Assembly: GCF_042648905.1 (NCBI RefSeq)
Contig: NZ_JBHRYH010000021.1
Coordinates: forward strand, 107,657 to 171,656
From: Vogesella amnigena
GTDB taxonomy: Bacteria > Pseudomonadota > Gammaproteobacteria > Burkholderiales > Chromobacteriaceae
Length of the DNA: 64,000 bases
Direction of reading: 5' to 3'
A program made the position numbers and the translations under genes. Of the stretch, positions 1-64,000 are shown piece by piece; the first letter of the stretch is position 1, and every line of letters starts with the position of its first letter. Below the pieces are notes generated by a model. The model worked only from the letters and a program-made list of their open reading frames with translations. It made no database searches and was not told where the DNA came from.

Positions 1-1
1 C

Positions 2-232
2 GACCTGCACCACATCCATCAGGTAATCGTTCTCGACCACCGCGACTGCGGCGCCTACAAGGTGATTCTGGGCGAGGACTTCGGCAAGACGCCGGATGCG
101 GAGACGGCGGTACACGCCGAAACCCTGATGCAGTTGCGGCAACAGATTCTGGCTAAATACCCGCAGCTGCAGGTGCACACCTACCTGATGGCGCTGGACG
201 GCAGCGTGCAGCAGATCGTGCCGCGCAGCTGA
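2..232 (+). CDS. C-terminal fragment of a protein of unknown function; its 5' end lies outside the window. The motif VIVLDHRDCGAYK is faintly beta-carbonic-anhydrase-like (VIVxGHxxCG).
   Basis: Open frame from the window edge to a TGA at 230-232. High GC3 codon usage. Convergent with the hydrolase gene. Not in the ORF track because no start codon lies inside the window. Confidence 0.35.
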   Translation, partial: DLHHIHQVIVLDHRDCGAYKVILGEDFGKTPDAETAVHAETLMQLRQQILAKYPQLQVHTYLMALDGSVQQIVPRS

Positions 233-242
233 ACCCGTAAAA

Positions 243-1157
243 TCAGCGCGCGGTAACGCGGTTGAGCCAGGCCAGCAGATCGGCCTCGAATTCCGCGCGA
301 TTGGTTTCCTGATGCATTTCGTGGCGGCAGCCGCGATACACCGTTACCGTCACATCCTGCAGGCCGGCGCGGCGGTAGCGCGCGGCCAACTGCCCCAGGC
401 CGAACTTGCCCAGGCTCACCGGATCGCGGCTGCCGGCCTGCAGCCACACCGGGCAGTTCTTCGGCAAGGCCCGGCCGTCGGCCTCGCCGGCCTCCATGGC
501 GATAATGCCGCCGAACAGGTCCTGCCACAGCCGCGGGGTGGGAAACTGCCCGCACAGCGGGTCGGCAATGTAGGCATCCACCGCCGCCGGATCGCTGCTC
601 AACCAGTCCAGCCGGGTGCGTGCCGGCAGGAAACCCAGATTGAAACTGCCGAATACCAGCGCAGTCATGAACGGGCTGGGTCGATCCGCGCCGCCCAGCC
701 GCCCGGCCAGGCGGGCGACCTGGCGCATGACGCGCGCCAGCCACCGCTGGCGGTAGCCGGTGGCCGACAGCACCAGGCCATCCAGCCGCTGGCCGTACTG
801 CAGCAGGAAGCTGCGGGCGATGAAGCTGCCCATGCTGTGGCCGTACAGCACCAGCGGGCAGTCGTGCTGGCTGCGCGCGTGATCCACCACGCAGCGCACA
901 TCATCCACCACCAGGCTCCAGCCTGCCTGCGCCGCGAACCAGCCGGGCACCGGCGCGTAGCGGCCATGGCCGCGGTGGTCGTGTGCATACACCGCGTAAC
1001 CTGCTGCCGCGAGCTTGGCCGCCAGCGGCGCGTAGCGCGCCGCGTGCTCGCTCATGCCGTGGCTGATCACCACCACGCCACGCGGCGCGTCTACCGGTAG
1101 CCAGCACAGGCCATGAATGGGGGTGTCGTCGCTGGCTGCCAGCACGAATGTCTGCAT
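243..1157 (-). CDS. alpha/beta hydrolase (lysophospholipase / monoacylglycerol lipase-like)
   Basis: ORF 243..1265, trimmed to the internal ATG (MQTFVLAASDD). GHSMG nucleophile elbow, HG oxyanion motif, hydrolase_4-like architecture. Confidence 0.8.
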   Translation of the reverse strand: MQTFVLAASDDTPIHGLCWLPVDAPRGVVVISHGMSEHAARYAPLAAKLAAAGYAVYAHDHRGHGRYAPVPGWFAAQAGWSLVVDDVRCVVDHARSQHDCPLVLYGHSMGSFIARSFLLQYGQRLDGLVLSATGYRQRWLARVMRQVARLAGRLGGADRPSPFMTALVFGSFNLGFLPARTRLDWLSSDPAAVDAYIADPLCGQFPTPRLWQDLFGGIIAMEAGEADGRALPKNCPVWLQAGSRDPVSLGKFGLGQLAARYRRAGLQDVTVTVYRGCRHEMHQETNRAEFEADLLAWLNRVTAR

Positions 1158-1261
1158 CACGTATCCTGTCCACAAGAAAACAGCCATTGCGTAACAATGG
1201 CTGCATGATGGCTGCAGTTTGTCAGAATATGCCGCCGGAAAAAAGCCGTCGGCGGCACGCT

Positions 1262-1843
1262 TCAAGCCTGCAGCGGCTTGCTGTCGTAATCGGGGTTGAT
1301 GCGCGAGGTCAGCACGTGGTCGCGCCAGGCGCCATCCAGGAACAGGTAGTCCTTGGCATGGCCTTCAATGTGGAAGCCCAGGCGCTTGAGCAGCGCGGCG
1401 CTGCGCACATTGTGCGGCTGGTAGTTGGCCTGTACCCGGTGCAGGCGCAGATTGATGAAGGCGAACTGCACCACCGCCTCCAGCGCCTCGCGCATCAGGC
1501 CCTGACCTTCGCAGTCCTTGTCCAGGTTGTAGCCGACATGGCAGGCCTGGAACACGCCACGCACGATATTGCTGATGGTGATCATGCCGATCACCCGGCC
1601 CGGCTCCTTGTCGCGCATCAGCAGAAAGGTGGCGCCACGGCCTTCACGCCAGTCTTCTTCGCGCTGGCGCATGCGCATCGACCAGAAAAACTCGGAGAAG
1701 AACATGCCGCCCGGCGTAGGCTCCCACTGCGCAAAATGCTCGCGGTTGCGCTGCTGGTAATCCAGCACGGCGCGGGCCCACGCGGACTCGGCGGGCAGCA
1801 GTTGCAGACGGTCAGTGGACAAGGGGGGCTGCGATGTCGCCAT
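1262..1843 (-). CDS. GNAT N-acetyltransferase, RimJ/RimL family (ribosomal-protein N-acetyltransferase-like)
   Basis: 193 aa. Typical RimJ-like length and GNAT core (RVIGMITISNI...HVGY, QGLMREAL). Confidence 0.8.
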   Translation of the reverse strand: MATSQPPLSTDRLQLLPAESAWARAVLDYQQRNREHFAQWEPTPGGMFFSEFFWSMRMRQREEDWREGRGATFLLMRDKEPGRVIGMITISNIVRGVFQACHVGYNLDKDCEGQGLMREALEAVVQFAFINLRLHRVQANYQPHNVRSAALLKRLGFHIEGHAKDYLFLDGAWRDHVLTSRINPDYDSKPLQA

Positions 1844-2060
1844 CGATCACTCCGGGCTACGGCAGAAAGGCGCAAGTATGCCATCAAGCGGCCGTTCGCG
1901 GTTTGATTACGACAGCGCCACCGACGGCAGCCATGAAAAAACCCGTGCCAGCGGGCACGGGTTCAGGCTGCAGACATACAGCCCGCTTAAGCGTCACCGG
2001 ACCCGGCAAAGCCGGGGCGCCCCGGCCAAATCTTTGAATCGGCAGCCTTACCGTTTACAA

Positions 2061-2100
2061 AACAAAGTCCTTTTGCGAGGCAAAAGGACTTTGTTTGCAC
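2061..2100. terminator. Rho-independent terminator downstream of purC, flanked by T-tracts on both strands (bidirectional)
   Basis: 13-bp perfect stem caaagtccttttg / caaaaggactttg with loop cgagg, followed by T-rich runs. Confidence 0.6.
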
Positions 2101-2153
2101 AATCAACGGTGCCGGCGAGCACGGGTTCAGGCGATACGACCTTGCGGCCAACC

Positions 2154-3032
2154 TTAGTTGCCGGTCAGGCGCTCCAGCGCTTCGCGGTACTTGGCGGCGG
2201 TCTTCTCGCGCACGTCCAGCGGCACGGCCGGGGCCGGCGGCTGCTTGTTCCAGCAGGAAGCCTCCAGCCAGTCGCGCACGAACTGCTTGTCGAAGGACGG
2301 CGGGGTGCTGCCTTCGGCATAGCTGTCCGCCGGCCAGAAACGGCTGGAATCCGGGGTCAGCGCCTCGTCCATCAGCACCAGGGTGCCATCTTCGTCCAGA
2401 CCGAATTCGAACTTGGTATCGCAGATGATGATGCCGCGCTTGGCCGCGAACTCAGCCGCGGTCTGGTACAGCAGGATGGCGGTGTCGCGTACCTTGGCGG
2501 CCAGTTCGGCGCCAACGATGGCCTCGCACTGCGCGTAGGTGATGTTTTCGTCGTGATCGCCCACTGCCGCCTTGGTGGACGGGGTGAAGATCGGCTGCGG
2601 CAGCTTGCTGGATTCCTTCAGGCCGGCCGGCAGCTGGATGCCGCACACGGTGCCGGACTTCTGGTATTCCTTCCAGCCGGAACCGGCCAGGTAGCCACGT
2701 ACCACGGCTTCGATCATCACCGGCTTCAGGCGCTTGGCCACCACGCCACGACCGGCCACCAGCGGCAGGTCTTCCGCCGATACCACGTCTTCCGGCTTGT
2801 CACCGGTGAGGTGGTTGGGCACCACGTCCTTCAGGGTCTCGAACCAGAAGTTGGAGATGGCGGTGAGGATCTGGCCCTTGCCCGGAATCGGGTCGTCCAG
2901 GATCACGTCGAAGGCGGACAGGCGATCGCTGGCGATCATCAGCATGCGCTTGTCGTCGATCTCGTACAGGTCGCGTACTTTACCCGAGTAGATTTTCTTC
3001 AGGCTCTTGAGGGTGGTGTTGGAAGCGGTCAT
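2154..3032 (-). CDS. purC: phosphoribosylaminoimidazole-succinocarboxamide synthase (SAICAR synthetase, long form)
   Basis: Strong family signature ([25 protein letters not shown]). Start placed at the second ATG, 6 nt after GAAGGA; the track ORF begins at an upstream TTG. Confidence 0.9.
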
Positions 3033-3042
3033 GGTCATTCCT

Positions 3043-3453
3043 TCAATCAAAAAACTGCATGTCCTGGTAGGGACGTATCCTGCATGCCGCCAGACGGCTG
3101 GTCAGCGAGCCGACGTGCAACTCCAGCTGGTGGCCATCCGGGTCGAGAAAGTAAAACGATTCACCTTCGCTGCGGTTATCACGCCAGCAAGGCACTCCGG
3201 CAGCCTGCAACCGGCCTACCCAGGCGGGAAACGCGGCAGCCTCCACGCCAAATGCGTAGTGGGTATAGCCAGCCCGTGGCGGCCCTTGCCAGTCATCCAG
3301 CGACAGGCACAGCCATAGCTCACCCAGCGTCAGGTAGCCACCGCCTGCCCAGCGTGCCGCCGGCCTGGCCTTCAGCACGCCACAGTAAAACTGCCAGGCT
3401 CGCTCCAGATCGCTTACCGCCAGCGTCAGGTGATTCAACCCTTGTAGCGTCAT
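3043..3453 (-). CDS. fosA: FosA-type fosfomycin-resistance glutathione transferase (VOC/glyoxalase fold)
   Basis: 136 aa. Near-colinear with FosA: [13 protein letters not shown] N-terminus, YTHYAF, [31 protein letters not shown]. Metal-ligand His/Glu positions conserved. Confidence 0.8.
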
Positions 3454-3501
3454 GCGTCACTTCATGAAAAAGGCGCAGCCTTGTGAGCTGCGCCTGAATC
3501 C

Positions 3502-4635
3502 TTACAGGGTATCCTTCAGCGCGCGCGCCTGCTCCAGCGCGTCGTCCACGCCGGCCGCCAGCACGCAGTAGTGGCCCATCTTGCGGCCAACCCGTGCCTG
3601 CTTCTTGCCGTACAGGTGCAGCTGGGTGTTCGGCGCTTCCATCAGCACCGACCAGTTCGGCTCGCCGCCGTCCTCGCCCCAGACATCGCCCAGCAGGTTC
3701 ACCATCACGATGGGCGACAGCAGATCAGTCTTCCCCGGCAGCAGGCCGCACATGGCGCGTACCTGTTGCTGGTACTGATCGGTGGCACAGGCGTCGATGG
3801 TGTAGTGGCCGGAGTTGTGCGGACGCGGTGCGATCTCGTTCACCACCAGGCTGTCGTCGCCCAGCACGAAGAACTCCACCGCCAGCACGCCTACGTAGTC
3901 CAGCGCCTCGGCCAGCTGCATCGCGTACTGCTGCGCGCGTGCGGCCAACTCCGGAGCAATGCGCGCCGGCACGATGGACTCGTCGAGGATGCCATCCTTG
4001 TGGATGTTCTCGGCCACCGGGAACACCGCTACCTGGGCAGTGCTGACGCGGGTAACAATGGCGGACACTTCCAGCTTCAGGTCCAGCATCTTTTCCAGCA
4101 CGCAGGCCTGGCCGCCCAGGCTGGCGAAAGCCTCGCGTGCCTCGTCGGCGGTTTTCACCCGCACCTGGCCCTTGCCGTCGTAGCCCAGCCGCGCGGTCTT
4201 GAGGATGCCCGGCAGGTAGTCGGCCAGATCGCCGGCCAGGTCGGCGGCCTGTTCCAGCGCCAGGTAGGGCGCAGTCGGCAGCCCGGCCTTGCGCACCCAG
4301 CTTTTCTCGGCGATACGATCCTGGGCGATGGCCACGCAATCGCCGGACGGCGACACGCGAGTGGTCTTGGCCAGCTGCCGCATGGCGTCGGCGTTGACGT
4401 TTTCGAATTCGGTGGTAACCGCGGCGCAGCTGTCGGCCAGGGTCTTCAGCGCGGCGGCGTCATCGAACGGCGCGCACAGGTGCACATCGGCGAATTCGGC
4501 TGCCGGAGCGTTGGCATCCGGGTCCAGCACGGTGACACGGTAGCCCATGCGCTTGGCGGCGGTAACGAACATGCGGCCCAGCTGGCCACCGCCGAGGATG
4601 CCCAGCATCGCGGGCGGCAGGATGGCGCGCATCAT
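3502..4635 (-). CDS. purK: N5-carboxyaminoimidazole ribonucleotide synthase
   Basis: ATP-grasp PurK signature ([12 protein letters not shown]). The start ATGA overlaps the purE stop. Confidence 0.9.
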
Positions 4636-5120
4636 TCCACCTCCGGCAGCGTCATCGCCAGCACGGTGTCTTCCTGCTTCTTGCGGAAGGCCTTGAGCTT
4701 GTCCGCCAGCTGCGGGTTGCCGTTTGCCAGCATCGCCACCGCGAACAGTGCCGCGTTGGCCGCACCGGCTTCGCCAATGGCGAAGGTGGCCACCGGAATG
4801 CCCTTGGGCATCTGCACGATGGACAGCAGCGAGTCTTCGCCGCGCAGGTACTTGGACGGCACCGGCACGCCCAGTACCGGGATGTGGGTCTTGGCTGCCA
4901 GCATGCCCGGCAGGTGGGCGGCGCCGCCGGCGCCGGCGATGATGGCCTTCAGGCCACGCGCTTCCGCCTGTTCGGCGTACTGGAACAGCAGGTCAGGAGT
5001 GCGGTGGGCGGAAACGACGCGGGTTTCAAAGGCGATACCGAAGTCCTTCAGCACGCGCGCGGCGTTCTGCATGACTTCCCAATCGCTGTTGCTACCCATC
5101 ACGATGCCAACTTCGATCAT
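4632..5120 (-). CDS. purE: N5-carboxyaminoimidazole ribonucleotide mutase
   Basis: 162 aa. [11 protein letters not shown] ... [10 protein letters not shown] PurE motifs. Confidence 0.9.
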
Positions 5121-5288
5121 GGAGGCGAGTCCCGTCTAAGGAGAGAAAAAACGGGATTTTACCTGATTCGGCAAGGGCTTGCCCGCCGGATGTAGCCGCG
5201 CTGGCGATAAAACCGGCACCCGGCTGCCGCCATGCTGGCAGCCGGGCTTGACCGCATACGCTGCGGCCAGGGCGGTAGAGCAACAGGC

Positions 5289-6038
5289 TTACAGCGTGGC
5301 CAGCCGCTGCTTGGCCTTCTGCGCGGCGGCGCTGCCCGGGTACAGCTTGATCAGGCGTTGCAGGGAGGCACGCGCCTGGTCTTTCTGCTGCAACGCCAGC
5401 TGGTTGTCGGCCATCAGCCGCAGTGCATCGGCGGCATGGGCATTGCGCGGATATTGCTCGGCAAAGCGGCGCTGGATATCGATGGCGGCGTCGTATTGCT
5501 TCAGCGCGGTGTGCGCCACGCCCAGCCAGTAGTTGGCCTCCACCGCCTGCGTCGAGCCTGGGTAGCGGTCCATCACCGCCTTGAGCTGCGGCACTGCCTG
5601 GGCAAAGTCACGCTTGCGCAGGGTATCCAGCGCCCCGGCCAGCGCAGCCTCCACCGGGGCCGGAGCGGCAAGCGCCGGCGCCTCGCCCTGGGCGGCGCTG
5701 GCGTCGCCTTGCGGCCGCTCCAGCTTGCCCAGGCGCAGATCCAGATCGGCATACAGGTCGTTCTGCCGCTTCTGCGTTTCCGCCAGCTGATGCTGCAGCA
5801 CTTCGTTCTGGCCGCGCAGGCTGGCCATTTCGCTCTGCATCTGCCCCACCTGGTTCACCAGGTCCAGCAGGCGCTGGTTGGCCAGCTTGGCTTCCACGTC
5901 GGACAGCCGTGCACTGGCTTGCTGCGCATTGCTGCTCAGCTGGTTCTGCAGCTGCTGACGGGTGGCTTCCAGATCGCTGGAGGTGGCACAGGCGCCCAGC
6001 AGTACGGGCAACAACAGCATCGACAGTCGGTTTTGCAT
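5289..6038 (-). CDS. cpoB: Tol-Pal system protein CpoB/YbgF (coiled-coil + TPR-like)
   Basis: Signal peptide, Q-rich coiled coil and C-terminal TPR-like region. Positioned immediately after pal. Confidence 0.85.
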   Translation of the reverse strand: MQNRLSMLLLPVLLGACATSSDLEATRQQLQNQLSSNAQQASARLSDVEAKLANQRLLDLVNQVGQMQSEMASLRGQNEVLQHQLAETQKRQNDLYADLDLRLGKLERPQGDASAAQGEAPALAAPAPVEAALAGALDTLRKRDFAQAVPQLKAVMDRYPGSTQAVEANYWLGVAHTALKQYDAAIDIQRRFAEQYPRNAHAADALRLMADNQLALQQKDQARASLQRLIKLYPGSAAAQKAKQRLATL

Positions 6039-6117
6039 GGTGGAATCGCCAATCGCTTCAATGAAAAATCCGGGACAGCGTGCCGCGATCCCGGATGGTG
6101 GTCAAGCCGTCAGCGCC

Positions 6118-6642
6118 TTATTGGTACAGGAAGTCGGCGCGGCGGTTCTCGGCGTAATCCTGCTCGCTGGTGCCCTGTGCACGCGGCTTTTCCTTGCCCA
6201 GGCTTACCGCCTCGACCTGCTCCGGCTTCACGCCCAGCACTTCCAGCGCCTGCTTCACGCTTTCGGCACGGCGCTGGCCCAGCGCCAGGTTGTACTCGCG
6301 GCTGCCACGGGCATCGGTATTACCCTGGATCAGCACATTGGTCTTGTACTTGCCCAGGTAGCTGGCGTGCGCCTGCACGGTGGCACGGTCGGCATCGCGA
6401 ATCGTGGACTGGTCGAAGTCGAAGTACACGCTCTTGCCATTCACGCCGGCAAAGGCAGCGGCCTCGGCGGCACGGGCATCCACTTCCGGCAGCTGCTGCG
6501 CCGGCTTCAGATCGCCGCTGTTGCCGGTGGTGTTGCCGGCAGTCACCGGTGCGGTGGCCGCGGTATCGCCGGCCGACGGGGTACTGGCGCAGGCGCTGAG
6601 CAGCACGACACTGGCAGCGACAATAAACGGGGCGACTTTCAT
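6118..6642 (-). CDS. pal: peptidoglycan-associated lipoprotein Pal (OmpA-like)
   Basis: Lipobox LLSAC. OmpA C-terminal domain (NTDARGSREYNLALGQRRA). Start placed at the ATG 7 nt after AAGGAG; the track ORF begins at an upstream TTG. Confidence 0.9.
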   Translation of the reverse strand: MKVAPFIVAASVVLLSACASTPSAGDTAATAPVTAGNTTGNSGDLKPAQQLPEVDARAAEAAAFAGVNGKSVYFDFDQSTIRDADRATVQAHASYLGKYKTNVLIQGNTDARGSREYNLALGQRRAESVKQALEVLGVKPEQVEAVSLGKEKPRAQGTSEQDYAENRRADFLYQ

Positions 6643-6745
6643 GCGCTTCTCCTTCAATTCGATTCGGTTAGACGGCTAGGACAAGATAAAAAATTTTGCA
6701 CAAAATAAAGACCGGCAGCGACAAGGTTTGGTTCAAGCCGCCGCA

Positions 6746-8014
6746 TCAGGGGTTGAACGGCCCCCAGGCAGCATCCTGCACCTCGCCCTGGATCACCCCC
6801 AGGCGCACCCGCCCCGGGTGCTGGATGGAGGCGGCAAACAGTACGCTGCGCCCGCCCTGGTCACTGGCATACAGCACCATCTTGCCGTTGGGAGCAAAGC
6901 TCGGTGATTCATCATAGGCACTGTTGCTGAGCTGACGGCTGTCGCCACTGGCCAGCTCGTGCAGCATCACCTTGAAACGGCCGCCTTCGCGCTGCACGTA
7001 CACCAGCTGGCGGCCATCCGGCGAGAACGACGGCGACACGTTGTACGCACCCTGGAAGGTAATGCGCCGCGCGTTGCGGCTGCCATCCAGCTGCTGCACA
7101 TACAGCTGCGGGCTGCCGCTGCGGTCGGAAACAAAGGCGATGCTGCGGCCATCCGGGCTCCATACCGGCTCGGTATCGATGGCATTGCTGTAGCTGAAGC
7201 GCTGCAGGCCGCTGCCATCGGCATTGATCAGGTAGATCTGCGAATTGCCGGACAGGGTGAGCACCACCGCCAGGCGGCGGCCATCCGGGCTCCAGGCCGG
7301 TGCGGAGTTGCTGCCCTTGTAGTTGGCCAGCACCCGGCGCTGGCCGGTGGACAGGTCCTGCAGGTAGACAATGGGTTTCTTGTTTTCGAACGATACGTAG
7401 GCCAGGCGGGTGCCATCGCGGTTCCACGCCGGCGAGATGATGGGTTCGCCGGAGCGCAGCACGGTCTGCGCGCGGCGGCCGTCCACGTCGGCCACCTGCA
7501 GTCGCCATTCCTTGCCTGCCTGCAGCACGAAGGCAATGCGGCTGGCGAACAGGCTTTTCTCGCCCAGCAGCGCCTCGTACACCATGTCAGCCATGCGGTG
7601 CGCCACATCGCGCAGCTGCGACGGGTGCACATCGAATTCCATCGCCAGCTTCTGCTCACGCGGCGTCAGGGTATCGGCCCAGAAGGTGACGCGCAGCATG
7701 CCGCCATCCAGCTTGCCCACCCGGCCGTAGACCATGGCGCGCGCGCCCTGCTGCTGCCAGTAGCCGGGCTCCAGCGTGGCGCCGGCGGGGACTTCCAGCA
7801 GGTTGAACAGCCCGGTCATCGCCAGATCGCTCTTCACCGTGCTGGTAACCGGATCCGGCAGCCATTCTTCATTGGCCAGCGGCAGTACCGCCAGCGGGTA
7901 GCGGTTGGCGCCACCACCAACGATATCCACCGTCAGATCGGCGCGAGCCAGCGGTGCGGCCAACAACAGGCAGCACAGCAGTAGCCGCTGCACGAGAACA
8001 AAGAGGTTTTGCAA
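6746..8014 (-). CDS. tolB: Tol-Pal system beta-propeller protein TolB
   Basis: 422 aa. Signal peptide, then TolB N-domain, then repeated SPDG/PAWSPDG propeller blades. TTG start 6 nt after AAGGAG, coupled to the tolA stop. Confidence 0.9.
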   Translation of the reverse strand: MQNLFVLVQRLLLCCLLLAAPLARADLTVDIVGGGANRYPLAVLPLANEEWLPDPVTSTVKSDLAMTGLFNLLEVPAGATLEPGYWQQQGARAMVYGRVGKLDGGMLRVTFWADTLTPREQKLAMEFDVHPSQLRDVAHRMADMVYEALLGEKSLFASRIAFVLQAGKEWRLQVADVDGRRAQTVLRSGEPIISPAWNRDGTRLAYVSFENKKPIVYLQDLSTGQRRVLANYKGSNSAPAWSPDGRRLAVVLTLSGNSQIYLINADGSGLQRFSYSNAIDTEPVWSPDGRSIAFVSDRSGSPQLYVQQLDGSRNARRITFQGAYNVSPSFSPDGRQLVYVQREGGRFKVMLHELASGDSRQLSNSAYDESPSFAPNGKMVLYASDQGGRSVLFAASIQHPGRVRLGVIQGEVQDAAWGPFNP

Positions 8015-8017
8015 GGC

Positions 8018-8851
8018 TTACTCCTTGGGTCGGAAGTTCAGGGTAATGCGGCGGAAGTCGGCAAACTCCGCGCCCTTGGGCAAGGCCGGGAAGCGGCGCG
8101 CTTCGCGCAATGCCGTCAGCACCGCCTGGTCGTAGCCGCTGTTGCCGCTGCTGCGCAGCAGCCGGCTGCTGCGGATTTCCATGGTGGGCAGGATTTCCAC
8201 CTCCACCACCGCCTGCGGGTTGCCGCTGATGCCATCCGGCACCATCACATACGGGCGGATGCGGTTGCGCACCGCCTCGATATACTGCGCGCGCAGATCG
8301 GCCACACCGGTCACGCTTCCCCCCTGCACACCCTGCTTGCCGCCAGCCTGCGTCACCTTGCCCTTGCCGGGGCCCGGTGGCAGCTCGTCCAGCCCGGCCA
8401 GCAGGTCATCGGTTTGCGGCGGCGCGCTCTTGCTCGGCTTGGTCGCTTTGGGGCTGGCTGGCGCTGGCTGCGGTTTGGCCTGTTCGGCAGGTGGTGCTTT
8501 CTTTACCGCCTTGGCCGGCTCTACCAACTGTGGCTGCGGCTTGGGCTGAGGCTTGCCGCCCTTGAGGGTGATGTCGGCCGCCGGCAATTGCGGCACCTGG
8601 GGTGGCGCGACTGCCGGAGCAGCCGGCGGTTGCGGCTTGCTGGTAGCTGCCGGCGCAGCCACAGGCTTGGGATTCGTAGCTGGCACCGGCTTGGCGATAC
8701 TGCCACCGCCAGCCCACAGCTCCACCGCCAGTGGCGGCGGCGTCTGTAGCACCGCCGGTGCCGCCGACCACCACAGCACGGCCAGCAGGCCAGCGTGCAG
8801 CAGCAGCGACAGCAGCCAGGCAGCCTTGCCGGGTTCGCGTGCGGCCAGCAT
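8018..8851 (-). CDS. tolA: Tol-Pal system protein TolA (N-terminal TM, Pro/Ala/Lys-rich helical domain, C-terminal TolA domain)
   Basis: Low-complexity AP/KP-rich central region and a conserved C-terminal domain. The start ATGA overlaps the tolR stop. Confidence 0.8.
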   Translation of the reverse strand: MLAAREPGKAAWLLSLLLHAGLLAVLWWSAAPAVLQTPPPLAVELWAGGGSIAKPVPATNPKPVAAPAATSKPQPPAAPAVAPPQVPQLPAADITLKGGKPQPKPQPQLVEPAKAVKKAPPAEQAKPQPAPASPKATKPSKSAPPQTDDLLAGLDELPPGPGKGKVTQAGGKQGVQGGSVTGVADLRAQYIEAVRNRIRPYVMVPDGISGNPQAVVEVEILPTMEIRSSRLLRSSGNSGYDQAVLTALREARRFPALPKGAEFADFRRITLNFRPKE

Positions 8852-9258
8852 CAGTTCCCCTGCTGGCGCACGGTCAGCGCCACGCGCTGGATGCCGGCCT
8901 CGTGCAGCCGGTCGGCCACCGCCACCACCGCGCTGTATTTCAGGTCGCGGTGGGCGGTTACCACCACCGGACGGTTATCCTTCACCCGTGCCTGTACGTC
9001 GGCGATCAGCGCGTCCAGATCCGCCATCGGCTGGCGCTTGCCGCCTTCGCCGACAAAATAGCGGCCATCGGCCTCGATGCTGATTTCCAGCGGCGTGGTA
9101 TCCACCTGTGCCGCGCGGGTCACGCTGGGCACGTCGATGACGCCGGGGGTGAACATCGGCGCGGTCACCATGAAGATCACCAGCAGCACCAGCATCACGT
9201 CGATATACGGCACCACGTTCATCTGGTTCATCATGCGGCGGGGACGGCGTTGCAACAT
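8851..9258 (-). CDS. tolR: TolR / ExbD-family biopolymer transport protein
   Basis: NVVPYIDVMLVLLVIFMVTAP signature. GGAG RBS 9 nt before the chosen ATG (MLQRRPRR...). Sits directly upstream of tolA. No TolQ/ExbB partner is adjacent. Confidence 0.8.
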   Translation of the reverse strand: MLQRRPRRMMNQMNVVPYIDVMLVLLVIFMVTAPMFTPGVIDVPSVTRAAQVDTTPLEISIEADGRYFVGEGGKRQPMADLDALIADVQARVKDNRPVVVTAHRDLKYSAVVAVADRLHEAGIQRVALTVRQQGN

Positions 9259-9373
9259 CGGGTGTTTCTCCGGGTGGCGGAAGCAGGATGTTAGCATCTG
9301 CACCCGCGCAATGGTTTCAGCTTTCTAACGACCGGCCCGCGCCGGCTAGGTTCCTGGCTGGCGGGGCAATGTC

Positions 9374-10039
9374 CTAGCGGCGACGCAGCAAGGTCATGCC
9401 GTCGCCCATCGGCAGGATGCACTGGTCGACGCGGGCATCGTGCTTCAGGCCGGCATTGAAGGCACGCAGTATCTCCACGCTGCGCGGGTGCCCCGGCTGC
9501 GGGTCCACCACGCGGCCATTGAGCAGAATATTGTCGATGGCAATCACCCCGCCGGGGCGCACCAGTTGCAGACAGGCCTCGTAGTAGTCGGGGTAGCTCT
9601 GCTTGTCGGCATCGATGAAGGCCAGGTCGAAACTGCCGGCGGCGCCATCGGCCAGCAACTGGTGCAATGTCAGCAGGCCGGGCTGCAGATACAGCGCGAT
9701 GCGATCGGCCACGCCGGCGCGTCGCCAGTAATCCATGGCGATGCTGGTGAACTCCACGCTCATGTCGCAGGCCACCGTGCGGCCAGCCTCGCCCATGGCC
9801 AGCGCCACCGTCAGCGCGCTATAGCCGGTAAAGGTGCCGATCTCCAGGTAGCGGCGTACACCCAGCAACTGCACCAGCCAGCCCAGGAACTGCCCCTGCT
9901 CGGGAGCGATCTGCATCTTGGCCATGCGGTGGCCGGCGGTGAATTCGCGCAGCTCGCGCTGCACCGGGTGCTCGTTAACACCGATATCGAACAGGTACTC
10001 GGCCACCTGCGGGCCGAAGGTCATGGTGTGTCGTGTCAT
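9374..10039 (-). CDS. class I SAM-dependent O-methyltransferase (caffeoyl-CoA OMT-like)
   Basis: LEIGTFTGYSAL ... DLAFIDADK ... GGVIAIDN motifs. Confidence 0.85.
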   Translation of the reverse strand: MTRHTMTFGPQVAEYLFDIGVNEHPVQRELREFTAGHRMAKMQIAPEQGQFLGWLVQLLGVRRYLEIGTFTGYSALTVALAMGEAGRTVACDMSVEFTSIAMDYWRRAGVADRIALYLQPGLLTLHQLLADGAAGSFDLAFIDADKQSYPDYYEACLQLVRPGGVIAIDNILLNGRVVDPQPGHPRSVEILRAFNAGLKHDARVDQCILPMGDGMTLLRRR

Positions 10040-10151
10040 GAACAGGCTCGGAAATCAAAATGCCGCAGTCACAACAAAGCCCTTGCGTGGCGGCAAGGGC
10101 TTTGGTTACCGGCGGCCCCGCACGCGTGGCGGGGCTGCTGCAATGCCGGCC

Positions 10152-10331
10152 TTACTCCGGCTGGTAGACGTAGGGCTTCTGCGCTACGCGCGATGCCTTC
10201 CAGCGCGCCAGATCGTCCAGATCCTGCGGGCGATCCCACCAGGTCAGACGCAGCTCACGGCGCTCGGCATCCACTTCCGGATGCTTGGCCAGGTAATCGT
10301 TCATGAATTGGGTGAAATCGGACTGGTACAT
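10152..10331 (-). CDS. small DUF3460-family protein (about 59 aa)
   Basis: MYQSDFTQFMNDYLAKHPEVDAERRELRLTWWDRPQDLDDL...KPYVYQPE. Below the ORF-track length cut-off. High GC3. Located by hand, so the ends are approximate. Confidence 0.5.
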   Translation of the reverse strand: MYQSDFTQFMNDYLAKHPEVDAERRELRLTWWDRPQDLDDLARWKASRVAQKPYVYQPE

Positions 10332-10395
10332 CTGAATACTCCCGGTAAAAGATGGCGGCGATTGTACTGCAAAAGCACCCGGCCAGGCAGCAGCT

Positions 10396-11328
10396 TCAAT
10401 GCCGGATAGCGTTAGCCGATGCGGATTGCCGCGTCAGCCATGCGGCCTGCGCCTGCAACAGCTGCTGCCGTTGCTGGCGCAACATGCCAAAACGCTGATA
10501 GCTGAAGATGCTCACCAGCAGGGCCAGCAACAGGCAGGATAGCAATAGCCACAACCGCGGCGAATGCATTTCCGCCCAGCCGATCCGGCGAGTCAGCTCC
10601 AGCTGCAACAGGAAAGGGCCACTGCGAATCTCGGTATGGGCATACAGCTGGGTAGGCGTGCGGGTCAGGTAGCCCTCGGCCTGCCAGCCAAGACGCAAGC
10701 TGGTTGCCGGCAGGGTTGGCAACATGCCGCTCGGCGGCAGCCACAACGCCAGCACGGAGCCATCCGTACCGGGCAGTAGCAGTAAATGGGTGGCGGTACT
10801 ACCGTGCTCCTGCCACGGCAGCACTACCGCCTGCCCGATGGCCAGCTGCGGCAGCAGCGCCGCCACTGCCGGGTACTCGGCAAGATCCGGCGGCAGTGCT
10901 GCACCGTCTGCTGCCAGCGCGGGGAAGGCCACGCTCAGCGGCAGACCATGATTGCGCACGTCGCGGCGCAGCAAGGCCACCCGCTGCAGCAGGGGGAAAT
11001 CCGCGCGCAGCTTGTTCATGTAGTGGCCAGGGTCCGTGCCGGCTTCCATCTGCTGCAAACGGGAAATATCCAGCAGCAACTGCTGGGCCGCCTGCTGCAA
11101 CCGCCCCAGCCTGTCCCGCATCTGCACGGCTATCTGCCTGGCATCCTCGTCCAGCGTGCCTTGCATGCTCGCCCGCTCATAGGCCAGCAACCAGCTGCCA
11201 CCCAGCAGCACCAGCAACAGCCAGAACAGCAGCAGCGCCAGCAGCAGACCCTGCTGCGGCCAACGTTGCCGCCAGCCACTCACAGCTGGAACTCCTGCTT
11301 CTGGTGCTGGGAGATCAGCACCCGCCAT
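10396..11328 (-). CDS. membrane protein with two TM helices flanking a periplasmic domain of about 200 aa (sensor-like). No kinase or other output domain.
   Basis: N-terminal TM (LLLALLLFWLLLVLL) and C-terminal TM (LWLLLSCLLLALLVSIF). The start is uncertain (ATG at 11328, or GTG immediately after the upstream stop). Overlaps the 3' end of the response-regulator gene. Confidence 0.5.
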   Translation of the reverse strand: MAGADLPAPEAGVPAVSGWRQRWPQQGLLLALLLFWLLLVLLGGSWLLAYERASMQGTLDEDARQIAVQMRDRLGRLQQAAQQLLLDISRLQQMEAGTDPGHYMNKLRADFPLLQRVALLRRDVRNHGLPLSVAFPALAADGAALPPDLAEYPAVAALLPQLAIGQAVVLPWQEHGSTATHLLLLPGTDGSVLALWLPPSGMLPTLPATSLRLGWQAEGYLTRTPTQLYAHTEIRSGPFLLQLELTRRIGWAEMHSPRLWLLLSCLLLALLVSIFSYQRFGMLRQQRQQLLQAQAAWLTRQSASANAIRH

Positions 11329-12983
11329 GCCTGCAGCAGCTTCTGGAACTTGCTGTTGGCCGGGTCGAGTTCACGCACTTTCTGCAGCAACTGGTGCGCC
11401 TGGCGCACATGGCTCTCGTTCCAGCCATGGCGGTGGGTCTGCGCGATCACCGCGTTCACCAGGTTAAGCATCAGCTGCGTGTTCTGCGGCATTTCCTCCA
11501 GCGCCTGCTGGAACAGGGCGATGGCGCGATCGTGCTCGCCCATCTGCGCCATGTGCACCGCCTGGTTGTTGAGGTTGACGATGTCCTGCACGCTGCTGGC
11601 AATCAGCTGGCGACCGGCATCGCCCTGCCCCACCTGGTCGAACATGGCGGACAGCTTCTGCAGCAGATCCTGGTTGTCGTGATGGTTACGCACCATGTCG
11701 CGCGCCACCTGGTCGCCCAGCTCCTTCTGGCCCTGGGTGTAGCAGGCGCGGGCGAACTCCAGCTTCTGGTCGTCGCTGAGCTTGCCCAGCTGCCCCAGCC
11801 GGTCGGCAGCGGACTGCAGCAGGCGCGCGGCAGCCTGCTTGTTGCCGCTGCTGTTCTGGATGGCGCTGTCCACCACGTCCGCCATCCACTCGCCTTCCTG
11901 GTTGTACTTGTAGTCGCGGCGCAGCGATGCCAGCGTGCGCGCCGCCTCGGCCTTTTCACCACAGGCCAGCTGGGTGCGCACCAGCGCCGAGTATTGCGAC
12001 GGGTTGCGGTGCCAGCTGGACTTGGCCAGGTTCAATACCGTGCTGTAGGCACTGCGCGCCTGCAACAGGTCGCCATTTTCTTCTGCCACCTCGGCCAGCA
12101 CCTGGTGCCGGCGCACGGTGGCCGGCGCCAGCTCGGTGGCACGCTTGAGGATTTCCTGCGCCCGGGAGAGGTCGTGGTTGTCCTGGTACAGCCGGGCCAG
12201 CCAGTCGTAAGCCTCCATCACCCGGTCGTTTTCCACGATCACCTGCTCGAACATGGCCAGTGCCGGCTCCACCTGCTTCTGCCCGGCCAGGGCCTTGGCC
12301 ATGCCCAGCCGTGCCCACGGCATCTCCTTCACCTGCAGTACCTGCTTGTACAGCGCCTGCGCGCTGTCGTAGTCGCCGATCTTCAGCGCCAGGCTGCCCT
12401 TGAGCTTCATGAAATCCAGCGCGAACTCGCCGCGCTCGGTGATTTTCTTGTTGCAGGCTTCGATGGCACCCAGGTAGTCGTGGCTCATCAGCGCATCGTC
12501 CACCACCTTGAAAGCCTCGCGGCGGCGCATCGCCATTTCCAGCCGACGGCCCAGCTCCACGCCGGTGAACGGCTTGAGCAGGTAGCCGTCCGGTGCCAGC
12601 TCCGCCGCCGAGATCACCTTGGCCGCACGACGCTCGCCACTGACGATCATGAACACGCAGGACTGCTTGAGCAGATTGCGCTCCTTGGCTTCCTCGTACA
12701 GGTACAGGCCATCGTTGCCGGTACCCAGATCGTAGTCGCACAGCACCACGTCGAAGTCGTAACGCATCAGCTTGACCAGCGCATCGCTGGGCTTGCCGGC
12801 GTATTCCACCTTCTCGGCGCCAAAGGAGTTCAGCGTCATCGCCATGGCGCGCTGCATTTCCGGCACGCTGTCCACCACCAGGTACATTTTCTTGGCAAAC
12901 GGGTTGCCGTACTCGACACGACCGGCCTCACGCTGCCCGGTGATGGCGTGAAAGGTGGTGGATTCGCGTGGCTGCTGGCTCAT
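11280..12983 (-). CDS. response regulator receiver domain fused to a long TPR-repeat domain (no DNA-binding or enzymatic output)
   Basis: Receiver (REC) motifs LVVDS ... VVLCDYDLG ... GYLLKPF, followed by multiple TPR-like helices. Start set at the ATG (MSQQ...); the track ORF begins at a TTG. Confidence 0.8.
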   Translation of the reverse strand: MSQQPRESTTFHAITGQREAGRVEYGNPFAKKMYLVVDSVPEMQRAMAMTLNSFGAEKVEYAGKPSDALVKLMRYDFDVVLCDYDLGTGNDGLYLYEEAKERNLLKQSCVFMIVSGERRAAKVISAAELAPDGYLLKPFTGVELGRRLEMAMRRREAFKVVDDALMSHDYLGAIEACNKKITERGEFALDFMKLKGSLALKIGDYDSAQALYKQVLQVKEMPWARLGMAKALAGQKQVEPALAMFEQVIVENDRVMEAYDWLARLYQDNHDLSRAQEILKRATELAPATVRRHQVLAEVAEENGDLLQARSAYSTVLNLAKSSWHRNPSQYSALVRTQLACGEKAEAARTLASLRRDYKYNQEGEWMADVVDSAIQNSSGNKQAAARLLQSAADRLGQLGKLSDDQKLEFARACYTQGQKELGDQVARDMVRNHHDNQDLLQKLSAMFDQVGQGDAGRQLIASSVQDIVNLNNQAVHMAQMGEHDRAIALFQQALEEMPQNTQLMLNLVNAVIAQTHRHGWNESHVRQAHQLLQKVRELDPANSKFQKLLQAWRVLISQHQKQEFQL

Positions 12984-13013
12984 CTTGCTTCTCGTCAATA
13001 GGGGTTGGCTGCC

Positions 13014-15164
<2,151 letters not shown>

Positions 15165-15248
15165 GGGGCACAGGCGGGTAGAGAAACAATCGTTGCATTC
15201 TACACCAGCGCCACTGCCCCCCTGCGGCCAACCTTGGTGGCTATCGAC

Positions 15249-15818
15249 TCAAGCCAGCAGTGCCAGCGCCACCTCGCTGCCTATCACCTGCGCATACTCG
15301 CCATGCAGATTGGCCAGCGCCATGGCATGCACCTCCTGTGCGCTGCGCGGCACGCCGTCGAAATCCGTTTTGGCGTAGGCGTAACAGCCATCTGCCACCA
15401 CCAGGGTATCGAAGCCGAGATTGCCGGCGCTGCGGGCACAAGCCTCCACCGAGTTATTGGTGCTGACCCCGGTAATGACGATGCGCTGGATGCCGCGCAC
15501 GCGCAGCCAGCGCTCCAGCTGGCTGTGGGTGAAAACATCCGGCACGTTCTTTTCCTGCACATGCTCGCCCGGCAGCGGCTGCAGCTCCGGCTGGAACTCG
15601 GCGCCATCCTGCCCCGGCCAGAAAGGCGAGCCGGGTGTCAGCGACATATGCCGCACATGTACCACGGTTTGCCCGGCCGCCCGCCATGCGCTCAGCAGAC
15701 GCAGGATGGTCGCCTCGGCCTGCGGGTTGTTGCGCGACTCGGCCGGCATGCGACGCATGCCCTGCTGCATGTCGATGATGATGAGGGCGACCGGTGAAGA
15801 GGAAACGGGAGCAAGCAT
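15249..15818 (-). CDS. isochorismatase-family cysteine hydrolase
   Basis: ALIIIDMQ ... VTGVSTNNSVEACARSA isochorismatase fold signature. Confidence 0.85.
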   Translation of the reverse strand: MLAPVSSSPVALIIIDMQQGMRRMPAESRNNPQAEATILRLLSAWRAAGQTVVHVRHMSLTPGSPFWPGQDGAEFQPELQPLPGEHVQEKNVPDVFTHSQLERWLRVRGIQRIVITGVSTNNSVEACARSAGNLGFDTLVVADGCYAYAKTDFDGVPRSAQEVHAMALANLHGEYAQVIGSEVALALLA

Positions 15819-15906
15819 GGCAACTATCCGCTAGGAACGAATGGCCATACTAGCAAGCATGCAGGCTTGCAGTTATCGATTTAACCGTTAAACCGACATC
15901 CGGAGC

Positions 15907-16137
15907 CTAGTGCGCATGAAACAGGCCGCGATGCCCGGCTGTGCCGTCATCTGCAACTCGCCGCTTGCCGGCGCGCAGCTTGTCCCATGCTTTTTCGTGA
16001 AAATAGTAGGCCACGGTATTGACCATGGGCTCCACCAGCGCCAGCAGGCTTGCCACGCCGAAACTGCCAGTGAGCAGATAGGCCACACTGAATGCCACGC
16101 TGAAATGGCAGATGGCGAAGGTGATGGTCTTGATCAT
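15907..16137 (-). CDS. DUF2061-family small membrane protein
   Basis: MIKTITFAICHFSVAFSVAYLLTG...EPMVNTVAYYFHEKAW matches the DUF2061 pattern. Start trimmed to the internal ATG. Confidence 0.6.
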   Translation of the reverse strand: MIKTITFAICHFSVAFSVAYLLTGSFGVASLLALVEPMVNTVAYYFHEKAWDKLRAGKRRVADDGTAGHRGLFHAH

Positions 16138-16292
16138 GGCTGGCTCCCGGCATATGGCTATCGAACTTGTTGCAATGATAGCCGCCACCGCTCAATAGTG
16201 AAAATTGAAGGGTTTTAGCGGTGCGATAGTCATAATGCTTTCGCATCAGCACAAAGGGCGAGCCTTGCGGCCCGCCCTTTGGCTTCCCTATC

Positions 16293-16318
16293 GCCTGCGG
16301 CCAACCTTGGCTGCAGCC
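16293..16318. repeat. REP-like palindrome CTGCGGCCAACCTTGGCTGCAG
   Basis: Member of the window-wide TGCGGCCAAC...GTTGGCCGCA palindrome family. Intergenic. Confidence 0.7.
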
Positions 16319-16320
16319 AT

Positions 16321-16459
16321 AAAAAACCCCGGTTTCCAATCAAGCTAATTCGCGGCGAGACAAGGCGCGAACGGAAAATCCCGACGCCACATAGATTTGC
16401 TATGTAAGGAGGGATTTTTCGTGAGCAACGCAGTATCGCAACGAAAGCGGGCGTTTTTC
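16321..16459. repeat. Copy A of a roughly 125-bp duplicated intergenic element, immediately 3' of the 2OG oxygenase stop
   Basis: Shares GCGAGACAAGGCGCGAAC ... GTAAGGAG ... TTTTTCGTGAGCAACGCAGTATCG ... ACGAAAGCGGG with copy B. On the + strand it carries an SD plus a GTG mini-ORF. On the - strand it carries a TTGCTC-N16-TACATA promoter-like motif. Confidence 0.7.
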
Positions 16460-17302
16460 TTACATCTTCACGCCCAGCTCGCGCAGACGCTCGCTCAGAT
16501 AGGCGCCGGCGGTGTAGCGCTCGGACAGCACCACCTCGTCACGCGGGTGCAGGAACAGCGGTAGCGACACCCGGCTCTTGCTGGCGCCCTCGCCAGTGGG
16601 GTTCACCACCCGGTGCTGGGTGGACGGGTAGTAGCCGCGCGAAGCCTCGCACAGCATGTCGCCGATATTGATGATCAGCATGCCGAAATCGCACGGCACA
16701 TCCACCCAGTTGCCGTTCATGTCCTGCACTTGTAGGCCCGGCTCGTTGGCCGCCGGCAGGATGGTGAGCAGGTTGATGTCGCCGTGCGCAGCGGCCCGCA
16801 GCGAGCCGGCCGGTTCGTTGCCGGTCAGCGGCGGGTAGCGCAGCACACGCAGCAGGGTCTTGTTGCTGCCCTTGATCATGTTCGACAGCGGCTCGCTGTA
16901 ATGCTGCGCGATGTCGGCCGGGGTGTACTGCTCCACCCAGCCCAGCAGCTCCTGCGCCAGGGTGTTGGCGGTGTCGTAGTAGCGCATGGCGTCGTCTTTC
17001 AGCTGCGCCGGGATGCGCCCCCACGGGTAGATGTGGAAGTATTCCTTGATGTCCTTCTGGGTGTGACCCTTGGCTGTTTCGGAGATCTCCGGCGAGAAGT
17101 AGCCATCCTGCTTTTCCACCGAGAAGGCAAAGTCGTGCTTCTGCTCGCTGCCGAAGAAGGCCAGCCAGTCGCGGTAGATCTTTTCCACCAGATTCTGCGG
17201 AATGGGGTGGTTCACCAGCACGCCGAAGCCGGTTTCGTGCAGCGAGCGGGTGAACTGTTCGGCCGCATCGGCGGCGCGGTAATCGACTACGCGTACGTTC
17301 AT
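16460..17302 (-). CDS. 2-oxoglutarate/Fe(II)-dependent oxygenase (isopenicillin-N-synthase-like family)
   Basis: 280 aa. HGD...H facial triad region (AAHGDINLLTIL; STQHRVVNP). DIOX_N-like N-terminus. Confidence 0.85.
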   Translation of the reverse strand: MNVRVVDYRAADAAEQFTRSLHETGFGVLVNHPIPQNLVEKIYRDWLAFFGSEQKHDFAFSVEKQDGYFSPEISETAKGHTQKDIKEYFHIYPWGRIPAQLKDDAMRYYDTANTLAQELLGWVEQYTPADIAQHYSEPLSNMIKGSNKTLLRVLRYPPLTGNEPAGSLRAAAHGDINLLTILPAANEPGLQVQDMNGNWVDVPCDFGMLIINIGDMLCEASRGYYPSTQHRVVNPTGEGASKSRVSLPLFLHPRDEVVLSERYTAGAYLSERLRELGVKM

Positions 17303-17643
17303 GATGTCTATCCTGTAGCTGGCGGCAGGCCCGTGGGTACGGACATGCGAAGGCGGCGGATTCTACGCGCTGCCACCTCGCAAGAAAAGTACCCGATATG
17401 ACTTTCCATTGGCATTTTAATGTTGCTACACCACTGGTAATGGCACTTTTCAGCAATATGGCATAGTTGGCTGTTTTTGCTTGGCTTTCCGTCGAAACGG
17501 CCGGCACAGCCGCGCCAGACAAGGTCTGCACGCCATACCATACACAACACCATTGGCATTTTTGTTGCCCGCCACAGGCAAGAAAAAAGCCGTGCAGCGT
17601 TGGCCGCACGGCTTGTTGCCCACCGCGTCAGTTCGGGGTACCT

Positions 17644-17768
17644 CGAAAAACCCTGATTTCTAAGCGAGACAAGGCGCGAACAAAAAATTTCGACGCAGCA
17701 TATGGCTGATATGTAAGGAGAAATTTTTTGTGAGCAACGCAGTATCGTGACGAAAGCGGGAGCTTTTC
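17644..17768. repeat. Copy B of the roughly 125-bp duplicated element, immediately 3' of the cysE stop, followed by a minus-strand terminator hairpin
   Basis: See copy A. The embedded mini-ORF here is VSNAVS-stop. A minus-strand Rho-independent terminator (gccgtgc...gcacggc + T-tract) lies at about 17585-17626. Confidence 0.7.
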
Positions 17769-17775
17769 GAGCCCA

Positions 17776-18558
17776 TCAGACGCGCTGATCCATGTCTAGT
17801 GCCGGCGTGCCCGGACAAAGCTGCGCCACCACCTTGGCCGGAACGCCCACCACCGTGGTATGCGCCGGCACGTCGTCCAGCACCACGCTGCCAGCGCCCA
17901 CCTTGGCGCACTCGCCCACGCGGATATTGCCCAGTACCGAGGCGCCGGCGCCCAGCATCACGCCATCGCCAATCTTGGGATGACGGTCGCCGCGCTCCTT
18001 GCCGGAACCGCCGAGGGTGACACCGTGCAGCATCGACACGTTGTTGCCGATCACCGCGGTCTCGCCCACCACCACGCCAGTGCCATGGTCGAGCATGACA
18101 CCGTGGCCGATTCTGGCCGCCGGGTGAATATCGGCGCCCATTACCTCGGAGATGCGATTCTGCAGAAAATACGCCAGTGTCTTTCTGCCCTGCTGCCACA
18201 GCCAGTGGGTGATGCGCTGGCTCTGGATGGCATGAAAGCCCTTGAAATACAGCAGCGGCGTGGAATAGCTGTCGCAGGCCGGGTCGCGCTCGAAGCAGGC
18301 GGTAATGTCGGCGCGCGCGGCCTCGATGATGCCGCTGTCGGCGGCATAGGCCTCGCGGAACAATTCCAGCAGCGCACGGGCGTCCATCACCGGGCTGGCA
18401 AGTTTGCTGGAGAGGTGAAACGCCAGCACGTCTTCCAGCGTGCCGTGGCGCAGCACCGTCATGTGCAGGAAGCTGGCCAGCAGCGGTTCGTCACGCGCCG
18501 CCTGCTCTGCTTCCTGGAGAATCGAGGACCACAGTGGGTCGCTGTTTACTTCTGTCAT
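17776..18558 (-). CDS. cysE: serine O-acetyltransferase
   Basis: Colinear with E. coli CysE (STPLLYFKGFHA...DIHPAA.IG.G.MLDH.TG.VVGETAVI; hexapeptide repeats). AGGAG RBS 9 nt before the chosen ATG (MTEVNSD). Confidence 0.9.
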   Translation of the reverse strand: MTEVNSDPLWSSILQEAEQAARDEPLLASFLHMTVLRHGTLEDVLAFHLSSKLASPVMDARALLELFREAYAADSGIIEAARADITACFERDPACDSYSTPLLYFKGFHAIQSQRITHWLWQQGRKTLAYFLQNRISEVMGADIHPAARIGHGVMLDHGTGVVVGETAVIGNNVSMLHGVTLGGSGKERGDRHPKIGDGVMLGAGASVLGNIRVGECAKVGAGSVVLDDVPAHTTVVGVPAKVVAQLCPGTPALDMDQRV

Positions 18559-18693
18559 GCCTACTACTCCTGATACTTGCGGCCAACCCAAGCCAAGCAA
18601 CTTGGGCGCGCCGGCCAGGGACTCGGGATGAGAAACCAGGTACGGACAACGATTCCCTACCCTCTAATCTCTAGCCCCTAATATCCCTGATCT

Positions 18694-20157
18694 CTACAAC
18701 AACACAACGTCGAACTGTTCCTGGCTGTAGCTGGTTTCCACCGACAGCGAAATCGGCTTGCCGATGAAGTCGATCAGCATCGCCAGGCTTTGCGATTCCT
18801 CGTCCAGCAGCATGTCGATCACGTTCTGCGAACCGAGGATGCGGAAGCCCTTGGCATCGAAACGGCGCGTTTCGCGCACGATCTCGCGCTGGATCTCGTA
18901 ACACACTGTCTGCGCGGTCTTGATTTCGCCGCGGCCCTGGCAGGTAGGGCACGGCTCGCACAGCACGTGTGCCAGGCTTTCGCGGGTACGCTTGCGGGTG
19001 ATTTCCACCAGCCCCAGGCTGGTGAAGCCGTTCAGCGTCACGCGGGTGCGGTCACGCGCCAGCGCCTTGGCCAGCTCGGTCAGCACCGCGCTGCGGTGTT
19101 CCTCGCTGTCCATGTCGATGAAATCGACAATGATGATGCCGCCCAGGTTGCGCAAGCGTAGCTGGCGCGCCAGCGACAGCGTGGCTTCCAGGTTGGTCTT
19201 GAAGATGGTTTCGTCGAAGTTGCGGTTGCCGACAAAACCACCGGTGTTCACGTCGATGGTGGTCATCGCCTCGGTCTGGTCGATGATCAGGTAACCGCCG
19301 AACTTCAGGTTGACGCGGCGCGACAGCGCCTTGTCGATCTCGGTCTCGATGCCGTGCAGTTCGAACAGCGGACGCTCGCCGCTGTAGCGCTCGATCTTGG
19401 CCACCGCCGACTGCACATAGGCCTCGGCGAACTCCACCATCTTGCCGTAGTTCTCGGTGGAATCGACGATCACCTTCTCGGTGTAGTCGCTCACCATGTC
19501 GCGCAGCACGCGCACCGCCAGCGGCAGGTCTTCGTACAGCAGGCTCTGCGCCGGCAGATGCTGCGACTTGTGGCGGATATCGGCCCACAGTTTGGACAGG
19601 TAATCGATATCGGCAGTCAGCTCTTCGTCAGTGGCAGTCTCGGCACTGGTCCGGATGATGTAGCCGCGCGGCGCACCGGCCGGCAGCAGCTTTTCCAGCC
19701 GCGACTTCAGGCTGAGTCGGTCGGCCTCCTGCTCGATCTTCTGCGAGATGCCGATGTGTTCTTCCTGCGGCAGGTGCACCAGGAAACGCCCGGCCAGGCT
19801 GATCTGGGTGGACAGCCGCGCACCCTTGGTGCCGATCGGGTCCTTGATCACCTGCACCAGCACGGTCTGGCCTTCGAACAGCATCTTCTCGATGCGCTGC
19901 GGCTCGGACGGGTGCTGGCGCTGTTCCAGCACATCGGCGATGTGCAGGAAGGCGGCGCGCTCCAGGCCGATCTCGATGAAGGCGCTCTGCATGCCGGGCA
20001 GCACGCGCTTGACCTGGCCCAGGTAGATATTGCCGACAATGCCACGGCTGGCGGAGCGCTCGATGTGCAGCTCCTGCACGATGGCGTCTTCCAGCACCGC
20101 CACCCGCGTCTCCTGCGGCGTGATGTTGACGAGAATCTGCTCTTTTGGCCGCGGCAT
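18694..20157 (-). CDS. rng: ribonuclease G (RNase E/G family, S1 + catalytic domain)
   Basis: Near-colinear with E. coli Rng (LVNITPQETRVA ... GGYLIIDQTEAMTTIDVNTG ... CPTCQGRG). Start trimmed to MPRPKEQ. Confidence 0.9.
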   Translation of the reverse strand: MPRPKEQILVNITPQETRVAVLEDAIVQELHIERSASRGIVGNIYLGQVKRVLPGMQSAFIEIGLERAAFLHIADVLEQRQHPSEPQRIEKMLFEGQTVLVQVIKDPIGTKGARLSTQISLAGRFLVHLPQEEHIGISQKIEQEADRLSLKSRLEKLLPAGAPRGYIIRTSAETATDEELTADIDYLSKLWADIRHKSQHLPAQSLLYEDLPLAVRVLRDMVSDYTEKVIVDSTENYGKMVEFAEAYVQSAVAKIERYSGERPLFELHGIETEIDKALSRRVNLKFGGYLIIDQTEAMTTIDVNTGGFVGNRNFDETIFKTNLEATLSLARQLRLRNLGGIIIVDFIDMDSEEHRSAVLTELAKALARDRTRVTLNGFTSLGLVEITRKRTRESLAHVLCEPCPTCQGRGEIKTAQTVCYEIQREIVRETRRFDAKGFRILGSQNVIDMLLDEESQSLAMLIDFIGKPISLSVETSYSQEQFDVVLL

Positions 20158-20213
20158 ATCGCGCGGCAACGGAATCGGTTGTTGCAGCATGGCAAGCTCC
20201 GGTGAACTGTGTA

Positions 20214-20810
20214 TCAGGGCAGTTGGAAACCGAACTTGCCGAGAAGTTGTGCTGTTTCATAAACAGGCAGCCCCACCACGCCGGTGTAGCTGCCTTCGAT
20301 GCGGGCGACGAATACCGCGGCCTTGCCCTGGATACCATAGGCACCGGCCTTGTCGAACGGCTCGCGGCTGTCGATATAGCGCTGGATTTCATCTTCGCCC
20401 AGCGGCTTGAACGTGACGTCGGTAATGCTGGTGGCCAGTTGCACCTCATCACCAAGGCGCATCGCCACGCTGGTCACCACCTGGTGGCTGCGGCCGGAAA
20501 ACGCCTGCAGCATGCGGCGGGCGTCGTCGGCATCGGCCGGCTTGCCGAAGATCTCGCCATCCTGCACCACGGTGGTATCGGCGGCCAGCAGCGGGAACGG
20601 CGGCAGGCCGCAATCGCTCACCACCTTCCAGCCAGCGGCGGCCTTCTCGCGCGCCAGGCGCTCGGTGTAGGCCACGGCGGCTTCGCCGGGCAGTACCGAC
20701 TCGTCGATGTCGGCGTGGATGCGTTCCAGGTGCAGGCCAAGGCCTTCGAGAATCTCGCGGCGGCGCGGGCTGCCGGAAGCCAGGTACAGACGGGACGGGT
20801 TGTCACTCAT
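20214..20810 (-). CDS. maf: Maf nucleoside-triphosphate pyrophosphatase (septum formation protein Maf)
   Basis: LYLASGSPRRREIL ... conserved Maf core. Classical maf-rng adjacency. Start trimmed to MSDNPSR. Confidence 0.85.
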   Translation of the reverse strand: MSDNPSRLYLASGSPRRREILEGLGLHLERIHADIDESVLPGEAAVAYTERLAREKAAAGWKVVSDCGLPPFPLLAADTTVVQDGEIFGKPADADDARRMLQAFSGRSHQVVTSVAMRLGDEVQLATSITDVTFKPLGEDEIQRYIDSREPFDKAGAYGIQGKAAVFVARIEGSYTGVVGLPVYETAQLLGKFGFQLP

Positions 20811-20900
20811 GGTTAAACAATCGCAAGCTTGAATATCAGTCGCCGGCAAGATTACCAGAGCATGGCAACGGCGGATATGCCGCCACTTGAGGCAAGGCAA

Positions 20901-20937
20901 GGTTGGCCGCAGACTGCGCCAGCATGCGGCCAACCCA
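20901..20937. repeat. pair of REP-like half-sites (GGTTGGCCGCAG ... CATGCGGCCAACCC)
   Basis: Inverted REP halves in the maf-bdh intergenic space. Confidence 0.6.
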
Positions 20938-20945
20938 GGATGGAC

Positions 20946-21728
20946 TTACTGCGCGGTCCAGCCGCCATCCACCGGCAGCGCCACGCCGGTAAGGTTGTGC
21001 GCCCACTGCCCGCACAGCATCAGCACCGCCTCGGCGATGTCCTCCGGCTGGCTCATCTGGCCGGATGGCTGCTTTTCCAGTACCAGATCGCGCAGCCCGG
21101 CGGCGCGGTCGCCACCGAACTGCGCGGCGCGCGCCATGATCTGCGGCTCGATCAGCGCGGTTTCTACCCAGCCCGGGCAGATGGCGTTGACGGTAACGCC
21201 GCTGCCGGCGGTTTCCAGCGCCGCCGCCTTGGTCAGACCGATGATGCCGAACTTGCTGGCCACGTACGGCAACTTGTTCTTCGATGCCACCAGGCCGTGC
21301 ACCGAGGCGATGTTGATCACCCGGCCCCAGCCGGCCGCCAGCATGCCCGGCAGGCACAGCTGCAGCAGGTGGAAGGCGGCGGACAGGTTCACACCGATGA
21401 TGTCGTCCCACTTCTGCGCCGGCATTTCGGTAAGCGGTGCCGCGAACTGCATGCCGGCATTGTTCACCAGCACGTCCACGCGGCCAAAGCGCGCCAGCAC
21501 CGCCTCCGCCAGCGCGCGGGTGGCCGCGCCATCACGCAGGTCCGCACTGAAATAAGCGGCGTCAGCCGCACCGGCCGTGCGCACTGCGGCCAACACCTCG
21601 GCCTGGCCGGCGGCATCCGCCAGCCCATGCAGCGCCAGCTGCCAGCCTTCGCGCGCCAGGCGGCAGGCAATCGCCAATCCGATGCCACGATCAGCACCGG
21701 TTACCAGAGCAGTACGAATTGTTGTCAT
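20946..21728 (-). CDS. 3-hydroxybutyrate dehydrogenase-like short-chain dehydrogenase/reductase (SDR)
   Basis: TGADRGIG Rossmann motif; NNAG; S...YxxxK catalytic motif (YVASKFG). [10 protein letters not shown] typical of the BdhA subgroup. Confidence 0.8.
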
Positions 21729-21895
21729 CCACGTTCTCCTTTGTGCTTGTTGCCACACTTGCCGCCAAGGCATGGCCGTATTATGCGTTCCGATTTTGTA
21801 AATCCGGTTTTAAAATGCATTATGCAAGCCCATTAAAATACACCGCCACCAGCCACGCTGGCGGCCGCCCCCCAAGCCCCGAAGGATCGCCCCCC

Positions 21896-23530
21896 ATGTC
21901 CTGGCTACATCGTCTGAGTATACGCACCAAGCTGGTCTGCCTGTTTCTGGTACTGAACCTGCTGACAGCCGCCGCTTTCACCACCCATAACTACCTGCGC
22001 AGCAGCGAACAGGCGCTGGCCATCATCGACACCCGGCTGAATGCCGCTGCGCGCGCGATACCGACGCTGCTGGACGAACGCTTCCTGGCCGGCATGTTCA
22101 CTCCCGGCAGCGTCAGCCGCACGCAGATGCTGGACAACGCACGCAAGCTGGATGGCTACGCCCGCCAGTTCGGGGTGAAATACCTGTACCTGCTGACCCA
22201 GCAGGACGGCAAGGTGCTGTACCTGGCGGACGGCGCCGGCGAGGACGAACTGCGGGCCGACAAGTTCGGCCATCACCTGCAAGCCTATGAAGCCAGCCCC
22301 GGCCTGCTGGCAGCGTTTGCCGACAAGCAGCTGCACTACGACGAATACAGCGACGACTACGGTACCTTCCGCTCCATCTTCCTGCCCACTACCGTCAATG
22401 GCCAGCCGGTGGTCCTGGCCGCCGACGTGCCGCTGCAGGAAGCCCAGGCCAGCAAGCTGGCCGCACTCCGCGAATCGCTGCTGATCGGCGCCATCCTGCT
22501 GCTGCTGGGCACCGTGATTGCCTGGCTGCTGGCCAGCTGGCTGGGCAGCACCATCGCCCGCATTGCCAGCCATATCGAACGCCAGGCCCGCGACCATGAC
22601 ATGAGTGCACGCCTGAATCCGCGTGGTAATGACGAGATCGCCAGCATGGCGCGCAGTTTCAATGCTTTGTGCAGCACGGTGAACAGCACGCTGCTGGAAG
22701 TGGCCGACAACGCGCGCCATACCTTCCACAGCGCCGAGAACGTGCGCCAGAGCGCGCTGCAACTGCAGGAGGCCGCCGGCGTGGGTAGCCGGCTGCTGGC
22801 AGGCAGCCGTGAGCGCGCCGGCCATATCCAGCAACTCAGCCAGCACAGCGACGTGCTGCTGGAGCAGGTAGCCGGGCAGCTGCAGGCGGTGGCTGGTGAA
22901 CTGGGGCAGTCGCGCGGCGCGGTCGGCAACATGACCGACGGCATGGCTGGCCATGTGGCGGCCAACCGTGAGCTGGCACAACGCTTCCAGGCGCTGTCGC
23001 TGGATGTGCAGAACATCACCGGCATCATGCAGCGCATTTCCGGCATCTCCGAGCAGACCAACCTGCTGGCGCTGAATGCTGCCATCGAGGCGGCCCGTGC
23101 CGGCGAGGCTGGCCGCGGCTTTGCCGTGGTGGCAGACGAAGTGCGCAAGCTGGCCGGCCAGACGCAGAACACCCTGGCGGAAACCGATGATTTTGTCGCC
23201 AAGCTGTTGCAGACCATCCGCGACACCGCCGACATCATTGCCGGCCATGCCGACGAGGCAGAACAGCTGTCCGGCGCCTCCAGCAGCGCCCATGGCGCAC
23301 TGGAAGGCCTGCGCCACCTGCTGGAAGGCCTGCAGCAACGTTTTGGCGAAGTACTGGCTGCCGGGCGCACCATTCATTCTGATATTCGCGCCATGCACCA
23401 GGACATTGCCGCCATCGACGAGCAAGTGCTGCGCCAGCACGAGGAAGCCGACCGGCTGTCGGCGGAAGCCGTGGGGCTGGAAGACACCTCCCGGCTACTG
23501 AACCAGTCGCTTACCCGCTTCAGACTATAA
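21896..23530 (+). CDS. methyl-accepting chemotaxis protein (MCP) with a periplasmic sensor between two TM helices plus a HAMP domain
   Basis: Canonical MCP tip [35 protein letters not shown] at 21896; the track ORF begins at an upstream TTG. Confidence 0.9.
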
Positions 23531-23552
23531 TCGGCAGGAGCCCCCTGCCGGA

Positions 23553-24299
23553 ATGCCGTTCATGCTGCTGCGTTTATTACTGGTCTGCCATCTGCTGCTT
23601 GCCGGATTTGCCACAGCAGCCACCCTGCGGCTGGCGGTCGGGCTGCCCAAGCCGCCCTATGTGGAAGCCGGCGGCAAGAGCGGCATGGAATCGGAGCTGG
23701 CCATTCGCACCCTGCAGCTGGCCGGGCATGCCGTGGTAGTGGTGCAGGTGCCGCAGGCGCGTGGCCTGGCCATGCTGCGCGAAGGCAGCGTGGAAGCGAT
23801 GATCACGCTGATTCCCGGTGCCAGCAGCGGGCTGTATTACTCGCAGCCGCTGCTGTACTACCGCAACCGCGCCATCGTGCTGCAGCAAAGCGGCATCGTG
23901 CTGCGCCAGATTACCGACCTGTCGCGCTACAGCGTGGCCAGCTTCCAGAACGCGCGGCTACTGTTCGGCAACGACTACACCCGCGCCGTGGAGTCGGCCC
24001 CCAGCTACAGCGAGCATGCCGATCAGGACACCCTGAACCGCCTGCTGCTGAACCATCGCGCCGACGTGGTAATCAGCGATGAATTCATCTTCCATGCCAA
24101 CCAGACACAGCAGGACCTGCAGGGGCGGCGGCCAGCGGTAAGCAGCTATGCGCTGTTCGGCAACTCGCCCCGCCATGTCGGCTTTCGCAGCGACCTGCGC
24201 CGGCGGGAATTCGATACCGCCCTGCTGAAACTGAAAGCCAGCGGCGAATACCAGCGCATCGTGCAGCGCTACCGCGACAAGTACCAGCTGCCGGAGTGA
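23553..24299 (+). CDS. periplasmic solute-binding protein, family 3 (amino-acid-ABC-type SBP fold, orphan)
   Basis: Signal peptide. SBP_bac_3-like length and pattern. No permease or ATPase nearby; lies directly after the MCP gene. Confidence 0.7.
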   Translation: MPFMLLRLLLVCHLLLAGFATAATLRLAVGLPKPPYVEAGGKSGMESELAIRTLQLAGHAVVVVQVPQARGLAMLREGSVEAMITLIPGASSGLYYSQPLLYYRNRAIVLQQSGIVLRQITDLSRYSVASFQNARLLFGNDYTRAVESAPSYSEHADQDTLNRLLLNHRADVVISDEFIFHANQTQQDLQGRRPAVSSYALFGNSPRHVGFRSDLRRREFDTALLKLKASGEYQRIVQRYRDKYQLPE

Positions 24300-24306
24300 G
24301 CCGGCC

Positions 24307-24331
24307 ATGCGGCCAACGTTGGCCGCAAGCC
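24307..24331. repeat. REP-like palindrome CATGCGGCCAACGTTGGCCGCAAG
   Basis: Perfect family member. Intergenic. Confidence 0.7.
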
Positions 24332-24449
24332 GCACGAAATCGTAGGGCGGATGCCCCGCAGGGGCGATCCGCCCTCAACCACGCAGATGGGACACATCTC
24401 GGCGGAACGCCCGGTAGTACCGGGCTTCCGCCCTACCAATGTGAGTGAC

Positions 24450-25232
24450 TCAGCCCTTCTTGCGCCGCTTGCCGGCCAGATCCTCCAGCACGCGGCCGGC
24501 GGCAAACAGGCCGAAGCTGGCAGTCACCACCATGCTGGCGCCAAAGCCGGCACAGGACAGCCCCTGCGGGCCGCGCACCTCGCCCACCTCGCAGGCTTCC
24601 GCCTGCGGGTACACCAGCTGCTCGGTGGAGTACACGCAGCTCACCCCCATTTTCTTGCCTGGCTCGCGGGCAAAGCCGTGGTGGCGGCGCAGGTTGTAGC
24701 GCAGCTTGGACAGCAGCGGGTCGTCGGTTACCGCGCTCAAGTCGGCAATGGCGATGCGCGACGGGTCCATCTGCCCGCCGGCGCCGCCGGATACGATCAG
24801 CTTCTGGCGGCGGCGCACGCACCAGGCGGCAATCGCCGTCTTCACCCGCAGGCTGTCAATGCAGTCGATGATGTAGTCGAAGCCCTGCCCCAGCATGGCA
24901 GCCAGGTTTTCTTCGGTAACGAAGTCTTCCACCTCGGTAACCACGCAGGCCGGGTTGATGGCACGCACGCGCTCGGCCAGCGCGGTGACCTTGGCCATGC
25001 CGAAGTTCGGGTCCAGCGCCGGCAGCTGGCGATTGGTGTTGGATTCGGCGATGTTGTCCAGATCGATCAGCGTCAGCCGGCCGATGCCGCTGCGCGCCAG
25101 TGCCTCCACCGCCCAGCTGCCTACCCCGCCCACGCCGATGATGCAAACGTTGGCCGCAGCAAAACGCTGCAGCGCTTCATCGCCGTACAGGCGGGCAATA
25201 CCGCCGAAACGGCGCTGCAAATCGGCTTCCAT
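24450..25232 (-). CDS. tcdA: tRNA threonylcarbamoyladenosine dehydratase (ThiF/MoeB-like E1 fold)
   Basis: Colinear with E. coli TcdA/CsdL (RFGGIARLYG ... IIGVGGVGSW ... TNRQ ... SGGAGGQ). Start trimmed to MEADLQRRFGG. Confidence 0.85.
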   Translation of the reverse strand: MEADLQRRFGGIARLYGDEALQRFAAANVCIIGVGGVGSWAVEALARSGIGRLTLIDLDNIAESNTNRQLPALDPNFGMAKVTALAERVRAINPACVVTEVEDFVTEENLAAMLGQGFDYIIDCIDSLRVKTAIAAWCVRRRQKLIVSGGAGGQMDPSRIAIADLSAVTDDPLLSKLRYNLRRHHGFAREPGKKMGVSCVYSTEQLVYPQAEACEVGEVRGPQGLSCAGFGASMVVTASFGLFAAGRVLEDLAGKRRKKG

Positions 25233-25421
25233 GCCATGCTCCCACTGCAAAAACGGCCAAGCATAACCAAGCACGGCCACAATCTCCAGCCACAATGCCC
25301 CGCACGCCAGACGCATGCACACTTGAGCCTCGTCATGCCAGCGGCGCAAGAAGGCAGGCAAGCGGGGTAGTGGTTTGCTAGACTGCCGAACACGGCATGC
25401 CGCCATCAGGAGACCCCCGGA

Positions 25422-26030
25422 GTGAGCACACAGGCCCTGCAACATTCCTCTTCGCTACAGCTGGCCAGCTTCGTGCGCCTGAACGAAGGCATCAAGGGCG
25501 TGGTATTGATCGCCTTCCAGATCAACATCATGGCGCTGAACGCCATTCTGCTGTCGCATCGCGCCGGTGAAGTGGCGCTGGGTTTCGGGGTGATTTCCAA
25601 GGAACTGCGCACACTGTCGGTGGAGCTCACCAGACTGATGCAGGCCTTGTCCACCGATGCCTACCTGGCAGTAAACCTGATTTCCGACCAGCTGCGCCGC
25701 GAGCGCCGCCAGCAGCTGCTGCAGACCACCCAGACACAGTTGCAACGCCCGTCTGCCGCGCTGGATGCCATTGTTGCCGAGCGCAAGACTCTGTTCCTCG
25801 CCCGCGCACAGCAGGTACGCGAGGTGCGCCTGCGCCTGCTGGACCAGCTGGAAGAGGCGCGCAAACTGTGCCAGTTCGGTACCGCCATTTCCCGCTCCGC
25901 CAAAATCGAGGCAGCCTACGGCCGCGAATATGGCCGGGCGCTGGCCGAAGTCAGCCAGGAATTCGATCAGAAAATCCAGACTATCCTGCCGTCCATCGAA
26001 ACGCTGTGCGCCGGAATGCAAAGACTATGA
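25422..26030 (+). CDS. soluble 202-aa protein retaining only the MCP hairpin-tip signalling motif near its N-terminus, followed by a long coiled coil (mini-MCP / chemoreceptor tip mimic)
   Basis: GTG start 8 nt after AGGAGA. Tip motif INIMALNAILLSHRAGEVALGFGVISKELR, compare the consensus [29 protein letters not shown]. No TM, HAMP or sensor domain. Its stop overlaps the next start (ATGA). Confidence 0.6.
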   Translation: MSTQALQHSSSLQLASFVRLNEGIKGVVLIAFQINIMALNAILLSHRAGEVALGFGVISKELRTLSVELTRLMQALSTDAYLAVNLISDQLRRERRQQLLQTTQTQLQRPSAALDAIVAERKTLFLARAQQVREVRLRLLDQLEEARKLCQFGTAISRSAKIEAAYGREYGRALAEVSQEFDQKIQTILPSIETLCAGMQRL

Positions 26031-26785
26031 AAACCGCAACCACCATTTACCAGGAAGGCAACCACCGCTGGGTGGTCATCGCCCGCGACCCGGCCAAGCC
26101 CGGTTTCGTGATCGACACCAACGAGTACCTGATCAGCCGCGACGGCGACAACCTGCTGACCGACCCGGGCGGCAGCGAGATCTTCCCGGCGGTATTCGCC
26201 GCGCTGTCCACCGTTACCGACCCGATGAGCATCAACAGCCTGTTCGCCTCGCACCAGGACCCGGACATCATCTCCTCGCTGGGGCTGTGGCTGGACTGCA
26301 ACCCAAAAATCCGCTGCCACGTCAGCCGGCTGTGGAGCAGCTTCATCCCGCACTTCGGCGGTGACGACCACTCGCTGCAGGCGATACCGGACGAGGGCCA
26401 GCATATCGCGCTGGGCCTGGGGCAGCTGCACACCATCCCGGCGCACTACCTGCACTCTTCCGGCAACCTGCACCTGTATGACCCGGATGCACGCATCCTG
26501 TTTTCCGGCGACGTGGGCGCGGCGCTGCTGCCGGAAGACGAAGACGCGCTGTTCGTGCGCAATTTCGACCAGCACATCCGCCACGCCGAAGGCTTCCACC
26601 GCCGCTGGATGGGCTCCACCGAAGCCAAGCTGGACTGGTGCGAACGCGCCGCGCGCATGAAGATCGACATGCTGTGCCCGCAGCACGGCGCCATCTACCA
26701 GGGCGATGACGTGATGCGCTTCATCAACTGGTTTGCCGAACTGCCGATTGGCCTGTCCACCTTCCGCCATCGCGGCACGCTGTAA
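26027..26785 (+). CDS. single-domain metallo-beta-lactamase (MBL)-fold protein (about 252 aa) with a non-canonical metal motif
   Basis: MBL-fold length and layout. SHQDPD sits where HxHxDH is expected, plus downstream His/Asp (HYLHSSG, FSGD, CPQHG). Translationally coupled to the mini-MCP gene. Confidence 0.75.
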   Translation: MKTATTIYQEGNHRWVVIARDPAKPGFVIDTNEYLISRDGDNLLTDPGGSEIFPAVFAALSTVTDPMSINSLFASHQDPDIISSLGLWLDCNPKIRCHVSRLWSSFIPHFGGDDHSLQAIPDEGQHIALGLGQLHTIPAHYLHSSGNLHLYDPDARILFSGDVGAALLPEDEDALFVRNFDQHIRHAEGFHRRWMGSTEAKLDWCERAARMKIDMLCPQHGAIYQGDDVMRFINWFAELPIGLSTFRHRGTL

Positions 26786-27039
26786 GCGACTGTATTACTT
26801 GCAATAACCCGCTCATCTTCTAGGCTGAATACACCTCCGTGAACGGAGGTGTGAGGGTGTTAACAAAGTCATTTTGCACCGAAAAATGGCTTTGTTTTGC
26901 AATCAGGAAGGCTGCCGACTCAAGCCCATAGCTGGAGCGGCCCGGCTTTGCCGGGTCCGGTAGGGCGTAAACAGGTAGTTTCTCAGCAGCCTGGCACCTC
27001 CCATGTGGAGGTGTTTGTTTCATTACAGGAGATGTACCG
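26786..27039 (+). other. structured non-coding region with four hairpins, including two near-identical CACCTCC/GGAGGTG (anti-SD/SD) stem-loops
   Basis: Hairpin 26831-26852 (ACACCTCCG-TGAA-CGGAGGTGT). Hairpin 26862-26895 (14-bp AT-rich stem + TTTTG). Hairpin 26938-26955 (GCCCGGC-TTT-GCCGGGTC). Hairpin 26995-27014 (CACCTCC-CATG-GGAGGTG). No ORF with coding-like codon usage. Confidence 0.35.
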
Positions 27040-27264
27040 ATGATGAAGTCACCGCGTTTCGATATCGACCTGGACAAGCACTACAACGCCACCGTGGTTA
27101 TCGCCTGCGACTGCGGGCATGAAGTTCGCCACCACCTGGCCAGCCTGCACCCCGACAAGCCGCTGCGCTGCCATTGCGGCGCCGACATCAGCATGCCCGC
27201 CGCCGCGCTGGATCTCGCCCAGCGCCGCACCGAAGCCCTGAAGGCCTCCTATCGCGTGCACTGA
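27040..27264 (+). CDS. small (74 aa) putative zinc-ribbon protein (CxC-N21-CxC)
   Basis: ATG ATG start 11 nt after AGGAG. High GC3. ACDCGHEVRHH...RCHCGAD cysteine pairs. Own terminator about 100 nt downstream. Confidence 0.5.
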   Translation: MMKSPRFDIDLDKHYNATVVIACDCGHEVRHHLASLHPDKPLRCHCGADISMPAAALDLAQRRTEALKASYRVH

Positions 27265-27371
27265 ACCGCATTCATTGCATACCGGCAAAAACTGACTGTT
27301 CTGCCGCACAACTATGCACCCGTCGATGCGACGGGCAAAATCGGGTGACCCCGATTACCAATAGCCAGCAC

Positions 27372-27396
27372 GGCGACCCGAGGGTCGCCGTTTTTG
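27372..27396 (+). terminator. Rho-independent terminator (GGCGACC-CGAG-GGTCGCC + TTTTT), preceded by two other 7-bp hairpins
   Basis: Perfect GC stem and T5 tract 20 nt upstream of the ltaE start. The additional hairpins CCCGTCG-ATG-CGACGGG and AATCGGG-TGAC-CCCGATT suggest a possible attenuator. Confidence 0.6.
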
Positions 27397-27418
27397 CTGC
27401 CCAGGCACAGAGGCTCTC

Positions 27419-28447
27419 ATGCACCATATCGACGTACGCAGCGACACCGTTACCCAGCCCACCATGGCCATGCGCCAGGCCATGTTCGACGCCGTGGTCG
27501 GCGATGACGTCTACGGCGACGACCCCACCGTACGCGAGCTGGAAACGTTGGCCGCAAGCATCCTCGGCAAGGAAGCCGCACTGTTCGTACCCAGCGGCAA
27601 CTTCGGCAACCAGCTGGCGCTGTACACCCACTGCCAGCGCGGTGACGAGGTGATCCTGGGCGACGACTGCCACATCGTATGGCACGAAACCGGCGGCGCG
27701 GCGGTGATTGCCGGCGTGCAGCTGCGTACCATCGCCAGCGCCGACGGCGTGCTGCGCGCCGACGAGGTGAAAAAGCGCATCCGCGACGGCGAAGACATCC
27801 ACTGGCCGCGCACCGGGCTGATCTGCCTGGAAAACGCGCACAGCAATGGCCGGGTGATTCCGCTGGACGCCATGCAGGCGGTATGGGAAGTGGCGCAGCA
27901 GCATGGCGTGCCGGTGCATCTGGACGGCGCCCGCGTGTTCAACGCCGCCGTGCACCTGGGCTGCGACGTACGCGACATCACCCGCTACAGCGACACCGTG
28001 ATGTGCTGCCTGTCCAAGGGCCTGGCCGCGCCGGTGGGCTCCATCCTGGCCGGCCCGGCCGCCTTCATCGCCCGCGCCCGCAAACACCGCAAGCTGCTGG
28101 GCGGCGGCCTGCGCCAGGCTGGCGTGCTGGCCGCACCCGGCATCCTGGCACTGACCGAGATGGTGGACCGCCTGCCACAGGACCACGCCAACGCCCGCTA
28201 CCTGGCGGAGCAGCTGGCCGCCCTGCCCGGTGTACAGGTAAACCTCGACAATGTGCACATCAACATGGTGTGGTTCCAGCTGCCGGCCTCGCTGGATGGC
28301 AGCAAGCTGATGGCGGCACTGGCGGCCGCCGGCATCAAGGCCAACGGGCCGGAAGGCGGGCTGATGCGCCTGGTGACGCACTGGCAGATCGGCCGTGACG
28401 ACATCGACCGCATCGTGGCGGTGTTCGCCAGCGTGTTGGCCGCATGA
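27419..28447 (+). CDS. ltaE: low-specificity L-threonine aldolase (PLP-dependent)
   Basis: 342 aa. Beta-eliminating-lyase/threonine aldolase pattern (DDVYGDDPTV ... LSKGL PLP-lysine region). Confidence 0.85.
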   Translation: MHHIDVRSDTVTQPTMAMRQAMFDAVVGDDVYGDDPTVRELETLAASILGKEAALFVPSGNFGNQLALYTHCQRGDEVILGDDCHIVWHETGGAAVIAGVQLRTIASADGVLRADEVKKRIRDGEDIHWPRTGLICLENAHSNGRVIPLDAMQAVWEVAQQHGVPVHLDGARVFNAAVHLGCDVRDITRYSDTVMCCLSKGLAAPVGSILAGPAAFIARARKHRKLLGGGLRQAGVLAAPGILALTEMVDRLPQDHANARYLAEQLAALPGVQVNLDNVHINMVWFQLPASLDGSKLMAALAAAGIKANGPEGGLMRLVTHWQIGRDDIDRIVAVFASVLAA

Positions 28448-29202
28448 CACTGGGCATCGCACTGGCGCTGTTTGCCGCCGCCTTCGCCGCCGGTGCGCTC
28501 AACGCGGTGGCCGGTGGCGGCACGCTGATCACCTTCCCGGCGCTGGTGGCCGCCGGCCTGCCACCGATAGTCGCCAATGCCACCAGCTCGGTATCGCAAT
28601 GGCCGGGCTATGTCGCCAGCAGCCTGACCTTCCGCCGCGAGCTCGTCGGTCAGCAGACCCTGCCCGCCATGAGCCTGGCCAGCCTGGCCGGCGGCCTCAT
28701 CGGCGGCTGGCTGGTCACCGTGGTATCCCCCCGGCTGTTCGATGTGCTGATTCCATGGCTGATCCTGCTGGCCACCGTGATGTTCGCCGCCAGCAGCCAG
28801 CTCACCCGCTGGCTGGGCCGCCATGCCGCCGCAGTACAGGGCAGCCGCGCCGGCCTGCTGGCCGGGCAACTGCTGGTAGCCATCTACGGCGGCTTTTTCG
28901 GTGGCGGCATGGGCATCATGATGCTGGCGCTGTACAGCCTGTTCGCGCTGGATACGCTGACGCGCATGAACGCGCTGAAAACCTGGCTGTCGGTACTGAT
29001 CTCCGGTGTGGCCGTGCTGGCCTTCATCGTGGCCGGCATCGTGGACTGGCCAGCGGCGCTGGTGATGCTGGCCGGCACCATCAGCGGCGGCGTGGCCGGC
29101 GCCCGCCTGGCGCGCCGCCTGCCGGCGCTCTGGCTCAAGCGCATGGTGGTGGCGCTGGGCAGCGTGCTGACGCTGGCGTTTTTCTGGAAAGTGTATGGCT
29201 AG
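28444..29202 (+). CDS. TauE/SafE-family sulfite/anion exporter (membrane)
   Basis: Two TauE repeats (GGGTLITFPAL... / GGFFGGGMGIMM...). ATGA overlap with ltaE. Confidence 0.85.
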   Translation: MTLGIALALFAAAFAAGALNAVAGGGTLITFPALVAAGLPPIVANATSSVSQWPGYVASSLTFRRELVGQQTLPAMSLASLAGGLIGGWLVTVVSPRLFDVLIPWLILLATVMFAASSQLTRWLGRHAAAVQGSRAGLLAGQLLVAIYGGFFGGGMGIMMLALYSLFALDTLTRMNALKTWLSVLISGVAVLAFIVAGIVDWPAALVMLAGTISGGVAGARLARRLPALWLKRMVVALGSVLTLAFFWKVYG

Positions 29203-29218
29203 GGCCGCCGGGCGTGGC

Positions 29219-30805
29219 TCAGCTGCCTTTCACTGCTGACCAGTCCAGCCCGAAACGCGCCAGGTACTTGCGCAGCCGGTCGGCATCATTGGCCTGGCTG
29301 CGGGCCTGACGCGATACCGCGAACAGCTTGCGGCCAGCCTCCGACAGACTGGCCGACTCGCGGCAGACGGTGACCACCGCCTCCAGCTGCACCCGCTCGA
29401 ACAGGTCCAGCTCCGCCGCTTGCGGCAACAACCCGGCCAGCAGGCTCGGGCGCTCGCCCGCTGCCAGCGCCCAGTTGCGCCGCAGCCTGCCAATTTCCTC
29501 CGCCACCTCGTGCTGGCCGATATTGCCACCCTCGGCCAGGGTCGCCATGCGTGTCACCGATGCGGACAGCTCGCGGAAATTGCCGCGCCACTGCGCATCC
29601 GGCGAGCAGGCAAACGCCAGGTAGTCCTCTCGCGCCTCGCGTGCGAAACGCACCCGCTCGCCACTTTCCCTGGCATGGCGCAGCAGCTCGAACTCCAGGT
29701 TGGGCGCGATGTCTTCCGGCCGTTCCACCAGCCCCGGCAGATCGAAACTCCACAGGTTGATGCGCGCGTACAGGTCTTCGCGGAAACGGCCCTCGGCCAC
29801 CCACTGCCGCAGATCGCGCACCGTGCCGCACACCAGCTGGAAGCTGCTGGTCACTTCGCGATCGCCACCAAACGGAAAGAAGCGCTTTTCCTCGATGGCC
29901 TTGAGCAGCATGGCCTGCTCATCCGCACCCAGTTCACCGATTTCATCAAGAAACAGCAGCCCGCCATCGGCACTCTTGAGCAGGCCGTCACGCGCATTCA
30001 GCGCGCCGGTGAAGGCGCCTTTGACGTGGCCGAACAGCGCCGACATGGCACTGTCGCCACGCAGCGTTGCGCAGTTCACCTCAACAAAGCGCCCGGCAAG
30101 CTGGTGCCGGGCTTTCTTCAGCTCGTATAGCCGCCGCGCCAGGAAGCTCTTGCCGGCCCCTGTCGGCCCGCACAGCAGCATCGGCGCGGTGGAGCGGGTG
30201 GCGACCCGCTCGATCTCGCCGATCATGCGGTTGAAGGCTGGATTGCGGGTGGCGATGCCGGACTTGAGCAGCGCCAGCGTGTCGTCACGCTGGCGAGCGA
30301 AACGCTGGGCAATCTGGTCGTAGCGCGACAGATCCAGGTCGATCACCTTCACCGTACCGGCGTAGTGGCTATCGCGATGGCCAATGGCGCTTTGCAGCAG
30401 CCGGGCCGGGATATGCCGCGACTCGGCCAGCAGAAACCAGCAGATCTGCGCCACGTGGGTACCGGTGGTGATGTGCAGCAGGTAGTCCTCGTTCTCGCTA
30501 TCGAAAGGGTATGCCGCGGCGTAGTCGTGCAGCGTGGAATAGACCTCCTCGAAGTCCCAGGGGTCGCGCAGATTGCACGGCGACAGCACCACCTCGGTCT
30601 GCGGCGACACGCTGGCGATATCGGCAGCCGTCAGTTTTGCCAGGTTCAGGCTGTGGTTGTCGTGCAGCAGGTGCAGCCGGTCGACGGGCAATTGCGGCTG
30701 TCGGCAGATGCCTACCGTTGGCCGCCACTTCTGCCAGCGCGCCTCACCGTAACCGCCCTTGTCCAGCACTGTGCCGAGAAAGCCGATGACTACCGTTTTA
30801 CGCAT
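29219..30805 (-). CDS. rtcR: sigma54-dependent transcriptional activator RtcR (N-terminal CARF domain + AAA+ sigma54-interaction domain + HTH)
   Basis: MRKTVVIGFLGTVLDKG CARF N-terminus. GPTGAGKS Walker A. GAFTGA, ESELFGH-like and arginine-finger motifs. C-terminal HTH. Confidence 0.9.
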   Translation of the reverse strand: MRKTVVIGFLGTVLDKGGYGEARWQKWRPTVGICRQPQLPVDRLHLLHDNHSLNLAKLTAADIASVSPQTEVVLSPCNLRDPWDFEEVYSTLHDYAAAYPFDSENEDYLLHITTGTHVAQICWFLLAESRHIPARLLQSAIGHRDSHYAGTVKVIDLDLSRYDQIAQRFARQRDDTLALLKSGIATRNPAFNRMIGEIERVATRSTAPMLLCGPTGAGKSFLARRLYELKKARHQLAGRFVEVNCATLRGDSAMSALFGHVKGAFTGALNARDGLLKSADGGLLFLDEIGELGADEQAMLLKAIEEKRFFPFGGDREVTSSFQLVCGTVRDLRQWVAEGRFREDLYARINLWSFDLPGLVERPEDIAPNLEFELLRHARESGERVRFAREAREDYLAFACSPDAQWRGNFRELSASVTRMATLAEGGNIGQHEVAEEIGRLRRNWALAAGERPSLLAGLLPQAAELDLFERVQLEAVVTVCRESASLSEAGRKLFAVSRQARSQANDADRLRKYLARFGLDWSAVKGS

Positions 30806-30958
30806 CGCTTCATATCCACATGGCTAATTTTACTAGCCAAATTTATCAGAAATTTACATGACATGGCACGTAGTCAGTCAGTGCCGCATTACCAGCGGAA
30901 ATTTTTTCTTCTTTCAAAACAACAATCTGCAGGAAATTCAAGCCATGCCCAGTGCAGC

Positions 30959-30974
30959 TGGCACGGCTTTGGCA
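30959..30974 (+). promoter_or_regulatory. sigma54 (-24/-12) promoter candidate TGGCAC-GGCTT-TGGCA, divergent from rtcR
   Basis: GG and GC separated by the canonical 10 nt. Single deviation from TGGCAC-N5-TTGCA. Located 154 bp from the rtcR start, oriented toward the ncRNA / SPFH / rtcB genes. Confidence 0.55.
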
Positions 30975-31096
30975 ATGGTAACGGCACTGTCGCAAGCAGC
31001 ACGGTGCCTGCGGGAGGCGGCTCCAGTCCGCCCCGGTGCCCGGTGCCAGGCCCGCCTGTCGTGGCCGGGTATGCCGCCCGTGATGTGGACAGTGTT

Positions 31097-31146
31097 GGCG
31101 ATGGCAGGGATGCGTCATCCGGGTTCGACTCCCGGCATCGCCACCA
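31097..31146 (+). ncRNA. tRNA-like minihelix: 7-bp acceptor stem (GGCGATG/CATCGCC) + small hairpin + canonical T-arm (CCGGG-TTCGACT-CCCGG) + encoded 3' ACCA
   Basis: Sequence ggcgatggcagggatgcgtcatccgggttcgactcccggcatcgccacca. Lacks D and anticodon arms. Resembles the acceptor/T-arm mimic of YrlA-type Y RNAs. Confidence 0.5.
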
Positions 31147-31219
31147 ATCGGTAGCTCATTCTGGATAGAGCAACAGCCTCGCAAGCTGTGTGTAGCGGGT
31201 TCGAATCCCGTCCGAACGT
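31145..31219 (+). ncRNA. tRNA-like element with D-arm (GCTC...GAGC), anticodon arm (ACAGC-CUCGCAA-GCUGU; anticodon CGC with U33/A37), variable loop, T-arm (GCGGG-TTCGAAT-CCCGT); acceptor stem only 5/7 paired and no CCA (likely pseudo-tRNA / tRNA mimic)
   Basis: caatcgg ta gctc attctggata gagc a acagc ctcgcaa gctgt gtgta gcggg ttcgaat cccgt ccgaacg t. Abuts the CCA of the preceding minihelix. Confidence 0.4.
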
Positions 31220-31430
31220 CACTGTTGAGACGCTATTGATATTGCAGCAACCGAACCGGTGCGGCCCATGGCCGCCACGCCGGCAGCCGGCAAACGGCGC
31301 ATGCATGCGGCAGCGACAAGGCAGCCCCCGACCGCAGTCTGGTACGGGAGGCCACCCGCCTCGCCCCCGCCGGCACCCGCCGCCCGCCCGCCGCTGGCGT
31401 GCCCCCGGTTCACCACGAAAGGACAAGAAC

Positions 31431-32570
31431 ATGCTGTGGAAAAAACTGCTGGTAAAAAAACACGAGCGCGGCCTGCTGCTGCGCGACGGCGACTTCGAGC
31501 GCATCCTGCCGCCCGGCCGTCACTACCTGTTCGACCCGCTGCGGCAGCTGCAGCTGGAAACGGTTACCCTGAGCCAGCCGCGCTTTACCCATGCGCTGGC
31601 CGACTACCTGCGCCAGCACGCAGCGGAGGTGGTGGACGAGCACTTCCACCGTGTCGAACTGGGAGATGACGAAGCGGCCCTGCGCTTCGAGGGCGAGCAG
31701 CTGGTGGAGATTCTGCCGCCCGGCCACAACGCGCTGTACTGGCGCGCAGCCGGTACGCTACGGCTGGAGCGCATCCAGCTGCGCGACACCCGCGAGCTGC
31801 CGGCCGGTCTGCTGTCCCGCCTGACACAGACGATACTGCGCGGCCGCGCCATTGCCGGCCTGGCCGGGGTGCTGAATGTGCAGGTCCCCGCCGGCCACGT
31901 AGGCGTGCTGCGCTGCGAGGGCGAAGCGCTCACCCTGCTGCAACCGGGGCGCTACGGCTACTGGCGCTTCAACCGCGATATCGCGGTGGAGCTGGTGGAT
32001 ACCCGCCTGCAGGCACTGGAAGTCAGCGGCCAGGAAATCCTGACCCGCGACAAGGTCAGCCTGCGCCTGAACCTGACCGCCAACTGGCAGTACAGCGATG
32101 TGGGCCAGGCCTTCAGCCTGCTGCCCAAGCCGGCCGAGCACCTGTACCGCGAGCTGCAACTGTTGCTGCGCGCCGCCGTAGGCACCCGCACGCTGGACGA
32201 GCTGCTGGAGAACAAGCAGCTGCTGGACCGGGAACTGCTGGAGCGCGCCGGCGAACGCCTGGCCGGCTGCGGCCTCGCCCTGCAGGCGCTGGGGGTGAAG
32301 GACATCATCCTGCCGGGAGAAATGAAGGCGCTGCTGTCGCAGGTAGTGGAGGCAGAAAAGGCCGCACAGGCCAACGTGATTCGCCGCCGCGAGGAAACCG
32401 GCGCCACCCGCTCGCTGCTGAACACAGCCCGGGTAATGGAAGACAACCCCACCGCGCTGCGGCTCAAGGAGCTGGAAACGCTGGAGCGGCTGGCCGAGCG
32501 CATCGACAAGATCTCGGTGATCGGCGGCCTCGATCAGCTGCTGAACGGGCTGGTGAAGATCGGCCGCTGA
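31431..32570 (+). CDS. SPFH/band-7 (stomatin/prohibitin/flotillin-like) domain protein, 380 aa
   Basis: QEILTRDKVSLRLNLTANWQY ... TLDELLENKQLLDRELLE ... LGVKDIILPGEMK ... EAEKAAQANVIRRREETGA ... NPTALRLKELETLE matches SPFH core and C-terminal coiled-coil patterns. ATG preceded by GAAAGGA. Confidence 0.7.
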   Translation: MLWKKLLVKKHERGLLLRDGDFERILPPGRHYLFDPLRQLQLETVTLSQPRFTHALADYLRQHAAEVVDEHFHRVELGDDEAALRFEGEQLVEILPPGHNALYWRAAGTLRLERIQLRDTRELPAGLLSRLTQTILRGRAIAGLAGVLNVQVPAGHVGVLRCEGEALTLLQPGRYGYWRFNRDIAVELVDTRLQALEVSGQEILTRDKVSLRLNLTANWQYSDVGQAFSLLPKPAEHLYRELQLLLRAAVGTRTLDELLENKQLLDRELLERAGERLAGCGLALQALGVKDIILPGEMKALLSQVVEAEKAAQANVIRRREETGATRSLLNTARVMEDNPTALRLKELETLERLAERIDKISVIGGLDQLLNGLVKIGR

Positions 32571-32577
32571 ACACCAG

Positions 32578-32603
32578 CCTGCGGCCAACGTTGGCCGCAG
32601 GCC
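32578..32603. repeat. REP-like palindrome CCTGCGGCCAACGTTGGCCGCAGG between the SPFH gene and rtcB
   Basis: Perfect 10-bp arms. Confidence 0.7.
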
Positions 32604-32626
32604 GACACAACAGAAAGACAATAACC

Positions 32627-33844
<1,218 letters not shown>

Positions 33845-33846
33845 AT

Positions 33847-33870
33847 CCTGCGGCCAGGGTTGGCCGCAAC
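33847..33870. repeat. REP-like palindrome CCTGCGGCCAGGGTTGGCCGCAAC between rtcB and the nucleotidyltransferase gene
   Basis: Family member with a GGG spacer. Confidence 0.65.
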
Positions 33871-33890
33871 AATCAGACAAGGACAATGCC

Positions 33891-34700
33891 ATGTTTCACT
33901 TCCCCTATGCTCACCCGTTGCCGGATACCGTGCGGCAGCGGGTGGATGCCGAACTGTCTGCGCTGGAAACCCGCTACCGCGTGCGGGTACTGTTTGCCTG
34001 CGAATCCGGCAGCCGGGCGTGGGGCTTTGCCTCGCCGGACAGCGACTACGACGTGCGCTTCCTCTATGTGCACGAACCAGAATGGTATCTACGGGTGCAA
34101 GCGCAGCGCGATGTCATCGAACTGCCGATCAGCGACGAGCTGGACATCAGTGGCTGGGAGCTGCGCAAGGCGCTGCGCCTGCTGGCCGCCGGCAACCCCA
34201 CCCTGTTCGAGTGGCTGCAGTCGCCACTGCTGTACCGTGCCGAGCCGCAATTCGTCGCCGAGCTGCTGGCGCTGGCCGCTCACTGCCACTCGCCGCTGAA
34301 AAGCCGCTGGCACTACCTGTCGATGGCGCGCAAGAACTTCCGCGGCTACCTGCAGGGGGATATGGTGCGCTGGAAAAAGTACCTGTACGTGCTGCGCCCG
34401 CTGCTGGCCGCCGCCTGGCTGGATGCCGGGCGCGGCATGGTGCCGATGCGCTTTGCCGACCTGGCCAGCGCCATGGTGCACGAGCCAGCACTGGCAGCTG
34501 CCATCACCGAGCTGCTGCAACGCAAGATGCAGGCCGGCGAAGCCGCCGTCGGGCCGGCCATGCCACAGGTGGATGCCTTCATCCGCAAGGCGTTGGCGCA
34601 ATATGATGCGGCTCCGCCACTACCCGCGCCCACCGGCACCGACGGGCTGGATGCGCTGCTGTACCGGCAGGTGCTGGGCATTACCAGCAGCCTGGCTTGA
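33891..34700 (+). CDS. pol-beta-superfamily nucleotidyltransferase (GS-x10-DxD motif) with C-terminal helical domain; RtcB-associated
   Basis: RVLFACESGSRAWGFASPDSDYDVRFLYV minimal NTase motif. 269 aa. Immediately downstream of rtcB. Confidence 0.65.
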   Translation: MFHFPYAHPLPDTVRQRVDAELSALETRYRVRVLFACESGSRAWGFASPDSDYDVRFLYVHEPEWYLRVQAQRDVIELPISDELDISGWELRKALRLLAAGNPTLFEWLQSPLLYRAEPQFVAELLALAAHCHSPLKSRWHYLSMARKNFRGYLQGDMVRWKKYLYVLRPLLAAAWLDAGRGMVPMRFADLASAMVHEPALAAAITELLQRKMQAGEAAVGPAMPQVDAFIRKALAQYDAAPPLPAPTGTDGLDALLYRQVLGITSSLA

Positions 34701-34747
34701 CCCTCAAGCCGCATCCCGCTCGGCAAACGCTTCCTTGGCAGCCGGCC

Positions 34748-35242
34748 TCACGGCAACAGCAGCGGCAGGGGCGTGCTGTCACCAAGCTTGCCGTACAGCG
34801 GCGAGCCGGCATCGGTTTCATCCTGCAGCAGCGCCTGTTGCCGGGCATTGGGCCGCCCCAGCCATTGCACGCTGCCGTCGTCACGGGTGTAACGCGCCAC
34901 CAGCTGCATGCGCTTGGGCGCATACAGCACCAGCAGCTGGTGCGGACAGTTGTGCGGCTCACACACCCAGCCGCGCAGGTAGTCCTCGCGGCCGGCCTTC
35001 AGCGGAATCAGCGGTGTGCTGACGCCATTGCCCACCCAAGAGGGCGCCTTGCCGCCGCTACCGCGAAACACCGCCTGCACCGCGTTGCGAAAGCCACGAT
35101 CCGCCGCGTAGACATCGCCAAAGTAGGCGCACTGCGCCTGCTGCTTGCACTGCAAGGCCTGCATGGCAGTACGCTTGTCTGCAGCCTGGGCGCTGCCAGC
35201 CGCCAGCAGCACGCTCAGTGCCGCAATCCAGTAGTTACGCAT
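34748..35242 (-). CDS. ivy: periplasmic lysozyme inhibitor of Ivy family
   Basis: Signal peptide. CEPHNCPHQ corresponds to the Ivy CKPHDC inhibitory loop. About 160 aa. Confidence 0.55.
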   Translation of the reverse strand: MRNYWIAALSVLLAAGSAQAADKRTAMQALQCKQQAQCAYFGDVYAADRGFRNAVQAVFRGSGGKAPSWVGNGVSTPLIPLKAGREDYLRGWVCEPHNCPHQLLVLYAPKRMQLVARYTRDDGSVQWLGRPNARQQALLQDETDAGSPLYGKLGDSTPLPLLLP

Positions 35243-35383
35243 AAGCGCCCCTTGTCTATGTCATGCCTGCATCATGCCACGCGGTTCGCCAGCTGCCCAT
35301 GATGACGCTCCGGTTGGCAGCCACCACCCGGCTGCCGCACAATCCGCGCATTCCGCCTTGCGGCCAACCTTTGCGCCTATCCG

Positions 35384-37438
35384 ATGACCGATCACTCCCA
35401 CGACCCGTTCCAGTGGCTGGAAAGCCTGGACGACCCCGCAGCCCTTGCCTGGGTGGCCGAGCAGAACGCCGCCACCCGCGCCCGGCTGGACACCGACCCG
35501 CGCTTTGCCGGATTGAAGCAATCCATCCTTGCCAACCTGCGCGATACGCGGCAGATTCCGTTCTTTGCCGAGCATGCCGGCTGGCTGTACAACTTCCATC
35601 AGGATGAGGCACACCCGCGCGGCATCTACCGTCGCTGCACGCTGGATGCCTACCGCGCCAATGCGCAGGACTGGCACACGGTGCTGGATATCGACGCACT
35701 GGCCGCCGCCGAGCAGGTGGACTGGTACCTGGACGGTGTGTCGCACTACACCGAGCAGCCGCAGCATGTGTTGCTCAGCCTCACCCCCGGTGGCTCCGAC
35801 GCCACCGTGACCCGCGAATACGATCTGGAAACGCAGGCGTTTGTGCCCGGCGGCTTCAGCTTCCCCTACGGCAAGAACCACATCGCCTGGCGCGATCTGG
35901 ACAGCGTGTTCGTGTGCCCGGCCTGGGACGAGGCGCAACTGACCCGCGCCGGCTACCCGCGCGAGGTGTGGCTGCTGCAGCGCGGCCAAAGCTGGAATGA
36001 GGCGCAGCCACTGCTGCAGCTGGACGAGGACGCGATGATGGTGGCGGCGTGGCGCTTCCTGGATGCGGCCAACCCAGCGGCGCCGGACGCCATCACTGCC
36101 TTCGACATCATAGAGGCCTCGGACAGCTTCTATAGCAAAACCTATTACCACCTTGCCAGCGATAGCCTGATTGCACTGCCGCTGCCGGAGCGCGCCGAGA
36201 TCGAGGCCTACAGCCACGGCGACCTGATCGTGAAGCTGGCCGAGGACTGGCAGTTCGCCGGCCAGCACTACACCGCCGGCAGCCTGCTGGCGGTAGCCTG
36301 CGCCGTGGGCAGCGGCAAGGTTGGCCGCATCGCTGAATTGTTCGTGCCGAATGAACAGCAATCGGTGGAGATGGTGGAAGCCACGCTGAACCTGCTGGCC
36401 ATCATCGTTATCGATAACGTGAAAAGCCGCCTGCTCACCCTGCGCTGGGCGGATGGCAGCTGGCAGCCGCACGCCAACCCGCTGCCCACCGGCGGCGTGA
36501 TCGAATTCGCTGACCAGCCGTGGCACAGCGACCTGCTGTACTACAGCTACAGCGACTTCCTCACCCCGGCCGGGCTGTACCGGCTGGACCTGCTGGCCGG
36601 CGGCGAGCCGGAAGTGCTGCGCCAGCAGCCCGCCGCCTTCGATGCCGCCGAGTTTGTTGCCGAGCAGCAGCAGGCGCGCGCGCCGGACGGCACCGCCATT
36701 CCCTACTTCGTGGTGCATCGCCGGGATCTGGCGCTGGACGGTGCCGCCCCGACGCTGCTGTACGGCTACGGTGGTTTCGAAGTGCCGATGATGCCCTACT
36801 ACATGGACAACTTCGGCCCGCAGTGGCTGGAGAAAGGCGGCGTGTTCGTGGTGGCCAATATCCGCGGCGGTGGCGAGTTCGGCCCGGCCTGGCACCAGGC
36901 GGCGCAAGGCCCGCAGCGGCAGGTGAGCTTCGACGATTTCATCGCGGTGGCGGAAGACCTGATCGCCCGCGGCTACACCAGCGCGCGCCGGCTGGGCATA
37001 GAAGGCGGCAGCAACGGCGGCCTGCTGGTGGGCGCCTGCATGGTGCAGCGCCCGGAGCTGTTCCACGCCGTGGTGTGCGAGGTGCCGCTACTGGACATGC
37101 TGCGCTACACCGAGCTGCTGGCCGGCGCCAGCTGGATAGACGAATACGGCGACCCGGCCGACCCGGCGGAGCGCGCTGCACTGGCGGCCTACTCGCCCTA
37201 TCACCATGCCAGTGCCGATGCCCGCTACCCGCTGGCGCTGTTCACCACCAGCAGCAAGGACGACCGCGTGCACCCGGCACATGCGCGCAAGATGGTGGCC
37301 AGGCTGCAGCAGCACGGCCACGACGTGCTGCTGTTCGAAACCGAGGGCGGGGGCCACGGCGGCAATACCGGCCAGGAACAGACCGCCGAGGAACTGGCGC
37401 GGGTGCTGGTTTATCTGTATCGCCAGCTGATGGACTAA
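35384..37438 (+). CDS. prolyl oligopeptidase family serine peptidase (S9A): beta-propeller + alpha/beta hydrolase
   Basis: 684 aa. GGSNGGLL nucleophile elbow; D and H of the catalytic triad in the C-terminal domain. N-terminal propeller region. Confidence 0.9.
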   Translation: MTDHSHDPFQWLESLDDPAALAWVAEQNAATRARLDTDPRFAGLKQSILANLRDTRQIPFFAEHAGWLYNFHQDEAHPRGIYRRCTLDAYRANAQDWHTVLDIDALAAAEQVDWYLDGVSHYTEQPQHVLLSLTPGGSDATVTREYDLETQAFVPGGFSFPYGKNHIAWRDLDSVFVCPAWDEAQLTRAGYPREVWLLQRGQSWNEAQPLLQLDEDAMMVAAWRFLDAANPAAPDAITAFDIIEASDSFYSKTYYHLASDSLIALPLPERAEIEAYSHGDLIVKLAEDWQFAGQHYTAGSLLAVACAVGSGKVGRIAELFVPNEQQSVEMVEATLNLLAIIVIDNVKSRLLTLRWADGSWQPHANPLPTGGVIEFADQPWHSDLLYYSYSDFLTPAGLYRLDLLAGGEPEVLRQQPAAFDAAEFVAEQQQARAPDGTAIPYFVVHRRDLALDGAAPTLLYGYGGFEVPMMPYYMDNFGPQWLEKGGVFVVANIRGGGEFGPAWHQAAQGPQRQVSFDDFIAVAEDLIARGYTSARRLGIEGGSNGGLLVGACMVQRPELFHAVVCEVPLLDMLRYTELLAGASWIDEYGDPADPAERAALAAYSPYHHASADARYPLALFTTSSKDDRVHPAHARKMVARLQQHGHDVLLFETEGGGHGGNTGQEQTAEELARVLVYLYRQLMD

Positions 37439-37447
37439 GCCACATAC

Positions 37448-37482
37448 CCTGCGGCCAACTATCCCGAGGTTGGCCGCAAGGG
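37448..37482. repeat. REP-like palindrome with 8-nt spacer (CCTGCGGCCAAC-TATCCCGA-GGTTGGCCGCAAGG)
   Basis: Intergenic, after the stop of the prolyl oligopeptidase gene. Confidence 0.65.
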
Positions 37483-37530
37483 CGCAGCTGACATACCATG
37501 CCCGCATCGACCTTCCATCATGGCGGCAGC

Positions 37531-39411
37531 ATGTCCCACCACCCCAACCAGTTCGACCTGTTCAAGACACGGCGCTTCCTGCCGCTGTTCATCACCCAGT
37601 TCTTTGGCGCCTTCAACGACAACCTGCTGAAGAACGCGGTGGTGGTGCTGATCAACTTTCACGGCATGCAGCTGATGGGGCTGGCGCCGGAGCTGATGAT
37701 CCAGCTGGCCGCCGCGCTGTTCATCCTGCCCTTTTTCCTGTTTTCCGCCACCGCCGGTCAGCTGTGCGAGAAGTACGACAAGGCGGCAGTGGCGCGTTTC
37801 GTCAAACGCATGGAGATCGCCATCATGCTGGTGGCGGCGGTGGGCTTCTGGCTGCATAACGGCGCCATCCTGATGTCCACCATCTTCCTGATGGGGGTGC
37901 ATTCCACGCTGTTCGGGCCGCTGAAGTTCAGCGTGCTGCCGCAGTATCTGCAGCCGAAGGAGCTGGTGGGCGGCAATGGCCTGATCGAGATGGGCACCTT
38001 TGTTTCCATCATCCTCGGCCAGGTGGCCGGCACCGTGCTGGTGAATGCCGACCCGCAGCGCTTCAGCATCATCGTGACGCTGCTGGCCTGCGCGCTGGCT
38101 GGCCTGGCCGCCGCGCGACGCATGCCGCCGGCACCGCCATCGTCGGCGGCACTGGCCATCGACTGGAACATGGCACGCCAGACCTGGGCCATCATCAGGC
38201 AGGCCAAGCAGAGCCGTCCGGTGTGGCTGTCGCTGCTGGGCATTTCCTGGTTCTGGTTCCTGGGCGCACTGTACCTGTCCAAGCTGCCGACCTTCGCTTC
38301 CGACGTGCTAGGCGGCGATGCCAGCGTCTACACCCTGCTGATGACGCTGTTTTCGCTCGGCGTGGGGCTGGGCTCGATGCTGTGCGAGAAGCTGTCCGGC
38401 CGCAAGGTGGAGCTGGGGCTGGTGCCGTTCGGTTCGCTGGGGCTGTGCCTGTTCGGCATCGACCTGTACTTCGCCACCCCGGCGCATGCCGGCAGCACGC
38501 TGACCTGGCTCAGCGTGCTGGGTAACCACGCCTACTGGCGGCTGGTGGCCGATTTCACCCTCATCGGCGTGTTTGGCGGCTTCTACATCGTGCCGCTGTA
38601 CGCGCTGGTGCAGTCGCGCGCCGCGCCAACATTCCGCTCGCGCGCCATTGCGGCCAACAACATCCTCAACTCGCTGTTCATGGTGGTATCCGCCGCCTTT
38701 GCCGCGGTGCTGGCAGCCAACGGCGTGAGCATTCCACACGTATTGCTGATCGCCGCGCTGCTGAACGTGGTGGTGGCGCTGTACATCTACAGCCTGCTGC
38801 CGGAATTCCTGATGCGCTTCCTGGTGTGGATCGCCACCCACACCCTGTACCGCATCCGCCACGAAGGGCTGGAGCACATTCCGGAGGAAGGCCCCTGCGT
38901 GCTGGTATGCAACCACGTGAGTTTCATGGACGCGCTGATCCTGGCCGGTGCCGTGCGCCGGCCGATCCGCTTCGTGATGGACCACAACATCTTCAAGGTG
39001 CCGCTGCTCAACTTCATCTTCCACACCGCGCGGGCGATTCCCATCGCCCCGGCCAAGGAAGATCCGCAGGCCAAGCAACGCGCCTTCGATGCGGTAGCGG
39101 CGGCACTGGCCGATGGCGAAGTGGTGTGCATTTTCCCGGAGGGGAAGATCACCTACGATGGAAACATCAATGTCTTCAAAGCCGGTATCGAGGAGATCGT
39201 GGCTCGCACCCCGGTACCGGTGGTGCCGATGGCACTGTGCGGCATGTGGGGCAGCTTCTTCTCGCGCCGCTATGGTGCCGCCATGCTGTGCTGGCCACGT
39301 CGCGCCTGGTCGAAAATCGCGCTGAAAGCCGGCCAGCCGGTGCCGGCCAGCGCAGTGCAGGCGGCGGGTCTGCAGCAGCAAGTTGCGCAATTACGCGGAG
39401 ATTGGCGCTGA
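37531..39411 (+). CDS. fusion protein: major-facilitator-superfamily (MFS) lysophospholipid transporter (LplT-like) + 1-acyl-glycerol-3-phosphate acyltransferase-like domain (Aas/PlsC-type, HX4D)
   Basis: 12-TM MFS N-terminal part (to about residue 400), then NHVSFMDALIL (HX4D acyltransferase motif) and FPEG motif. Confidence 0.8.
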   Translation: MSHHPNQFDLFKTRRFLPLFITQFFGAFNDNLLKNAVVVLINFHGMQLMGLAPELMIQLAAALFILPFFLFSATAGQLCEKYDKAAVARFVKRMEIAIMLVAAVGFWLHNGAILMSTIFLMGVHSTLFGPLKFSVLPQYLQPKELVGGNGLIEMGTFVSIILGQVAGTVLVNADPQRFSIIVTLLACALAGLAAARRMPPAPPSSAALAIDWNMARQTWAIIRQAKQSRPVWLSLLGISWFWFLGALYLSKLPTFASDVLGGDASVYTLLMTLFSLGVGLGSMLCEKLSGRKVELGLVPFGSLGLCLFGIDLYFATPAHAGSTLTWLSVLGNHAYWRLVADFTLIGVFGGFYIVPLYALVQSRAAPTFRSRAIAANNILNSLFMVVSAAFAAVLAANGVSIPHVLLIAALLNVVVALYIYSLLPEFLMRFLVWIATHTLYRIRHEGLEHIPEEGPCVLVCNHVSFMDALILAGAVRRPIRFVMDHNIFKVPLLNFIFHTARAIPIAPAKEDPQAKQRAFDAVAAALADGEVVCIFPEGKITYDGNINVFKAGIEEIVARTPVPVVPMALCGMWGSFFSRRYGAAMLCWPRRAWSKIALKAGQPVPASAVQAAGLQQQVAQLRGDWR

Positions 39412-39533
39412 TATTGCGACATGCCCGCCGGCTATTTGCGCGCCATGGCTTGCCGCCGCTGTGCGCTTGTGCCAGAGTGGCAGCCACGGATTTGATCAAG
39501 TTGTAACAAAGCAGCACTATAAAGGAGCGTTTC

Positions 39534-39914
39534 GTGTCTAGCGCAAACGATATCGTTCTGTTCCACAAACAGGACATCACCCCCGATACCTTCGCCGCCC
39601 CTGCCGAGCGTCAGCTCAGTGGTTCGTGCCAGCAGGCGGTGGAAATGCATTACAGCGATCCGACCGGCCAGTTCCACGCCGGGCTGTGGTCTGGAGGTGT
39701 TGGTGCCTGGCGGGTGAAATACACGGAGTGCGAATTCTGCACTCTGCTGGAAGGTTATGTACGCATGCACGGCGATGATGGCTCGGTGATCGAGATTCGC
39801 GCCGGTCAGCATTTCGTGATCCCGGCCGGCTTTGAAGGCGTATGGGAAGTGATCGAACCGGCCAGGAAAACCTTTGCCGTGTTCGAGGAAGACCGTCTGG
39901 CGCGCAAGGACTGA
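39534..39914 (+). CDS. cupin-domain protein (126 aa)
   Basis: GTG start after AAGGAG. Two-motif cupin pattern G(x)5HxH-like / beta-barrel. Compact. Followed by a terminator. Confidence 0.6.
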   Translation: MSSANDIVLFHKQDITPDTFAAPAERQLSGSCQQAVEMHYSDPTGQFHAGLWSGGVGAWRVKYTECEFCTLLEGYVRMHGDDGSVIEIRAGQHFVIPAGFEGVWEVIEPARKTFAVFEEDRLARKD

Positions 39915-39937
39915 GCTGCCAGCGACAAAATGCCAAC

Positions 39938-39968
39938 AGGCCACCGTGATCCGGTGGCCTGTTTTTTT
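39938..39968 (+). terminator. Rho-independent terminator (AGGCCACCG-TGATC-CGGTGGCCT + T7)
   Basis: 9-bp GC stem and T7 tract after the cupin gene. Confidence 0.65.
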
Positions 39969-40088
39969 GTAGGGTGGGCAAAGCGTAGCGTGCCCACCAC
40001 TGACAGCTTGCCGGTGGGCACGGCCAGGAGGCCTTTGCCCACGCGCATCTGCCGGCAGCATCTCGCCGCCCCACGCGTCGTGAAGACC

Positions 40089-40802
40089 CTAGAACTTGTC
40101 CAGCGTAGCGAAGTAGCGCCACTGCCCGGCCGGCAGCTTGCCCAGCCGCACGCGGCCGATGCGGATGCAGCGGCACTCCAGCGCGCGCAGCCCGTTTGCG
40201 GCCAACATGGCGGCGATCATGCCCGGCACCGGTTTCTTCAACACCACACACAGCTGGCGCTCGCTCTGGCGGCTGACACGGCCGGCGCGCAGCTGTCTGC
40301 CGTTCAGCTCCACCCCGCCCTGCAGGCTTTTCAGCGCGGCATCCGATAGCGGCGCCGCCAGGTTCACCAGCCATTCCTGCTCGAAATCACCGGCCTGCAG
40401 CTGGCGTGCCAGCTTGCCATCCTGCGTCGCCACGGTAAGGCCGCTGTCGCCGGCCTGCAGCGCGCCAAACCACTGCAGCCGGTGCTGGTGCTTGCGCATG
40501 TACACCAGCTGGCTGGCATCGTCGGCAGCGCGCCGCGCCGGTACCAGCTGCGCCAGCAGCGCGGTCTCGTCCACGCCGGCTGGCTTGTGCAGCAGCATGC
40601 TCACCCGATCCGGCTGCTCACGCGGTCCGCCGGCGAGGAGCTCGATCTGCTGCTCCGGCAGCACGCGGCTGCCCAGCACGTCCACTACCTTGCCATCCAC
40701 CAGCACCAGGCCCTGGGCGATGTAGTCGTCTGCCTCGCCGCGCGAGCACAGCCCCAGTTCCGCCATGCGCTTGGACAGGCGGATACTCTGCTGCTCGCTC
40801 AT
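40089..40802 (-). CDS. S4-domain RNA pseudouridine synthase, RsuA/RluF family
   Basis: N-terminal S4 fold; LLHKPAG; GDSGL (RLDxDTxGL-like); C-terminal RIGRVRLG. Confidence 0.7.
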   Translation of the reverse strand: MSEQQSIRLSKRMAELGLCSRGEADDYIAQGLVLVDGKVVDVLGSRVLPEQQIELLAGGPREQPDRVSMLLHKPAGVDETALLAQLVPARRAADDASQLVYMRKHQHRLQWFGALQAGDSGLTVATQDGKLARQLQAGDFEQEWLVNLAAPLSDAALKSLQGGVELNGRQLRAGRVSRQSERQLCVVLKKPVPGMIAAMLAANGLRALECRCIRIGRVRLGKLPAGQWRYFATLDKF

Positions 40803-41431
40803 GCCTGATCCTGTTCCAGCTGCGCGACACGCTGCAGCAGCTGCGCCAGCTGCGCCTCCAGCTCGGCCACCCGTGCTTCCAGCCCGGCATTGCCGCCAGT
40901 GGCTACCGGGTTGGCCGCAAGCGAGGCATCGTAAGGCAGCAGGGTGTGCACCCAGCGCGCCTCGCGCTCGCCCGGCTGGCGCGGCAGCTTTTCCACCAGC
41001 GGCGGGTATTTGTCGGCCAGCGCGTTCAGCGCGGTTTCCACTTCTTCCAGCCCGCTGAAGCTGTACATGCGGCCGGCGCGGCTGCGCAGTTCGGCGCTGG
41101 TCTGCGCGCCGCGCAGCAACAGCAGGCCCAGCACTGCCAGGCGGGCGCCTTCGATGTTCCAGGTGTAGTTCAGCCGGTGTTCGTATTTGGCCACCCGGCT
41201 GCCGGCCGGCAGGCGTTCCGCTATCAGCTTCTGCGCCAGCAGGCTGTCCAGTGCCGCGGCCAGATCGCTGTCGGACAGGTTCAGCACCGGCTCGCGGCTG
41301 GTGAGCTGGTTGCAGGCCGACTGCAGCGCGTTCAGCGTCAGCGGGTAGTTGTCCGGGGTCAGCGCCTGTTTCTCGATCAGGGCGCCCAGCACGCGCACCG
41401 CGTGCGGGTCCAGTGTCAGTCTGTCGTCCAT
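40799..41431 (-). CDS. YceH (UPF0502/DUF480) family protein
   Basis: MDDRLTLDPHAVRVLGALIEKQALTPDNYPLTLNAL... characteristic YceH N-terminus. Coiled-coil C-terminus. Confidence 0.75.
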   Translation of the reverse strand: MDDRLTLDPHAVRVLGALIEKQALTPDNYPLTLNALQSACNQLTSREPVLNLSDSDLAAALDSLLAQKLIAERLPAGSRVAKYEHRLNYTWNIEGARLAVLGLLLLRGAQTSAELRSRAGRMYSFSGLEEVETALNALADKYPPLVEKLPRQPGEREARWVHTLLPYDASLAANPVATGGNAGLEARVAELEAQLAQLLQRVAQLEQDQA

Positions 41432-41533
41432 TGCATGTTACCTCGTCGTTGCGGCCGCCATCATCGCACTGCCACCGGCTTGCGGCCAGCCTTGTCTGCG
41501 ACTACCCTTGCGCGGGTTTTGGCACGCTGATGG

Positions 41534-42292
41534 ATGCAGGATATGAAACGGGTGGATGTTTTGCTGGTGGAACAAGGGCTTGCCGCGTCGCGCACCGCAG
41601 CGCAGGCGCTGATTGAGGCCGGGCGCGTCAGCGTGGCTGGCCGGGTACTGGCCAAGCCCAGCCAGAAGCTGGCGGAAGATACCGTGTTCGACATCGTGCC
41701 GGATGAGGCCGACCGCTACGTGTCGCGCGGCGGGCTGAAGATGGCCGGTGCGCTGGCGGCGGCCGGGCTGGATGACATCCACGGCTGGCGCGCGCTGGAC
41801 GTGGGGCAATCCACCGGCGGCTTTACCGATTGCCTGCTGCAGCATGGCGCCGTGCGCGTGGTGGGGGTGGACGTGGGCCACGACCAGCTGGCAGACCGCA
41901 TCGCCGCCGACCCGCGAGTACGCTATTTCGAAGGTGTGAATGCGCGGGCGCTGGATCACGCTGCGCTGCTGGCGGCCAACGACGACCAGCCATTCGACCT
42001 GATGGTGTGCGATGTGTCGTTCATTTCGGTGACGCTGATCTACCCGTCGGCACTGCCGCTGATCCGCCCCGGCGGCTACCTGCTGAGCCTGGTGAAGCCG
42101 CAGTTCGAGGTTGGCCGCGACGGCCTGGGCCACGGCGGCATCGTGCGCGACGAGAGCTTGTACCAGGGCGTGGAAGACAAGATCAGCCAGGCCATTGCCG
42201 AGCAGGGCTTCGAGCGTCTGGCCTGGTTCGACAGCCCGATCAAGGGCGGTGACGGCAACCGCGAGTTCTTCGTGCTGGCACGCCGTCGCTGA
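41534..42292 (+). CDS. tlyA: TlyA-family rRNA (cytidine-2'-O)-methyltransferase (S4 + FtsJ-like)
   Basis: S4 N-terminus (RVDVLLVEQGLAASR), SAM motif LDVGQSTGGFTD, DVSFIS. Confidence 0.85.
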   Translation: MQDMKRVDVLLVEQGLAASRTAAQALIEAGRVSVAGRVLAKPSQKLAEDTVFDIVPDEADRYVSRGGLKMAGALAAAGLDDIHGWRALDVGQSTGGFTDCLLQHGAVRVVGVDVGHDQLADRIAADPRVRYFEGVNARALDHAALLAANDDQPFDLMVCDVSFISVTLIYPSALPLIRPGGYLLSLVKPQFEVGRDGLGHGGIVRDESLYQGVEDKISQAIAEQGFERLAWFDSPIKGGDGNREFFVLARRR

Positions 42293-42303
42293 AGCTCGCT
42301 CCA

Positions 42304-42344
42304 TACGCAAAACAGGGCGCCGCTGGCGCCCCGTTTGCGTATAT
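42304..42344. terminator. bidirectional terminator hairpin between convergent tlyA and usp
   Basis: CGCAAAACAGGGCGCC-GCTG-GCGCCCCGTTTGCG long stem with flanking A/T runs. Confidence 0.6.
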
Positions 42345-42359
42345 GGCCTTAGCCCGTAC

Positions 42360-42848
42360 TCAGCCCACGCTGGCCGCAGCCGGGCTATCGTCATCTTCCG
42401 GATTGCGGACAACCAGCAGTGGCAGTGTGGTACGGCGCAGCACGCTTTCGGCAAAGCTGCCCAGCAGCAGATGCTTCCAGCCACGGTGGCCGTGGGTGCC
42501 GATCACCAGCAGGTCGGCAGCGGCGCCGGCGGCAAAATCCACCAGCAGGTTGGCGGTTTCCACTCCGCCCTGTGCCGACTCCAGCAGATGGCAGCTTACC
42601 TCGCTCACGCCATGCTGCTCGGCATAGGCGCGCGCCTCGTCCAGAATCCCCTGCCCCTGCTTGCGCGCCTCGGCCTGCAGCGCCGGCACGTCCAGCAGAC
42701 CTACGCTATCCACGGCAAAATCATGCACGCTGATGACGTGCACCAGCGACAGGCGCGCCTTGGCGGCAGCGGCCAGGCGCACGGCTTCGATCAGCGCCGG
42801 ACGGGCATTGTGGCTGCCATCCAGCGCCACAGTCAGATGACGGTACAT
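42360..42848 (-). CDS. universal stress protein (UspA family)
   Basis: 162 aa. ATP-binding Usp motif GTHGHRGWKHLLLGS. Confidence 0.85.
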   Translation of the reverse strand: MYRHLTVALDGSHNARPALIEAVRLAAAAKARLSLVHVISVHDFAVDSVGLLDVPALQAEARKQGQGILDEARAYAEQHGVSEVSCHLLESAQGGVETANLLVDFAAGAAADLLVIGTHGHRGWKHLLLGSFAESVLRRTTLPLLVVRNPEDDDSPAAASVG

Positions 42849-43015
42849 GGTGTGTTCCTCGGGTGGGTTAGCAAGACGTCATTATGAGCCGCCGCACCAG
42901 ACATGCTAAGCGGCGATACCGCCTTGTTTGATCTGCTTCAAGCCCTGCTTTCACTGTAGCAAGCGCAGCACCGGGCTACAGGAAGCTTGCGTCGTACAGA
43001 CGCCTGCCAAGAACA

Positions 43016-43049
43016 ATGCGGCCAACCTTGCAACGGTTGGCCGCATGGT
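43016..43049. repeat. REP-like palindrome with 7-nt spacer (TGCGGCCAACC-TTGCAAC-GGTTGGCCGCA)
   Basis: Intergenic between the usp gene and the GS-family gene. Confidence 0.65.
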
Positions 43050-43099
43050 GGCGGAACGGCCCGCTGGGGCTTTCGCCCTATGGCTAAGCGCTGGCCCGC

Positions 43100-44455
43100 T
43101 TACGCCAGCGTGGCGAGGAAGCGGCGTTCCCAGGCGGTGATCTCGCCCTGGAAACTGGCCAGCTCCACCTCTTTCACTGCCGCATAGGCGGCGGCGAATT
43201 CGGCGCTGAACAGGCGGCTACAGGCGCTGCCGGCACGCATGCCGGCCAGCGCTGCCTCCAGCGTGGACGGCAGCTCGCTGCTGTCTTCGCCGCTGCTGAA
43301 CACATTGCCCACTGCTGGCGCCGACGGCTGCAGCTCCTCTTCCACCCCCAGCAGACCGGCACCCAGGCTGGCGGCCAGTGCCAGGTAGGGGTTGGCATCG
43401 CAACCTGGCAGGCGGTTTTCCACGCGGCGTGCCTCCGGGCCGGATACCGGCACACGCAGGCCCACCGAGCGGTTGTCCACACCCCAGCTCAGGTTCACCG
43501 GCGCCGCCAGGTTCTTCACGAAACGGCGGTAGGAATTGGGGCTGGGGCAGTACAGCGGCATCAGCTCGGCCAGGTAACGCTGCAGGCCGGCAATGTAGTG
43601 GTGGAACACGTGGCTGGCTTCGCCATTGGCCTGGCTGAACACATTGCGCCCGCTGGCATCCACCACGCTCTGGTGGATGTGCATGGAGCTGCCGGGCTCG
43701 CCGGCCAGCGGCTTGGCCATGCATACCGCGCGCAGGCCGTGGCGCAGCGCGGTTTCCTTCAGCAGGGTCTTGAACAGGAAGGTCTGGTCGGCCAGCGCCA
43801 GCGCATCGCCGTGCATCAGGTTGATCTCGAACTGGCTGGGGCCCATCTCGTGCACCCAGGTATCGGTCTGGATGCCCAGCTGCTCGCAACCGCTGTAGAT
43901 GTCGTCGAAGAAGGCTTCGTGATCGTTCAGCGTGCTGAAGCTGAAGGCATCGAAGCCACGCTCGCGGCGGCTGCCGCGCAGGGCCGGGCTCTGGAAGGCG
44001 GCATCGGCGTCGGCATCCGGCGCGAACAGGTAGAACTCCAGTTCCGGCGCCACCACCGGTGTCCAGCCACGCGCGGCGTAGCGCGCCAGCACCGCCTTGA
44101 GCGCGCTGCGCGGCGCCAGCGGGCTGAGGCTGCCATCGTGGTCCACGTTGTCGCACAGCACCAGCGCACGCGGGGTATCCGCCCACGGTACCCGGCGCAG
44201 GGTGGCCATGTCCGGCAGCAGGGTGACATCCGGGTCGTTTTCGCCATAGAAACGGTAGTCGGGAAACTCGCCGACACAGGACTGAATGGCCACAGCGCGT
44301 GCAATGCGCAGCTGCTGCCCCTTGATGAAGGCCTTGGCGGGCAGGGTCTTGCCGCGGGCAAAGCCGGTGACATCGGCAAACGCCAGCTCGACGTCACGCA
44401 CGCCATCGGCGTTGAGCCACTGTGCTTGTTCGGCGCTGGGTACGGGATGCTGCAT
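43100..44455 (-). CDS. glutamine synthetase family protein (gamma-glutamyl-polyamine synthetase PuuA-like / GlnA type)
   Basis: GS catalytic domain motifs (EFEINLMHGDAL, KPLAGEPGSSMHIHQS, NRSVGLRVP). Start at the ATG 8 nt after AGGAG (MQHPVPS). Confidence 0.85.
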   Translation of the reverse strand: MQHPVPSAEQAQWLNADGVRDVELAFADVTGFARGKTLPAKAFIKGQQLRIARAVAIQSCVGEFPDYRFYGENDPDVTLLPDMATLRRVPWADTPRALVLCDNVDHDGSLSPLAPRSALKAVLARYAARGWTPVVAPELEFYLFAPDADADAAFQSPALRGSRRERGFDAFSFSTLNDHEAFFDDIYSGCEQLGIQTDTWVHEMGPSQFEINLMHGDALALADQTFLFKTLLKETALRHGLRAVCMAKPLAGEPGSSMHIHQSVVDASGRNVFSQANGEASHVFHHYIAGLQRYLAELMPLYCPSPNSYRRFVKNLAAPVNLSWGVDNRSVGLRVPVSGPEARRVENRLPGCDANPYLALAASLGAGLLGVEEELQPSAPAVGNVFSSGEDSSELPSTLEAALAGMRAGSACSRLFSAEFAAAYAAVKEVELASFQGEITAWERRFLATLA

Positions 44456-44623
44456 CAGACGGTTCTCCTGGTCAGGTACATGGCGCGACAGCCGCGCTGC
44501 TGTGCGGATTATGCGCGATACAGTTTCGCAGGCAAGCACATCGTTCCGACTAGCGGAACAAAGTCGTTAAATATTTTAATCACCGGCAAATCACTGCCAC
44601 GACTGTGGCCTGCGGCCAACACC

Positions 44624-45835
44624 TCACGGCAACAGGGTCACCCGATTGCGCCCGGCATGCTTGGACTGGTACATCGCCTCGTCGGCGCGCGCCAGCCAGC
44701 CGTGCAGCGCCTCGCCCGGGCGATGCGGTGTCACACCGAACGACGCGGTTACCACCAGGCTGGCACCCTCTACCGGCAAGGCTTGCGCGGCCAGTGTGTC
44801 GCACAGCCGCTGTGCCAGTGCGGCAGCATCTGCCGGCTCGGCATCCGGCAGGATCACCACGAACTCCTCGCCGCCGAAGCGCGCCAGCAGGTCTTCCTGG
44901 CGCAGGCAAGCCAGCATGCGCTCGGCCACGCCACGCAGCACGGCATCGCCGGCGTGGTGACCATAACTGTCATTTACCTGCTTGAAGTGATCGACATCCA
45001 GTAACACCAGCGCCGCCGGCTGATCGGCCGCCACCAGCCGCTTGAGCTCGGCCATGGCCGCGCGACGGTTGGGCAGCTGGGTCAGCTCGTCCACGTGCGC
45101 CATGCGCTCGATGGTCTGCAGCGCCTGCTGCAGCTGACCATGCTCGCGCGTGAGCGCCTGCAGCGCATTGGCGGCACGCACATTGGCCGCCATCAGGTCT
45201 TCGTTGAGCAGGCTGGCCTGCACGCTGGCACGCACGCCGTGGCGCAGCTGGCGGTGCACCACCCAGCCATACAGGCACAGCAGGCAGAAGTAGAGAAAGC
45301 TGGCCACGCCGATGTACTGCCCCATGCGGCCAACCCCGATGAGACCATGCAGCATGCCCGGCAGCAACAGCGCCAGCTCGAACAGCACCACCGCCAGCAT
45401 GAACGCCGATTGCACGACCATCACCAGCGCGCCCACGCTGGCCAGTACCAGGTACAACATCATGGTGAACAGCGGCGATGGCGACTGCAGCCACCAGGCG
45501 GCACTACCCCAGGCCACGCCCACCAGCACCAGGCTGGCGGCATTCAGCTGCGGCCAGCGCTGCAGCATGCGTGCATCCGGCTTGTGCACCAGTGCCCAGG
45601 CATCTACCAGCAGCTGCAGGAACAGCGCCAGACACAGGCCGGCAAACCATGGCCAGAACGGCACCCTACCCAGCAGGCCTTCTTCTTCCAGCACGAAGTA
45701 CAGCAGGATGGCGGCGCTGGGCGCCGACAGGCCGGCCACCAGCCCGCGACGCGCCACCAGCTTGATACAGACGGCCTGCACTTCCTGCTGCAGGCTGGCG
45801 TTGGCATCTGGCACGCTGGGCATCAGCATCGGCAC
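44624..45835 (-). CDS. diguanylate cyclase: N-terminal multi-TM sensor domain + GGDEF domain (GGEEF active site)
   Basis: RFGGEEF, DHFKQVND, GHHAGD motifs. About 6-7 predicted TM helices at the N-terminus. Confidence 0.85.
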   Translation of the reverse strand: MPMLMPSVPDANASLQQEVQAVCIKLVARRGLVAGLSAPSAAILLYFVLEEEGLLGRVPFWPWFAGLCLALFLQLLVDAWALVHKPDARMLQRWPQLNAASLVLVGVAWGSAAWWLQSPSPLFTMMLYLVLASVGALVMVVQSAFMLAVVLFELALLLPGMLHGLIGVGRMGQYIGVASFLYFCLLCLYGWVVHRQLRHGVRASVQASLLNEDLMAANVRAANALQALTREHGQLQQALQTIERMAHVDELTQLPNRRAAMAELKRLVAADQPAALVLLDVDHFKQVNDSYGHHAGDAVLRGVAERMLACLRQEDLLARFGGEEFVVILPDAEPADAAALAQRLCDTLAAQALPVEGASLVVTASFGVTPHRPGEALHGWLARADEAMYQSKHAGRNRVTLLP

Positions 45836-45915
45836 TCCTTTCCCGCTCTGCGGGGAAGATGTGAAAACCCCGCCGGGAGGCGGGGAGGATCACGTACGTA
45901 CTGGCGGGAAGGAGC

Positions 45916-47175
45916 TCAGCTGCGGATCTGGCCGTCACCCAGCACTACCCATTTCTGGCTGGTAAGGCCGTGCAGCCCCACCGGGCCACGAGCGTGGATC
46001 TTGTCGGTGGAGATGCCGATCTCCGCGCCCAGCCCGTATTCGAAACCGTCGGCAAAGCGGGTGCTGGCGTTCACCATCACGCTGGCGGAATCCACCTCGC
46101 GCAGGAAACGGCGCGAACGACTGTAGTCCTCGGTGACGATGGCGTCGGTGTGGTGGCTGCCATAGTGGTTGATGTGCTCGATGGCATCGTCGATGCCGCC
46201 CACCACCTTGATCGCCAGCACCGGTGCCAGGTACTCGGTTTCCCAGTCGGCCTCGGTGGCTGCCACTACCTTGTCGCCCAGGATGCCGCGGGTGCGCTCG
46301 CAGCCGCGCAGCTCCACACCCTTCTCCCAGTAGGCCTCGGCCAGGCGCGGCAGGATGAACTCGGCAAACGCGGTGTGCACCAGCAGGGTTTCCATGGTGT
46401 TGCAGGTGCCGTAGCGGTGGGTCTTGGCGTTCAGCGCAATGTTGAAGGCCTTTTCCGGGTTGGCGGTGTCGTCGATGTAAACATGACAGTTGCCGTCCAG
46501 ATGCTTGATCACCGGCACGCGCGCATCGCGGCTGATACGCTCGATCAGGCCCTTGCCGCCACGCGGCACGATCACGTCCACGAACTCGCTCATGGTGATG
46601 AGCTCGCCCACCGCGGCGCGGTCGGTGGTTTCCAGCACCTGCACCGCGTGCGGCGGCAGGTCGGCCACGCGCAGGCCCTCGTGCACGCAGGCGGCAATCG
46701 CCTGGTTGCTGTGGAAGGCCTCGGAGCCGCCACGCAGGATCACCGCATTACCGGACTTCAAGCACAGACCGGCGGCGTCGGCGGTCACGTTGGGGCGTGC
46801 TTCGTAAATGATGCCCACCACGCCCAGCGGCACGCGCATCTTGCCCAGCTGGATGCCGGACGGGCGGTAGGTGAAGTCGTCCATCTCGCCCACCGGGTCC
46901 GGCAGCGCGGCGATCTGGCGCAGGCCCTCGGCCATGCCGCGCGCGGTTTTCTCCGACAGCGTCAGTCGGTCGATCAGCGCCTCTTCCAGCCCGTTCAGGC
47001 GGGCGGCGTCCAGATCCTGCATGTTGGCCGCAATCAACCGCTCCAGGTCGCGCTCGATGGCGTCGGCAATCGCCAGCAGTGCCTTGTTCTTCTGGTTGCT
47101 GTCAGCCCGCGCCAGTGCCCGGCTGGCCTTGCGTGCAGCCTGGCCGACAACGTTCATGTAGTGCTTGATGTCCAT
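45916..47175 (-). CDS. proA: gamma-glutamyl phosphate reductase (glutamate-5-semialdehyde dehydrogenase)
   Basis: Colinear with E. coli ProA ([27 protein letters not shown]...CN). Start trimmed to MDIKHY. Confidence 0.9.
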
Positions 47176-47457
47176 GGTCTTGTCCTGCAAAAACTGATTT
47201 TTGTGTTGCATGGCAGGGTACTGCAAAGCAGGCCATTTCGGCCAGTGTTTATCGCTAGGCAACAGCCGTTGCCAGCGGCATGCGGGTGCCGGCAAGTGCC
47301 TGCTTTATCGGGATTTGTGCAACGTTTTGCTATCGATAAATGCCCCGCCTGACGGTGCGGGATTGACCGCGCCGGCGTATCGCCATACTTTGTCTGACAA
47401 GCAACCGCTTGATAAAAACAGCGCACAGCGCGACAGCACAACAGGAGACCCCCGAAC

Positions 47458-49359
47458 ATGGCGAATTACCAGGACTTCCACCAACACTCGATCACGCAAC
47501 CGGAAGCCTTCTGGCAACAGGAAGCACAACGCATCCATTGGCACAAACCCTGCGACAAGGTGCTGGAATACAGCCAGCCGCCGTTCCGGCAATGGTTTGC
47601 CGGCGGCCTGACCAACCTGTGCTACAACGCGGTGGACCGCCACCTGGCCGAACGCCCGGAGCAGGCCGCGCTGGCCTATGTCTCCACCGAAACCGGCATC
47701 GAAACCAGCTACAGCTACCGCGAGCTGCATGCCGAGGTGGCGCGCTTTGCCGCCATCCTGCAGGCACAGGGTGTGGGCAAGGGTGACCGGGTGCTGATCT
47801 ACATGCCAATGATCCCGGAGGCCATCTTCGCCATGCTGGCCACCGTGCGCCTGGGCGCCATCCATTCGGTGGTGTTCGGCGGCTTTGCCTCCGCCAGCCT
47901 GGCCACCCGTATCGAGGATGCCGCCCCCAAGGTGATGGTGACCGCCGATGCCGGCCTGCGCGGCGGCAAGCTGATTCCCTACAAGCCGCTGGTGGACGAA
48001 GCGCTAAGCCTGGCCGGCGCCGCCGCGCCGCAGAAGGTGATCCTGGTGAACCGTGGCCTGGCCGAGGCGCCAATGATGAAGCCGGGGCGCGACCTGGACT
48101 ACGACACCCTGCGCGACGCGCACCTGAACGACCGCGCCGAGGTGGAGTGGGTGGAATCCAGCCACCCCAGCTACATCCTGTACACCTCCGGCACCACCGG
48201 CAAACCCAAGGGCGTGCAGCGCGATACCGGCGGCTACGCGGTGGCACTGGCGGCCAGCATGGAATACATCTACGGCGGCAAGCCGGGCGAGTGCTTCTTC
48301 AGCACCTCCGACATCGGCTGGGTGGTGGGCCACTCCTACATCGTGTACGCGCCGCTGCTCACCGGCATGACCACCCTGGTATACGAGGGCCTGCCCACCA
48401 ACCCGGATGCCGGCATCTGGTGGCAACTGGTGGAGAAATACCGTGTCAGCGTGATGTTCTCCGCCCCCACCGCGGTACGGGTGCTGAAGAAGCAGGACCC
48501 GGCCTGGCTGCACAAATACGATATCTCCAGCCTGCGCGCGCTGTTCCTGGCCGGCGAGCCGCTGGACGAACCCACCGCCAGCTGGATTGCCGGCGAATTG
48601 AACATCCCGGTGCTGGACAACTACTGGCAGACCGAAACCGGCTGGCCGATGCTGACACTGTGCAATGGCGTGGAACAGAAGACGGTGAAATACGGCAGCC
48701 CCGGCCTGCCGGTGTATGGCTACGACATCCGCCTGTTCAACGAGCAGACCGGGGAGGAAGTGGGCCCCGGCGAGAAAGGGGTGATCGGCGTGCTGCCGCC
48801 GCTGCCGCCGGGCTGCATGAGCACCATCTGGGGCCAGGACCAGCGCTTTGTCGACACCTACTTCAGCCTGTTCCCGGACAAACTGGTCTACTCCAGCTTC
48901 GACTGGGGCATCAAGGACGCAGACGGCTACTTCACCATCCTTGGCCGCACCGATGACGTGATCAACGTGGCCGGCCACCGCCTTGGCACCCGCGAGATCG
49001 AGGAAGCGGTAAGCAGCCACAGCGCCATTGCCGAGGTGGCGGTGGTGGGAGTGGAAGACAGCCTGAAGGGCCAGGTGCCCAAGGCGTTTGCGGTGGTAAA
49101 GAACCCGGCGCTGCTGGATGACCCGGACAGCCGTGGCAAGCTGGAGAAAGAGGTGATCGCCCAGGTGGCGGCGCAGCTGGGGGCGATTGCCAACCCGGCG
49201 CGGGTGTACTTCGTGAACCAGCTACCCAAGACCCGCTCCGGCAAGGTGCTGCGCCGCTCGATCCAGGCGCTGGCCGAAGGCCGCGACCCCGGCGACCTCA
49301 CTACCCTGGACGATCCTGCCGGCATCGAGCAGATCCGCCTGGCGGTGAAACCGGCGTAA
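47458..49359 (+). CDS. prpE: propionate--CoA ligase / short-chain acyl-CoA synthetase (AMP-forming)
   Basis: 633 aa. PrpE/Acs N-terminus MANYQDFHQHSI...FWQQ; AMP-binding motif YTSGTTGKPKGV; C-terminal lysine region. Confidence 0.85.
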   Translation: MANYQDFHQHSITQPEAFWQQEAQRIHWHKPCDKVLEYSQPPFRQWFAGGLTNLCYNAVDRHLAERPEQAALAYVSTETGIETSYSYRELHAEVARFAAILQAQGVGKGDRVLIYMPMIPEAIFAMLATVRLGAIHSVVFGGFASASLATRIEDAAPKVMVTADAGLRGGKLIPYKPLVDEALSLAGAAAPQKVILVNRGLAEAPMMKPGRDLDYDTLRDAHLNDRAEVEWVESSHPSYILYTSGTTGKPKGVQRDTGGYAVALAASMEYIYGGKPGECFFSTSDIGWVVGHSYIVYAPLLTGMTTLVYEGLPTNPDAGIWWQLVEKYRVSVMFSAPTAVRVLKKQDPAWLHKYDISSLRALFLAGEPLDEPTASWIAGELNIPVLDNYWQTETGWPMLTLCNGVEQKTVKYGSPGLPVYGYDIRLFNEQTGEEVGPGEKGVIGVLPPLPPGCMSTIWGQDQRFVDTYFSLFPDKLVYSSFDWGIKDADGYFTILGRTDDVINVAGHRLGTREIEEAVSSHSAIAEVAVVGVEDSLKGQVPKAFAVVKNPALLDDPDSRGKLEKEVIAQVAAQLGAIANPARVYFVNQLPKTRSGKVLRRSIQALAEGRDPGDLTTLDDPAGIEQIRLAVKPA

Positions 49360-49392
49360 CAGCAAGGCGACCACCGGTCGCCGGCTCCCTTG

Positions 49393-49427
49393 GACCGCCA
49401 TCATCGAGGGATGGCGGTCTTTTTTTG
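49393..49427 (+). terminator. Rho-independent terminator after prpE (GACCGCCAT-...-ATGGCGGTC + T7)
   Basis: 9-bp stem and T7 tract, then REP copies. Confidence 0.7.
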
Positions 49428-49475
49428 CGGCCAACGTTGGCAGACAACTCTGTTGCGGCCAAGGTTGGCCGCAAG
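49425..49475. repeat. two adjacent REP-like copies (TTGCGGCCAACGTTGGCAGAC ; GTTGCGGCCAAGGTTGGCCGCAAG)
   Basis: Tandem family members immediately after the prpE terminator. Confidence 0.65.
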
Positions 49476-49560
49476 ACTGAATGGTGTTCACTTAAGAAAT
49501 CACACCCATCCGCTCTGGAGTTAGAACGGTAGCGACTTGCCCCAATCCCGTTGGCGCGAG

Positions 49561-49666
49561 CCGTGTAAAACGGTATGCCCCAGGTTTTAAGCCACCGCAT
49601 GTTTGAGCCGCGCGACGCTAGCGCGCGGCGAGTTCGGTGGCGCCTGGGGCTTGCCGTTTTGCACGG
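49561..49666. repeat. long imperfect inverted repeat (about 35-bp arms) enclosing a GC-palindrome (CCGCGCG-ACGCTAGC-GCGCGG): about 106-bp cruciform/long-hairpin element
   Basis: Arms CCGTGTAAAACGGTATGCCCCAGGTTTTAAGCCACCG / CGGTGGCGCCTGGGGCTTGCCGTTTTGCACGG. Further palindromes at 49711-49737 (TTAAGGGGG...CCCCCTTAA) and GTGATCAC at about 49796. Confidence 0.45.
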
Positions 49667-49820
49667 GGTTTCGAGCAGCCCCAGATAGAGCCAGCCGGAG
49701 CCGGGGATTGTTAAGGGGGCCGCGGTGGCCCCCTTAACCTGTCCGCCGGGCGGAACCGGCATCAAAATCATCATCCGCGAAGCGGATTCAGCTAAGTGAT
49801 CACCATTTAGCCGCAAGACC

Positions 49821-51449
49821 TTACAACCGGAACACCGCCACCGCCTCGTGCAGGCTGTCGGCATGCACGCTCAGCTGCTGAGAAGCACTGGCGGTGGCAT
49901 CCACGCTACCCTGGTTGGCCTCGGTCATCGCCGAGATCACCTCGGCGCGCTGCGCGATGTCGCGCACCGCCAGCTGTTGCTCGTTCAGCGCCAGCGCCAC
50001 CGAGTCGATGTGGGCGCTGATGCGGCGGGCATTGTCGCGGATGCCGCTGATGGCATCACTGGCAAGCCGGCTCTGTTCCACGCCATCTCGGGTAGCCTCC
50101 ACGCTGGTCTGCATCGAGCCGACGACGGCCTGCATGCCCTGCCCCAGCGCGTCGATCTGGCCGCTGATGTCCACCGTAGCCTGGCTGGTGCGCTCGGCCA
50201 GCTTGCGAACTTCGTCCGCCACCACCGCAAAACCGCGGCCGCTTTCGCCGGCGCGTGCTGCCTCGATGGCGGCATTCAGTGCCAGCAGATTGGTCTGCTC
50301 GGCGATACCGTGAATGGTCTGGGTAATGTTGGCGATGGTATCGGCCTGCTGACGCAGGCCATCCAGCGCACTTGCCGCTGCCGCCACATGGTCGGCCATG
50401 GCGTGGATATCGTTGGCCGCATGATGGATCAGGCCGGCGCAATCCACCACCGCGCCATCGGCGCTATGCGCCTCCTGCTGCACCTGGCTGATCTGCTCGC
50501 CCAGCTGGCCGATGCTCTGCAGCACCTCTTCCACCGACACTGCAATGGCCCGCGAAGCCTCGCCCTGGGTGTGCGATGCCTGCTGCACTTCGCGCGCCGA
50601 CAGATTCAGCGCGCCGGCGTTACCGTGCATCTGCCCGGCCAGCTCGCGGATATGGCCGGTGATGCCGCGCAGCTTGTCCTGCATGTCCACCAGTGCCCCC
50701 AGCAGGCTGTGCTCGCGCCCGGCCGGCACCGTCAGCGTCCGGCTCAGGTCGCCGGCGGCGATGTGCCGCGTCTGCCGCATCGCTTCCACCGGCTCGCCGC
50801 CCAGGGTACGGAACACCCGGCGATACAGCACCACCCCGCCAGCCAGCACCAGCATGATCAGCAATGCACTGGCCAGCAGCAGGCCCAGCCCCACATCGTG
50901 CAGCAGCTGCTCGCTCTGTGTCACCACCGCAGCGTTGTCCGCCTCCACCTGCTGCTGCAGTTGCTGCAGGGCCTGGGTCAGCGCCTCGGCACGATCATCA
51001 AAACCACTCCCCGGTGCTTTCATCAGCTGGTTGCCGGCTTCACGCCCCCCGGCGATATAACTTTCCGCCATCTGCTGGCCAACACGGTAAAAGGTGTCCA
51101 GCGCCTGGCGCACGCTGCTCAGCCGGGTTTGCAATGCCGGTGCCAGCGCCGCCATATCCTGCAGCTGCTGCACGCCGGCGCGGTAATGCTCTGCCGCGTC
51201 GCCAAAACCGTCACGATCGGCCGTGGCGCTGACATCGGTCAGGTATTGCTGGATCTGCACCACGTGATAGCGCAGTGCCTGCATGTCGTCCTTCACCCGA
51301 TTACTGACCTGATGCTCCTGGCGGCTGTTGTCCAGCAGCAGGTTGATACTGAACGAGGTTGCGCCGCCCATCAGCAGCAGCATGGTAACGGTGACGGCAA
51401 TGAAGGAAAGCAGCAGCGGCCGCAGTTGGCGAAACGAAGAAGTAGGCAT
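49821..51449 (-). CDS. methyl-accepting chemotaxis protein (two-TM, periplasmic helical sensor, HAMP, MCP signalling domain)
   Basis: Tip [35 protein letters not shown]. Start trimmed to MPTSSFRQ (upstream frame likely non-coding). N-terminus uncertain. Confidence 0.85.
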
Positions 51450-51573
51450 GAAGCAATCACGGCAAGAATCACGATGACCACATTGTTGCAGCGCAATAAC
51501 CAAGACACAATCTTAAACAAACTGTTTGTTTGCTAATTATCAAATGCTTAATAGTTTCGTTAAATTTTGCCAA

Positions 51574-51606
51574 TGAAAAACGGCCAGTGCTGTAAGCACT
51601 GGCCGT
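51574..51606 (-). terminator. Rho-independent terminator after the DUF3422 gene (minus strand)
   Basis: CGGCCAGTGC-TGTAA-GCACTGGCCG stem with a T5 tract on the minus strand. Confidence 0.65.
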
Positions 51607-51629
51607 GACCTGACGGTATGTGGCAGTCG

Positions 51630-52913
51630 CTAGTGCTGCAGGCCGCGCTTCACCCGCCGCATCCCCAGCCACACACTGCCAGCCACCACCGGTATTGCCA
51701 GGCCGGTAAGCAGCTCCACGTTCAGATGCAGGCCAGCGGCCTTGCCGGCCTTGAACAGATAGCCCAGCAGCCCCACCGCGTAGTAGGTAAGCACCCCCAC
51801 CGACAGCCCTTCCACCGTTTCCTGCAGCCGCAGTTGCAGCGCGGCGCGGCGATCCATGCTGGCCAGCAGCGCACGGTTCTGCTCCTCGTGCACCACCTCC
51901 ACCCGCGTGCGCAGCAGCGCTGTACTGCGCTGCAGGCGGGTCATCAGCCGTTCCTGACGGCGCACCGCGGTGGCGCAGGTTTCCATCGCCGGCCCCAGCC
52001 GCCTCTCCATGAATTCGTGGAATGGCTGCAGGCCGGACAGGCGGCGCTCGCGCAGTTCGTCGATGCGGCGGCCTACCAGCTGGTAGTAGGCGCGTGCGGC
52101 GGCGAAACGGTACTGGCTTTGCGCAATCAGCTGTTCGCCCTGTGCCGACAGATCGGTGAGCTCGTCCAGCATGCTGGCATCGTGGCCCTGCTGCTGCGAC
52201 ATGCGCAGTGTCACCCGCCGCAGCTGGGTACCCAGCCGGTCCAGCTCGCGCATCTGGCGCTTGGCTTCCGGCAGCGCCAGCAGCGCCAGCAGGCGATAGG
52301 TTTCCATTTCGAACAGGCGCTGCACCATGCGCCCGGATTGCGACGGCCCCATGTCGCGGTCGATCAGCACGAAACGGCTGAAGCCCTCGGCCAGTCGCGG
52401 GTCCGGGTGCAGGCGCAGGTCGGTGTAGGCCACGCCATTGCCGTCGCCGATCTCGGCGCCGATCAGGTCATGGCCGCCGAACCAGCGCTGCGAAATTTCC
52501 GCCGCCGGCGCCTCCTGGTCGGCGGGCAGCAGCACGGCATGGGTGGCAACCATCACCTCCCCCGGCAATGCGGCCAACCAGTCGGCCGGCAGCCGGTCCA
52601 GTGCGGTGCGCTCGAACGGCTCGACAAAATCGCCGCTGAGAATGAAAGAGTAGCGGGCGAACTCGGTGTGCAGTGCCCAGCGCACGGTAAGGTCGCCGGC
52701 CACGCCGGTGTAGTGCACCTGGCCGTCGTCCGGCACCGCCACACCCAGCCGGCGGGCCAGGTCGTGCATGGCGGCGCGCTGCTCCAGCTCGGCGTCATCG
52801 AAAAACAGCGTAAGAGTAGAAATGCGCGCCGGTGACGGAATCGCCACCGGCGGCCGCGCGTGGGCCTCGTCATTGAGGCTGCGGCGCAGCGGATGCGTGT
52901 TAAGGCTGATCAT
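51630..52913 (-). CDS. DUF3422-family protein with C-terminal TM helices
   Basis: 427 aa. Soluble N-terminal region and two C-terminal TM segments (LSVGVLTYYAVGLLGYLF; LLTGLAIPVVAGSVWL). DUF3422-like pattern. Confidence 0.55.
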   Translation of the reverse strand: MISLNTHPLRRSLNDEAHARPPVAIPSPARISTLTLFFDDAELEQRAAMHDLARRLGVAVPDDGQVHYTGVAGDLTVRWALHTEFARYSFILSGDFVEPFERTALDRLPADWLAALPGEVMVATHAVLLPADQEAPAAEISQRWFGGHDLIGAEIGDGNGVAYTDLRLHPDPRLAEGFSRFVLIDRDMGPSQSGRMVQRLFEMETYRLLALLALPEAKRQMRELDRLGTQLRRVTLRMSQQQGHDASMLDELTDLSAQGEQLIAQSQYRFAAARAYYQLVGRRIDELRERRLSGLQPFHEFMERRLGPAMETCATAVRRQERLMTRLQRSTALLRTRVEVVHEEQNRALLASMDRRAALQLRLQETVEGLSVGVLTYYAVGLLGYLFKAGKAAGLHLNVELLTGLAIPVVAGSVWLGMRRVKRGLQH

Positions 52914-53092
52914 GTTTCCGGTATCCCTGGTAGCCGAGCCAGTTGACTATTGATTGCATCCTGGCTCGATACAGCTCTGCGGCTGTTGGCGGGCAGCTTA
53001 CCTGTGCCAGTGCCAGGGCAACAAGCGCACCAGCTAACGAAAGTCTAGCCAGTGGCAATGACAGCTGAATGGCACAGGCAACAAAGGCCCGC

Positions 53093-53518
53093 TCAGGGCT
53101 TGTGATGACGCAGCAAACGCTGCAATGCCTGCTTGACCACCGGGTTGCCCACTTCGTCGGCAGCACGGCTGAAGGCATCGATACCGGCACGCGACAGGGA
53201 AAAGGATTTTTGCCGCACCGGCTTGGGTGGGGTGGGCAGCACCTTCACCCGCAGGCTAGTCAGCGGGTAACCCTGCCGCGCCAGCGGCGCCACCACGCTA
53301 TTGCCCAGCAGGCGCAGCCGCGCCGCCACGGTGCTGTTATGGGCGAATACCACCAGCTCGCCGCCGCGCACGCATGCCACCTGGCATTGCTCGCCCAGAC
53401 GCCCCGGCAGCAGGCGCTTGAAGGCGCGATCCAGCTGCAGGATGGCCTGGGCGGCGGCGGTAAGATCCGCCAGCTGCTTGTCTTTGCCGGTGAAGTGGCT
53501 GAGAGGATGGCTGCTCAT
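53093..53518 (-). CDS. DUF721/DciA-like protein (putative replicative-helicase loader family), divergent from secA
   Basis: 141 aa. Position and size typical of the DUF721 gene found upstream of secA in betaproteobacteria. Weak sequence pattern only. Confidence 0.45.
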   Translation of the reverse strand: MSSHPLSHFTGKDKQLADLTAAAQAILQLDRAFKRLLPGRLGEQCQVACVRGGELVVFAHNSTVAARLRLLGNSVVAPLARQGYPLTSLRVKVLPTPPKPVRQKSFSLSRAGIDAFSRAADEVGNPVVKQALQRLLRHHKP

Positions 53519-53711
53519 GTGCTACAAGAGGAAACAATTGACCGGCAGTGTAGCGCAAAAGCCCGGCAGCCGGCGCAAAGCGCCTCGCCGGGCCTGACCA
53601 ATGGCACAGCTCTTGATTAGCTGCAAAGTCGCCCCCATTAACTGGGGATTCGCCTGTGTTAAACTTTGGCCCATTTTTCGATTCGGCCGTTGGCCGCTGG
53701 ATGTCCACAAG

Positions 53712-56420
<2,709 letters not shown>

Positions 56421-56440
56421 AACGCTGACTGTCCAGCAAA

Positions 56441-56467
56441 CCGCCAACCGAGGTTGGCGGTTTTTTG
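56441..56467 (+). terminator. Rho-independent terminator after secA (CCGCCAACC-GA-GGTTGGCGG + T6)
   Basis: Perfect 9-bp stem (itself REP-related: CCAACC...GGTTGG) and T6. Confidence 0.7.
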
Positions 56468-56483
56468 TTGCTGCCAGGAAACC

Positions 56484-57302
56484 ATGCCCAACCTCCCCGC
56501 CTCCAGCTGGCCTGCCATATTGCTGCTGGCCGCCGCCAGCCTGGCATTGCTAGGCGCGCAGCGCCGCTGCGGCCTGCTGCTGCTGGCGATCAGCCTGCCG
56601 ACAGCGCTGTGGGGCGGCTGGATGAGCCTCTCCGCGCTGCCGCCACTGCTGCTGGCCGCCGTGCTGCTACCGCGCCAAGGGCTACGGCCTGGCCCTGTTA
56701 CGCTGGCCGTATTGTGGCTGCTGGCCCTGGCGCTGGGGCTGCACCTGCTGCCCGGCTTTGCCAGCAAGACGCTGTGGCAGGGGCAGCTGGCAGTGGACAG
56801 CAGCCCCTACCTGCTGCGCTGGAGCCTGGACAAGCTACTGGCTGGCTGCCTGCTGCTCCTGCTCTATCCGGAGTGGCGTCCAGCTTGCGGCCAACGTTGG
56901 CCGCAACTGTTGGCCGCCACCCTGTTGCTGGCACTGGCCGCCATAGCCGCGCTGTTGCTGGGGCTGGTACGTATCGATATGAAATGGCCGCAGTGGTGGC
57001 CTTACTGGCTGGCTGGCAACCTGCTGCTCACCAGCGTGGCGGAAGAAGCATTGTTCCGCCGGGCGCTGCCACAGCTACTACCCGCAGCCTGGCCCCCGTT
57101 GCAACGAATAGTGGTCTGCAGCCTGTTGTTCGGTCTGGCCCATGCCGCCGGTGGTCCGGCATGGGTGCTGTGCGCAGCCATCGCCGGCATGGCCTATGCA
57201 CTGATCTATCGTGCCGGCGGCTGGCTGGGCTGGGCCATCCTCACGCATGTCGCCTTCAACAGCCTGCACCTGGCGCTGCTGAGTTATCCGCAGTTGCAAT
57301 AG
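56484..57302 (+). CDS. CPBP-family intramembrane metalloprotease (CAAX protease / Abi-like)
   Basis: Motif 1 EEALFRR, motif 2 FGLAHAAG (FxxxH), motif 3 HVAFNS (HxxxN) in the C-terminal 110 aa. Multiple N-terminal TM helices. ATG after AGGAAA; the track ORF begins at an upstream TTG. Contains an in-frame REP copy. Confidence 0.75.
   Translation: MPNLPASSWPAILLLAAASLALLGAQRRCGLLLLAISLPTALWGGWMSLSALPPLLLAAVLLPRQGLRPGPVTLAVLWLLALALGLHLLPGFASKTLWQGQLAVDSSPYLLRWSLDKLLAGCLLLLLYPEWRPACGQRWPQLLAATLLLALAAIAALLLGLVRIDMKWPQWWPYWLAGNLLLTSVAEEALFRRALPQLLPAAWPPLQRIVVCSLLFGLAHAAGGPAWVLCAAIAGMAYALIYRAGGWLGWAILTHVAFNSLHLALLSYPQLQ
56884..56918. repeat. REP-like palindrome (CTTGCGGCCAACGTTGGCCGCAACTGTTGGCCGCC) located inside the CPBP protease reading frame
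   Basis: Translates in frame as ...PACGQRWPQLLAA... within the CDS. Confidence 0.65.
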
Positions 57303-57331
57303 ACCCCAGTGCTCGGCTGCCGCAGCATGAA

Positions 57332-57355
57332 AAAACCCCGCCGCAGCGGGGTTTT
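57332..57355. terminator. bidirectional terminator between the convergent CPBP gene and the opp operon (AAAACCCCGC-CGCA-GCGGGGTTTT)
   Basis: 10-bp stem flanked by A-tract and T-tract. Confidence 0.7.
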
Positions 57356-57379
57356 GCACACAGGGTCAGCCTTGCCGGC

Positions 57380-58358
57380 TTACACCAGCAGGCAGGAGCT
57401 CTGCGAGGCGTCGCTGACGCGATGCAGCACGATGTCTTCCTTGCCGCAACGTTCCTGCGCCAGCGGGCAACGGGTGCGGAACACGCAGCCGGACGGCGGG
57501 TTCATCGGGCTGGGCAGGTCGCCTTGCAGGATCTGGATCTGCTTGTTCTTTTCCAGCTTCGGGTCCGGAATCGGAATCGCCGACAGCAGTGCGCGGGTGT
57601 ACGGGTGGCTCGGGGCGTCGTACAGCGCGTGCTTCTCTGCCAGCTCCATCTCCCGGCCCAGGTACATCACCAGGATGCGGTCGGAGATGTGCTTCACCAC
57701 TGCCAGATCGTGGGCGATGAAGATCAGCGCCAGGCCCATTTCGCGCTGCAGATCCTTCAGCAGGTTGATGATCTGCGCCTGGATGGATACGTCCAGCGCC
57801 GAAACCGGCTCGTCACAGATGATCAGCTTGGGCTCCAGGATCAGCGCGCGGGCGATGCCGATACGCTGGCACTGACCGCCGGAGAACTCGTGCGGGTAGC
57901 GGTTGATCATCTGCTCGCGCAGGCCGACCTTGCCCATCATGGCACGCACACGCTTGTCCACCTCGGCGGCGGACAGCTCCGGGCGATGCACGCGCAGCGG
58001 CTCGCCGATGATCTGGCCGATGTTCATGCGCGGGTTCAGCGACGCCAGCGGATCCTGGAAGATCATCTGGATGTCCTTGCGCACCGCCAGCCAGTCCTTG
58101 TCGCTGCCTTTGCGCAGGTCCTTGCCCATCCACACGATTTCGCCGGATTTTGCCGGGTGCAGGTTGAGGATGGCGCGGGCCAGGGTGGACTTGCCGCAGC
58201 CGGATTCGCCGACCACGCCCAGGGTTTCACCGGCGTACAGGTCGAAGCTGACGCCATCGACCGCTTTCAGGGTTTTCTTCGGAGTCCACGGCCAGGCGTT
58301 GCTGCTCTTCACCTGGAAGTGCACCTTGACATCGCGGACCGACAGGATGGGCTGGCGC

Positions 58359-58366
<8 letters not shown>
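57380..58366 (-). CDS. oppF: oligopeptide/dipeptide ABC transporter ATP-binding protein (OppF/DppF-like)
   Basis: Walker A GESGCGKST, signature FSGGQCQRIGIARAL, C-terminal oligopeptide TOBE extension (HPYTRALL...CPF). Confidence 0.9.
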
Positions 58367-59357
<991 letters not shown>

Positions 59358-59367
59358 GGTGTGCTCC

Positions 59368-60276
59368 TCAACGATCCTTCGGGTCCAGCGCGTCGCGCAT
59401 GCCATCGCCAATGTAGTTGGCGCAGTACAGGGTGATGGACAACATGGCTGCCGGGAACAGCAGGATCCACGGTGTGGTTTCCATCACGCCGGTGCCGTCT
59501 TCGATCAGCACGCCCCAGCTGGTCATCGGCTCCTGCACGCCCAGGCCCAGGAAGGACAGCACCGACTCGGTCAGGATCACGCCCGGCACGGTCACGGTGG
59601 TGTAGATCACCACGATGCCCAGCAGGTTCGGCACCACGTGGCGGAAGATGATGCTGCTGGTGGATACACCGATGGCGCGTGCCGCCTCGATGTACTCCTT
59701 GGACTTGATGGACAGCGTCTGGCCACGCACCACGCGCGCCATGTCCATCCACGAGAACACGGTGATGGTCAGCACCACCAGGTAGAACTCGCGGCCCAGC
59801 AGGGTCACCATCAGGATGGCGATCAGCAGATAGGGCACGGCGTACATCATGTCCACCAGGCGCATCATGATGGTATCCACCTTGCCGCCGAGGAAGCCGG
59901 CAGTGGCGCCCCAGATAATGCCGATGGTCACCGAGGCGATAGTGGCCAGGAGGCCCACCATCAGCGAGATGCGGCCGCCGATCAGGCAGCGCACCAGCAG
60001 GTCGCGGCCCAGCTCATCGGTACCGAAGTAGTGACTATTGAGCATGGTAGGCGCCAGGCTCATCGCATCCCAGTCGGTATCTTCATAGCTGTGCGGCAGC
60101 ACCATCGGGCCGAAGATACAGGCCAGGGTGATCAGGGTCAGGAAAATCAGGCTGACTACGGCAGCCTTGTTGCGGAAGAAGCGGTCGCGGGCATCGCGCC
60201 ACGGACTGCGGCCGTCCACGGCCACGTTGGCCGCAATGGCTTCGGCCACGGCTTGCTGTTTTTTACGGGACAACAT
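59368..60276 (-). CDS. oppC: oligopeptide/dipeptide ABC transporter permease (OppC/DppC-like)
   Basis: BPD_transp_1 permease with an N-terminal OppC_N-like region. EAA-like loop (EAARAIG). Confidence 0.9.
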   Translation of the reverse strand: MLSRKKQQAVAEAIAANVAVDGRSPWRDARDRFFRNKAAVVSLIFLTLITLACIFGPMVLPHSYEDTDWDAMSLAPTMLNSHYFGTDELGRDLLVRCLIGGRISLMVGLLATIASVTIGIIWGATAGFLGGKVDTIMMRLVDMMYAVPYLLIAILMVTLLGREFYLVVLTITVFSWMDMARVVRGQTLSIKSKEYIEAARAIGVSTSSIIFRHVVPNLLGIVVIYTTVTVPGVILTESVLSFLGLGVQEPMTSWGVLIEDGTGVMETTPWILLFPAAMLSITLYCANYIGDGMRDALDPKDR

Positions 60277-60297
60277 GTTGGGTATTCCTCGTAGCGC

Positions 60298-61218
60298 TTA
60301 GTAGCGAATCTTCGGATCAAGCAGGGCGTAGGCCAGGTCAACCAGCAGGTTGAGCACCACGGCCACCACGGTTACCAGCACCACCAGACCCAGCACCAGG
60401 GTGTAGTCGCGGTTGGCCGCACCGTTCACGATCAGCTTGCCCAGGCCCGGCAAGGAAAACACCGACTCGGTCACCACCGCGGAGGTGATGGAGGAAATCG
60501 CCAGCGGCCCCAGCACCGATACCACCGGCATCAGCGCCGGCTTCAGCGAGTGACGGAACACGATGGTACGCAGCGGCAGGCCCTTGGCCTTGGCGGTGCG
60601 GATGAAGTTGGAGTTCAGCACTTCGATCAGGCTGCCACGCATCACGCGGCCGATGGTGGACACGTTGATGAAGGTGAGCAGCGCCATCGGCAGCAGCATG
60701 TAGGCCAGCTGGAAATCGTTCCAGCCACCGGCCGGCGATACCTTCAGCCAGATGGCGAACACCATGATCAGTACCGGGCCGATGATGAAGGACGGGAAGG
60801 CACTGCCCAGGTTGCCGATCAGCATCACCAGGTAATCGATGATGCTGTTCTGGCGCAGCGCGGCAATGATGCCGAGACCGACACCGATGAACACCGAAAT
60901 CAGCAGCGAGCCGCCGCCAATGGCCAGCGATACCGGCAGCGCATTGGCCACCAGGTCGTTCACGCTCCAGTCGGCGTAGCGGAAAGAGGCGCCCAGGTCA
61001 CCCTGCAGCAGGCTCTTCAGGTAATAGAGGTATTGCTGCCACAGCGGCAGGTCCAGGTGATACTTGGCCTGCAGGTTGGCCAGCACGGCTTCGGACACCT
61101 TGCGTTCGGTATCGAACGGGCCGCCCGGGGTGGCGTGCAGCATCAGGTAACAGACAGTGATGACGAGCAACAGCGTGGGTATCGTCATCAGTACGCGGCG
61201 AAAAGCGTAAGACCACAT
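60298..61218 (-). CDS. oppB: oligopeptide/dipeptide ABC transporter permease (OppB/DppB-like)
   Basis: 306 aa. MWSYAFRRVLMTIPTLLLV N-terminus typical of OppB. EAA loop (TAKAKGL). Confidence 0.9.
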   Translation of the reverse strand: MWSYAFRRVLMTIPTLLLVITVCYLMLHATPGGPFDTERKVSEAVLANLQAKYHLDLPLWQQYLYYLKSLLQGDLGASFRYADWSVNDLVANALPVSLAIGGGSLLISVFIGVGLGIIAALRQNSIIDYLVMLIGNLGSAFPSFIIGPVLIMVFAIWLKVSPAGGWNDFQLAYMLLPMALLTFINVSTIGRVMRGSLIEVLNSNFIRTAKAKGLPLRTIVFRHSLKPALMPVVSVLGPLAISSITSAVVTESVFSLPGLGKLIVNGAANRDYTLVLGLVVLVTVVAVVLNLLVDLAYALLDPKIRY

Positions 61219-61414
61219 ATCAGGGAGACTCCAAGTCGGGGAGGGAGTTCGTCTGGTCGGTGCGAGTGCGTGCAAGCACCCGCCTGTCTCTTGTGGGGAC
61301 AGCCGGCACCAGACTCACCGACAGCACTACTAACAACTATAAGCCGGGCTTCCGTGGTACGGGGCCCGGCCTTGGCGGACAGGGGAGGTCACCCTCCCCC
61401 ACGACATCACGCGC

Positions 61415-63031
61415 TTAGTGCTTGATGATGTACAGGTCCTTGTTGCGGTAACGATCCATCGGGTTCTTGGTGGAGTAACCACCAACGTAGGACTTCACCA
61501 GACGCGGTACGGTGTACTGCAGCAGCGGGATCATCGGGTAGTCATCCATGATCATCTTGGTAGCCTGGGTCAGCAGTTGCTTGCGCTTGGCGGCATCCTT
61601 GGACTGGTTGCCCTGCTTGATCAGCTCTTCTGCCTTCGGGTTGCAGTTGCCGTTGTCGTTCTGGTCGTTGCCGCACTGCACCAGCGCCAGGAAGGTGGTG
61701 GCGTCGTTGTAGTCGGCTACCCAGCCGTTACGGGCGATCTGGTAGTCACCGTCATGGCGCTTCTTCAGCAGCACCTTGAACTCCATGTTTTCCATCTCGG
61801 TATCCAGGCCGAGCTTGGACTTCCACTCGGAAGCGGCGAAGATCGCCATCTTCTTGTGGTATTCACTGGTGTTGTAGGTGAACTTGATCTTGGTGCCCGG
61901 CTTCACGCCTGCAGCTGCCAGCAGCTTCTTGGCTTCGGCAACGCGCTGCGCCATCGGCCACTTGGCCCAGTCGTAAGTGGTCACGTCGGCACCGGCGGTA
62001 CCACGCACCACTACGCTGTAAGCCGGAACCTGGCCGTCAGCAGTGATCTTGGAGGACAGGATGTCGCGGTCGATGACCATGGACAGCGCCTTGCGTACGC
62101 GGATGTCCTTCATCATCGGGTCCTTGGCGTTCAGACCGTAGTAACGCAGGCCCAGCATCGGGGCATTGCGGATATCTTTCGGCAGTTCGGCCTTGTACTT
62201 CTCGTAGGTGCCCGGGGGCAGCTGGTATACCCAGTCGTTTTCGCCGGACTGGAACAGTTTCACGTCGGCGAAACCGTCTTCAACCGGCAGGTAGGTTACC
62301 TTGTTCAGCTGTACGTTGGCCTTGTCCCAGTATGTCGGGTTCTTTTCGATGACCAGCTTGCTGTTCACCATCCACTCTTTCAGCACGAAGGCGCCGTTGC
62401 TTACCAGCTTGCCCGGCTTGGTCCAGTCCTTGCCGAACTTCTCGATAGCGGCTTTCGGTGCCGGGCCCAGCTGGGTGTTGGACACCAGCTCCGGCATGAA
62501 GGCTACCGGGTACGGGGTCTTGATTTCCAGGGTGTACTTGTCGATTGCCTTGACGCCGACTTCGCTCAGCGGCTTCTTGCCTTCGGCGGCTTCCTGGCCG
62601 TTCACCAGGAAGATGCCGTAGGTGGTGGCGTACGGAGATGCAGTTTTCGGATCCAGGAAGCGGCGGATGCCGTAAACGAAGTCGTCAGCGGTAACGTTGC
62701 CGCCATCGGACCACTTGGCGTTCTTGCGCAGCTTGAACACCCAGGTAGTCGGATCGGTCTGTTTCCAGGACTCGGCTACACCCGGTACTACCTTGCCATC
62801 GGCGTCGGTAGCAGTCAGACCTTCGAACAGGTCACGGGCAATGTTGTTGGCGCCAACGGATTCGGCCAGGGCCGGGTCCAGGGATTCGGCTTCGGAACCG
62901 TTGTTACGGATCAGTTCCTGCTTGGCAGCCAGTTGTACACCAGCCGGCACCTTGGCGGCCAGGGCGCTCGGGGCAACCAGGGCCAGGGCAACGGCGGAAG
63001 CTACTACGCTGATAGTCATCGCTTTTTTCAT
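61415..63031 (-). CDS. oppA: periplasmic oligopeptide-binding protein (SBP family 5, OppA-like)
   Basis: 538 aa. Signal peptide. SBP_bac_5 pattern. Start at the ATG after AGGAGAAT (MKKAMTISV). Confidence 0.9.
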   Translation of the reverse strand: MKKAMTISVVASAVALALVAPSALAAKVPAGVQLAAKQELIRNNGSEAESLDPALAESVGANNIARDLFEGLTATDADGKVVPGVAESWKQTDPTTWVFKLRKNAKWSDGGNVTADDFVYGIRRFLDPKTASPYATTYGIFLVNGQEAAEGKKPLSEVGVKAIDKYTLEIKTPYPVAFMPELVSNTQLGPAPKAAIEKFGKDWTKPGKLVSNGAFVLKEWMVNSKLVIEKNPTYWDKANVQLNKVTYLPVEDGFADVKLFQSGENDWVYQLPPGTYEKYKAELPKDIRNAPMLGLRYYGLNAKDPMMKDIRVRKALSMVIDRDILSSKITADGQVPAYSVVVRGTAGADVTTYDWAKWPMAQRVAEAKKLLAAAGVKPGTKIKFTYNTSEYHKKMAIFAASEWKSKLGLDTEMENMEFKVLLKKRHDGDYQIARNGWVADYNDATTFLALVQCGNDQNDNGNCNPKAEELIKQGNQSKDAAKRKQLLTQATKMIMDDYPMIPLLQYTVPRLVKSYVGGYSTKNPMDRYRNKDLYIIKH

Positions 63032-63256
63032 ATTCTCCTGCTCTCCTTGAACAAGAAACGACCTGCTTGCCGCAGGTCGTTCTGAAAAACAATCTGTGTG
63101 GATACAGTACGCAAAGGCGAGGCCATTATGCACAGCACACATAGCTGCCACAAGATAGAAAACCCGGTTTTGTCGCTAAACCCCCGCCAATGCGTAGCAT
63201 TTCATACATAGAAATGTGGTAAACACACCATTTTCATGCCAAGCCATGAGTTTAGA

Positions 63257-64000
63257 TCATGGCAGGCATCGCCAGTGAACATGCTCGCCGGCCCGCAACG
63301 GCACCAGTTCCTCTTCACCATAGGCAAGAGTAGCCGGAACCTGCCAGCTTTCTTTGACCAGCGTCACGCTATCGGCATTGCGGGGCAGGCCATAAAATGC
63401 CGGGCCGTTGAAGCTGGCGAACGCTTCCAGCTTGTCCAGTGCCCCCGCCTGCTCGAAGGCCTCGGCGTACAGCTCGATGGCGGCATTGGCGGTGTACATG
63501 CCGGCGCAGCCACAGGAGTTTTCCTTGGTGTGGCGGGCGTGCGGCGCGCTGTCGGTACCCAGAAAGAACTTGCTGCTGCCGCTGGTAGCAGCGGCGACCA
63601 GTGCCTCGCGATGCACTTCGCGCTTCAGCACCGGTAGGCAGTAGTGATGCGGGCGGATGCCGCCGGTGAATAGCGCATTGCGGTTCATCAGCAGGTGATG
63701 GGCGGTAATGGTGGCCGCCACATTGTCCGGCGCGGCAGCCACGTACTCGGCAGCCTGGCGGGTGGTGATGTGCTCGAATACCACGCGCAGCTGCGGCAGG
63801 CGCTGCATCAGCGGCTCGAATACGGTATCGATGAACACGGCCTCGCGGTCGAACACGTCCACCGCCGGGTCGGTCACTTCGCCGTGCACCAAGAGCGGCA
63901 TGCCCACTTCCGCCATGGCTTCCAGCGCTACCATGGCATTGGCCACGTCGCGCACGCCGGCGTCGGAGTTGGTGGTGGCGCCGGCCGGGTATAGCTTGAT
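63257..64000 (-). CDS. pyrC: dihydroorotase, homodimeric type (partial; N-terminus beyond window end)
   Basis: C-terminal 232 aa match E. coli-type PyrC ([23 protein letters not shown]). The ORF runs off the window end. Confidence 0.85.

Follow-up and report, generated by a model that had tools for sequence, protein, structure and literature searches.

Two repeats at gene ends in Vogesella amnigena as probable independent insertions of a hairpin-forming, seemingly undescribed betaproteobacterial MITE

REP sequences are 20-40 nt long, occur as REPIN doublets and leave no target duplication. Insertion sequences of the IS5 group duplicate 4 bp at TA-centred, YTAR-like targets, and some Correia copies carry an IHF site and promoters. 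Correia/NEMIS elements are about 105-155 nt long, exist as long and short variants, give rise to long-hairpin transcripts and are frequently co-transcribed with their neighbours (PMC3184786, PMC2229807). The hosts of ERIC elements are Enterobacteriaceae and Vibrionaceae (PMC10969869), and their role in mRNA has been covered in reviews (PMC2229807, PMC3184786, PMC10969869); in Yersinia, ERIC alters mRNA decay (PMC2229807, PMC10969869). The family that we describe here shares with ERIC/IRU/RU-1 the nature of non-coding imperfect palindromes of 127-141 nt that reside between genes in transcribed DNA, in many cases shortly after the 3' end of a gene. Both also have a conserved central core, variable ends and size variants that arise through internal insertions and deletions.

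In the window, that is, the whole 64-kb stretch of Vogesella amnigena DNA that was analysed, a repeat occurs twice, and both copies adjoin the ends of minus-strand genes. The repeat finder matched 16355-16459 to 17664-17768 (105 nt, 83% identity), and two 18-mers common to the copies each occur exactly twice in the window (chance, 0.14 and 0.07), so that the duplicated element reported in the first-pass annotation is real. These 18-mers are the left core block GCGAGACAAGGCGCGAAC, at 16355-16372 in copy A and 17664-17681 in copy B, and the right core block GTGAGCAACGCAGTATCG, at 16421-16438 and 17730-17747, all on the plus strand; the positions in copy B come from the count of 18-mer occurrences. 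Alignment carries the similarity between the copies outwards. Copy A (16322-16459, plus strand), as defined by the covariance model CM R1, the alignment with V. oryzae and the hairpin, is a long variant with a 15-nt insertion, TCAAGCTAATTCGCG, at 16340-16354 (plus strand). According to the alignments this insert is the mark of a long sub-variant, and it is also found in V. oryzagri and V. facilis copies (L034, L042, L045, L077). Copy B (17636-17774, plus strand), for which CM R1, the empty site, the TIR search and the hairpin were used, belongs to the short variant of ~141 nt. The search with CM R1 returned two copies in the window, copy B at 17634-17776 (130.3 bits, E=2e-28) and copy A at 16310-16470 (113.9 bits, E=1.6e-24). 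A point absent from the first-pass annotation is that each copy folds into a long, imperfect hairpin of ~140 nt, with -51.2 kcal/mol (z=-4.66) for copy A and -46.0 kcal/mol (z=-4.67, plus strand) for copy B. Both copies directly abut stop codons. Copy A ends at 16459, next to the TAA stop (16460-16462) of a gene for a 2OG-Fe(II) oxygenase, isopenicillin N synthase-like according to Pfam (16460-17302, minus strand). Copy B adjoins the TGA stop (17776-17778) of cysE, which encodes a serine acetyltransferase with Pfam SATase_N and Hexapep domains (17776-18558, minus strand), and this stop lies within the presumed target duplication. The contact with stop codons had been recognised before, yet copy B truly ends at about 17774-17775, and the previously noted end at 17768 was 7 nt short.

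Comparison with V. oryzae sheds light on the origin of the two copies. Both are missing from this close relative (locus L089) at the same, otherwise alignable sites. Relative to the empty site, the whole insertion at copy B spans 17633-17775, i.e. 143 nt made up of a 139-nt element and 4 nt, and copy A is a 138-nt insertion in place of 9 nt (GGTTGGCAG) of V. oryzae sequence. Complete members of the family carry a further pair of inverted repeats on the outside. In copy B the left one, GGGTACCTCG, is intact and the right one is damaged (CGAG--CCC), and the flanking target duplication has diverged, agreeing at 2-3 of 4 positions; in copy A both outer repeats (~10 nt each) are gone and there is no target duplication. 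Both copies are decayed and probably immobile now. They are different sub-variants with a mutual identity of 81%, whereas copy A reaches 88% and copy B 92% identity with copies from other species. Since each is closer to foreign copies than to its neighbour, independent insertions are indicated rather than local duplication. Copy B would have inserted between the cysE stop codon and the native terminator, and copy A right after the oxygenase stop codon. That two copies in the same orientation flank a single gene might point to local duplication or to a composite transposon, and the first-pass annotation had indeed raised the possibility of a repeat flanking an acquired oxygenase gene. However, cysE and the oxygenase gene are adjacent without elements in V. 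oryzae, in other Vogesella and in Chromobacterium violaceum. Oxygenase homologues are 83-100% identical in Vogesella, Chromobacterium, Aquitalea and Paludibacterium (98% in V. oryzae; 83-95% across the family of genera). Because the cysE-oxygenase synteny is older than the insertions, the oxygenase gene is not acquired cargo; with copy A also lacking TIRs and the two copies being distinct sub-variants, the chance that a composite transposon or a local duplication produced this arrangement is next to negligible. We consider it very probable that the two repeats arose independently, as insertions of a non-autonomous, non-coding MITE, the whole of which is an imperfect palindrome. That the window copies themselves have moved is what the family as a whole and the V. 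oryzae comparison suggest, precise loss in V. oryzae being formally possible.

The family was collected by a scan with the exact left 18-mer, GCGAGACAAGGCGCGAAC, which identified 76 loci, about 59-60 of them with the full ~141-nt element. The hosts are Vogesella, Niveibacterium, Gallionellaceae, Nitrosomonadales, Rhodocyclaceae and Burkholderiales genomes. Some genomes hold several dispersed copies: there are at least 19 in the MAG MFD04651.bin.1.182, four in V. oryzagri, and five full-length copies together with a short, internally deleted one in V. facilis. Requiring an exact 18-mer amounts to biased ascertainment, and the covariance model finds more copies that do not have it. The conservation of the left 18-mer is thus overstated, because retrieval demanded it, whereas the family-wide conservation of the right block GTGAGCAACGCAGTATCG is independent of the scan pattern. 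Copies are 137-158 nt long (~141 nt, or ~156 nt with the 15-nt insert), have no coding capacity and are of the small size typical of MITEs (about 100-400 bp). In 43 of 57 copies the two TIRs agree at no fewer than 9 of 12 positions. The ends are lineage-specific and define three subfamilies, with the TIRs GGGCGCCTCGAAAAA, GGGCGCCTCTAAAAA and GGAAGCTCTGATTTA, the outer arms of which are wholly different between subfamilies and complementary within each. In the family alignment, 86.8% of cells are paired and 28 pairs show double changes, and none of 500 shuffles reached the observed value. The element is an imperfect palindrome of ~141 nt, and its core, including the right-hand block GAGCAACGCAGTATCGCGACGAAA, is far more conserved than its ends. 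At the gathering threshold Rfam recognised only a tRNA in the window, and at a permissive threshold it gave nothing for the element at E<=10 except an 18-nt chance match, so that identity with an Rfam RNA family was rejected. Scanning viral contigs with the 18-mer gave a single chance hit, which the covariance model does not recognise, and blastn of the Vogesella-type (type-1) consensus against the plasmid collection gave no match. We found no ERIC-like element or MITE in the literature on Betaproteobacteria, Vogesella or Gallionella. The hairpin-forming betaproteobacterial MITE family seems to have been undescribed until now, and it adds to the known MITEs one that extends across Betaproteobacteria.

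The family spreads by a cut-or-copy-and-paste process with a 4-bp target duplication. Exact 4-bp direct repeats flank 16 of 43 clean copies, compared with 1.8 +/- 1.2 expected from permuted flanks (maximum 7 in 5000), although in both window copies the duplication is degenerate. The favoured targets are TA-centred tetranucleotides such as TTAG, CTAA, CTAG, TTAA and ATAA. All 61 copies examined for position (61/61) are intergenic. In roughly 38 of them the stop codon of a flanking gene is no more than about 30 nt away, and in at least 16 it lies exactly at the junction. Among the earlier suggestions was a small mobile repeat, and the TIRs, target duplications, many copies elsewhere and V. oryzae empty sites bear it out. 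The first-pass annotation had also held that many copies in varied intergenic contexts would identify a MITE family, which is what we observe at the level of the family. Both window copies adjoin stop codons because in many copies the stop lies in or beside the duplicated TA-centred target. The gene ends themselves, with their TAA, TAG and TGA-containing sites, are suitable targets; in-gene insertions are lost, the survivors pile up at stop codons, and the target duplication regenerates the stop codon. A 4-bp, TA-centred target together with its duplication thus gives a mechanical reason why repeats end at stops, and this may be useful to annotators.

As for the enzyme, the transposase might be of the DDE type, provided in trans and possibly IS5-like. 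It is hypothetical because the autonomous partner was not found: about 420 kb of fetched flanking DNA held no autonomous IS with matching TIRs, blastn of the type-1 consensus drew a blank in the plasmid collection, and a search of the fetched loci for solo TIRs or a longer parent element yielded only decayed halves and internally deleted mini-copies. The IS5 group and the family have in common the 4-bp duplication, TA-centred targets and ends starting with GGAAG. IS5-like ends, GGAAGGTGCGAA(T/C)AAG, match the type-3 TIR GGAAGCTCTGATTTAT at 10 of 16 positions, a similarity that is weak after multiple implicit comparisons. A difference is that the fetched flanks of the family held no transposase gene whose ends match. 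Correia/NEMIS of Neisseria, being betaproteobacterial MITEs, resemble the family in the size and hairpin features given above, and are set apart, by description only, by their 24-26-bp TIRs and TA duplication. REP/REPIN-RAYT systems share with the family short, palindromic, intergenic and multi-copy repeats, but a stand-alone element of ~141 nt that makes 4-bp duplications does not fit them, and this identity was rejected. Integron attC sites, which follow the ORFs of cassettes arrayed beside an integrase, were likewise rejected: the outer arms do not fit the RYYYAAC / GTTRRRY boxes, and the copies are single, dispersed, in both orientations and located by housekeeping genes.

The position of copies directly after stop codons, often between convergent genes (11 copies), raises the question of whether the element could be a portable terminator-like module acting after the preceding gene, comparable to the pneumococcal SPRITE. 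An A-run and a T-run border the hairpin in two subfamilies, those of Vogesella and Gallionella, and the minus-strand end of copy A reads GGGGTTTTTT. The T-run, however, is base-paired with the A-run inside the stem, and the terminator scan did not call the elements, so that the element was rejected as an intrinsic terminator; other copies are found within operons or shortly before a start codon. Moreover, native hairpins exist downstream of both window copies and are present in V. oryzae, where the element is missing. The intrinsic terminator of cysE (17587-17614, minus strand; terminator scan and V. oryzae alignment) lies downstream of copy B, in agreement with the earlier report of a minus-strand terminator there (17614-17587). 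Downstream of copy A there is a GC-rich hairpin (16252-16281, minus strand; inverted repeat I16 and V. oryzae alignment), which is terminator-like and has no U-tract. A terminator-like role of the element is, on these grounds, quite improbable.

The motifs inside the copies had led to another proposal, namely that they form a shared cis-regulatory cassette, with a minus-strand promoter for the oxygenase gene and the DUF2061 gene (15907-16140, minus strand; Pfam), or a plus-strand mini-ORF preceded by a Shine-Dalgarno (SD) sequence. The motifs are indeed there. The SD-like TAAGGAG followed by GTG is present as described, the GTG lying in the right core block, which on the minus strand contains the TTGCTC hexamer, and both copies have the TTGCTC-N16-TACATA arrangement; promoters are also borne by some MITEs, such as Correia (PMC3184786). 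As a promoter, however, this arrangement fails the scan, since the -10 candidate lacks the final T that the scan demands at the end of the second hexamer, and a better promoter-like site for DUF2061 was predicted outside the element, at 16204-16175. A terminator lies between copy B and the oxygenase gene. The mini-ORF reads VSNAVS-stop in copy B and is read through in copy A, just as reported, but it is not conserved in the family: of 57 copies, 43 have the start codon and 14 lack it, and the length varies, with 25 of the 43 encoding 4-19 aa and the other 18 exceeding the extracted segment. The motifs belong to the conserved family core, which occurs beside unrelated genes, in varied intergenic contexts and in both orientations, and V. 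oryzae keeps the genes without the element. The proposal of a common cassette has accordingly been abandoned, and we regard it as very improbable. Returning to the MITE reading, the meaning of the locus is small: cysE, the oxygenase gene and the DUF2061 gene have no dedicated common regulatory device, and the oxygenase gene is no recent acquisition.

A further question is whether the hairpin might have been exapted as an RNA element, for instance as an mRNA stabiliser or destabiliser, a binding site for RNase III/E or a protein, or a source of sRNA. The functional part would then be the asymmetric core with its TAAGGAG internal loop, and mobility would be secondary. The core is near-invariant in Neisseriales, Nitrosomonadales, Rhodocyclales and Burkholderiales, whereas the outer arms have been replaced wholesale, and neutral MITE decay would not lead one to expect such invariance over four orders. 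The inner stems show compensatory changes too, and the plus strand gives the better fold in 53 of 57 copies (G.T versus A.C, 205 vs 97). Many copies sit within 3' UTRs or operons, and the influence of ERIC on mRNA decay in Yersinia (PMC2229807, PMC10969869) offers a precedent. On the other hand, orientation relative to the flanking gene is unbiased (17 same, 23 opposite), and for both window copies the orientation is the less stable one (z=-2.3 to -2.6). Strand asymmetry can come from a master copy, selection is not needed for homogenising palindrome arms, and part of the conservation of the left block stems from the ascertainment. Neither site holds the element in V. oryzae, and Rfam has no matching family. 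Taken together, exaptation as an RNA element is unlikely. As MITE copies, A and B may be co-transcribed as long 3'-UTR hairpins in their less stable orientation, and they would at most modulate mRNA stability, as ERIC does in Yersinia.

The family probably represents a branch of the ERIC/IRU superfamily in Betaproteobacteria. The evidence for this link is a bridging Citrobacter element together with a modest match to the covariance model. The bridging element, located between sdhB and sucA (L031), contains the exact 18-mer. With the 18-mer masked, it scores z=3.0-5.5 against the beta consensus, a score equalled by 0-4 of 1000 shuffles in eight of nine tests and by 19 of 1000 in the ninth, and it scores z=12-14 against the published ERIC consensus. 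CM R1 aligned end-to-end to the canonical E. coli ERIC gives 22.9 bits on one strand and 5.9 on the other, unrelated hairpins also reaching 21-28 bits. Directly compared, the beta family and ERIC give pairwise z values of only about 0.1-2.8. No significant match was obtained with nhmmer between the beta profile and ERIC or between the ERIC profile and the beta loci, and all complete E. coli genomes were free of blastn matches to the Vogesella-type consensus. By eye, ERIC and the family share collinear blocks: CTCT..A..TTCGAGTT; GCGA.CAAG.CG...GAA; GC.TA...TAAG; and GTGAGC(G)AACGCAG. ERIC is an imperfect palindrome of ~127 bp built around a conserved central inverted repeat, and the ~141-nt element of the family has the same form. 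There are also clear differences. The ends of the family are GG(G/A)...(C/T)CC with a 4-bp duplication, whereas those of ERIC are TATAC...GTATA with flanking 5'-TA-3' (PMC2229807 Table 1), and the stems adjoining the core are A/T-rich in the family but CCCCAGG/CTGGGG in ERIC. Except for the bridging Citrobacter copy, all hosts of the family are Betaproteobacteria, in contrast to the Gammaproteobacteria of ERIC. By its ends and hosts the family falls outside ERIC as defined. If the link holds, the ERIC superfamily reaches beyond Gammaproteobacteria, and co-occurrence analysis could seek the enzyme that moves ERIC-type elements.

It would be tempting to go further and regard the asymmetric core of ~70 nt (GCGAGACAAGGCGCGAAC ... 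GTAAGGAG ... GTGAGCAACGCAGTATCGCGACGAAA) as an ancient functional module common to the family and ERIC, with the MITE as its vehicle. Such a module would have stayed nearly unchanged in at least four betaproteobacterial orders and recognisable in Enterobacteriaceae, its terminal repeats having been exchanged. It might be kept through recognition by a conserved trans-acting protein (a host-encoded or domesticated transposase, an RNA-binding or an RNase factor) or as a structured RNA. We consider this idea rather unlikely, but if it were true, the family would offer a route to the long-missing partner of ERIC.

No record matched the oxygenase or the DUF2061 product in exact-protein look-ups, and the look-up with the cysE product returned only short Logan contigs, which break within the element. 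An unrelated REP-like family, GCGGCCAACCTTGG, is also present in the window.

The repeat that the first-pass annotation had noticed 3' of two consecutive minus-strand genes is real. The repeat finder returned a 105-nt pair with 83% identity in the window (16355-16459 and 17664-17768), pairwise alignment widens the similarity beyond this pair and places an additional 15 nt in copy A (16340-16354) relative to copy B, and each of the two 18-mers reported there has exactly two occurrences in the window, where 0.14 and 0.07 would be expected. Copy A spans 16322-16459 and adjoins the stop codon of the 2OG-Fe(II) oxygenase gene (16460-17302); copy B spans 17636-17774 and adjoins that of cysE (17776-18558). 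A DUF2061 gene lies at 15907-16140, all three genes being identified by Pfam and located on the minus strand. The terminator proposed to follow copy B was likewise called, at 17614-17587 on the minus strand. Two Logan contigs with an identical cysE (L001 at 6719, L002 at 1581) both end within copy B, about 124 nt past the cysE stop, which is what a repeated element, or a hairpin that interrupts assembly, would produce in those samples.

A scan of one genome per species with the left core block GCGAGACAAGGCGCGAAC yielded 76 loci. Seventeen of these are isolated chance matches, and the remaining 59 hold about 60 copies of the element, in which a second conserved block and the flanking inverted repeats keep the same register. 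The hosts are V. facilis, V. oryzagri, V. fluminis and V. margarita, a Niveibacterium MAG, Gallionellaceae and other Nitrosomonadales, a Rhodocyclaceae MAG, several Burkholderiales and unclassified proteobacterial MAGs, and one Citrobacter; MAG MFD04651.bin.1.182 alone has at least 19 copies. The window belongs to Vogesella amnigena, to judge from an oxygenase of 100% identity. No description of this Vogesella/betaproteobacterial family was found in the literature searched. A 57-copy alignment resolves three subfamilies, in all of which an almost invariant core is enclosed by outer arms (GGGCGCCTCGAAAAACCC..., GGGCGCCTCTAAAAATTCAAA... and GGAAGCTCTGATTTATTTCGAG...) that are wholly unlike between subfamilies and complementary within each. 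The covariance model built from the family alignment gives exactly two real matches in the window (130 and 114 bits) and, in the fetched loci, a few further copies without the exact 18-mer. Size variants are either internally deleted (67-95 nt) or internally expanded (174-191 nt); they include L058 4928-5004, L077 3900-3996, L059 2651-2717, L013 836-1026 and L062 2453-2626. The mini-copies keep both terminal repeats, and other variants carry apical insertions of 45-70 nt. The ends of L059 are of subfamily-3 type, and its Gallionella genome contains a subfamily-2 copy as well; in a Gallionellaceae MAG (L003) two copies stand in tandem 28 nt apart (2176-2321 and 2350-2501; 153 and 80.5 bits).

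This family is a mobile element, as one of the earlier suggestions had it. With copy ends set by the inverted repeats, an exact 4-bp direct repeat flanks 16 of 43 clean copies, whereas flanks permuted among copies yield 1.8 +/- 1.2 (at most 7 in 5000 permutations). Examples are TTAG, TTAA, TTGA, CTAA, ACTA, ATTA, ATAA, TAAC, TGAA and GGTA; several CTAG duplications, mis-scored by the automatic boundary, add to this count. Moreover, both insertion sites are empty in V. oryzae, whose oxygenase is 98% identical. At site B its sequence runs ...GTCTGA|GCTGATGCG... after cysE, directly into the shared terminator, where the window has 143 extra nt (17633-17775), that is, the 139-nt element plus 4 nt. 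At site A, 9 nt follow the oxygenase TAA in V. oryzae compared with 138 nt (16322-16459) in the window.

One of the earlier readings had a duplication of the repeat flank an acquired oxygenase gene. Copies in V. oryzagri and V. facilis are 88% identical to copy A, whose 15-nt insert recurs in a V. facilis copy and three other Vogesella copies; copy B is 92% identical to another species' copy, in V. facilis. Since A and B match these foreign copies better than each other (81%), a composite or local duplication is out. The oxygenase is not cargo either: cysE and the oxygenase gene are neighbours in V. oryzae and Chromobacterium violaceum, where the elements are absent, another Vogesella lineage, also free of elements, has them separated by a DUF1835 gene, and the protein is 83-95% identical across Vogesella, Chromobacterium and related genera. 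Gene content beside the conserved cysE-oxygenase pair does differ among Vogesella. In V. oryzae (L089 4021-6096) an acyltransferase (PF01757 + SGNH) separates the oxygenase gene from the DUF2061 gene and is lacking in the corresponding interval of the window, 16140-16460. Another lineage (L081-L088 2118-2894) has cysE and the oxygenase gene separated by a DUF1835/DUF3658 gene and no DUF2061 gene.

A crude ORF call puts all 61 copies examined between genes, and about 38 of the 61 have the end of a flanking gene within about 30 nt. At least 16 copies have the stop codon precisely at the junction, within the duplicated tetranucleotide, the same position that the cysE TGA and the oxygenase TAA occupy. 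Preferred targets are TA-centred, TAA and TAG among them. Duplication of such a target restores the stop codon and leaves the gene unharmed, and insertions at other positions in coding sequence would be lost to selection. The abutment of A and B on stop codons thus follows from TA-centred targets and a duplication regenerating the stop, with no need for regulation. Relative to the abutting gene, 17 copies have the same and 23 the opposite orientation, and no strand-specific role of the element is evident. Neither the proposed promoter nor the mini-ORF is supported. The minus-strand promoter motif, TTGCTC-N16-TACATA, belongs to the family core and fails a promoter scan, which places a better promoter-like site for the DUF2061 gene outside the element. 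As to the Shine-Dalgarno/GTG mini-ORF, the start codon is present in 43 of 57 copies, and the frame is 4-19 codons long in 25 of these 43, the other 18 running past the end of the extracted segment. The original observation was correct and its interpretation excessive: the feature is of an ordinary kind, two relic MITE insertions.

Both copies form long imperfect hairpins that are more stable on the plus strand (A, -51.2; B, -46.0 kcal/mol; z about -4.7 against shuffles) than on the transcribed minus strand (-45.0 and -37.6 kcal/mol; z -2.3 to -2.6), so that both are transcribed in the weaker-folding orientation. The plus strand folds better in 53 of 57 family copies (G.T versus A.C, 205 to 97), an asymmetry that can be inherited from master copies. 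When the hairpin structure of a single copy is imposed on the family, 86.8% of cells are paired and both partners have changed in 28 pairs; neither any of 500 shuffles nor any slid register came near the observed value. No Rfam family matched the element. Copy B retains its left repeat GGGTACCTCG, has a 2-3-nt deletion in the right one and has only partly matching flanks (TGAT/CGAA, gene strand), and copy A lacks about 10 nt at each end; because of this damage both are probably immobile relics. Each lies between a stop codon and a native hairpin older than the insertion (16252-16281 for A, 17587-17614 for B) and should therefore be transcribed as a 3'-UTR hairpin. ERIC elements in Yersinia reportedly expose RNase E sites and destabilise upstream transcripts in an orientation-dependent manner (PMC2229807, PMC3184786, PMC10969869), and such an effect may serve as a candidate model to test for the window copies.

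The layout of the family resembles that of ERIC/IRU, with a central core that is conserved, ends that vary more, variants of different size and a placement 3' of genes; it differs in its ends, in its 4-bp rather than TA flanks and in host range. Collinear blocks are common to the family, canonical E. coli ERIC and the published ERIC consensus (PMC2759123). In direct comparison the covariance model aligns ERIC end to end, scoring 22.9 bits on one strand against 5.9 on the other, where unrelated hairpins give 21-28 bits on both, and pairwise z is only 0.1-2.8; nhmmer profiles gave no family-ERIC match in either direction, nor did blastn of the Vogesella-type consensus find anything in all complete E. 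coli genomes. The sdhB-sucA spacer of Citrobacter sp. NCU1 contains an element (L031, ~823-1000) in which the exact 18-mer occupies the homologous position. With the 18-mer masked, this element still scores z=3.0-5.5 against the betaproteobacterial consensus, a score that 0-4 of 1000 shuffles reached in eight of nine tests and 19 of 1000 in the remaining one. Its relation to ERIC is clear (z=12-14), and so is that of an element in the E. coli rplA-rplJ spacer (L079 295-421; 87 of 5426 genomes; z=18-32). Both are divergent ERIC-type elements and look intermediate between canonical ERIC and the family. The transitive link through Citrobacter is the stronger argument for the tie, the direct one being weak; membership in an ERIC superfamily is therefore reasonably probable rather than established. 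In this family, as in ERIC, the asymmetric core shows extreme conservation between orders even though the terminal repeats have been exchanged; there is a small chance that selection maintains this core for a conserved protein- or RNA-level role. The GGAAG... termini and TA-centred 4-bp duplications also recall the IS5 group, with 10 of 16 positions, by the analyst's own count, identical between IS5-like ends and one subfamily's repeat. No partner transposase was found in the fetched loci, and blastn gave no match in the plasmid collection.

The window also holds a separate REP-like short repeat, GCGGCCAACCTTGG, at 25 sites (up to 2 mismatches; 1.6 expected), for example 15224-15237, 16297-16310, 24309-24326, 32581-32598, 49427-49472 and 56887-56904. 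Its copies often form overlapping inverted pairs; one directly adjoins copy A and two flank the DUF2061 gene. Adjoining other REP-like copies is a 107-nt imperfect palindrome at 49561-49667 (CCGTGTAAAACGGTATGCCCCAGG ... CCTGGGGCTTGCCGTTTTGCACGG), which the MITE covariance model matches weakly on both strands (about 21-24 bits) and which is therefore a different hairpin element.

Follow-up and report, generated by a model that had tools for sequence, protein, structure and literature searches.

Tandem tRNA-like modules upstream of a Band-7–RtcB–RlaP operon in Vogesella amnigena: a very probable copy of the predicted b7a-tRNA

Introduction

RtcB operons are widespread in bacteria, and some of them also encode a small tRNA-like RNA. 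One of these is YrlA of the rsr-yrlBA-rtcBA operons, in which a circularly permuted tRNA-like domain sits on a Ro-binding stem and the partner protein is Ro60/Rsr. Encoded in an RtcB operon under the control of RtcR and sigma-54, YrlA is a tRNA mimic that does not decode; it keeps T-arm, D-arm, and acceptor-like elements, and a cofactor role in RNA repair or decay has been proposed for it. In these respects it resembles the RNA analysed here. Regulation of such operons has been linked to tRNA damage, as RtcR of Salmonella responds to damaged tRNAs, its activators being tRNA fragments with a terminal cyclic phosphate. For Pseudomonas homologues of the nucleotidyltransferase RlaP, the 5′ half of a nicked tRNA mimic was the preferred substrate (bioRxiv 10.64898/2025.12.29.696909).

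A second RNA of this kind, b7a-tRNA, was predicted by Burroughs & Aravind (Nucleic Acids Res 2016), as summarised in bioRxiv 10.1101/312249. According to this summary, the RNA is a comparative-genomics prediction without experimental validation, and functional redundancy with YrlA is suspected. The RNA family is already known but unannotated: it is absent from Rfam 15, and we found no mention of b7a-tRNA in the later literature beyond the summary itself. Here, we describe a tandem of tRNA-like modules in a stretch of 64,000 nucleotides of Vogesella amnigena (contig NZ_JBHRYH010000021.1, positions 107,657 to 171,656; hereafter the window), which is very probably the copy of b7a-tRNA in this organism.

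Results and discussion

Genes and promoter of the locus

The gene order of the locus is a divergent rtcR, a sigma-54-type promoter, the RNA, and then the genes for a Band-7 protein, RtcB, and RlaP (Table 1). A preliminary description of the DNA, made from its letters and open reading frames, had connected possible tRNA mimics with an rtc RNA-repair locus, and the identities of these four neighbours agree with that proposal. The arrangement of RNA, Band-7, and RtcB is common to 80 related Band-7 loci, 53 of which also have a divergent RtcR gene at the equivalent position. In the window, the assignment of RtcR is based on Pfam (RtcR, 8e-82; Sigma54_activat, 8e-47) and on the NCBIfam RtcR equivalog (823 bits vs. 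a cut-off of 650). A Pfam search of the operon genes (Band-7, RtcB, and RlaP) revealed no Ro/TROVE protein among them. A 201-codon ORF at 34697–35302 was considered as a fourth operon gene and rejected; it has no Pfam or NCBIfam match, no homologue in the 80 loci, and an antisense-like composition, and is probably spurious.

Table 1. Features of the Vogesella amnigena locus, with coordinates counted from the first nucleotide of the window
Feature	Coordinates	Strand	Description
rtcR	29219–30805	−	sigma-54-dependent activator with RtcR/CARF N-terminal domain; divergent from RNA and operon
Sigma-54-type promoter	30959–30974	+	TGGCACGGCTTTGGCA; GG-N10-GC spacing
Leader hairpin P-a	31013–31034	+	GG..CGG / CCG..CC; RNAalifold consensus of 67 sequences
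Leader helix P-b	31035–31077	+	31035–31050 predicted to pair with 31056–31075; RNAalifold, 67 sequences
Module 1, mini tRNA-like element	31097–31146	+	acceptor, mini D-arm, connector, T-arm, ACCA; no anticodon arm
Module 2, four-armed tRNA-like element	31145–31219	+	short acceptor; paired core 31148–31215; no CCA
Small hairpin directly 3′ of module 2	31217–31232	+	CGUC/GACG, 8-nt loop ACUGUUGA; MFE fold
Trailer domain	31254–31410	+	predicted long-range helices, 31254–31313 with 31363–31410; RNAalifold, 23 RtcR-type loci
Band-7/SPFH gene (slipin family)	31431–32570	+	two N-terminal beta-rich repeats, SPFH domain, long C-terminal helix
RtcB RNA ligase gene	32591–33844	+	Pfam RtcB, 4e-127
RlaP gene	33891–34700	+	Pol-beta-family nucleotidyltransferase; Pfam RlaP (PF10127), 1e-92

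The product of the Band-7 gene matches a protein of Vogesella amnigena with 100% identity and contains the Pfam Band_7 domain (8e-24, residues 151–322). Its AlphaFold model (pLDDT 82.7), which shows no N-terminal helix, is matched in Foldseek by stomatin, HflK/C, and prohibitin, and the matches with the longest spans are chains of the major vault protein (418–473 columns, query-normalised TM-score (TMq) 0.40–0.44), a protein with an SPFH-like shoulder. As modelled, the Band-7 protein resembles the cage-forming SPFH proteins and the major vault protein.

The promoter has one mismatch to TGGCAC-N5-TTGCW, a pattern whose count in the window is not above chance by itself. A TGGCACG-N4-TCGCW site is found at a matching distance, 157–190 nt upstream of the first T-loop, in most RtcR-containing loci. 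The predicted transcription start lies at approximately 30985–30987.

Architecture of the two modules

Module 1 corresponds to the upper half of a tRNA, with a 7-bp acceptor, a mini D-arm with a GG loop, a T-arm, and an NCCA tail. The acceptor (GGCGATG, 31097–31103, paired with CATCGCC, 31136–31142), the T-arm (CCGGG-TTCGACT-CCCGG, 31119–31135), and the ACCA tail (31143–31146) are all located where the preliminary description had placed them. The same description had the element without D and anticodon arms, which is correct for the anticodon arm but not for the D-arm, as a miniature version with a 3-bp stem and an NGGN loop (GCA-GGGA-TGC) is present at 31104–31113 and is followed by a 5-nt connector. 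This mini D-arm recurs with covariation in related loci (GCA/TGC, CTC/GAG, TTC/GAA, and GTC/GAC). The covariance model R2, built with the window excluded from a small, equal-length seed of eight loci of other genomes, matches module 1 over its full length of 31097–31146 (45.9 bits, E ~7e-13) with 15 of 15 pairs standard. In MAFFT alignments, the 5′ strands of the acceptor fall out of register, as loci differ in the length of the middle region (12 to 24 nt); in a pairing test anchored on the T-loop, the acceptor was paired at 7 of 7 positions in 42% of 67 tandems, compared to 4.4% in controls with the 3′ strands swapped between loci, and 51 distinct 3′ strands occur among the 67 tandems. The encoded CCA, reported earlier for module 1 and present in the window, is not a universal feature: it is found at the expected position in only 31 of the 67 tandems and is absent where the modules abut directly, e.g. 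in Pseudomonas.

Module 2 has all four arms and the elbow nucleotides of a tRNA, with an acceptor of 4–5 bp, no CCA, and an anticodon loop that is free to vary. In the window, it consists of a D-arm (GCTC/GAGC), an anticodon stem (ACAGC/GCTGT) with the loop CUCGCAA, a variable loop of 5 nt (GTGTA), and a T-arm (GCGGG-TTCGAAT-CCCGT), and the tRNA-canonical positions U8, A14, G18G19, and the T-loop TTCGAAT are present. These parts, together with an acceptor paired at five of seven positions (mismatches A2·C71 and A3·A70) and the missing CCA, are as first described. The start of the element within the CCA of module 1, as originally proposed, did not hold up, since the paired core begins at T31148 and the family keeps the inner 4–5 acceptor pairs; the apparent overlap arises because a 7-bp tRNA model was forced on the element. 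Across the family, only these inner pairs are conserved, and the outer pairs 1:72, 2:71, and 3:70 are formed in 15, 26, and 33 of 65 sequences, respectively. The element had been called a “pseudo-tRNA”; its short acceptor, however, is common to the family and does not reflect decay.

Existing tRNA models recognise module 2. The Rfam tRNA model scores 47.1 bits (gathering score 29; E = 6e-7 in the 64-kb window), and ARAGORN calls a tRNA-Ala(cgc) at 31145–31220, the sole tRNA call in the window. The family model R1, built from 63 loci of other genomes and excluding the window, gives a higher score (31148–31223, 73.4 bits, E ~2e-22). This value falls within the range of orthologous module 2 sequences (65–93 bits) and above that of genuine array tRNAs (23–62 bits).

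Comparison of 67 sequences showed the D stem of module 2 to be invariant, the anticodon stem to be 99.4% paired with covariation at five of five pairs, and the T stem to be 99.7% paired. Overall, 90% of cells were paired vs. 32%–44% in slid controls, 214 cells had double-sided changes, and the covariation score was reached by none of 500 shuffles. The elbow nucleotides (U8, A14, G18G19, and T54–A58) are invariant or nearly so in the relatives. The preliminary description had made its proposal depend on conservation and covariation among orthologous loci, and strong conservation with compensatory changes is what we found.

The anticodon loop behaves differently, taking any triplet in the relatives or being replaced by a 4-nt tetraloop (UUCG or GNRA in Pseudomonas). 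Among orthologous modules, the anticodons would read Ile, Thr, Met, Arg, Leu, Glu, Phe, Cys, or Val, or comprise 2–4 nt in tetraloops. Many relatives have a 7-nt loop with U33- and A37-like positions. Given the variation among loci, the anticodon CGC with U33 and A37, as noted earlier for the window, is without significance. Judged from these sequence comparisons, module 2 is non-decoding, and its anticodon is not conserved.

Recurrence across related loci

The same tandem is present in 66 of the 80 related Band-7 loci, in beta- and gamma-proteobacteria, at the same place and with the two T-loops 68–83 nt apart. Approximately eight loci have a single module only, and two Pseudomonas loci (L011 and L015) have kept the leader and trailer described below without a recognisable tRNA-like module; the modules are thus dispensable in some lineages. 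In three related loci, an element similar to the tRNA-like domain of tmRNA lies between the Band-7 and RtcB genes.

These data bear on the possibility, already named as an alternative in the preliminary description, that the region is a functionless, decaying tRNA-Ala(CGC) pseudogene beside a chance minihelix. Such a remnant could account for the ARAGORN and Rfam tRNA calls, the two acceptor mismatches, and the lack of a CCA, and it would fit the unremarkable single-sequence folding energies, which are not significant (z-scores of −1.85 and −0.71). Nevertheless, the comparative data contradict it, and we regard it as having next to no probability: two modules occur at the same position in most loci of both classes, their stems change in a compensatory manner with the nucleotides of tertiary interactions kept invariant, a short acceptor characterises the family as a whole, and the anticodon differs between loci.

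In a separate scan of viral contigs, a T-arm closely followed by a D-arm was matched 37 times; none of these matches was accompanied by a Band-7 gene, and in one case the locus also carried an RtcB homologue. Phage tRNA arrays with tight packing are the probable source of these matches.

Assignment to b7a-tRNA and comparison with other tRNA-like RNAs

The published secondary description of b7a-tRNA is what places the window RNA in this family. Like b7a-tRNA in that description, it is found just 5′ of a Band-7/SPFH gene, on the same strand, in an RtcB operon, and takes the form of a tRNA cloverleaf whose D and T arms are strongly conserved. Its likeness to an authentic cloverleaf is evident from the Rfam tRNA score of 47.1 bits, the ARAGORN call, and stems that are 99%–100% paired in 67 sequences, and its homology to the RNAs of orthologous loci from the window-free models R1 and R2.

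A different identity, as a YrlA-type Ro (Rsr)-binding Y RNA or as a chargeable tRNA- or tmRNA-like minihelix, is very improbable. The first of these had been suggested by the earlier reference to Y RNAs, and there is a weak match to the YrlA model (RF02553), which spans the T-arm of module 1 and the D-arm of module 2; its 21.3 bits are far below the gathering score of 69, and the operon genes include no Ro/TROVE protein. An enclosing Y-RNA-like stem (31087–31094/31220–31227) is seen in the window and in relatives from Burkholderia and Ralstonia, but performs no better than swapped controls. Family-wide, the longest helices between the flanks average 5.7 bp vs. 5.5 bp in the swapped controls, the RNAalifold consensus contains no enclosing helix, and the covariation has each module closing on itself. 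In contrast to YrlA, the window RNA consists of two unpermuted modules; its operon lacks a Ro gene, and a closing stem is not supported.

As for the minihelix, module 1 has the parts list of the tRNA-like domain of tmRNA and ends in ACCA. Together with mascRNA/menRNA, this domain shares with module 1 an acceptor, a T-arm, a vestigial D element, a CCA end, and the absence of a functional anticodon arm. However, AlaRS requires G3:U70, and module 1 has C3:G70 instead, without the mRNA-like tag or the SmpB context of tmRNA. ARAGORN found no tmRNA, the tmRNA_permuted model scored 16.9 bits vs. 47, and there is no tag reading frame. The best sub-threshold Rfam match for module 1 was to mascRNA-menRNA (RF01684; 31097–31142, 33.2 bits), below the gathering score of 42.5. 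As mascRNA comes from vertebrates, where it is excised from MALAT1, the likeness to this family is one of architecture only. Module 2 was likewise rejected as a canonical tRNA-Ala, as it lacks a 7-bp acceptor, G3:U70, an encoded CCA, and a conserved anticodon, and shows family-wide covariation.

A conserved leader around the modules

Both modules lie within a predicted, conserved structured leader of ~430 nt that precedes the Band-7–RtcB–RlaP operon. The pairs of hairpin P-a are held in nearly all 67 sequences, with compensatory GC-to-AU changes. Helix P-b has 14 pairs, with double-sided changes at a single pair in up to 35 of the 67 sequences, and includes the near-invariant ATGCCGC at 31071–31077, GGUGC/GCAUGCC being almost invariant. 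The small hairpin following module 2 has a counterpart in nearly all relatives, with a 7-nt loop of the type C-U-NNN-A-(C/A) in 20 of 67 sequences and a tetraloop in 23; in the window, its loop could alternatively pair with 31088–31094. In the trailer, 28 of the 35 consensus pairs show compensatory changes among the 23 RtcR-type loci, and 31 of the 35 are standard pairs in the window.

In a rival reading, no released RNA would function in its own right. The modules and the leader and trailer helices may instead be a 5′-UTR device for the processing, stability, or translation of the mRNA, with RNase P or RNase E cutting at the modules to leave a structured, protected 5′ end, or with a fold that gates the ribosome-binding site. 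A search for an intrinsic terminator between the RNA and the Band-7 gene found none, nor was a sigma-70-like promoter detected in this interval or elsewhere in 30500–31700. The conserved long-range trailer helices close ~20 nt upstream of the Band-7 start codon, and since the leader and trailer helices nearly reach the ribosome-binding site, a cis-acting leader fits equally well as a released RNA. P-a and P-b are conserved at least as well as the modules and are retained where the modules have been lost. Furthermore, an array of genuine tRNAs precedes the leader on the same strand in ~22 loci, suggesting that the leader lies in transcripts that need cuts by tRNA-processing enzymes. We nevertheless consider a purely cis-acting device rather unlikely, as a cleavage signal would need less than the elbow nucleotides and a complete 7-bp acceptor with NCCA, two differently specialised modules are kept across two proteobacterial classes, and the analogous YrlA is a stable RNA that acts in trans in Ro-type rtc operons. 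A role as a cis-acting leader and a role as an RNA cofactor are not mutually exclusive.

A possible role in RNA repair

The overall explanation we favour, with moderate confidence, is that the window contains a copy of b7a-tRNA whose tandem tRNA mimics act as the cofactor or scaffold RNA of a repair complex. How this might work can be proposed more tentatively. Upon tRNA damage, RtcR would turn on the operon, and the transcribed RNA would fold into two L-shaped tRNA mimics that are unusable in translation. As an RNA cofactor or scaffold, these may provide a handle on the putatively cage-forming Band-7 protein for RtcB and RlaP, which would recognise the tRNA shape, and possibly for host tRNA-processing enzymes. 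Parallels might be seen in the Y RNA that tethers Ro to an effector and in the vault RNA that accompanies the major vault protein.

A decoy or sensor function appears quite improbable. In this case, the mimics would soak up nucleases that attack the anticodon or the acceptor end, or would be cut into fragments with 2′,3′-cyclic phosphates that feed back on the CARF domain of RtcR. The activation of Salmonella RtcR by cyclic-phosphate-ended tRNA fragments would fit such a feedback, as would the 7-nt loop of module 2 with its U33- and A37-like positions and the additional hairpin 3′ of it, which resembles an anticodon stem-loop in many relatives. However, the loop of module 2 differs among loci both in sequence and in length (4 to 7 nt or more) and is a stable tetraloop in Pseudomonas, making it ill-suited to sequence-specific anticodon nucleases, and module 1 lacks an anticodon arm entirely. 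A role as the primary sensor is excluded because the RNA is made only once RtcR is already active, and the Salmonella nuclease did not cleave YrlA.

Within the cofactor reading, a more far-reaching version is that a single RNA of ~430 nt, comprising P-a, P-b, both modules, the anticodon-stem-loop-like hairpin, and the ~160-nt trailer, assembles with the vault- and stomatin-like Band-7 protein into a vault-like ribonucleoprotein for tRNA repair. The modules could then have distinct roles, with module 1, for example, docking enzymes that act on the acceptor end and module 2 those that act on the anticodon end. Like the vault particle, the locus combines a putatively cage-forming SPFH/Band-7 protein with a small structured non-coding RNA, a likeness drawn here from the genes and the predicted fold only; vault RNAs, unlike the modules in the window, are not tRNA-like. 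We consider this version unlikely. Should it be true, and should the flanking domains and the design with two modules be undescribed, the RNA would represent a new large class of bacterial RNA and not a lone tRNA mimic.

For the RtcB operons of this type, a tRNA-shaped RNA that would be made together with Band-7, RtcB, and RlaP is an obvious candidate cofactor. Its anatomy provides defined constructs, namely an acceptor/CCA-end module and a module with the full L-shape, both non-decoding as predicted from sequence and both placed inside a larger conserved fold, and natural variants without one or both of the modules are available for comparison.

Genomic context and detection

The two tRNA-like elements, here called module 1 (mini form) and module 2 (four-armed), lie within a 625-nt gap separating the divergent rtcR from a Band-7 operon, whose first product matches a Vogesella amnigena protein at 100% identity. 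All features that the preliminary description had listed for them were found again at the same positions. As neither a sigma-70-like promoter nor an intrinsic terminator was found in 30500–31700, we infer that the tRNA-like RNA would most simply form the 5' portion of the operon transcript that depends on RtcR. A 201-codon ORF overlapping the rlaP stop codon (34697–35302) looks spurious and is probably no gene: it matched no family, none of the 80 related loci has a homologue, and its translation is rich in Arg, Ala, Leu, and Gln, as is usual for a wrong frame in GC-rich DNA.

Features of the locus in window coordinates; leader and trailer helices were predicted from comparison of related loci
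Feature	Position	Strand	Details
rtcR	29219–30805	-	Pfam RtcR and Sigma54_activat; NCBIfam RtcR equivalog, 823 bits
Sigma-54-type promoter	30959–30974		TGGCACGGCTTTGGCA
Leader helix P-a	31013–31034		Between promoter and module 1; RNAalifold, many compensatory changes
Leader helix P-b	31035–31050 with 31056–31075		RNAalifold, many compensatory changes; near-invariant ATGCCGC at 31071–31077
Module 1	31097–31146		Mini tRNA-like
Module 2	31145–31219		Four-armed tRNA-like
Small hairpin	31217–31232		3' of module 2; 4-bp stem and 8-nt loop in the window
Trailer domain, ~160 nt	31254–31313 with 31363–31410		Long-range helices common to 23 RtcR-type loci
Band-7/SPFH protein gene	31431–32570	+	Operon gene 1
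RtcB gene	32591–33844	+	Operon gene 2
RlaP nucleotidyltransferase gene	33891–34700	+	Operon gene 3

ARAGORN called a single tRNA-like gene in the 64-kb window (31145–31220, Ala(cgc)), and tRNA was the sole Rfam family reaching its gathering score there (47.1 bits vs. 29, E = 6e-7); in this match, acceptor pairs 2:71 and 3:70 are marked non-standard. A permissive Rfam search limited to 30600–31500 yielded further matches only below threshold, namely mascRNA-menRNA on module 1 (33.2 bits vs. 42.5), permuted tmRNA (16.9 bits vs. 47), and YrlA across the T-arm of module 1 and the D-arm of module 2 (21.3 bits vs. 69); membership of the YrlA family, the parallel drawn in the preliminary description, thus failed an explicit test. 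Single-sequence folding recovered both the minihelix and the cloverleaf, with energies ordinary for their composition (z = -1.85 and -0.71), and the case therefore depends on comparative evidence.

Distribution and variability of the loci

With 20 aligned Band-7 homologues as query, we took 80 loci from one-genome-per-species contigs, mostly of Burkholderiales, Rhodocyclales, Neisseriales, and Pseudomonas. In most of them ARAGORN placed a tRNA-like gene 250–400 nt 5' of Band-7, with all kinds of anticodons, many of them impossible, and two overlapping calls in Pseudomonas. Of the 80 loci, 66 showed two GGTTCGAnTC motifs in a simple T-loop search, at a spacing of 68–83 nt (76 nt in the window). 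The other 14 include two truncated loci, about eight with one module or one degenerate module, and two that lack any tRNA-like module, in Pseudomonas donghuensis (L011) and P. aegrilactucae (L015). In both, unrelated sequence replaces the modules (region about 3560–3850), and RtcR, the sigma-54 promoter, the leader (31013–31077 in the window, including ATGCCGC), and the trailer motif are retained, making them natural module-less variants of use for comparison.

The position of the RNA upstream of Band-7 and RtcB is conserved, with a sigma-54-type promoter adjoining wherever RtcR is present. In about 22 of the 80 loci (L003, L005, L007, L009, L013, L016, L017, L018, L021, L025, L028, L035, L037, L038, L040, L047, L048, L059, L060, L064, L067, and L072), RtcR was not found within 4 kb upstream, and mostly no sigma-54-type site either. 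Most of these carry a same-strand array of 2–10 canonical tRNA genes about 0.9–2.5 kb 5' of Band-7 (anticodons including Glu, Asp, Phe, Arg, Pro, His, Leu, Lys, Gln, Asn, Trp, Ser, Gly, and Met). Downstream of the array come the conserved leader again, the tRNA-like module(s), Band-7, and RtcB, an arrangement that looks as though an RNA-repair operon had been joined to the 3' side of a tRNA array.

The gap between Band-7 and RtcB is variable as well. Three loci contain an extra mini tRNA-like element (L028:5387–5429, L056:5313–5365, L078:5331–5396) that has a T-arm, ends in ...CCACCA, lies in a conserved stretch of ~270 nt, and resembles the tRNA-like domain of tmRNA without the mRNA part (tmRNA model 25.5 bits vs. 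47 in L078). The window lacks it because its gap is only 20 nt. A conserved small ORF, absent from the window, occupies the gap elsewhere (L001:5180–5540, L019:5200–5590, L043:5190–5620); its Cys-x-x-Cys motifs and conserved ...QVWTAxQQQWWYE... stretch, read from the DNA, suggest a zinc-ribbon-like protein.

Structural constraint on the two modules

In a MAFFT alignment of 67 tandem-bearing sequences, the D stem, A14, G18G19, and the T-loop of module 2 are invariant or almost so, and pairing reaches 99.7% in the T stem and 99.4% in the anticodon stem, where all five pairs show compensatory changes. Overall, 90% of the cells are paired, compared to 32–44% when partners are slid by 1–3 columns, and none of 500 shuffles reached the covariation score. 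The anticodon loop varies in both sequence and length and is often a UUCG or GNRA tetraloop in Pseudomonas, so the anticodon CGC noted earlier carries no meaning. This free variation also weakens the proposal that the RNA acts as a decoy or sensor. Within the acceptor, pairs 4:69 to 7:66 show both conservation and covariation, and pairs 1:72, 2:71, and 3:70 form in just 15, 26, and 33 of 65 sequences, respectively; the "5/7" acceptor of the window is therefore a family trait and not decay. The readings as a pseudogene and as a chargeable tRNA failed explicit tests. R1, a covariance model from 63 loci that excluded the window, matched 31148–31223 at 73.4 bits, and scored 65–93 bits on orthologous module 2 sequences (including six loci outside the seed), 55–69 bits on Pseudomonas module 1, and 23–62 bits on genuine tRNAs of nearby arrays.

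Module 1 is a full cloverleaf in 15 Pseudomonas-type loci (L029, also picked up by a simple GCTCA filter, actually has a module 1 of the mini type). In the window and ~50 other loci it is reduced to a 7-bp acceptor, a middle region of 12–24 nt, a T-arm, and a tail. Nearly every locus has its own acceptor sequence, with 51 distinct 3' strands. Even so, all seven pairs form in 42% of tandems and at least six in 97%, whereas swapping of 3' strands between loci lowers these values to 4.4% and 44%. At its shortest, the middle region consists of a 3-bp hairpin (NGGN loop) and, 3' of it, a 5-nt connector. The hairpin stem shows covariation, with GCA/TGC in the window and CTC/GAG, TTC/GAA, or GTC/GAC at other loci. 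This hairpin is a miniature D-arm retaining the GG needed for docking on the T-loop. The preliminary description was hence right that module 1 lacks an anticodon arm, but not that it lacks a D-arm. Comamonadaceae-type loci have a 4-bp GNRA-capped hairpin in place of the anticodon arm. A model from eight other loci (R2) matched 31097–31146 over its full length (45.9 bits), with every pair standard.

The window encodes a CCA at the end of module 1, but (N)CCA follows the acceptor in only 31 of the 67 tandems. From the module 1 acceptor end to the module 2 D stem, the distance is 9–13 nt in most betaproteobacteria (NCCA, a 5-nt acceptor strand, and UA) and 7–8 nt in Pseudomonas, where the acceptor helices abut without CCA. 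The two modules are thus joined into one unit, and not every member of the family has a CCA end.

A conserved fold around the tandem

The modules are part of a larger conserved fold, for which RNAalifold on the 67 sequences predicts the leader helices P-a and P-b; no Rfam family matches the leader helices, the hairpin after module 2, or the trailer. This hairpin has a 7-nt anticodon-loop-like C-U-NNN-A-(C/A) loop on a 4–6-bp stem in 20 of 67 sequences, with triplets including GUU, UUC, GUC, and GGU, and a tetraloop, in some cases GNRA, in 23 of 67. In the window, GGACAG(UG) just 5' of module 1 (31087–31094) can base-pair with the hairpin's 5' strand (31220–31227), as in Burkholderia and Ralstonia relatives (L020, L029, L045, L049, L058, L065); this competes with hairpin formation, so a structural switch is possible, although such pairing lacks family-wide support. 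The trailer lies between the hairpin and the Band-7 ribosome-binding site, closing ~20 nt before the start codon. Compensatory changes occur in 28 of its 35 pairs across the 23 RtcR-type loci; in the window, 31 of the 35 are standard pairs. This domain could act as a cis-regulatory fold or belong to one large RNA. The conservation of these flanking helices, along with the absence of a terminator, favors the main rival explanation, a purely cis-acting leader.

Identity and predicted role

The comparisons show that this RNA consists of two tRNA mimics, non-decoding and under structural constraint. It belongs not to the YrlA family but to the already known, computationally predicted band-7-associated tRNA-like RNAs (b7a-tRNA). 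The portion of bioRxiv 10.1101/312249 concerned with b7a-tRNA, following Burroughs & Aravind 2016, describes a strong likeness to authentic tRNA; we found no mention of it in later papers in our literature search. In Salmonella, RtcR is activated by tRNA fragments with 2',3'-cyclic phosphate ends, and YrlA is not cut by the nuclease responsible. Pseudomonas RlaP adds 1–2 nucleotides to RNA 3'-OH ends and, with a nicked tRNA mimic, prefers its 5' half (bioRxiv 10.64898/2025.12.29.696909, which does not mention b7a-tRNA).

The Band-7 protein carries ~150 N-terminal residues of beta-rich repeats ahead of its SPFH domain. Its AlphaFold model (pLDDT 82.7) comprises two N-terminal beta repeats, the SPFH domain, and a long helix, without an N-terminal helix, and matches the cage-forming stomatin, HflK/C, and prohibitin, with the longest span for major vault protein (418–473 aligned columns). 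These features fit a soluble oligomeric platform, and a bacterial vault-like assembly is possible. The abstract of Burroughs and Aravind from 2016 reportedly proposed SPFH/Band-7 and Ro proteins as scaffolds, the cognate ncRNA being "a novel tRNA-like molecule" for the former and Y RNAs for the latter.

Both the tandem arrangement and the 430-nt fold around it may go beyond published work. As tRNA mimics, the two modules might each dock different tRNA-recognizing enzymes, as suggested by their split between a full, often CCA-ending acceptor without an anticodon arm (module 1) and a full L-shape with a truncated acceptor (module 2). The general idea of the preliminary description, a tRNA mimic serving an rtc repair system, holds, and the tandem RNA is predicted to assist this system as a cofactor or scaffold.
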